Shown here piece by piece: positions 1-26,799 of a stretch of 26,799 nt of DNA. Origin of the DNA: Acidimicrobiales bacterium (GTDB lineage Bacteria; Actinomycetota; Acidimicrobiia; Acidimicrobiales; Palsa-688); contig DATKHZ010000234.1 in assembly GCA_035509995.1 (NCBI GenBank), forward strand, positions 1-26,799, given 5' to 3'. Numbering within the stretch: position 1 is the stretch's first letter; every line of letters starts with the position of its first letter. The notes under the pieces are model-generated. The model did no database searches, was not told where the DNA came from, and saw only the letters and a program-made list of their open reading frames with translations. A program made the position numbers and the translations under genes.

Positions 1-435
1 CAGTCCCGCCTCGGCGCCAACCTCCAGCTGAGGGCCGAGACGCTCCAAGCGCTGTCAGAGACTGTCGACGGGTACCGCGTGCTGACTGTTCCCGCCCACA
101 TGGCAACCAAAATCGCTGCGCTCTTGGATAGGCCGGACAGCCTGCCTGGCCGCAAAGACAGGCAAGAGATCATGGCCCTTCTAAACGACCCCGTTAGTCT
201 CGAAACGCACAATGTGATCGCTTTGTCGTCGGCGCGCAACCCAACCGACGTTCAGGCCCTTGTCAAGCAGGCGTTCGCATTCCTCCTTGAAGCCCGAGAG
301 CTCAATCAGCGAGACCGTTCGCGATTACGGCAGGTTGAGGTGAGCTGGCAACAAGTACTCGCCGCAATTATCGAGCGCGGGCTTGTGAGTGAGAACAGCC
401 CGGCGCAGGACAGGGCTCTCGGCCATGGTTTCTGA
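1..435 (+). CDS. 5'-truncated protein, probable nucleotidyltransferase-fold (AbiEii-like) C-terminal part
   Basis: Frame 1 is open from base 1 (QSRLGANLQLRAETLQ...) to TGA at 433-435, so the gene starts before the window. TKIAALLDRPDSLPGRKDRQEIMALL resembles the K-x-x-A...R...KD-x-x-(D/E) C-terminal motif of AbiEii-like nucleotidyltransferases. The N-terminal catalytic motif is not visible. Confidence 0.45.
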   Translation, partial: QSRLGANLQLRAETLQALSETVDGYRVLTVPAHMATKIAALLDRPDSLPGRKDRQEIMALLNDPVSLETHNVIALSSARNPTDVQALVKQAFAFLLEARELNQRDRSRLRQVEVSWQQVLAAIIERGLVSENSPAQDRALGHGF

Positions 436-512
436 GCCTCGACAACCGTCCTAATCTGGTCTGGAACTGAAGTCGTCTGCAATTGCTTTGCCGCCCGGTT
501 GCCACTGACTGC

Positions 513-568
513 TTGGACAGTTCGGCACCGTCTGGCAACAGGGTCCGATAGGTACCCCGAACTGTCAA
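513..568. repeat. Inverted repeat / hairpin
   Basis: GACAGTTCGG (516-525) and CCGAACTGTC (557-566) are exact reverse complements, extendable by 2-3 bp with one bulge. Confidence 0.55.
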
Positions 569-647
569 GTTCGCCTCCTTGGAGTGCTCCAGTCACCAAT
601 CGGTCCCTCTCAGCGCCGTACCCGCCGGTGAGGGGTCACCCGTCCGG

Positions 648-656
648 TGGTAAAAT
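648..656 (+). promoter_or_regulatory. Candidate extended -10 promoter for 692..1855
   Basis: TG-G-TAAAAT matches TGnTAnnnT and lies about 35 nt upstream of ATG 692. Confidence 0.45.
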
Positions 657-691
657 TCGTTGGTCAGAAGCGTAGAGGGTAGGACAGAGGC

Positions 692-1855
692 ATGCTGACG
701 AGATGGCGTGTGTTTTTCAGAGTCGGAGCCTCGGTAATGGTGTCGACTACGGCCATTACGTGCGCACCGGCGTTGCATGCTGATGCGTCGAGCGGTCGAG
801 CACCAACGGCAACGAACCCGATCACAGGTAAACCCCTCGATTTGCCGCCCGCTATGTATCTGGCAAACCCTATAGATACCGGCAGGCCAATAAACCCTTC
901 GCAAGCCAAGGAGGTCTTCGAGACCTTCTGGAAGGAGTGGCAGTCTGCGCTCTTAGAAAATAACACGGCAGCCCTTACCCAACTTATGGTACCCGGTCCA
1001 CTCCTACTAGGTCAGATCTACCATTGCGTGTGGCCCGGTGGAGGTTGCACCCTATTCACGAAACCACAGCCAATCAACGACGTCTTAGTAGCGGTACCAA
1101 GCATCCAGAACTCGTACCCGATAGATTTCGCCGTAGAGGTCCAGACGACTGACTATGCGGGCGGTACCGGGAAACCGGTCTTGTGGCCGTTTGTAGAGCT
1201 TCTCGTTTTGAGCAAGGCCCACCCGGCCTCGTCTTGGGCTCTCACCTTTGAGGACGCATACGGTGCCGAAGGGCACGTACCACCTCTTGTACCTATAGCT
1301 AGCGTGAACGGGTATAACGCCCCGTTTTCCGGCAGCACTGTCCCGGTGGGCTCGTTCCTTCCTCTTCTTGCGCAGTACTACCAAAGCTGGAAGGACACAG
1401 GTAAGCCGCCAGCTGCGAGCATCTTCGCAGAAAACGGGGATGCTTACCGCTGGGGCGAATACTTCGCTGAGTCACCTGAGGGAAACGTCTACCGGGAGAC
1501 GCGGCAAGACTATGACTTTACTGTCGATCAGGTCGCTGGCAAGTGGATATTCACAACGGCCGATGCACAACCTATTGTTTGTGGGACGCTTCTTGACACA
1601 AGTACTAATACGCCCGTCGTCAAGGGCGAGGAGTTAATTCAAAACCAGACTAGGACGAATTGGGGAATGCAGTTACCGCCGGGATTGTACAAGCAGGTTA
1701 TTACTAAAACGATCCATCCCACTTGCATAACGATCTTTCCCGGAAACCGCCTTGACAACTATGGTGAGGATCCCACCTACGACGTCGCCATCACCGGGGA
1801 CTTCGTAGCACCGTTACCCGTGTCGGTACCGGTCACGACGACTGCAGCCGCCTAG
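692..1855 (+). CDS. Secreted hypothetical protein (387 aa)
   Basis: Long ORF with an N-terminal Sec-type signal peptide ending ALHA/DA, a Pro-rich linker and a VPVTTTAAA tail. Sampled 60-nt lines are about 50% GC versus about 70% in the STAND gene. Confidence 0.8.
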   Translation: MLTRWRVFFRVGASVMVSTTAITCAPALHADASSGRAPTATNPITGKPLDLPPAMYLANPIDTGRPINPSQAKEVFETFWKEWQSALLENNTAALTQLMVPGPLLLGQIYHCVWPGGGCTLFTKPQPINDVLVAVPSIQNSYPIDFAVEVQTTDYAGGTGKPVLWPFVELLVLSKAHPASSWALTFEDAYGAEGHVPPLVPIASVNGYNAPFSGSTVPVGSFLPLLAQYYQSWKDTGKPPAASIFAENGDAYRWGEYFAESPEGNVYRETRQDYDFTVDQVAGKWIFTTADAQPIVCGTLLDTSTNTPVVKGEELIQNQTRTNWGMQLPPGLYKQVITKTIHPTCITIFPGNRLDNYGEDPTYDVAITGDFVAPLPVSVPVTTTAAA

Positions 1856-2109
1856 GTGCGACCGCGTTGGCCACGTGTCAGCTGGGCTGCAGCTCGACCG
1901 TCCGGCCGTTACGCGGTCCTAGTCATCGTCGGTCTGAGCTTGGACTAGATCTTGGTCTAGAACTGCTTCGGACTGCTGTTGTCTCCTACCGTCTGATGTC
2001 CGGTCGCAGCCGCTTCTACCAGCACTGTTGTGGTCTCTGGTGGTTGTCGTAGACGATTTGAAGCGTTCTACCTCTACTACGACATCTAGAACTTCGCTGT
2101 CGCCGGCGT

Positions 2110-2187
2110 AAGGCAAGCGTGGTACACCTCGAAACCCCTCCCCGCCGAAAGGAACGGTGAGGGTTCGAGGCAACCACGCTTGTCCTT
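2110..2187 (+). other. Long imperfect hairpin with GAAA tetraloop (candidate structured RNA)
   Basis: About 31 base pairs in 78 nt: AAGG/CCTT, CAAGCGTGGT/ACCACGCTTG, CCTCGAA/TTCGAGG, CCCTC/GAGGG, CCG/CGG, CC-GAAA-GG. Confidence 0.7.
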
Positions 2188-2545
2188 TCCAGTTCACGCT
2201 GATCGGGTACACCCCGATGGCAAGCTCGTCCAGCGGAGCAAGACGGTCAAGGGGAACCGGTGCGACGCCCAGACGGCACTGGCGAAGTTCGACACCGAGA
2301 CCAAGGCAGGCACTGTGGCAGCCTCCGGTGCCACCGCGAGAGCGACCCCGTTTTATCAGCTGCCATAATGCTTGTTGCCCTCACGGGCTGTCGGCGAGGC
2401 GAGCTGTGCGGGCTTAAATGGGGCAATGTGGGCCGGGACCGGATGGCACTGCACGTGCGGCGGGCGGCCAAACGCGCCGACGGCGGGGAGAAAATGATCG
2501 GAGCTACGAAGACCGACGCGACCCGCAAGTTGTCGATGGGGAGTG
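2180..2545 (+). pseudogene. Tyrosine integrase relic
   Basis: One frame gives an arm-binding-like N-terminus (PDGKLVQRSKTVKGNRCDAQTALAKF..E..AG). Another gives catalytic box I (LVALTGCRRGELCGLKW, then LHVRR...TKT). The core-binding domain and the HxxR/Tyr box are missing. Confidence 0.8.
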
Positions 2546-2743
2546 AAGAAAGACGATCGGGCAAGGTGAGCGCGGAACCGTCGTTCCGCGGCGCTCGCCA
2601 GCTCAGCCGAGGTCCAAACCAGCCACGCAAAACCGATCGTTCGGTGCTGTCTCGAACAAGGTTCCCGGTAGCTTGTTCAGCGCGCCACTGTTGGCGGGAG
2701 CTCGGTTGCGAGGCGATCGGGCGAGACGGGTATCCGCCACGTC

Positions 2744-4039
2744 TCACCCGTTGTGCCGGCCGTCAGCTCCGGTCGAAGCTCGCGTCCCACTTTCAGCGGC
2801 GCGCCGCCGTAGTAAATCGCGCTCTGGCGCGTTCTGGGCGAGTGCCGCACCGCGCCCGAAGGCAGCGGTGGCCTCGGCGTGTCGCCCGAGCTTTTCGAGC
2901 AGGTCGCCTCGCACGGCGTGTAGCAGGTGGTAGCGCTCGAGCGCCCCCAGTTCGATGAGCTGGTCGACGAGCGGCAGTGCGGCAGCCGGGCCAGACGCCA
3001 TCGAGATAGCGACGGCTCGGTTGAGCTCGACGATCGGCGACGGCATGGCCGAGGCGAGCGCGTCGTAGAGCGCTACCACCTCGGCCCAGTCAGTTTCTTC
3101 AGGACGAAAAGCGCGGGCGTGGCATAGGGCGATCGCTGCCTGGAGGGCGTAAGGGCCTCGTGTGCGGCGAAGCTCGTCGGCTCGTTGCAGGGCCGCCTCG
3201 CCGCGGGCGATGAGGAGGTTGTCCCACCTTCGCCGGTCCTGGTCGGCGAGCACGACCACCGCGCCCCCGGGGCCGACCCGGGCACGCAGGCGGGACGAGT
3301 TAAGCTCCATCAGCGCGACGAGCCCGTGGACTTCGGCTTCATCGGGGACGATCGCGGCGAGGATGCGCCCGAGGCGCAGCGCTTCGGCGCACAGCTCGGG
3401 GCGCAGCCAGTCCTCGCCGGCGGTCGCGGAGTAGCCCTCGTTGAAGATCAGGTAGATGACCTCGAGCACCGAAGCGAGGCGGCCCGCACGATCCTCACCT
3501 TCGGGGACCTCGAAGCGGACGCTCGCCTTGGCGATCGACCGCTTCGCCCGCACGATGCGCTGGGCGACTGTCGGCTCGGGCACGACATAAGCGCGCGCGA
3601 TCTCTGCTGTGGTGAGCCCCCCGACGAGGCGCAGCGTAAGCGCGACCCGTGAGACCAGCGGCAGGAGCGGGTGGCAGGCGACGAAGATGAGGCGCAGCCG
3701 ATCGTCGTCCAGGGGCTCGTTGTCGGCGTTGGGCGTTTCAGCGGTGTTCGTGCCGTCCAGCTCGAGCGCCCGCCCGAGCTGCGCGTACTTTTCAGCCAAC
3801 GTGCGGTCACGTCGGAAACGGTCGATCGCGTTGCGCTTGCCGACGGCCGTCAGCCAGGCGCCGGGGTTGGCCGGGACGCCGTCTCGCGGCCACTGGCGTA
3901 ACGCATCAACGAGCGCTTCTTGTGCCAGCTCTTCGGCGAGACCGAGGTCGTTCGTCATCCGTGCCAGCGTGGCGACGACACGTGGGAACTCCATCCGGAA
4001 GACAGTCTCGACCGCTGTAGTCGAATCGGCGACCTGCAC
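2744..4039 (-). CDS. ECF sigma-70 factor with long C-terminal TPR-like extension (ECF42-like)
   Basis: Region 2 (DLGLAEELAQEAL, NPGAWL), region 4 (LTTAEIARAY..PEPTVAQRIVRAK), extension with VIYLIFNEGY and YALQAAIA, and an adjacent upstream DGPF gene. Confidence 0.92.
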   Translation of the reverse strand: MQVADSTTAVETVFRMEFPRVVATLARMTNDLGLAEELAQEALVDALRQWPRDGVPANPGAWLTAVGKRNAIDRFRRDRTLAEKYAQLGRALELDGTNTAETPNADNEPLDDDRLRLIFVACHPLLPLVSRVALTLRLVGGLTTAEIARAYVVPEPTVAQRIVRAKRSIAKASVRFEVPEGEDRAGRLASVLEVIYLIFNEGYSATAGEDWLRPELCAEALRLGRILAAIVPDEAEVHGLVALMELNSSRLRARVGPGGAVVVLADQDRRRWDNLLIARGEAALQRADELRRTRGPYALQAAIALCHARAFRPEETDWAEVVALYDALASAMPSPIVELNRAVAISMASGPAAALPLVDQLIELGALERYHLLHAVRGDLLEKLGRHAEATAAFGRGAALAQNAPERDLLRRRAAESGTRASTGADGRHNG

Positions 4040-4075
4040 GGCGCCGATTCAACCACAGCCGATCGATGTTGCTCT

Positions 4076-4417
4076 TTAGACGGAGACTGGACGCACCCGT
4101 ACCTCGCCTGCGCCGAGCACGGCTAGAAACCGCCTCGACCACTCGACTGCTTCTGCCAGGTCTCGGCACTCCATCAGTGCCCAGCCGCCGACGATCTCCT
4201 TCGCCTCGACGAACGGGCCGTCGACGACCGTGTAGCTGCCGTCCTTGAGGGTGATCTTGGCGCCGGCCGAAGTCGGCGCAATTCCGCCGGTGGCAACGAT
4301 GACGCCGGCTTTGGTGGCCTCTTCAACGAAGTGCCCCATCCGCTCGTACAGCTCGGGCGAGGGAGGCTCGGCCGGCAAAGCGGACTCGTCCGCCAGGGTG
4401 TACCCGAGGAAACGCAT
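4076..4417 (-). CDS. YciI/DGPF-family protein
   Basis: DGPFVEAKEIVGGW motif; AAGGAG Shine-Dalgarno; directly upstream of the ECF42-like sigma gene. Confidence 0.93.
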   Translation of the reverse strand: MRFLGYTLADESALPAEPPSPELYERMGHFVEEATKAGVIVATGGIAPTSAGAKITLKDGSYTVVDGPFVEAKEIVGGWALMECRDLAEAVEWSRRFLAVLGAGEVRVRPVSV

Positions 4418-4471
4418 GCTCTAACTCTCCTTTTGTGACGGTGAGGCGCTCCTCGCCCCACTCTCCAAGGC

Positions 4472-4498
4472 GTCGAACGGGCTACGACAGGATCGACA
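4472..4498 (-). promoter_or_regulatory. ECF42-type promoter for the DGPF-sigma operon
   Basis: Minus strand reads TGTCGA-17 nt-CGAC, about 55 nt upstream of the DGPF start. This matches the ECF42 consensus as I recall it (-35 TGTCGA, -10 CG(A/T)C). Confidence 0.65.
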
Positions 4499-5025
4499 CA
4501 CAGGAGCGATTTTTCTTCCCCATCGTGACGACCCGTGGATGGCGCTCAGATCAGCCATTGGATGTCCCGCTTCTGGGACGCTCTGTGCCCCGCCAGCTGC
4601 TCCGTCGACGGTCCCAGCGTCTATCGCCGACAGCTGATAGACGGGCCTCGGTCGACAACCTTCCCAGACTTGCGTGTCCATCGAGCTGTTCTCGCCCCAA
4701 TGCACAGCACGCCTTCTGGTCGCGGTCGGGAAGGCCCCAACTCCTACTGCGAGACGAGATTTTGGGCCATCTTGCAGCTCGGGAGGGAACGTCGAAGGGA
4801 GCAACGTGCGCGGTCCCCCGACCCGTGCTCTCAGCGTTGGAAGCAGAACGGCCATAAACGACGAACATTCTGTCGCGCAACTCGGCACGCTTTGATGAGC
4901 GCTGCACCGTCGTTCGGCATTCGGCGGCACCATTAGGGCCCAACTCAACGAACCAAGCAATCTAGGCAATTCTGCCGTCCAGCGAGGGCGGAAGCACCTC
5001 CAGCATTGCAGCTTCAAGACGAGGT

Positions 5026-5601
5026 TCATGCGCGTTCGGAGAGGTACTGGTGAACGGCGGCAGTGGTGCGGTCGAGGTCGTCGGTGGCGAGAAGGTCGAG
5101 CAGCGAACCTCTGAGCACTGCAAGTGCCAGGCTGCACTCGGCGGCTCCAGCGGCGGTCCATCGGCCGTTCCGGGGTTGGCCTGTGGCGAGGACACCAAGC
5201 CAGTCCTCGACCGTCTGGCGAGCGAAACCGGCCCAGGGCCCGTCGGGATCTGTGAGCGAACGAACGTAAGCTTGTGCCCACAGGGTCAGTAGCGCTCGGT
5301 GTTCCCCGGCGGCCAGCCATCGCCATGTTGTCCTGACGATGTCGGGCAAGTCACCAGGCCTCCCGTCGCGGCGGGCACTGTCCAACAAGGCAATCTCGTC
5401 GGCACGGGCGCGCGCGAGCAGGGCACGCACGAGCCCGTCTTTGGAGCCGAACAGGAACAACAGCACGCGCGGGCTAGAGCCGATCGACTCAGCTAGAGGT
5501 CGGAGCGACAGGTCAGATAGGCCGCGTTGGAGAACATACTGGTATGCGAGCTCGAGGAGCTCGCTTTGGCGGGGAGAAGGGGCTCGTGTTGGCTCGTTCA
5601 C
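5026..5601 (-). CDS. TetR-family transcriptional regulator
   Basis: N-terminal HTH (ELLELAYQYVLQRGLSDLSLRPLAESIGSSPRVLLFLFGSKDGL); 191 aa; GTG start. Confidence 0.92.
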   Translation of the reverse strand: MNEPTRAPSPRQSELLELAYQYVLQRGLSDLSLRPLAESIGSSPRVLLFLFGSKDGLVRALLARARADEIALLDSARRDGRPGDLPDIVRTTWRWLAAGEHRALLTLWAQAYVRSLTDPDGPWAGFARQTVEDWLGVLATGQPRNGRWTAAGAAECSLALAVLRGSLLDLLATDDLDRTTAAVHQYLSERA

Positions 5602-5615
5602 AGCGCTAGTCTGTC

Positions 5616-5635
5616 ACTGAAACGACTGTGTCAGT
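5616..5635. promoter_or_regulatory. Candidate TetR operator in the divergent TetR/GNAT gap
   Basis: Imperfect 20-bp palindrome ACTGAAACGA/CTGTGTCAGT (7 of 10 pairs) in a 46-bp divergent intergenic region. Confidence 0.45.
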
Positions 5636-5647
5636 AGGAGGGGGCGT

Positions 5648-6139
5648 GTGATGGGCCAAGCGCTGGTACGGCCGTTGGGACGGCCTGGGGACCTGGGCTG
5701 GGTGGTCATGGCACATGGGGAGGTGTACGACGAGGAGTTCGGTTGGGACGCCAGTTTCGAGGCGCTCGTGGCCAGGATCGTCGCCGATTACGCCAACCAC
5801 CACGACCCGGTCCGCGAGGCGGCTTGGCTCGCTGAACTGGACGGGGCCCGTGTCGGGTGCGTGTTCTGCGTCGCCGCGGACGATACGACCGCCCAGTTGC
5901 GGATCTTGCTTGTCCATCCGTCCGCCCGAGGCCATCAAATCGGAGGTCGGCTGGTGGACGAATGCGTGGCTTTCGCCCGCCGTGCCGGCTACAGGCGCAT
6001 GAAGCTGTGGACCAACCACCCGCTCGTTGCCGCCCGGAGGGTCTACTTGTCGCGCGGTTTCGTCTTGGAGGCTGAGGAGCCACATCACAGTTTCGGCGTC
6101 GACCTCGTCGGACAGGTCTACGAACTCGAACTGGCATAG
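5648..6139 (+). CDS. GNAT-family N-acetyltransferase
   Basis: Motif A (LRILLVHPSARGHQIGGRLV), motif B (LWTNHPLVAARRVYLSRGF); GGAGG Shine-Dalgarno. Confidence 0.92.
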   Translation: MMGQALVRPLGRPGDLGWVVMAHGEVYDEEFGWDASFEALVARIVADYANHHDPVREAAWLAELDGARVGCVFCVAADDTTAQLRILLVHPSARGHQIGGRLVDECVAFARRAGYRRMKLWTNHPLVAARRVYLSRGFVLEAEEPHHSFGVDLVGQVYELELA

Positions 6140-6399
6140 GAGGCCATGCCAAGACCCGGATTTTCGGTCGCCCATCGGGAGGCGGTACGGGCCAGCGCAT
6201 ATCCCGTCTGATCCCGTGCTCATCGCGATCTGCCATGTCGTGTACGCGCTTGGCGCCACACCACGTGTTTCAGTGCCCCGGTCGCGTGCTGATTCGAACG
6301 CCAGCCCTGGCTTCGCCGACGGTGCCTGTCAGCGACGTCTCGAGCAACGGGTGCCGCAGCCGGCGATCGGACCTTGTACCAAGGCCGTGCCGGGCCCGT

Positions 6400-6862
6400 G
6401 TGAGCGACACCATGTTTGAGCGTTGCGCCTGGCGGCGACCGTTCTTGACCGTGCGGTTCTCACCCGCGTCGTGTTCGACGACTGCCGCCTTTCCGGAGCG
6501 GACCTGTCCGGGTCACGGCTGGTCGATGTCTGGTTCCGGGAGTGCCGGCTGGCAGACGCCAGCCTGCGCATGACCTCGGGCAATCGCCAGCGCTTCGAGC
6601 ACTGCGACCTGGGCATCCTTGATTTGTACGCGGCCCAGCTCCCCGGTGCGTGTTTTTTGACTCAAACCTCACAGGCGCCCAGCTGTCGCAAGCGACATTG
6701 ACAGAGGCTCGTCTGCACGGCTCGAGCTTTGACAGCCTGCGAGGGGCCGGCGCTCTAAGGGGGACCACGATCAGCTCGGCCCAGATCCTGCTAGTAGCCC
6801 TTCACGTCTTGGCCGTGATGGAAATAACTGTAGATGACGAGCGCGAACCGCCATCGCGCTGA
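6400..6862 (+). pseudogene. Pentapeptide-repeat protein (MfpA/Qnr-like fold) split by two frameshifts
   Basis: The pieces SDTMFERC, RLAATVLDRAVLTRVVFDDCRLSGADLSGSRLV...PGACF and FDSNLTGAQLSQATLTEARLHGSSF join into a continuous pentapeptide repeat if one base is restored near 6426 and one T in the T6 run at 6653-6658. The true 5' end is unclear. Confidence 0.8.
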
Positions 6863-7166
6863 GTCGGCTTGTCCTCGGCGCCGTCAGCGAATACCTGATC
6901 TGACTAAAATCTGGCATGTGCGCTCGAGTAACTGGCTCGGGATTGGGTGTTATGTCGGTCTTCTCCAGCTTCGGTGGGCGAGCCCGAACTGATCGATCGG
7001 TCGCGGCGGGGGGACACCCCGGCGGTGGCAAGGCGAGGGCATAGCGGGGCAATCGGATCCCTTACAGGCGGGGGCTGAATCACACGCGGCGGGGGGAATC
7101 GGAGTGGGGGAGGGTTTCGAGAGCCCACAGCCTTAGGGAGTTCGGCGTCCCCGCTCACCGGCACCC

Positions 7167-7175
7167 TGCTAAATT
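7167..7175 (+). promoter_or_regulatory. Candidate extended -10 promoter for 7209..8258
   Basis: TG-C-TAAATT about 34 nt upstream of the TTG start; GGAGG at 7200-7204. Confidence 0.4.
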
Positions 7176-7208
7176 GCCGCGCACATCGTAGAACGGGAAG
7201 GAGGCAAG

Positions 7209-8258
7209 TTGCCCGCGGTTGCCCACTGCCTCCCTTCGTCCTCCGTCCCCGCTCGGGCCACCAAGCGTTCACGTCCTGGTCTGGGCACTGGTGCCGCCCT
7301 GGTTGTCGGGATCCTGGCCAGCACCGGCTTGGGTACTTCGCCAGCAGCAGCCGTGACAACCTCAGCATCGCTCAGTGCCGGCGGATCTGCACCCGGTACG
7401 ATCTTCGTGGCAAATGGGGGTGCGGCCCAAAACGGCACAGGCCCAGGCTCTGTCACCTTGTACCGGCCCGGCGCGACCGGCGACGCACGCCCGGAAACAA
7501 TAATCACCGAGGGGATAGATGAACCCGGTGGCCTCACCTTTGATGCTTCGGGAGATCTTTGGGTGGGCCAACAGGTGGGCAACATCGTCGAGTACAGCAG
7601 GGCCGAGCTCGCTAAGGCGTCCCCGGTCCCGACCCGGAGCCTCTCCGAGGTAGGGGGCGGTCTCGCCTTTGACTCCTCGGGGAACCTATGGGTGGCGACC
7701 GCGTCGTCAGAGGTTGTCGAGTTCACCAAGGCCGAGATAGCCAGGTCGGGCTCCCCACTTCCCGTGCGCACTCTTTTCGACGACTGCAGCGTGGGTTCCG
7801 ACGCCCATGGGGACGTGTGGGAGGGCAGCCAGTTTGACACCGTGGCCGAGTTCACCAAGGCACAGCTAGCCAAGTCGGGCTCAGCGTCCCCCGCGGTGGT
7901 GGTCACCTCGACCGACCTGAACGGTCCCTGCAGGCCCGCCTTCGACGGCTCCGGTGACCTGTGGGCCGGGAACTACAACTCCAACACGGTGGTCGAGTTC
8001 ACCAAGGCGGAACTAGCCAAGTCGGGCTCGCCGGCCCCAAAGGTCGTCATTTCCTCCTCGAGCTACGCCGCCCCGGGCGACGTGGCTGTCAGCTCCTCAG
8101 GCGACTTGTGGGTCCCCTACTTCGGCGACGCAGGCGGGGCGGTGGCCGAGTTCACCAAGGTACAACTTGCCAGGTCGGGCTCGCCGAAGCCCGCTGTGAC
8201 GATCGCAGGCCCGGACACCGGGCTGAACAACCCTTGGGCGGTCGCCATCGAACCCTAG
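7209..8258 (+). CDS. Secreted six-bladed beta-propeller (NHL/Vgb-like repeats), paralog 1
   Basis: Signal peptide ending SPAAA. Five repeats of (A/T)FDxSGDLW...VxEFTKAxLAxSGSPxP, plus a terminal PWAVAIEP that could close the ring with the N-terminal TIFVAN strand. Confidence 0.88.
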   Translation: MPAVAHCLPSSSVPARATKRSRPGLGTGAALVVGILASTGLGTSPAAAVTTSASLSAGGSAPGTIFVANGGAAQNGTGPGSVTLYRPGATGDARPETIITEGIDEPGGLTFDASGDLWVGQQVGNIVEYSRAELAKASPVPTRSLSEVGGGLAFDSSGNLWVATASSEVVEFTKAEIARSGSPLPVRTLFDDCSVGSDAHGDVWEGSQFDTVAEFTKAQLAKSGSASPAVVVTSTDLNGPCRPAFDGSGDLWAGNYNSNTVVEFTKAELAKSGSPAPKVVISSSSYAAPGDVAVSSSGDLWVPYFGDAGGAVAEFTKVQLARSGSPKPAVTIAGPDTGLNNPWAVAIEP

Positions 8259-8282
8259 CGGCTAAATGGGCCACGATGTCTG

Positions 8283-8298
8283 CACACACACACACACA
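8283..8298. repeat. (CA)8 dinucleotide microsatellite
   Basis: CACACACACACACACA followed by GACACA in the intergenic region after 8258. Confidence 0.9.
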
Positions 8299-8555
8299 GA
8301 CACATTTTCACTCTTCCAGAGTTAAGCCTCACGGCTGGCGCCCGAAGGCCCAAGGCGCTACACCACGCGCACCGGTTCGGGCCGCTGCCGCCGTCCATGG
8401 CGGAGCACCGGCCTGCGGCCGGGCCCGGCGGCGCCGCGCCCCTCCAGGGGCGGCAACGCCTTGGCTCAGTTCCCTGCCCCTGGCGTTCGCATCGAGCGGG
8501 TGATAGCAATCGAGCCCAGGTACTTGTCAGTCGAGCAGACGTAGTGGAGGGGAAG

Positions 8556-8918
8556 ATGGCTGGGATCGCTAGGAAGAGCTTCGAGGCGCCTGATGAGCGT
8601 CGGGCTCCCGATAAGACGGTCGTGGAGGTTGTCGACCTCGGTTCGGTAAAAGCGGCGCGGATGACGTTGCAGCCGGGTTGGAGCTGGTCGGAGTGCATCA
8701 AGCCCGTCGCGGGCACCAAGAGCTGCCAGACGCACCACGTGGGGACGGTGGTGTCTGGGCAGTTGCGGGTCCGCCATGATGACGGCACTGAAGTCCAGGT
8801 TGGCCCGAGCGACGCGTACGTGATCGAGCCGGGCCACGACGCGTGGGTTATTGGCTCGGAGCCGTTCGTGGCCTACGAGTTCGATAGCAAGGCCGCGGAG
8901 ACGTACGCGCGGCGCTGA
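8556..8918 (+). CDS. Cupin-domain protein
   Basis: CQTHHVGTVVSGQL and IEPGHDAWVIG cupin motifs. Start reassigned from 8397 to ATG 8556, which follows GGAGG. Confidence 0.9.
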   Translation: MAGIARKSFEAPDERRAPDKTVVEVVDLGSVKAARMTLQPGWSWSECIKPVAGTKSCQTHHVGTVVSGQLRVRHDDGTEVQVGPSDAYVIEPGHDAWVIGSEPFVAYEFDSKAAETYARR

Positions 8919-9198
8919 AGGCTCCCGGGGCTCATACTGACGCAGAACTGCCGAGGGGCGGGGCCGCGTTCGTAAGGGGGCGCCGAGTTGGCGCTCTGCG
9001 CCCGACCAGGAGCTGTCGGCAGGATACCGAGTGGGTGCGCTCTCCGTAACACAAAGCGTGCGACGGGAGTTCACCGTGTTCATGCAGCTCAGAGCCGGTG
9101 TCGGAGGGGGGACGCCAACAATCTCCGACTGGCGGATCTCGACGTGGTCGTCGTAAGTGAGGCACTCATCCTCGAACGCACTCAGAGATCGACCGGTG

Positions 9199-9777
9199 TC
9201 ACCCTCCTGACCCGCTGTACGGGAGCCCGCTCGGGACGAGCTTTTGGCAGATCTTTTGTGCCTGGGTGAACTGCGTCGAGTGGGTGTCGATGCTGGAAGG
9301 GAGGCGCAAGTTGACACTGCCCTCGGAGAAAGTCGGGTCGGGGAAGTTGATGATGCCGTGTGAGCGCATGCAGGTAGCCGTTTTGAGGTAGTCCTGCTGT
9401 TGCTGGGCGGTGACGGGTTGGACTGGCCGGCCACTCAGCGAGCCTCCGGGGGGGAGCAGGTGCCTGCAAACGTTCTGGGCCGCCTCGGCCTGCGAATTGC
9501 TGACCGCGTCGAACGCGCGGATGACCGCGTCCTTAGGGATCCCTCCGTTGCCGACAGGGTCGGGGAAGTTGGTGATGCCGTGTGAGCGCATGCAGGAGGT
9601 ATACGCCAAGAGCGCCGTTGCTTGGGTACCGCCGCCGGACGAGGAGCTGGGGGTGGTGGTTGTCGAAGCCGTGGCCACCCCCGTTTTCGAAGGGCCGCCT
9701 CCACAAGCCGCAAGGCTGGTACCAGATAACACACCGATAGCGAGCACAGAGGTGACCGGCAGCCATGAACGCTTCAT
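9199..9777 (-). CDS. Lipoprotein with two CMRSHGxxNFPDP repeats
   Basis: Lipobox LAAC (Cys25) and a Thr/Ser/Gly linker. Each repeat carries a second Cys (NVCRHLLP, KICQKLVP). Confidence 0.88.
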   Translation of the reverse strand: MKRSWLPVTSVLAIGVLSGTSLAACGGGPSKTGVATASTTTTPSSSSGGGTQATALLAYTSCMRSHGITNFPDPVGNGGIPKDAVIRAFDAVSNSQAEAAQNVCRHLLPPGGSLSGRPVQPVTAQQQQDYLKTATCMRSHGIINFPDPTFSEGSVNLRLPSSIDTHSTQFTQAQKICQKLVPSGLPYSGSGG

Positions 9778-10225
9778 CTACTCATCCCCTGGTCAGCGTT
9801 CTTGCCACAAGCGTCCAATATCGGAAGCGACCCAAGGGTTCCCCGGAGTCGTGTGGGTCGATGCGTAACAGGACACCTATCGCTGCGTTGCTCGTGACCG
9901 CTACGTTGTACCCCCGAGCACCGAATCGTTATTCAGCGGGTGCGCTCCCTGTAACTTGTCGCCCGCCAGCTTGAAGGGGCCCCCGCTCCGCCAGGTTGAT
10001 GGGGCCCACCTGACCGAGTAACCAGTGTTGGCAATGCGATGATCGCGGGTCTCTCGCTCTAGGTCAAGAGCGCCGTCGGCGACGAGGACGACGACCGTCG
10101 TGGCGGTCAGGTAGACGGTGCTCTTCAGTCTCCGCTGACTTTTTTCCCGGTCGGAGCCAAGTTGTCGGCGTCATGAGTGTGGGGCAGCTCCATTGCCGCG
10201 GCCGCGCCGGTCGTCATCCGGTGTC

Positions 10226-13200
10226 TCAGGCATAACCGAGGTCGCGCGCCAGCTGCACCGCATCCGCCAGCAGGTGGCCCGCCCGGTCTGGGTCGGCGGC
10301 GTCCCAGGCCTCACACGCCGCCAGCACTGCCGTCTCGAGCTCGTCGGGCAAGCGCGCTAACGACGGGTCGAGCAAGCGCCGAGCGGCGGCGATTGCTTGT
10401 TCGTTTTGCCCCGTGCCCAGGTACGCGCCGGCCAGCGGCCAAAGAGCCAGGCAGTAGGGGTAGAACCCCGGGTGCGGGTGCCAGAGCTTGAGCGCCTCAG
10501 TACCGAGCGTGAGCGCTTCTCCAAACTGATCGTCGCGCCAGGCGACCCAGGCCTGCAGAGCCGTCGCCGCGGCCAGATGGTACGGGACACCCCTTGCCGC
10601 GGCCCGCGCCTCGGGTAGGAGTTCTCGCACAGCTTCGACGTCGCCGCAGCGGAACGCCGTGATCGCCAGCTCTCCCAGCAGCGCCCCGCGCGCCCCGGGA
10701 GAGCCGGCCCGCTCCGCGCTCGCCAGCCCCCGCTCGTGGGCCCCCCGGGCTTCGGAGAGATCTCCATGCCAGGTAAGGGCCCAACCGAGGTAGCACGCGT
10801 TAGAAGCCTGGTATCGCTCGGGGCGCAGGAACCATAGCGTCGTCGGCGCCGGCGCCCAGGCCGCGTCTACGGTCCGTCGCAACTCTTCGAGGATTTGCTC
10901 GTCCACCCGGTAGCGCCGCTCATGCAGGTGCTGGGTCGCCAGCGCTGCAGAGAACTCGCAGGCGACCGCTCCCCTACCTCTCGCTTCCGCCAGCGGGCGA
11001 GCGCTCTCGATCAGGGCGGCGGAGCGATCGAGCTCGCCGCGTTGAGAGTAAATGCAATACTTTGGACCGACCTGCAGGACCACCCAGAGCTCAACCCACT
11101 CCTGGTCGTCGTCCAGCCCCGGTACCCCGATCAGCTCCTCGGCGGCGGCAAAGGCGGCCAGTGCGGCGTCGAAATGGAACTGTTGGAACTCGATCCATCC
11201 CAGCATGAACTGCAACCGTCCGGCCTGTAGAACATCCTCAGGCCGGGCGATGGCTAACCCAGCGAGGGCCGCCGACCGCGCTTCTTCGAAACGGTCGATC
11301 AACAGGAACAGGTCAGCGAGCTTCTCGCAGATCCTGGCCACGGTCACCCGTCGCTCCGACGCGGCCGCCGGCGGGACCCCACCGTTCGCGGCACGGTCCG
11401 CGTTGATGACCGCGAGCGCCTGCCGGTACGAAGCGATGGCCTCCTCGTGGGCGAAGATCTGGTCGGCGTGATCTCCGGCCAGCTCCAGGTAATGGACGGC
11501 GCGGTCGTCCTCGCCCGCAGCCGCGAAGTGACGGCCGAGGACGGCCGCCGTCTCCTCGAGACGGCCGGTGGCGCTTGCCTCAAGGTGCCAGGCGGCGCGC
11601 CGGTGCAGCTGGCGGCGCTGGGAGCGCAGCAGGCCGTGATAGGTCGCCTCCCGGATCAGGGCGTGGCGGAAGCGGTACAAGGCTTCATGCTGGTTGCCGG
11701 CCTCAGTCAGAAGGGCGCCCGAAACGAGCTCGGAGAGGGCGGCGTCGAGCCCCTCATCCAGTTCGCAGACCGCGCCTATGGCGGAGCGCTCAGCCTCATC
11801 GCCTAGCACCGATGCAGCCACGATCGCCTCCCGCGCGGCCGGGCTGAGCCGGTCGGTACGAGAGCGAATGAGCCGCTCGAGCGCCTCGGGGACCCGAGCG
11901 GTATCACCAAGCCCGAGCCGCCAGCCGGCGCCGTCGCGCTCAAGGGCGCCTGTGTCGAGCATGGATGCGAGCCGCTCCTCCAAGAACAGCGGGTTGCCGT
12001 CGCCTCCCTGACAAACCGCCCGGAGTACCTCCTCAGCCGCAGTGCCGCCAAGGAGCGAGCGCGCCAGGGCCCGCTCAGCGCCTTCTTCCAGGGGCACGAG
12101 CTGCAACACCCGGAAAGCCCGGGCTGGGTCAGCGGCAAGCGCCGCCTGCAGTTCGCCGACCCCCGGGTCGGGCTCTGGCCGGCGGGTCACCAACACCAGC
12201 AAAGGGCCGGAGACGGCGAGCGTGGCCAGTTCACCGGTTAGCCGGAGCGACGTGGGGTCGGACCAGTGCAGGTCCTCGAGGGCGAGCACGGTCGGGCCGT
12301 GCTCTACTAGACGAGCTAGCACCGACCGCATAGCCAAGAACGTCATGTGCTGGAGCTCTGCCGGTCCCATCGGCTCCAGGCGCGCCCTACCTGCCCCTGC
12401 TGGCAAACCCAACATCCGCGCCAGCAAAGCGACGGGCTCTTTGTCGTTCCCCAAGACGGCTCGCATCGCCGTATCGAGCGCGGAGCGGAGGGCCGCCTCG
12501 CCTGCCTCCAGCGGTGCCCCGATGAAGCGCGACAAGAGCTGCTGGTAGGCCCCGTAGGGGGTGGACGAGGCGTAGGAAGCACAGCGGCCCTCGAGCCAGA
12601 GCGGTAAGCGCCCTGATGCCGCCCCCACCCAGCCCATGAAGTAATTGCGGCACTCGGCTACGAGGCGCGTTTTACCCAGCCCGGGCTCACCGACGACGAC
12701 TACGGCGCCCCCACGGCCCGACACGGTGGCCCGCACCGCCTCCGTGAGCACTGCTAGCTCCGCGTCCCGTCCGACCAGAGGTGCCTTGGCCGCCAGGCGG
12801 TGACGGCCCGCCTCCGCGACCGAGTGCACCCGCGGCTGTACGAGGTAAGTAGCGGGTAGCTGCTCGGTTCCCGGGCTGACGGGCACGTCGAGACTAGGGC
12901 CCCACTCGAAAATCCCCTCCGTGGCGGCCCGTGTGGCCGCGCCCACCAGCACCGAGCTGGGTTGCGCGGCCGCCTGAAGGGCTGCGGCCGCGCCAACGAC
13001 CCCACCGACCGCCTGGTAGCCGGCCCCGTCGCCGCCGCCCGCCGGCCCTACCACGGCTACACCCGTCTCGACCCCGATCCGTACCGACAGCGCGACCCCC
13101 GGCCCGGCCCTCCCGGCCTTGAGAGGGCCGAGGCCGTCAAGTCCCCGCGCACTGCCGACCGCAGTTACCATGCGCAATGCGACGCGCAGGGCCCGCTCGG

Positions 13201-14293
13201 GGTCGTCTTCGTGCGACTGAGGGGCGCCGAAGAGCACGGTCATGCTTGACCCCGAGATCGACGCCACGGTGCCCCCGAGTGCCTCTACCTCACTGATCGC
13301 TTGGGCGAGGCCGACGCCGATGATCTCACGCACGTCTTCGGGGTCAGCCTGGATGCCGAGGCCGACCGGGGAAAGCTCGACGACAGCGACGCTCAGTAGC
13401 CTGCGTTCCTCTCCGCGGTGGGCGGTCGGGGCTCCTTGGCCAGCCGCCGGGGCCGGGCGGCCGGGCGAGCCTGCATAGTCCACACTGGCCCGCAGCTCCT
13501 CGAGCGCCGGCGAGGATTTCAACCCGAGGCGGCCGAGCGCGGCAGCACAGCGCTCGTAGACGGCGAGCGCTTGGGGGCGGCGGTTGTGCGCGGCATGCAG
13601 CCGCATGAGCGATGAGGCGGCCTCCTCGCAGGTCGGGTCAGCCTCTAAGCAGGCCTGCCAGGCCTGCTGGACCTCCTCGGGACGGGCGCGGCCGACGCCG
13701 CGAGCGCGGTCGCGGGCCAGCTGCAGGCGGGCCTCCTGGCGCAGGTCCGCGAGACGACCGCGCACCCGGTCGGCCCATTCGGCGACCGGTTCGTCCTCGA
13801 GCGGGACTCCGCCGCTCGAGAGCGCTTCGACTAACGCACAGTCTCGCGACTGGCCCGGCGAGGACCTCAACGCAGCCCTGAGCGCCTGCTCGTGGGCGTC
13901 GAGGTCCACGTCGAGGGCGATGTCGGCCGCCGCCCAGATACAGCTGTGGTCGGCGCAGAGCAACCCTGCCGCCGGCGGGCCGAGCCGGCCGAGCACCGAG
14001 CGCGCCATCGACAGCGCCTTCCACAGCGCGTTCGTCGCCGCTTCTGCCCTCAGCGCCGGGAACAGGGCGTCGCAGGCGGCGTCCCGGCTGATGCGGCGCC
14101 CGGGGCTCACGAGCACGAGCTGGCACAGCCGCCGGGCGCTCGGCCGGGGCCACGTGGCCGTGCTGAGCTCTCCGGCCGCGACGGCGAAGCGCCCGAGCAG
14201 GCGGACATCGACGACGGGAGGGTTATCACCCTGTTCGGTCCGAGAGGCGGGCACCGTCACTATTGTCTCACCCGCCAGTTGAGGTGTCCCCAC
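10226..14293 (-). CDS. SARP/AfsR-type wHTH + BTAD + degenerate class III cyclase + STAND AAA ATPase + TPR-like repeats (1355 aa)
   Basis: VRLLGRF...SARRL wHTH; BTAD (DPTCEEA...LMRL...ALAVYERC); cyclase-like HEDDPERALRVAL; Walker A GEPGLGKT; Walker B LALEDLHWSD; LYRFRHALIREATY; Ala-rich helical repeats to the C-terminus. The exact start is uncertain. Confidence 0.92.
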   Translation of the reverse strand: MGTPQLAGETIVTVPASRTEQGDNPPVVDVRLLGRFAVAAGELSTATWPRPSARRLCQLVLVSPGRRISRDAACDALFPALRAEAATNALWKALSMARSVLGRLGPPAAGLLCADHSCIWAAADIALDVDLDAHEQALRAALRSSPGQSRDCALVEALSSGGVPLEDEPVAEWADRVRGRLADLRQEARLQLARDRARGVGRARPEEVQQAWQACLEADPTCEEAASSLMRLHAAHNRRPQALAVYERCAAALGRLGLKSSPALEELRASVDYAGSPGRPAPAAGQGAPTAHRGEERRLLSVAVVELSPVGLGIQADPEDVREIIGVGLAQAISEVEALGGTVASISGSSMTVLFGAPQSHEDDPERALRVALRMVTAVGSARGLDGLGPLKAGRAGPGVALSVRIGVETGVAVVGPAGGGDGAGYQAVGGVVGAAAALQAAAQPSSVLVGAATRAATEGIFEWGPSLDVPVSPGTEQLPATYLVQPRVHSVAEAGRHRLAAKAPLVGRDAELAVLTEAVRATVSGRGGAVVVVGEPGLGKTRLVAECRNYFMGWVGAASGRLPLWLEGRCASYASSTPYGAYQQLLSRFIGAPLEAGEAALRSALDTAMRAVLGNDKEPVALLARMLGLPAGAGRARLEPMGPAELQHMTFLAMRSVLARLVEHGPTVLALEDLHWSDPTSLRLTGELATLAVSGPLLVLVTRRPEPDPGVGELQAALAADPARAFRVLQLVPLEEGAERALARSLLGGTAAEEVLRAVCQGGDGNPLFLEERLASMLDTGALERDGAGWRLGLGDTARVPEALERLIRSRTDRLSPAAREAIVAASVLGDEAERSAIGAVCELDEGLDAALSELVSGALLTEAGNQHEALYRFRHALIREATYHGLLRSQRRQLHRRAAWHLEASATGRLEETAAVLGRHFAAAGEDDRAVHYLELAGDHADQIFAHEEAIASYRQALAVINADRAANGGVPPAAASERRVTVARICEKLADLFLLIDRFEEARSAALAGLAIARPEDVLQAGRLQFMLGWIEFQQFHFDAALAAFAAAEELIGVPGLDDDQEWVELWVVLQVGPKYCIYSQRGELDRSAALIESARPLAEARGRGAVACEFSAALATQHLHERRYRVDEQILEELRRTVDAAWAPAPTTLWFLRPERYQASNACYLGWALTWHGDLSEARGAHERGLASAERAGSPGARGALLGELAITAFRCGDVEAVRELLPEARAAARGVPYHLAAATALQAWVAWRDDQFGEALTLGTEALKLWHPHPGFYPYCLALWPLAGAYLGTGQNEQAIAAARRLLDPSLARLPDELETAVLAACEAWDAADPDRAGHLLADAVQLARDLGYA

Positions 14294-14294
14294 C

Positions 14295-14618
14295 TCAGGA
14301 CCACGCGGCGGCGCCGCCCTCGGCTAGGCCGCTGAGGCGAGACGTCGCTGCGGCCCGGGCGGCTCGCTCGGAATAGGCAATCGCCGTCGCGTTCGTGGGC
14401 GGCGTGCCATCGACCTCGGCGTTGTAGGCGGCGGCGCCGCCCCCGGCTAGGCCGCTGAGGCGAGATGTCGCTCCCCCCGAGCGGACGCTGACCGCGACTG
14501 CGGGCCCTGCCGAGTGGTGCTGCGCCGCCACGGCGGGCCCTCCGTAGACCGTGGTGAGCGGGACGGACATTACGAGCGCGGTGGTGGCCACCGCGACGGT
14601 GAGCCTTCTGGTGTTCAT
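14295..14618 (-). CDS. Small secreted protein (107 aa) with a duplicated 17-aa core
   Basis: AGGAGG Shine-Dalgarno; signal peptide MNTRRLTVAVATTALVMSVPLTTVYGGPAVA; repeats GATSRLSGLAGGGAAAY and AATSRLSGLAEGGAAAW. The stop lies 1 nt before the GTG of the STAND gene. Confidence 0.78.
   Translation of the reverse strand: MNTRRLTVAVATTALVMSVPLTTVYGGPAVAAQHHSAGPAVAVSVRSGGATSRLSGLAGGGAAAYNAEVDGTPPTNATAIAYSERAARAAATSRLSGLAEGGAAAWS
14305..14472. repeat. 45-bp direct repeat, two copies 123 bp apart
   Basis: 14305-14349 and 14428-14472 match at 43 of 45 positions and are in frame within the small ORF. Confidence 0.95.
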
Positions 14619-14680
14619 GCCGGTTCTCCTCCTGTTGGGCCGGCGGATGGTCGCCGGTGCACTCAGACTGGATCGGTCGA

Positions 14681-14697
14681 CTTCCCAAAACCTTCCC
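14681..14697 (-). promoter_or_regulatory. Direct repeats with 11-bp period (possible SARP/wHTH site)
   Basis: CTTCCC at 14681 and 14692 (GGGAAGGTTTTGGGAAG on the minus strand), followed 10 nt later by CAGTCT, upstream of the peptide-STAND operon. Confidence 0.35.
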
Positions 14698-14981
14698 GCG
14701 CGGGAGCCGAGGCCCGACCGTCGTTACCCCTGGGCCTCAATCGGGGCCGGTTGGACGGGTGGGATCGACCCGGGCTCAGGAAGCAGGGAGGCGAGTGACG
14801 GGAGACGGGTGGTCGAGAATCATCTGACTTCCGGAGGATCGCAGTTCCTCGTTGTCGCCGTATCCCTGGGAGACACCTACCGGGAACAGTCCGTGGTGGA
14901 CAGCGGCACGCATGTCATCACCACGGTCCCCACCAACGCAACTGAATCGGGCCGTGGTCAACCGAGGGACTCCAGGCGACT

Positions 14982-15165
14982 ATGTCTGCCTTGTCCGAAG
15001 CGGCGACGACCGACTTCCACACGGGGCTCGCAAATACGGCGGCGTTCGACTGACCATGCCCGGCCCTTCGCACTGTTCAAACGGACGGACGAACCCAGCG
15101 CTGTCCTCTTGGTCGACATCGACGATCTCCACGACTACAACTGCGCCTACGGTTATCTCAAGGGC
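14982..15165 (+). pseudogene. GGDEF (diguanylate cyclase) domain fragment
   Basis: ATTDFHTGLANTAAFD-stop (14982-15053), then a shifted frame giving EPSAVLLVDIDDLHDYNCAYGYLKG. Both match the N-terminal half of GGDEF domains; no GGDEF motif follows. Confidence 0.75.
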
Positions 15166-15254
15166 TCGTCGGTCCGCCCTAGGTACTCGGCGCACCCCAA
15201 CAACTCCCTCGGGCCCAAATGCGGCCATCAAGACGGCCTTTGGCGCGTAGTAAC

Positions 15255-15300
15255 CAATTAATACCTCCAATCCAAACAATTAATACCCCTCAATCCAATA
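15255..15300. repeat. AT-rich tandem repeat with about 22-bp period
   Basis: CAATTAATACCTCCAATCCAAA followed by CAATTAATACCCCTCAATCCAATA. Confidence 0.85.
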
Positions 15301-15393
15301 ATTTGCGACCTGGGTTGGATGTATTCGGCACGAGCGGCGGCTCAGGCTGAATTAGACGGCTACGTCTGACGGCTCAACCATAAAGGAACTTCC

Positions 15394-16422
15394 ATGAGAT
15401 CTTTTGCCGTACTCTCCAGCCTGGTCGGCTGTGCCGCGCTAATGGGCGGCGTTTTGCCCAGCGGCGGACTGAGCGATCCCTCGGCTGCGGCTTCGCTCGC
15501 ATCGATCGAGCGAAGCGCTGCCGTTCTCGCTCCGGGCACCATCTTTGTCGCTAATGCTAGCGCAGGCTTTGAAGGCGGACTGGGTACGGGGAACGGCTCG
15601 GTGACCGCCTACCGCCCGACCGCCCGCGGTGACGAACGCCCGCTACTCGTGCTTACCAAAGGGATCCTGGACCCCACCGGTCTCATCTTCGACTCCTCAG
15701 GCGACCTTTGGGTTGGCAACAACAGCAACAGCAACAATGTGGTCGAGTACAGCAAAGCTGAGCTAATTGCGGCTTCTCCTTCCCCCACTGTTACGATGTC
15801 GGAGAGCGGGGGCGGCGCGATGGGCCTCGCCTTTGATTCCTCGGGCGACCTTTGGATAACTAAAACCAATTTCACGGCGGTCGAGCTCACCAAAGCGCAG
15901 TTGGCTGAGTCGGGTTCCCCAGTTCCCGAAGTGACTATCACCAATACCAATCAGTGCAGCGTCGCATTCGACTCGTTCGGCAACATGTGGGAGGGCGGCT
16001 TCGATACTGTCGTACACGAATTCACACCGACCCAGCTGGCCGCGTCTGGATCTCCGACCCCACTTGTCACAGTGTCCTCGGACAGCCTAAACATGCCCTG
16101 TCAGCCGACTTTTGACTCGGCAGGCGACATGTGGGCCGCCAACTACCTGGGGAACACTGTCGTCGAGTTTACAAAAGCTCAGCTCGCCAAGTCCGGGTCG
16201 CCGACTGCCCGGGTCACCATCAGCTCTGACTATCTCGCTAACCCAGGTGACGTCGCCTTCGATCCCGGAGGTGACCTCTGGGTGCCTAGTGCGCAAGACG
16301 AGGCCGTGGTGGAGTTCACGAAGGCGCAGTTGGCGAGGTCGGGCACTCCTATGCCAGCAAGGGCCCTCTATGGGCGGTCCACCGGCCTGAGCTGGCCTTG
16401 GGCTCTCGCCGTGGAGCCATAG
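15394..16422 (+). CDS. Secreted six-bladed beta-propeller (NHL/Vgb-like repeats), paralog 2
   Basis: Colinear with 7209..8258 (PGTIFVAN, FDSSGDLW, EFTKAQLAKSGSP, PGDVA, PWALAVEP); signal peptide; AAAGGA Shine-Dalgarno. Confidence 0.88.
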   Translation: MRSFAVLSSLVGCAALMGGVLPSGGLSDPSAAASLASIERSAAVLAPGTIFVANASAGFEGGLGTGNGSVTAYRPTARGDERPLLVLTKGILDPTGLIFDSSGDLWVGNNSNSNNVVEYSKAELIAASPSPTVTMSESGGGAMGLAFDSSGDLWITKTNFTAVELTKAQLAESGSPVPEVTITNTNQCSVAFDSFGNMWEGGFDTVVHEFTPTQLAASGSPTPLVTVSSDSLNMPCQPTFDSAGDMWAANYLGNTVVEFTKAQLAKSGSPTARVTISSDYLANPGDVAFDPGGDLWVPSAQDEAVVEFTKAQLARSGTPMPARALYGRSTGLSWPWALAVEP

Positions 16423-16530
16423 GGGCGCGCCCGAAGGACAATAGGGATCTCGAAGACCCTGCTGGGATGCTCGGGCCTTGTAGCGCGTCTCGGACGGCCC
16501 GGGCCGACGCGGTTTGTTGCTCCCTGGTCC

Positions 16531-19287
16531 CTACCGACCGCCACCGGTCATATGTACGGTTGCGATCTGGGCGAGCTGGTGGCGGTCGGCAACACCGAGT
16601 TTGGCGAAAACACGTGTCAGGTGGCTTTTCACCGTGGGTGTGGAAACGAACAGCTGCCCGGCGATCTCGGCGTTGCTCAGGCGCTTGGCGACGAGGGAAA
16701 CGACCTGACGCTCAGTCCGGGTGAGGCTCCCCCAGCCCGAAACGGAGCGCCTGTGGCTGCCGCGTCCTCGGCGGGCATAGGCAACAGCTTCTGTGAGCGT
16801 GAGCGCCCGGCCCTCAGTGAAGGCCTGGTCGAAAGGCTCCTGTCCGAGGGCTGTCTGGGCAGCCGCGAGCACTGGGGCGAGCTCGTCCCGAGCCCGGGCC
16901 CAGCGGCGGTAGCCCGTGGCTTCCCGCTGGCACTCAGCGGCGCCGAGGAGCCGGGCTGCCTCGGCTGCGCGCCCGAGATCAGCACCGGTGATGGCCACCA
17001 GCTCGAGCAGGTCGATAGCCCAAATGACGTGCCCTGCGCCGGCCGCTTGTTCGAGGCCATCACAAGCCAGCTCGTGCGCTCGCAACCAGTCGCCATCGGC
17101 CCGGGCCAGGTGGGACTCAGCCCGCAGGACAGGCACCCCTTCGGGCTCAGGCCTTCTCGGTAACCGCCAGGTGCAAGCGTCGAGATGGCGTCGGGCGGAG
17201 CCCAGGTCGCCGCGGCGCAGCGCCACCTCGGCCAGCACGGCCCGGTTGTTCACGCACATGCGTCCGAGCCCGAACGCCTCCAACTTGGAACTCGCGCTCT
17301 CCAGGAGTTCATAACCGTGGTCGTCCTGGCCGAGAGAGACCTCGAGATGGCCGGAGCCCATATCGGCGCACGCCAGGTTGAAGGCGTCGTCGATCGACTC
17401 AGCCAAGGCCCGGGCCCGGGCGAACGCACCCGTCGCACCGGCATCGCCCAGGTACGTATAGGCCTCGCCGATGTGGCGTTCACCCCAGCAGACAAACCTG
17501 GGGGCCGATAGCTCAGTGCTCAGCCGCAATAGCTTTTCGGCTTCCTCCAACCCCCTCACCAAGCGACCGGAGCAAGTGGCGGCGATGGAACCAATGGTCC
17601 CCGTACTGACCAACCCCCATAGATAATCGACGTCGCGAACCGCGCGTTCTGATTCCTCGGCCAGACAGAGGGCTTCTTCAGGACGGCCAAGCCAAAGGTA
17701 AGCCCACGCTTTGTTGTGCAGGCCTAGGTCGGCCGTTTTGGGGAGCCCCGCCTTTAGGGCCATATCTATGGCTTCGTCAGCCGTCTTTAGCGCTTCGTCG
17801 GGCTGTGCCCAGGCCTGCAAGTTCGCAACCGCGTACAAGCCGCGAGCGGTCGCCCAGTCATACCCGGCCGACCGACCGAGTTCGGTCAGCTCCCATGCCA
17901 GGCGAAGCGAGGTCGGTGGGTCCGAGTTGCGCGTGCTGCGAAGAGCAAAGTACAAGAGGTCGGCCCGGCGCGAAGGGTCCAGCTCGGCCGCCAGCAGCCG
18001 CTCGCAGCGGGCCCAAGCCTCGGGCCAAAGCCGCAAACCGTCGAAGAAGGGCCACAGCGCTCCGAGCAGGTCGGCGCAGGCGTTGAACTGCTCGGACTGG
18101 ACGCTCCAGTCGAGGGCAGCGCGCAGGTTGTCCAGGTCGGGCTCCAGGACCGCCAGGGCGGCAGCGATCTCGCTGGTCAGACCCATCGGTTGCATGGATT
18201 GCGCAAGCGTGGTGAGGTACGCGAGGTGCCGGTCCCGGAACAAGGCAGTTGCGCCCTCGGGTTCCAGGGCGGTGCCCGCGTAGGCGCGCATGGTCTCGTG
18301 GAGCCCGAAGCGGTCGGCACCCGCGTCCGCCTGGACCAGGGACTTGTCCACCAGGGAGGTCAATAGCCCGAGGACTTGATCACGCTCTATTTCGCCACCG
18401 GCGCACACGGCCTCGGCGGCAGCTACCCCGAAACCGGAAGCGAACACCGAAAGACGCGCCAACAGAGCGCGCTCGTCCTCGCTGAGCAGGGCGCAGCTCC
18501 ATTCGATCGAGGCCAGGAGAGTTTTTTGCCGGGACGGCACAGCCCGCCCGTTGCCGACGAGCAAGTGGAACCGGTCTGAAAGACCAGCCGCGATGGCATG
18601 GACGCTCATCAACCTGGCCCGAGCCGCCGCCAGCTCCAGGGCTAAGGGGATGCCGTCGAGCCGCTCGCAGATCTCAGCTACGGCCGGTACGTCGGAGTTG
18701 GGCATGATAAAGCTCGGGCGAGCCCTTGTGGCTCTGTCGATGAAGAGCCTTCCCGCCTCCGAGCTCTCGAGCCAGTCTTCACCGCCGCGTTGGTCGTGGT
18801 CCGGCAGGTCGAGACCTCCCACGGGCACTATGGCTTCGCCTGCGACCCCCAAACGCTCGCGTGACGTCGCCAGTACCCATATCCGGGGGCAGCCGCGCAC
18901 CATGGCGTCCGCCAGCGACGCGCAGGCGTCGACTAGGTGCTCACAATTGTCCAGGATGACGAGCACGTCCCGCTCGGAAAGCCGGGAGACGAGCACCCCG
19001 ACCGGGTCCCGGCCGGGTGCCGCCTGCAAACCGAGGGTGCCGACGACAGCGCCAGGCACCAAACCGGGGTCGGAGATGCCCGACAGGTCCACGAAGAACA
19101 CCCCGTCGGTGCGGCGATCGGCCACGTCTCGCCCGATCTCAATGGCGAGGCGGGTCTTGCCGCACCCGCCCGGGCCGACCAAGCTGACCAGGCGGTCGGC
19201 TTGCAGCCGGTCGCGGACGGTGGCAATGGTGGCTTCGCGCCCGACGAAGCTCGTGAGCTGGCCTGGCAGGTTCCCTGGAACCTTCAT
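16531..19287 (-). CDS. STAND/NB-ARC-like ATPase with C-terminal LuxR HTH (918 aa)
   Basis: GNLPGQLTSFVGRE, Walker A GPGGCGKT, Walker B LVILDNCEHL, LDGIPLALELAAAR, TPR-like middle, LuxR HTH (LTRTERQV...SNAEIAGQLFVSTPTVKSHLTRVFAKLGV). Confidence 0.93.
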   Translation of the reverse strand: MKVPGNLPGQLTSFVGREATIATVRDRLQADRLVSLVGPGGCGKTRLAIEIGRDVADRRTDGVFFVDLSGISDPGLVPGAVVGTLGLQAAPGRDPVGVLVSRLSERDVLVILDNCEHLVDACASLADAMVRGCPRIWVLATSRERLGVAGEAIVPVGGLDLPDHDQRGGEDWLESSEAGRLFIDRATRARPSFIMPNSDVPAVAEICERLDGIPLALELAAARARLMSVHAIAAGLSDRFHLLVGNGRAVPSRQKTLLASIEWSCALLSEDERALLARLSVFASGFGVAAAEAVCAGGEIERDQVLGLLTSLVDKSLVQADAGADRFGLHETMRAYAGTALEPEGATALFRDRHLAYLTTLAQSMQPMGLTSEIAAALAVLEPDLDNLRAALDWSVQSEQFNACADLLGALWPFFDGLRLWPEAWARCERLLAAELDPSRRADLLYFALRSTRNSDPPTSLRLAWELTELGRSAGYDWATARGLYAVANLQAWAQPDEALKTADEAIDMALKAGLPKTADLGLHNKAWAYLWLGRPEEALCLAEESERAVRDVDYLWGLVSTGTIGSIAATCSGRLVRGLEEAEKLLRLSTELSAPRFVCWGERHIGEAYTYLGDAGATGAFARARALAESIDDAFNLACADMGSGHLEVSLGQDDHGYELLESASSKLEAFGLGRMCVNNRAVLAEVALRRGDLGSARRHLDACTWRLPRRPEPEGVPVLRAESHLARADGDWLRAHELACDGLEQAAGAGHVIWAIDLLELVAITGADLGRAAEAARLLGAAECQREATGYRRWARARDELAPVLAAAQTALGQEPFDQAFTEGRALTLTEAVAYARRGRGSHRRSVSGWGSLTRTERQVVSLVAKRLSNAEIAGQLFVSTPTVKSHLTRVFAKLGVADRHQLAQIATVHMTGGGR

Positions 19288-19381
19288 GGAGAGGTCACCA
19301 AGAAGAAGTGTGGGCCCAGGCCCAGGCGAAGTGCAAGGACCGAGGCGTGCCTTGGCGCGAGGGGACGAGCGTGGCGCACAG

Positions 19382-20323
19382 TCAGGTCACTTGGACCAGG
19401 TCGTCGTTCCCTCGTTGACCGACCGGGTTTGTCATCTCCCTTCTGCGCCACCGGCCAGGTGGAAGCCCGTGGTGGCGGCAGAACGCGGCTGCGAAGGCGT
19501 AGGGGGAGGCATAGCCGGTGCGTGTGGCGATCTGCATGAGTGTCAGCTCGCCGGCACGCAGGTGTTCCCGTGCCAGGGTCATGCGCCAGTCGGTCAGGTA
19601 CTGGATGGGAGCCTGACCTAACGCGAGCTGGAAGTTCCGGGCGAACGCAGCGCGTGACAGCCCGCTGATTGCTGCCAGCTCCGGCACGGTCCACCCCCGG
19701 GCGGGGTCGGCGTGCATGGCGCTCAGGGCCGGGCCTAGCCTGGGATCGGCCGAGGCTTGGTACCAGCGAGGCGCATTCTCGCCTCGCTGAAAGCAGGCGC
19801 GTATCGCGAGCACCAGTAGGACATCGAGAAGTCGGTCGAGCACGGTCTGTTGACCGGGTGCGGGGGTGGCGAGCTCGGATGAAAGCAGACCGATGACGTC
19901 GTGGAGGGGTTCGTCCGCCGCGGCCGACAGAGCCAGGATTGGCGGAAGACCTTCCAGTAGTCCTCTGCCGATGTCGCCTGAGAGCACGTATGCCCCGCAG
20001 AGGAACACGTTCGCGCCATCGGTCGAGGCGCGTTCGTCATATGCGTGGCGCCGTCGGAACTCCTCGTGCGTTAGGCAAGCGGCGTTGGGCTTGTGAGCTA
20101 TGAAGTGGTCGGGGCCGCCGCGGACGAGCGCCACGTCACCGGGCGCGAGCTCCGCTGGGGATCGCGGGTCTTGCCATAACCACACACGGCCCTGGATGAC
20201 CGCGTGCACGGTAAGCGGGATGGTGCCAGGTAGACGTAGCCCCCATGGCGGTCGTGCGACCGATCGTGCGAAGACCCCGCCCGAGGCGCGGGCCCTGGCT
20301 AGGTGAGCTTGCAGAACGTCCAT
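19382..20323 (-). CDS. AraC-family regulator with N-terminal cupin domain
   Basis: HAVIQGRVWL and LAPGDVALV cupin; WTVPELAAISGLSRAAFARNF and IATRTGYASPYAFAAAF double HTH. Confidence 0.93.
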   Translation of the reverse strand: MDVLQAHLARARASGGVFARSVARPPWGLRLPGTIPLTVHAVIQGRVWLWQDPRSPAELAPGDVALVRGGPDHFIAHKPNAACLTHEEFRRRHAYDERASTDGANVFLCGAYVLSGDIGRGLLEGLPPILALSAAADEPLHDVIGLLSSELATPAPGQQTVLDRLLDVLLVLAIRACFQRGENAPRWYQASADPRLGPALSAMHADPARGWTVPELAAISGLSRAAFARNFQLALGQAPIQYLTDWRMTLAREHLRAGELTLMQIATRTGYASPYAFAAAFCRHHGLPPGRWRRREMTNPVGQRGNDDLVQVT

Positions 20324-20324
20324 C

Positions 20325-20374
20325 TTGTGAGCGTCTCACAAAGTAAATAGAGCGTCAAGCACATTGATACGCTC
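20325..20374. promoter_or_regulatory. Candidate AraC-type binding region
   Basis: GAGCGTC direct repeats at 20329 and 20350 (21-bp period); palindrome TTGTGAG-CGT-CTCACAA (20325-20341); inverted GAGCGT/ACGCTC (20350-20374). Confidence 0.55.
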
Positions 20375-20398
20375 CCGTCGGCCCTGCAGGCTGTATGT

Positions 20399-21249
20399 AT
20401 GACAAACGCTTCCTCCAACATCCTCGTGCTTGGGGGCACTGGCAAGACTGGCTCTCGGCTCGCCGCGAGGCTTGCGAAGCTCGGCTTCAACGTCCGTAGC
20501 GCTGCACGCTACGGCGCTGATGTCCGCTTCGACTGGGACGATCCAACTACCCACCCCGCTGCCCTACGCGAGACCGATCGCCTGTACCTGGTGGCGCCGG
20601 TCATGCGAACTGACTTTGCCGACCGGGTAGCAACGTTCCTCGATCTCGCAGAGACCGCCGGCGTGCGTCACGTCACGTACCTAAGCGCCCATGGTATTGG
20701 CGAGGCTCCGTCGCAGGTGGCTCTAAGAGCCGTCGAGCTCGACCTTATCGGCCGGGGCGCCATCACCCATTCCATCCTCCGTCCCGCCTGGTTCATGCAG
20801 AACTTCAGCGAAACCTTCCTCAAGCCTATCGACGGCCTGATTACGGTACCTACCGCCAACGGCTCGGAGGCGTTCATTGACGCCAGCGACATCGCCGCGG
20901 TAGCCGCCGAGACGCTGGCCAACCCGGATGCTCACGCCGGCGCCGCGTACGCGCTCACAGGCCCTGAGGCGATCACGGTAGGCGAGGCGGCTGAGATCAT
21001 CGCGGACGTCGCCGGAACGCCGATGAAGCATAACGACATGACCGCGACCTGTGGATCCAAGACGCCGTTGCAGCCGGCGTGCCCGCCGAATACGGCGAGA
21101 TGCTGCGGATTTTGACAGAGGCGGTCGCCTCCGGAAAGGGCTCCCGGCCCAGCGACAACGTCGAAAAGGTCACCGGTGCTCCTCCGATCAGGTTCGTGGA
21201 CTTCGTTCGGCGAACCGCGCAGGCGTGGGGTAGACGAGGACCATCGTGA
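20399..21249 (+). pseudogene. NmrA-like NAD(P)-binding oxidoreductase with a one-base frameshift
   Basis: Rossmann ILVLGGTGKTG, ILRPAWFMQNF, YALTGPEA. Restoring one C after 21039 gives HNDIDRDLWIQ...VEKVTGAPPIRFVDFVRRTAQAW, ending at TGA 21247-21249, which overlaps the next GTG. Confidence 0.85.
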
Positions 21250-21686
21250 CGACAATCACCGACATTGACGACTTCAGGGCGCTCGACCCGTTCTTTCGCA
21301 TCATCGAAAAGGCCCTCGAGGGCATCGCGGACGGCGCGCACTTCTTCGATCTGCTAGTCGAAGACGTCGTCTTCGACTACATCATTACCACTCCCGACTA
21401 CCCGAGGCACGTCGAGGGCCGCGAGACCGTCGCCGAGCTCTACCGCCCATACGGAACCGTGATCGTCCTCGACCGCTGTTACGACCTGGCGGTCCACCAC
21501 GACACGAAGACCGGCGTCGTGGTGCTCGAGTACGCCTCCGAGGGCCGAGTCGTCTCGACCGGGGCCCCCTACACCAACCGGTACATCTCGGTACTCACGA
21601 TCGCCGATCGCAAGGTCACTCATTGGCGCGACTACCTCGACCCGATAGCAGTCTTCGACGCGCTCGGTTGGCCGTCACATCGATGA
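21246..21686 (+). CDS. SnoaL/NTF2-like protein
   Basis: DLLVEDVVFDY...GRETV...YTNRYISVLTIADRKVTHWRDYLDP pattern; GTGA overlap with the repaired upstream gene. Confidence 0.88.
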   Translation: MTTITDIDDFRALDPFFRIIEKALEGIADGAHFFDLLVEDVVFDYIITTPDYPRHVEGRETVAELYRPYGTVIVLDRCYDLAVHHDTKTGVVVLEYASEGRVVSTGAPYTNRYISVLTIADRKVTHWRDYLDPIAVFDALGWPSHR

Positions 21687-21724
21687 GCCGAAACCTCGGC
21701 GACCTCGTACTTGTCCAGGGTGTC

Positions 21725-21746
21725 CACTATGTCCTGAGACATAGTG
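21725..21746. terminator. Perfect hairpin between convergent genes (possible bidirectional terminator)
   Basis: CACTATGTC-CTGA-GACATAGTG, a 9-bp stem with no U-tract. Confidence 0.4.
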
Positions 21747-21812
21747 CCCACTAAGTAGTGATCTCAGGCTATGCCGTGGCCAAGCCTCCGCAGACCTGAC
21801 GCCTCTCGGCTG

Positions 21813-23825
21813 CTACCTGGCCACGGCGGACGCCTCGTTGGAACGCGGCCCGGTCCCGACGGCGTTGACGGCCGCGACCTCGTAGTAGTACGTCCTTCCG
21901 TGCCTGGTCCCGGAGTCATTGTAGCTGCAGGTCGACCCGCTGCAGCTCGTGCTCGTATAGGTCGTCACCCCGCCCGAAGAGGTGCCCCGGTAGACCGTGT
22001 AGGAGGTGATCGGGTCGCCTCCGTTCGACACGGGCGCCGACCAGCTCAGGGCCACACCCCTGGTGGCTGACTCCTTCGCCGCCAGGTTGGTGGGCGCGCC
22101 CGGCACAGTGGCCGCAGGTGCCGGAGTGGCGGACAGCTCGTTCGAGTGAGCCGAATTACCCTTGGAGTTCACGGCCTCGACGGTGAAGTAGTACTTCATG
22201 CCGTTGGTGAGCGGGCTCACCGGGACCGTTGTGGCCCCATTCGTGCTCGCCACGGCCGTGGTGTAGCTCTCCCCTCCGGATGTGGTCCCTTCGTAGACGT
22301 CGTAGCCAATGATGGGGCTGCCCCCGTTGTTGGCCGGGGCGCTCCAGTTGAGGGTGACCGAGCCGTTCCCCGGCGTAGCCGTGTTGAGCGTGGGCGAACC
22401 GGGGACCGTCAGCGAGCTCGAGGGAGCGCTGAAGGCGACGATGCTGTTCGGGGAGCCCCCGGGTGTGCCCAAACCTGTCGGCCCGTTGTAGCCGTTCTGG
22501 CTGTCAGCGGCATTGCAAAGGTACGTGCCGCAGGACCCGTCGCTCCCCGAGGTCACAGCGTAAAGGGCGCCGGGAGAAGAGTAGAGGTACGACGCCGGGT
22601 AGTTGGCTGAGCCAAGCTTGTTGCCCGCCAGGGCATAAAACGAGGCGATGATCGGCGAGGCTACGCTCGTGCCTCCGTAGATCGCCCACCCCGAATTGCC
22701 GTAAGTGTCGTAGACCCACACACCGGTGTTGGGATCCGCGACAGCGGAAACATCGGCGACGGTCCGCTTGGCGCACCCCGCGTCGTGCTGCCAGGCGGGC
22801 TTTGCCACGTAGGCGCTGCAACCGGCGCCGGCCCCGCTCCAGGCCGTCTCCGATCCGTTCCGAGTGCCGGAATTGGTTAGCTGTGTAAGGCTCGTGCCCC
22901 CAACTGCGGTCACGTAGGACGAGGCGGCAGGGAACTCGACCCCAAAACCGCTGTCGCCAGAGCTGGCGACGACGGCCACGCCGGGGTGGTCGTAGTAGTT
23001 CGTGCTGTCGTTCGTCTCGCCGCTGTACTCGCTTGAGCCGTAGCTGTTGGACACGGCGTCAGCACCCAGAGCGACAGCCTCGTTCACCGCCGTCCCGAGG
23101 TCCGAGATGGAGGCGCTGTTGGCTTCCACGAGGAGGATCTGGCAGTTCGGGCAGATAGCGCTCACCATCTCGACGTCGAGGGACATCTCAACACCCCAGC
23201 CTGTGTCGCCCTGTGGGAGCGGCGAGCTGTTGCCGAACTCGTTCACCACATCGAACATGCAACTCTTGTTCGAAGGCGAGATCGTGCCGGTCGGGCAGCT
23301 GGGCAGGCCGAAGAAGGAGCGGTACGAAGCGAGGTCGCTCACGACGTTGGGGTCGCTGTTGGCGTCGACGATGGCGACCGTCTGCCCCGCCCCGCCGCCG
23401 CTGGCCGCCGCCGCCGACGCGACGTTGTAGGCCGACTGCAGGTAAGACGGGTCATAGGCTCCGTTGTTGCCCAGTGTGGAGCCGGGGGACGCGCCGCCGC
23501 CCCGCGCTGGCCGCGCCCGCTTGGCCCAGGGGTCGGTCCGGACGTGGGTGTCGCAGTGCGCCGTGCCGGCGGGCACGGCGAACGAGCACACGTTCACGTC
23601 GGTCTCGCCGTTGACGCCCTGGTGCTCGAAGAAGCCCCCGCCCAGCGAGGTGTAGCCCGCCCCCGCGCCGCTGCCGTCCGCGAAAGCGGGAACGGACAGC
23701 ACCGAGGCCAGGGTCAACACCCCCGCAGCCACGGCCGAGAATGACGCCAAGTGACTGCGCCGAGCCCGCCGCCTAGAGGTCAGTAGCGCCCCACGGTGGT
23801 CCTGTCGCCGATGGCCAAGTTCCAT
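21813..23825 (-). CDS. Secreted S53 (sedolisin-like) peptidase with two C-terminal fibronectin type III domains
   Basis: EMSLD (ExxLD), SSGDSG, GGTSVASP (catalytic Ser), GPTGLGTP; two FN3 repeats (LNWSAP..GG..I..Y...Y.F.V.AVN). Start reassigned to ATG 23825, which follows GGAGGAGG; signal peptide ends VPAFA. Confidence 0.92.
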   Translation of the reverse strand: MELGHRRQDHRGALLTSRRRARRSHLASFSAVAAGVLTLASVLSVPAFADGSGAGAGYTSLGGGFFEHQGVNGETDVNVCSFAVPAGTAHCDTHVRTDPWAKRARPARGGGASPGSTLGNNGAYDPSYLQSAYNVASAAAASGGGAGQTVAIVDANSDPNVVSDLASYRSFFGLPSCPTGTISPSNKSCMFDVVNEFGNSSPLPQGDTGWGVEMSLDVEMVSAICPNCQILLVEANSASISDLGTAVNEAVALGADAVSNSYGSSEYSGETNDSTNYYDHPGVAVVASSGDSGFGVEFPAASSYVTAVGGTSLTQLTNSGTRNGSETAWSGAGAGCSAYVAKPAWQHDAGCAKRTVADVSAVADPNTGVWVYDTYGNSGWAIYGGTSVASPIIASFYALAGNKLGSANYPASYLYSSPGALYAVTSGSDGSCGTYLCNAADSQNGYNGPTGLGTPGGSPNSIVAFSAPSSSLTVPGSPTLNTATPGNGSVTLNWSAPANNGGSPIIGYDVYEGTTSGGESYTTAVASTNGATTVPVSPLTNGMKYYFTVEAVNSKGNSAHSNELSATPAPAATVPGAPTNLAAKESATRGVALSWSAPVSNGGDPITSYTVYRGTSSGGVTTYTSTSCSGSTCSYNDSGTRHGRTYYYEVAAVNAVGTGPRSNEASAVAR

Positions 23826-23990
23826 GGGAAGTCCTCCTCCAAGCACGTTGTGCGCTCGCATGAGGATAGCCCATCGCCTCTCCGCCTTCTCGGGACGTCA
23901 GGCGCGGCCCGCACGGCGTCTAGCTGTCATCGTTAGGTAGGTGCGGGTTCCCGCCCTGCAGGCCAGCCGGGACGCTTCAGGCCCGATGGC

Positions 23991-24317
23991 TCACATCCCC
24001 GGGATCGGCAAATACTCCAGGACTTCGATGAACGATCCGCCCGGTGCACTGAGATGGGGATGACCATTGAGCAGCTTCTTTGCCGACTCGAGCGAGCCGG
24101 CTTCCAGTACTGAATAGCCGCCGACGCCGACGCCCGTCTCGCCGACTGGGCCTTCGGTGGCCACAGAGCTGAGGGGCGAGCCCATGTCAACCAGGGCCGA
24201 GCCGGCCCGTTCGGCCCAGTTCATCCACGCCTGCATGCCCTGCTGAGCCTGCTCGGGCGTGCCCATCTGTTCTCCCGCTCCTAGTGACGAGCGGTACAGG
24301 ATCATGTACTTGGGCAT
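23991..24317 (-). CDS. YciI-like protein
   Basis: MPKYMILYR...MQAWMNW...LVDMGSPL...GGYSVLEAGSLESAKKLL..HPHL pattern. Start reassigned to ATG 24317, which follows GGAGG. Confidence 0.85.
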   Translation of the reverse strand: MPKYMILYRSSLGAGEQMGTPEQAQQGMQAWMNWAERAGSALVDMGSPLSSVATEGPVGETGVGVGGYSVLEAGSLESAKKLLNGHPHLSAPGGSFIEVLEYLPIPGM

Positions 24318-24364
24318 TGGTAATTGTCCCTCCGTTCTTCGCAAATCATCCTTTGACCGCACTA

Positions 24365-24388
24365 TATACTGAACCACATGGTTCTGTA
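24365..24388 (+). promoter_or_regulatory. -10 box plus palindromic operator over the leaderless ArsR start
   Basis: TATACT (24365-24370) lies 7 nt before ATG 24378 with no Shine-Dalgarno; palindrome TAC-T-GAACCA-CA-TGGTTC-T-GTA (24367-24388). Confidence 0.65.
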
Positions 24389-24722
24389 TCGTGCAAGTGA
24401 CCCTCGCGCTGTTGATGAGGTTTTCGCCGCTCTGGCGGATCCGACTCGTCGCGCCATCTTGGAGAGACTCCGGCAGGGGGAGGCCTCAGTGAGCGAGCTC
24501 GCTACACCATTTCAAGTGTCCCTGCCGGCCGTCGCCAAACATCTGCGTGTCCTCGAACGCGCTGGCCTCTTAACGCACCGCAAGACCGGGCGCGTCCGCC
24601 GATGCCGAATCCGGGCCGATCGTTTGAAGTTGGCCACTGACTGGCTCGACACTTATCGCTCTTTTTGGAGCATTCGGCTCGATGCCCTGGCCAACCACCT
24701 CGAGTCTGGAGAGGACCGATGA
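24378..24722 (+). CDS. ArsR/SmtB-family regulator
   Basis: FAALADPTRRAILERL...SVSELA...SLPAVAKHLRVLERAGL...GRVRRC; ATGA overlap with the next gene. Confidence 0.93.
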   Translation: MVLYRASDPRAVDEVFAALADPTRRAILERLRQGEASVSELATPFQVSLPAVAKHLRVLERAGLLTHRKTGRVRRCRIRADRLKLATDWLDTYRSFWSIRLDALANHLESGEDR

Positions 24723-25192
24723 CCGAAGGTGGACCATCTAGCGAACGAGTGGTCGTTCGCCGAGCGATCGCGGCAAGCCGAGAGCGGGTATTCCACAGCT
24801 GGACTGACCCGGGACAACTCCGCCGATGGTGGGGCCCGGGCGGGTTCACATGTCCCGACGCAGTAGTCGACTTGCGGCCGGGTGGGACCTATCGTCTAGC
24901 GATGAAGCCGCCCGGTGACGGGCCGATCATGTCGGTGACTGGGACCTACCGCGAGGTTGATCCGCCTGAGCTGCTTGTGTACACGTGGCGCTGGGACAGT
25001 GGACCGGCAGCCTCGGATCACGAGTCTCTGGTGACGGTCGAGTTCACCGAACTCGGGGATGGGACCACCGAGGTGACGGTCACCCACGACCGCTTCCCGT
25101 TCGACCATGACTCATCGCCCTACCGCTCTGGATGGGAAGATGGGCTGGAGAAGCTCGGCGCTCTCGTTGAAAGGGGCGACGTCAATGCCTGA
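24719..25192 (+). CDS. SRPBCC/AHA1-like ligand-binding protein
   Basis: RVFHSWTDPGQLRRWWGP, DLRPGGTY, GTYREVDPPELLVYTW, GWEDGLEKL. Start reassigned to ATG 24719. Confidence 0.9.
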   Translation: MTEGGPSSERVVVRRAIAASRERVFHSWTDPGQLRRWWGPGGFTCPDAVVDLRPGGTYRLAMKPPGDGPIMSVTGTYREVDPPELLVYTWRWDSGPAASDHESLVTVEFTELGDGTTEVTVTHDRFPFDHDSSPYRSGWEDGLEKLGALVERGDVNA

Positions 25193-25613
25193 GGCGTCGC
25201 GCACCATCACAATCGCTCGACCCGTGGGCGACGTATTCGCCTTCCTAGCGGATGCGGAGAATGACAAGAAGTGGCGCCACGGGGTAATCGAGATCACTCG
25301 GACCGGGGGGCAAGGTGTTGGGACCACCTACCGCCAGGTCGTCAGCGGGCCCGGGGGACGACCAACCGATGCCGATGTGGAGATCACCGAATTCGTGCCT
25401 GATCACCGGATCGCCTTTCGGACCACCAAGGGCCCCGTTCGTCCCACTGGCAGCTACGACTTGCGCGCAGGTGACGGCGGCACCGAGCTCACTTTCCGCC
25501 TCGCGGCCAAACTTGGCGGGCTAAAGAAGCTCATGAGCCCAATGGTCTCCAGGGCCATGAACTCCGAGGTTGCAGCACTTGTCGAGCTGAAACGAGTTCT
25601 CGAGGACCATTAG
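25185..25613 (+). CDS. SRPBCC (polyketide cyclase/dehydrase-like) protein
   Basis: ITIARPVGDVFAFLAD.END.KW, GVGTTY, ITEFVPDHRIAF. Start reassigned to ATG 25185, overlapping the upstream gene end. Confidence 0.9.
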   Translation: MPEASRTITIARPVGDVFAFLADAENDKKWRHGVIEITRTGGQGVGTTYRQVVSGPGGRPTDADVEITEFVPDHRIAFRTTKGPVRPTGSYDLRAGDGGTELTFRLAAKLGGLKKLMSPMVSRAMNSEVAALVELKRVLEDH

Positions 25614-25619
25614 GAGAAA

Positions 25620-25764
25620 GCGACGGGTTCTCGGTATGTTTTTCCGTATTTCTCGGTGTGATTCAGTGTTTCTTGGGGCCGATGAGTGGGATATTTGGGC
25701 TCGTTGCACGCCGAGATTGCCGCAAGCACGCCGAACAGCTGGAACCACACCGAGAACCCGTTGC
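25620..25764. repeat. 145-bp element with 19-bp inverted ends and five copies of a 9-bp motif
   Basis: GCGACGGGTTCTCGGTATG vs CACACCGAGAACCCGTTGC (17/19). Motif CA(C/T)(A/G)CCGA(G/A) occurs inverted at 25630 and 25652 and forward at 25707, 25727 and 25746. Confidence 0.8.
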
Positions 25765-25782
25765 CGCTCCGTTGCCGCTGCG

Positions 25783-25808
25783 AGCGTCTAGCGTCTAGCG
25801 TCTAGCGT
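25783..25808. repeat. Heptamer tandem repeat (AGCGTCT)x3.7
   Basis: AGCGTCT AGCGTCT AGCGTCT AGCGT, preceded by a 2x CGTTGCCGCT repeat at 25759-25779. Confidence 0.9.
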
Positions 25809-25904
25809 GACGGTGGCTTCTCCGACGTCTCCGATGTGATCGGCGGTTCTTGTGCGTAAACGTTTGTCTGGCTGCCCGTCGCCAAAGACGGGAGGACACC
25901 TGAG

Positions 25905-26237
25905 ATGACGGCCGAGGTCGCACCGCTGGCGGTCGAAGAACTGGTAAACGCTGGTGCCGTGGTCATCGACGTCCGGGAGCCGGACGAATGGTCTGCCGGC
26001 CACGCCCCCGAGGCGCGCCTCATCCCCATGGGCCAGGTCGAGGCGAGGTTGGACGAGATACCGCGAGAGGTGACCGCGGTGATCGTCTGTCGTTCGGGCG
26101 CCCGATCGAACACCGTCACGCATTTCCTCAACTCGCATGGCATCAACGCCCTCAACATGGCCGGAGGAATGAGCGCTTGGGAGAAGGCCGGCCTGCCCGT
26201 CGTGACCGACGCCGGCGACCCGGGCCGCATCATCTGA
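25905..26237 (+). CDS. Single-domain rhodanese-like protein
   Basis: VIDVREPDEWSAGH and active-site loop IVCRSGARS; GGAGG Shine-Dalgarno. Confidence 0.93.
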   Translation: MTAEVAPLAVEELVNAGAVVIDVREPDEWSAGHAPEARLIPMGQVEARLDEIPREVTAVIVCRSGARSNTVTHFLNSHGINALNMAGGMSAWEKAGLPVVTDAGDPGRII

Positions 26238-26299
26238 ACGAGCGTTTAGACCGCACCCCGGGGAATGCAATGGTTAGAAAAAACTGATTGTCTAATCCC

Positions 26300-26647
26300 T
26301 CAGAAAGTACCGAGGCTGCTCACGACTTCTTCGGGGCTCGCGCACCCGACGACCAGTGCGTCGAAGTTGGCGCCTTCGAGAGCCACTCTCACGCCTCGCC
26401 GCGTGTCGTGATGGACCGCTGCGAAAATCTTCCCGCCGCTCCCACGGAAGGTGCCGATGGCGAAACGGCCGGGAAAGGCTGCTCCGATTGTCTTGAGGCC
26501 GGGAACCGCATGGACCGCGTCATCGAGCACTTCCAGCTCTCGGACCGACGACACTGGGACCCGGATATCTCCGTGGACCGCCTCGGCTTTCTCGGCGACA
26601 CTGAGCGCCACTACCAGCTCATCGCCTTCACGTCTCAGCTCGGCCAT
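26300..26647 (-). CDS. Hypothetical protein (115 aa)
   Basis: Beta-rich composition (LVVALS..EKAEAVHGDIRVPVSSVR...GTFR...FAAVH); convergent with the rhodanese gene. No function assignable by eye. Confidence 0.75.
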   Translation of the reverse strand: MAELRREGDELVVALSVAEKAEAVHGDIRVPVSSVRELEVLDDAVHAVPGLKTIGAAFPGRFAIGTFRGSGGKIFAAVHHDTRRGVRVALEGANFDALVVGCASPEEVVSSLGTF

Positions 26648-26799
26648 CTTTCCGCCCTCCGCAGGCTTCTAGTCCATGTGGCCCAAAACCTATCAGGGCA
26701 CGCCGTCTCAACATGTCCGGGACAGCTAGCCCTAGCCGTTGCTACCGATTAGCTACTAACCTGCGCCGGTTGGCCTTCTAGGTCGGCCGGGATGCTCCG

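Follow-up and report, generated by a model that had tools for sequence, protein, structure and literature searches.

A stretch of 26,799 nucleotides (the window) from an uncultured soil Acidimicrobiales MAG carries on its minus strand a ∼4.5-kb cassette (14745 to 10221) that consists of a promoter, a gene for a small repeat peptide with a predicted signal for export and a gene for a large SARP-STAND-TPR regulator, both proteins being predicted from the DNA sequence. The peptide-regulator pair is a conserved functional unit that is found in many genomic contexts, and the peptide has more the look of a secreted product dedicated to the regulator than of a signal to it. The explanation that we favour, with a probability of about one half, is an autoregulated cassette of the AfsR/AfsS type, in which the peptide is secreted cargo and the TPR region senses another cue.

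The first gene of the cassette comprises the following features.

14626 to 14633, minus strand: ribosome-binding site AGGAGGAG, read from the sequence, with its GGAG core kept in all aligned loci
14295 to 14618, minus strand: exported repeat propeptide P0001, 107 aa, from the ORF reading, with predicted Sec export
14526 to 14618, minus strand: predicted signal peptide of P0001, residues 1–31
14424 to 14471, minus strand: core 1 of P0001
14298 to 14348, minus strand: core 2 of P0001

The initial annotation of this ORF is confirmed: it encodes 107 aa, with a signal peptide of the Sec type ahead of two cores that are near-identical. The ATG is preceded at 7 nt by the ribosome-binding site, and in the encoded N-terminus a positively charged n-region (MNTRR) is joined by a hydrophobic h-region and the cleavage motif AVA↓A. 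The core sequences are ATSRLSGLAGGGAAAY and ATSRLSGLAEGGAAAW(S); at the DNA level a repeat search found 45-nt copies at 14305–14349 and 14428–14472 that are 96% identical (43/45). Pfam and NCBIfam searches of the peptide returned zero family matches. Its homologs, 83 clusters in a 5.8-billion-protein collection, constitute an unnamed family that, among species-representative genomes, is seen only in the Acidimicrobiales genus of the source. Members carry one to three cores, each SRLSGL-xx-GG followed by five residues, with the last core sitting exactly at the C-terminus, directly before the stop. The spacer between repeated cores varies, Tyr, Phe or Trp is conserved two residues from the end, and the core is near-invariant among the paralogs of one genome. 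A canonical Sec signal peptide is conserved in all family members, and orthologs show dN/dS values of 0.19–0.73. P0001 itself is predicted to be disordered (Atlas pLDDT 0.36). The look-alikes of the peptide in the ESM Atlas were unnamed actinobacterial clusters only, with scores (0.81–0.83) that shuffled sequences also reached, and were disregarded. A sortase LPXTG signal or a double-glycine leader, considered for the LPxGG motif, was ruled out by our own reasoning from the residue positions and the absent membrane anchor. A subfamily of peptides beginning ‘MPRF...' has neither box nor SARP regulator; its genes sit close to those of AAA_16-GerE regulators, a proximity that may be fortuitous. 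The repeat-peptide family adds a new candidate extracellular peptide from an uncultured soil lineage.

The second gene, and the gap that separates it from the first, are laid out as follows.

14261 to 14294, minus strand: spacer of 34 nt from the peptide stop to the conserved regulator start, holding a conserved GGTGAGA motif
10226 to 14260, minus strand: SARP-CHD-STAND-TPR regulator P0002, 1344 aa from the conserved GTG (1355 aa in the longest ORF)
13469 to 14212, minus strand: SARP module, winged helix and BTAD, from Pfam BTAD and the family profile versus EmbR 2fez
12914 to 13420, minus strand: class III cyclase-homology domain, predicted to be catalytically dead from its alignment to CyaC 1wc0
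12194 to 12781, minus strand: AAA_16 STAND P-loop NTPase, Pfam E-value 1.1e-23
10229 to 11476, minus strand: C-terminal TPR superhelix of ∼20 helices, the presumed sensor, from AF2 and Foldseek

The peptide stop had been placed 1 nt before a 1355-aa regulator, which holds for the longest ORF (10226–14293, minus strand), but when 12 paralogous loci are aligned with it, the conserved start falls at GTG 14260, 34 nt past the peptide stop, and several paralogs have in-frame stop codons upstream of that position. A terminator-like site was absent from the 34-nt spacer on the minus strand. The BTAD match exceeds its Pfam cut-off (27.6 versus 22.1 bits), while Trans_reg_C gave zero match in the regulator. 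A profile of the regulator family aligns to residues 11–253 of EmbR 2fez (E 0.0045), a structure reached by the family profile only, as phmmer with the SARP region alone returned zero matches in the PDB. By its predicted domains, an OmpR-type winged helix and BTAD at the N-terminus with NOD and TPR at the C-terminus, the protein falls among the large SARPs. The Guanylate_cyc match is weak. Class III cyclases are recognized by a pair of metal-binding Asp residues, a Lys or Glu for the substrate and an Asn and Arg for the transition state; relative to CyaC the metal-binding Asp residues are replaced with Glu and Ser, Lys with Ser, Asn with Gly and Arg with Ala, a pattern by which the domain is predicted to be catalytically dead. 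The C-terminus contains MalT-like/TPR_12 repeats in Pfam and is modelled by AF2 as a confident superhelix (pLDDT 88.6), in agreement with its initial description as TPR-like; its fold resembles peptide-binding TPRs, with Foldseek matches to those of LGN and Rap (TMq 0.55 for pheromone-bound Rap). It is also the most divergent domain of the regulator, with a mean pairwise identity of 0.55 versus ∼0.70 for the other domains.

The pairing of peptide and regulator recurs at at least 14 other loci and, as judged from these sequences, is far beyond chance. All-against-all comparison of 12 loci showed that only promoter, peptide and regulator are shared, and the window and the ortholog locus L078 are homologous from 14745 to 10221 and not beyond. 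The initial annotation had suggested a search for small signal-peptide ORFs ahead of homologous regulators; repeat ORFs of this kind lie directly upstream in regulators of the clade, so the proposed association does not fall for lack of neighbours. Orphan regulators and orphan peptides both occur. NHL propellers, which might have been conserved partners such as enzymes that modify the peptide, were set aside, as they flank the pair in the window only and are absent at the other pair loci. Across the 12 loci compared, the surroundings of the pair hold no conserved modifying enzyme, protease or transporter, and no conserved cyclodehydratase of a TOMM neighbourhood. These results bear on the view that P0001 is a multi-core RiPP-type precursor, Tyr-modified for example, or the amyloid-signalling (BASS/HET-s-like) partner of an NLR. 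Such a role would suit the repeated cores, the variable spacer and the conserved aromatic residue near the end, and residues 272–962 of the regulator partially match the TOMM kinase/cyclase fusion family TIGR03903, although weakly (233 bits versus a cut-off of 705.75). Two pseudo-repeats of ∼20 aa beside an NLR-like gene likewise recall HET-s/BASS layouts (10.1101/2020.01.06.895854). A Sec signal peptide, however, is atypical of RiPP leaders, and export would part an amyloid partner from its cytoplasmic NLR. The N-terminus of the regulator, where a BASS pair would repeat the motif, has ∼17 residues before the SARP domain that are unlike the core. We consider either role highly improbable.

Upstream of the peptide gene lie three conserved elements.

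14680 to 14697, minus strand: SARP-type box, heptamers GGGAAGG and GGGAAGT with an 11-bp period, conserved, a putative binding site
14665 to 14670, minus strand: –10-like hexamer CAGTCT, 9 nt past the 3′ repeat, with conserved columns and a presumed promoter function
14640 to 14657, minus strand: 5′-UTR hairpin CCGGCG, 6-nt loop, CGCCGG, from pairing covariation

The box repeats are kept in 12 of the 13 aligned peptide promoters, with invariant GG, A and TTT columns, and the –10-like hexamer (NANNNT) keeps its A at position 2 and its T at position 6 in all 13 loci. The box pattern GGSRARRTTTYGGSRAR has two exact matches in the 3.2-Mb genome, both upstream of its two peptide genes, while the reversed control pattern has none. 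In five related genomes the box occurs at nine sites: six belong to peptide genes or their remnants, two to genes for a 236-aa secreted protein (see below), and the last looks like a chance match. The box is also kept at an orphan peptide gene that has no regulator in its neighbourhood. The repeat words vary by regulator clade (GGGAAGG, GGGGAAG, GGCAAGG, GGTAACA) while the period is constant. SARP promoters contain direct repeats at an 11- or 22-bp period, the 3′ repeat lying ∼8 bp from the –10 element (PMC10936776), a geometry with which the peptide promoter agrees, and binding of a SARP to the box is putative. An ECF-sigma promoter was considered for GGGAAG...GTCT and rejected on our own reasoning, as the spacer is 9–11 or 20–23 nt, not 16–17. 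In the hairpin 77% of cells are paired, versus 15–34% in slid controls, and 10 cells have changed on both sides, versus 3.6 in shuffles; the element may be either a stem in the RNA or an operator palindrome. In one regulator paralog (L112) a repeat box lies directly before the regulator.

The peptide-linked regulators comprise one derived clade (SH support 0.977). In the sister clade 21 of 33 regulators lie directly downstream of the gene for the 236-aa secreted protein, which has the same layout of box, hairpin and ribosome-binding site as the peptide genes. This protein, described as globular (its AF2 model has a pLDDT of 38.9), lacks repeats of the core type. Twenty further regulator paralogs sampled for upstream cargo followed no single pattern. 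The genus holds dozens of paralogous SARP-STAND cassettes, with secreted cargo tied to them through a recognizable repeat box.

The history of the cassette indicates with which part of the regulator the peptide travels. Between the window and L078 identity is 87–94% over promoter, peptide and SARP, then falls to 72–77% and to 60–64% in the TPR, and peptides that are almost alike (83% aa identity, dS 0.17) go with C-terminal TPRs of only 54% identity. Core similarity correlated with that of the SARP domain (+0.50), as did the signal peptide (+0.73), but not with that of the C-terminal TPR (rho –0.15), in a small sample of 13 loci (11 with a C-terminal TPR) that are related to one another and derive in some cases from frameshifted long-read assemblies. 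By these measures the peptide shares its inheritance with the promoter and SARP domain and not with the TPR sensor; clear recombination breakpoints part an output module (promoter, cargo and SARP) from a sensor module (TPR). These data bear directly on the initial proposal of a TPR region that senses the cores. In such an RRNPP-like quorum circuit the peptide would be exported by Sec, its cores cut free and re-imported through an Opp-type permease, and their binding to the TPRs of an NLR-like receptor would switch on the STAND ATPase and SARP. The adjacent operonic genes and the Sec-type signal peptide fit this scheme, as do the one to three cores ending exactly at the C-terminus, which recalls Phr propeptides with tandem duplication (PMC11343458), the likeness of the superhelix to pheromone-bound Rap, the 10 genes for SBP_bac_5 (Opp/Dpp-type) binding proteins in the genome and a likely positive-feedback promoter, typical of autoinducers. 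The peptide-TPR co-variation that was to be looked for did not show in this small sample, however, and the almost invariant core among the paralogs of one genome implies that there are no private channels. Furthermore, the sister cassettes have the 236-aa protein in the peptide slot, regulators and peptides each occur as orphans, and the receptor would be 1344 aa, compared with 250–500 aa in RRNPP systems (PMC10075063). Sensing of the cores by the TPRs finds no support in the L078 mosaic or the sister clade, and we regard the circuit as unlikely; the fallback of the initial annotation, a peptide that is merely a regulated output, is now the better fit.

A conserved core could instead find its receptor not in the variable TPR but in a conserved part of the regulator. 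The cores would then be diffusible signals, re-imported and recognized by a conserved surface of the NLR-like SARP regulators, in a public, cross-talking pheromone network of Actinomycetota, built on STAND ATPase receptors with many paralogous sensors, to which the variable TPR adds a second, private input. We view this arrangement, too, as doubtful. A different kind of contact is suggested by AfsS, a small protein with two to five short repeats that is encoded beside AfsR, has an AfsR-dependent promoter and binds AfsR via its repeats (PMC10832544, PMC10936776). By analogy, the repeats of the unexported precursor would bind the regulator and tune its DNA binding, either as an intracellular cofactor or as a secretion-coupled switch in which export removes the precursor, as for FlgM. 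Here too a small repeat protein adjoins a large SARP behind a repeat-box promoter, and the peptide co-segregates with the SARP module. Yet all family members have a conserved Sec signal peptide, which AfsS lacks, the 236-aa protein of the sister cassettes has no such repeats, and the database searches above revealed no sequence similarity to AfsS. The cofactor or switch role is decidedly unlikely, although, as AfsS binds AfsR via its repeats (PMC10832544), direct contact between peptide and regulator is conceivable.

In the cargo reading that we favour, the regulator would bind the promoter of its own operon as a side-by-side dimer on the two 11-bp direct repeats, which would stand in for a –35 element. 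Some cue would switch on the STAND/TPR part, whereupon the regulator would recruit RNA polymerase; transcription of the exported, disordered repeat peptide first and the regulator second would provide positive feedback. The peptide, once exported and processed, would act outside the cell through its conserved cores. Against this reading stand three features that peptide-pheromone systems also have, namely a last core fixed at the C-terminus, duplicated cores and a peptide gene closely linked in one operon to that of a TPR protein (PMC10075063, PMC11343458).

Large SARPs such as AfsR are now seen as bacterial NLR-like switches, and for the study of their sensor inputs and small-partner roles the genus offers a natural experiment in its SARP-STAND cassettes. 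With output and sensor so modular, the cassettes are well suited to studies of the rewiring of STAND sensors. Were the pheromone reading, a minority view here, true, Actinomycetota would have their first case of a genetically encoded peptide pheromone that an NLR-like receptor senses.

The cassette shares features with several known systems. Like the TIGR03903 TOMM kinase/cyclase fusions, the regulator has a cyclase-homology domain followed by AAA_16 and helical repeats, but its score is far under the family cut-off, its cyclase is predicted to be dead, and it carries an N-terminal SARP and no kinase. Mycobacterial regulators of the Rv0386 type also combine cyclase, ATPase and TPR, with a C-terminal LuxR output in contrast to the N-terminal SARP here. 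BASS/HET-s-like pairs resemble the cassette in having a small partner, encoded beside a STAND/TPR gene, that ends in a short repeated motif, and in an expanded STAND family with a variable repeat sensor; here, however, the motif is not at the regulator N-terminus, the partner is exported and the effector is a DNA-binding domain. With RRNPP(A) systems (Rap-Phr, PlcR-PapR, AimR-AimP) the cassette has in common a small Sec-exported propeptide that adjoins a cytoplasmic TPR protein, a C-terminal active region and, in some propeptides, tandem duplicated cores (PMC11343458, PMC10075063). In contrast to RRNPP receptors, which are essentially TPRs with or without an HTH (PMC10075063), the protein here contains a SARP, a STAND ATPase and a pseudo-cyclase; moreover, the host belongs to Actinomycetota, not Bacillota, peptide and TPR showed no co-variation in the loci compared, and the core is near-invariant between paralogs.

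The initial statement that no system of this form had been described overlooked AfsR-AfsS of Streptomyces. In both cases a large SARP (winged helix and BTAD) is fused to a STAND NTPase and TPRs (PMC10936776, PMC10832544), a small short-repeat protein is encoded alongside, and the promoter of the small gene has, near a weak –10, two 11-bp direct repeats where a –35 element would otherwise stand (PMC10936776, PMC10832544). The peptide here has no detectable AfsS similarity, and its family is confined, among species-representative genomes, to one Acidimicrobiales genus, where it is highly multiplied; the regulator adds a cyclase domain predicted to be dead and has AAA_16 rather than NB-ARC. Whereas afsS lies downstream of its regulator gene, the small gene of the present cassette is upstream in the same operon, and its product carries a Sec signal peptide and repeats of ∼16–20 aa, the last at the C-terminus.

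The exported repeat propeptide P0001 and the regulator P0002, a SARP-CHD-STAND-TPR protein (CHD, cyclase-homology domain; NOD, the STAND ATPase), very probably (roughly 0.85) constitute a conserved bicistronic cassette, probably autoregulated, with the following elements.

14697-14680: box, two heptamers with an 11-bp period (GGGAAGG-TTTT-GGGAAGT), defined by alignment of upstream regions
Nine nucleotides between the box and the hexamer
14670-14665: hexamer CAGTCT, with A2 and T6 invariant in the alignment
14657-14640: short hairpin, followed by the ribosome-binding site
AGGAGGAG: strong ribosome-binding site directly ahead of the peptide ORF
14295-14618 (-): peptide ORF, 107 aa
10226-14293: longest regulator ORF, 1355 aa, with BTAD, a weak cyclase match, AAA_16 and MalT-like/TPR repeats

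The initial annotation of a small Sec-type ORF with two near-identical cores was borne out. The N-terminus is a predicted Sec signal peptide (MNTRR and a hydrophobic segment ahead of AVA|A), and the mature peptide contains two cores, ATSRLSGLA(G/E)GGAAA(Y/W), the DNA copies of which (14428-14472 and 14305-14349) are 96% identical across 45 nt. A paralog is present on a second contig of the same MAG, with relatives in four sister species. Profile searching across 5.8 billion proteins returned 83 family clusters, all unnamed and lacking Pfam domains; only 27 came from 1.84 billion representatives searched exhaustively by HMM. Among species-representative genomes the family occurs in 6 of the 21 from the window's own genus, with one to four copies each, and in none of 400 sampled elsewhere in the order; the genomes are soil Acidimicrobiales or "Acidimicrobiaceae" MAGs. 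The tally of relatives took in three unpublished genomes (G021, G030 and G024), on which no claim depends. All members share a signal peptide, a variable spacer and one to three copies of SRLSGL-xx-GG-A(A/G/S)x(Y/F/D/C/W)x, variable at the 'xx' and in the five-residue tail, and after the terminal copy the protein almost always ends exactly five residues past GG. The dN/dS between ortholog pairs is 0.19-0.73. The Atlas model of the peptide is disordered (pLDDT 0.36), and the individual cores could fold as strand-turn-strand units (SRLSGL, PxGG, AALY), which would make self-assembly conceivable.

A P0002 homolog lies directly 3' of the peptide at other genomic loci (L013, L017-L020, L022, L023, L078 and L080-L084; tblastn and exact-protein look-ups), and likewise on contigs encoding the protein P0046. 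L013 is the genome's own paralogous locus, its regulator being 64% identical across the full length. In an all-against-all comparison of 12 loci only the peptide and regulator are conserved, the genes flanking the cassette differ at every locus, and homology between the window and its ortholog locus, L078, is confined to 14745-10221. Decay of the pair runs both ways, and either gene may be the one lost: L015, L016 and L021 retain an intact peptide with regulator remnants, L024 and L026-L028 a regulator with truncated peptide remnants, and L029 a regulator without a peptide, while P0079 is an orphan peptide. A RiPP reading was rejected, as nothing beyond the two genes is conserved at the 12 loci, and an amyloid-signalling reading was rejected on the alignment of regulator starts and N-termini at paralogous loci.

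Several neighbouring features were also observed. A phage-type integrase follows the pair in L078 (13261-14220), and on a second contig an HTH_17 gene also comes after it, which hints at mobility. In the window, two paralogous NHL/six-bladed-propeller genes, 7209-8258(+) and 15394-16422(+), bracket the cassette; their products are 56% identical and have signal- or lipoprotein-type N-termini. As propeller genes are not conserved beside the cassette at the other pair loci, the cassette could have integrated between two tandem paralogs. A possible operator is the AT-rich direct repeat CAATTAATACC(T/C)C at 15255-15289(+) (two copies, 22 nt apart; chance expectation 0.17), which precedes the second propeller gene by about 100 nt. 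STAND regulators adjoin the cassettes of both the window (16531-19287(-), AAA_16/NB-ARC-like with GerE) and L013 (4628-7084(-), cyclase-AAA_16-TPR), and are 35% identical across ∼500 aa. Beyond the conserved cassette, 450 nt 3' of the regulator, lies the gene for a 192-aa lipoprotein (9199-9777(-); LAAC lipobox, no Pfam match).

The peptide promoter has the layout of published SARP-dependent promoters, among them that of the AfsR target afsS, in which repeats at 11 bp form a box overlapping the -35 and the 3' repeat lies ∼8 bp from a weak -10 (PMC10936776). The 3.2-Mb genome has just two occurrences of a degenerate box pattern, each ahead of a peptide gene, and a reversed control has none; across five sister genomes the majority of nine sites are at peptide genes or their remnants. 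The orphan P0079 has kept the box, which is missing from the L014 subfamily, the only one not adjoining a SARP regulator. Covariation support for the hairpin is modest (77% of cells paired, compared with 15-34% in slid controls).

That subfamily ('MPRF...'; L014:8834-9268(+) and L076/L077:6001-6444(+)) lies near AAA_16-GerE (LuxR-type STAND) regulators. Its internal cores run on as GG-ASDYNGPPP..H..KP, recalling, as a lead only, the Tyr-sulfated RaxX/PSY peptides; the string DYPPPGANPKHDP is present in 10.1101/442517. At L079:4098-6402, P0079 directly follows genes for the PAPS-making enzymes ATP sulfurylase/APS kinase, perhaps by coincidence, perhaps in connection with the sulfation lead.

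The 1-nt spacing between the two genes initially annotated holds for the longest regulator ORF only. Twelve paralogous loci place the conserved start at GTG 14260, 34 nt past the peptide stop, and in four of these the frame upstream is closed by stop codons. On the minus strand, the intergenic stretch showed no terminator-like site. The N-terminal profile spans the whole SARP module of EmbR, with a weak E-value of 0.0045, and alignment to 1wc0 shows that the CHD lacks both metal-binding Asp residues, the substrate Lys and the transition-state Asn and Arg. The last 416 residues have a confident predicted fold of ∼20 helices (pLDDT 88.6), matched best in Foldseek by peptide-binding TPRs, among them LGN/Pins, and by phage phi3T Rap in its pheromone-bound form (TMq 0.55). 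This modelled resemblance is generic rather than diagnostic.

It had been proposed that the cores are ligands matched to the regulator's TPR. For 13 pairs, peptide similarity was compared with regulator similarity domain by domain, and no peptide/TPR co-variation was found.

Correlation (rho) of peptide similarity with similarity of each regulator domain
Last core: SARP 0.50; CHD 0.24; NOD 0.09; middle -0.03; C-terminal TPR -0.15
Signal peptide: SARP 0.73; CHD 0.45; NOD 0.32; middle 0.27; C-terminal TPR -0.03

Among the regulator domains, the C-terminal TPR diverges most (mean identity 0.55, compared with ∼0.70 for SARP, CHD and NOD). In a sliding comparison with L078, DNA identity falls in steps, from 87-94% across promoter, peptide and SARP (14745-13549), to 72-77% across CHD and NOD (13548-11482) and 60-64% across the C-terminal TPR (11481-10315). 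Together with the domain correlations, this indicates that peptide, promoter and DNA-binding module move together, with sensors swapped behind. Given the few and related loci, both results count against a specific peptide-TPR match but do not disprove one. Autoinduction is an unlikely role, even though tandem C-terminal cores are typical of Phr propeptides (PMC11343458) and the genome encodes Opp-type binding proteins. There is about an even chance that the peptide is the cassette's secreted output, the TPR sensing something else.

Two box sites not at peptide genes precede a gene for a 236-aa secreted protein, with a box, hairpin and RBS layout identical in kind. This protein (for example L086:6112-6819(-); relatives at L089-L100) is beta-rich, lacks a Pfam match, has a low-confidence AF2 model (pLDDT 39) and occurs in 16 of the genus's 21 genomes. 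The 11-bp period is retained in its promoters, with different repeat words (for example GGCAAGG and GGTAACA), and for 21 of 33 a SARP-CHD-STAND paralog follows closely in the same orientation. A tree built on the N-terminal 420 residues groups the peptide-linked regulators in a single clade (SH 0.977), which also takes in the orphan L029 and the regulators that have peptide remnants and is separate from the 236-aa-linked regulators. The signal-peptide region of the peptide weakly matches the N-terminus of one protein of the 236-aa family (E 0.04). Most simply, box promoter, secreted cargo and SARP-STAND regulator would have made up a general cassette, and a single lineage would have exchanged its cargo for the repeat peptide.

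The SARP-CHD-STAND-TPR family has matches in 19 of the 21 genomes, with up to 32 per genome, some being fragments. This massive genus-wide expansion, with its hypervariable C-terminal TPR, shows a pattern similar to that of NLR repertoires. The domain vocabulary and SARP logic are already known; the exported repeat-peptide family, the pseudo-cyclase insertion in the regulator, the operon order, the expansion inside one genus and the modular sensor shuffling are new. An intracellular contact between peptide and regulator, as in Streptomyces, where AfsS binds AfsR via its repeats (PMC10832544), is improbable, more so than autoinduction. AfsR-AfsS is a close functional analogue of the peptide-regulator cassette.
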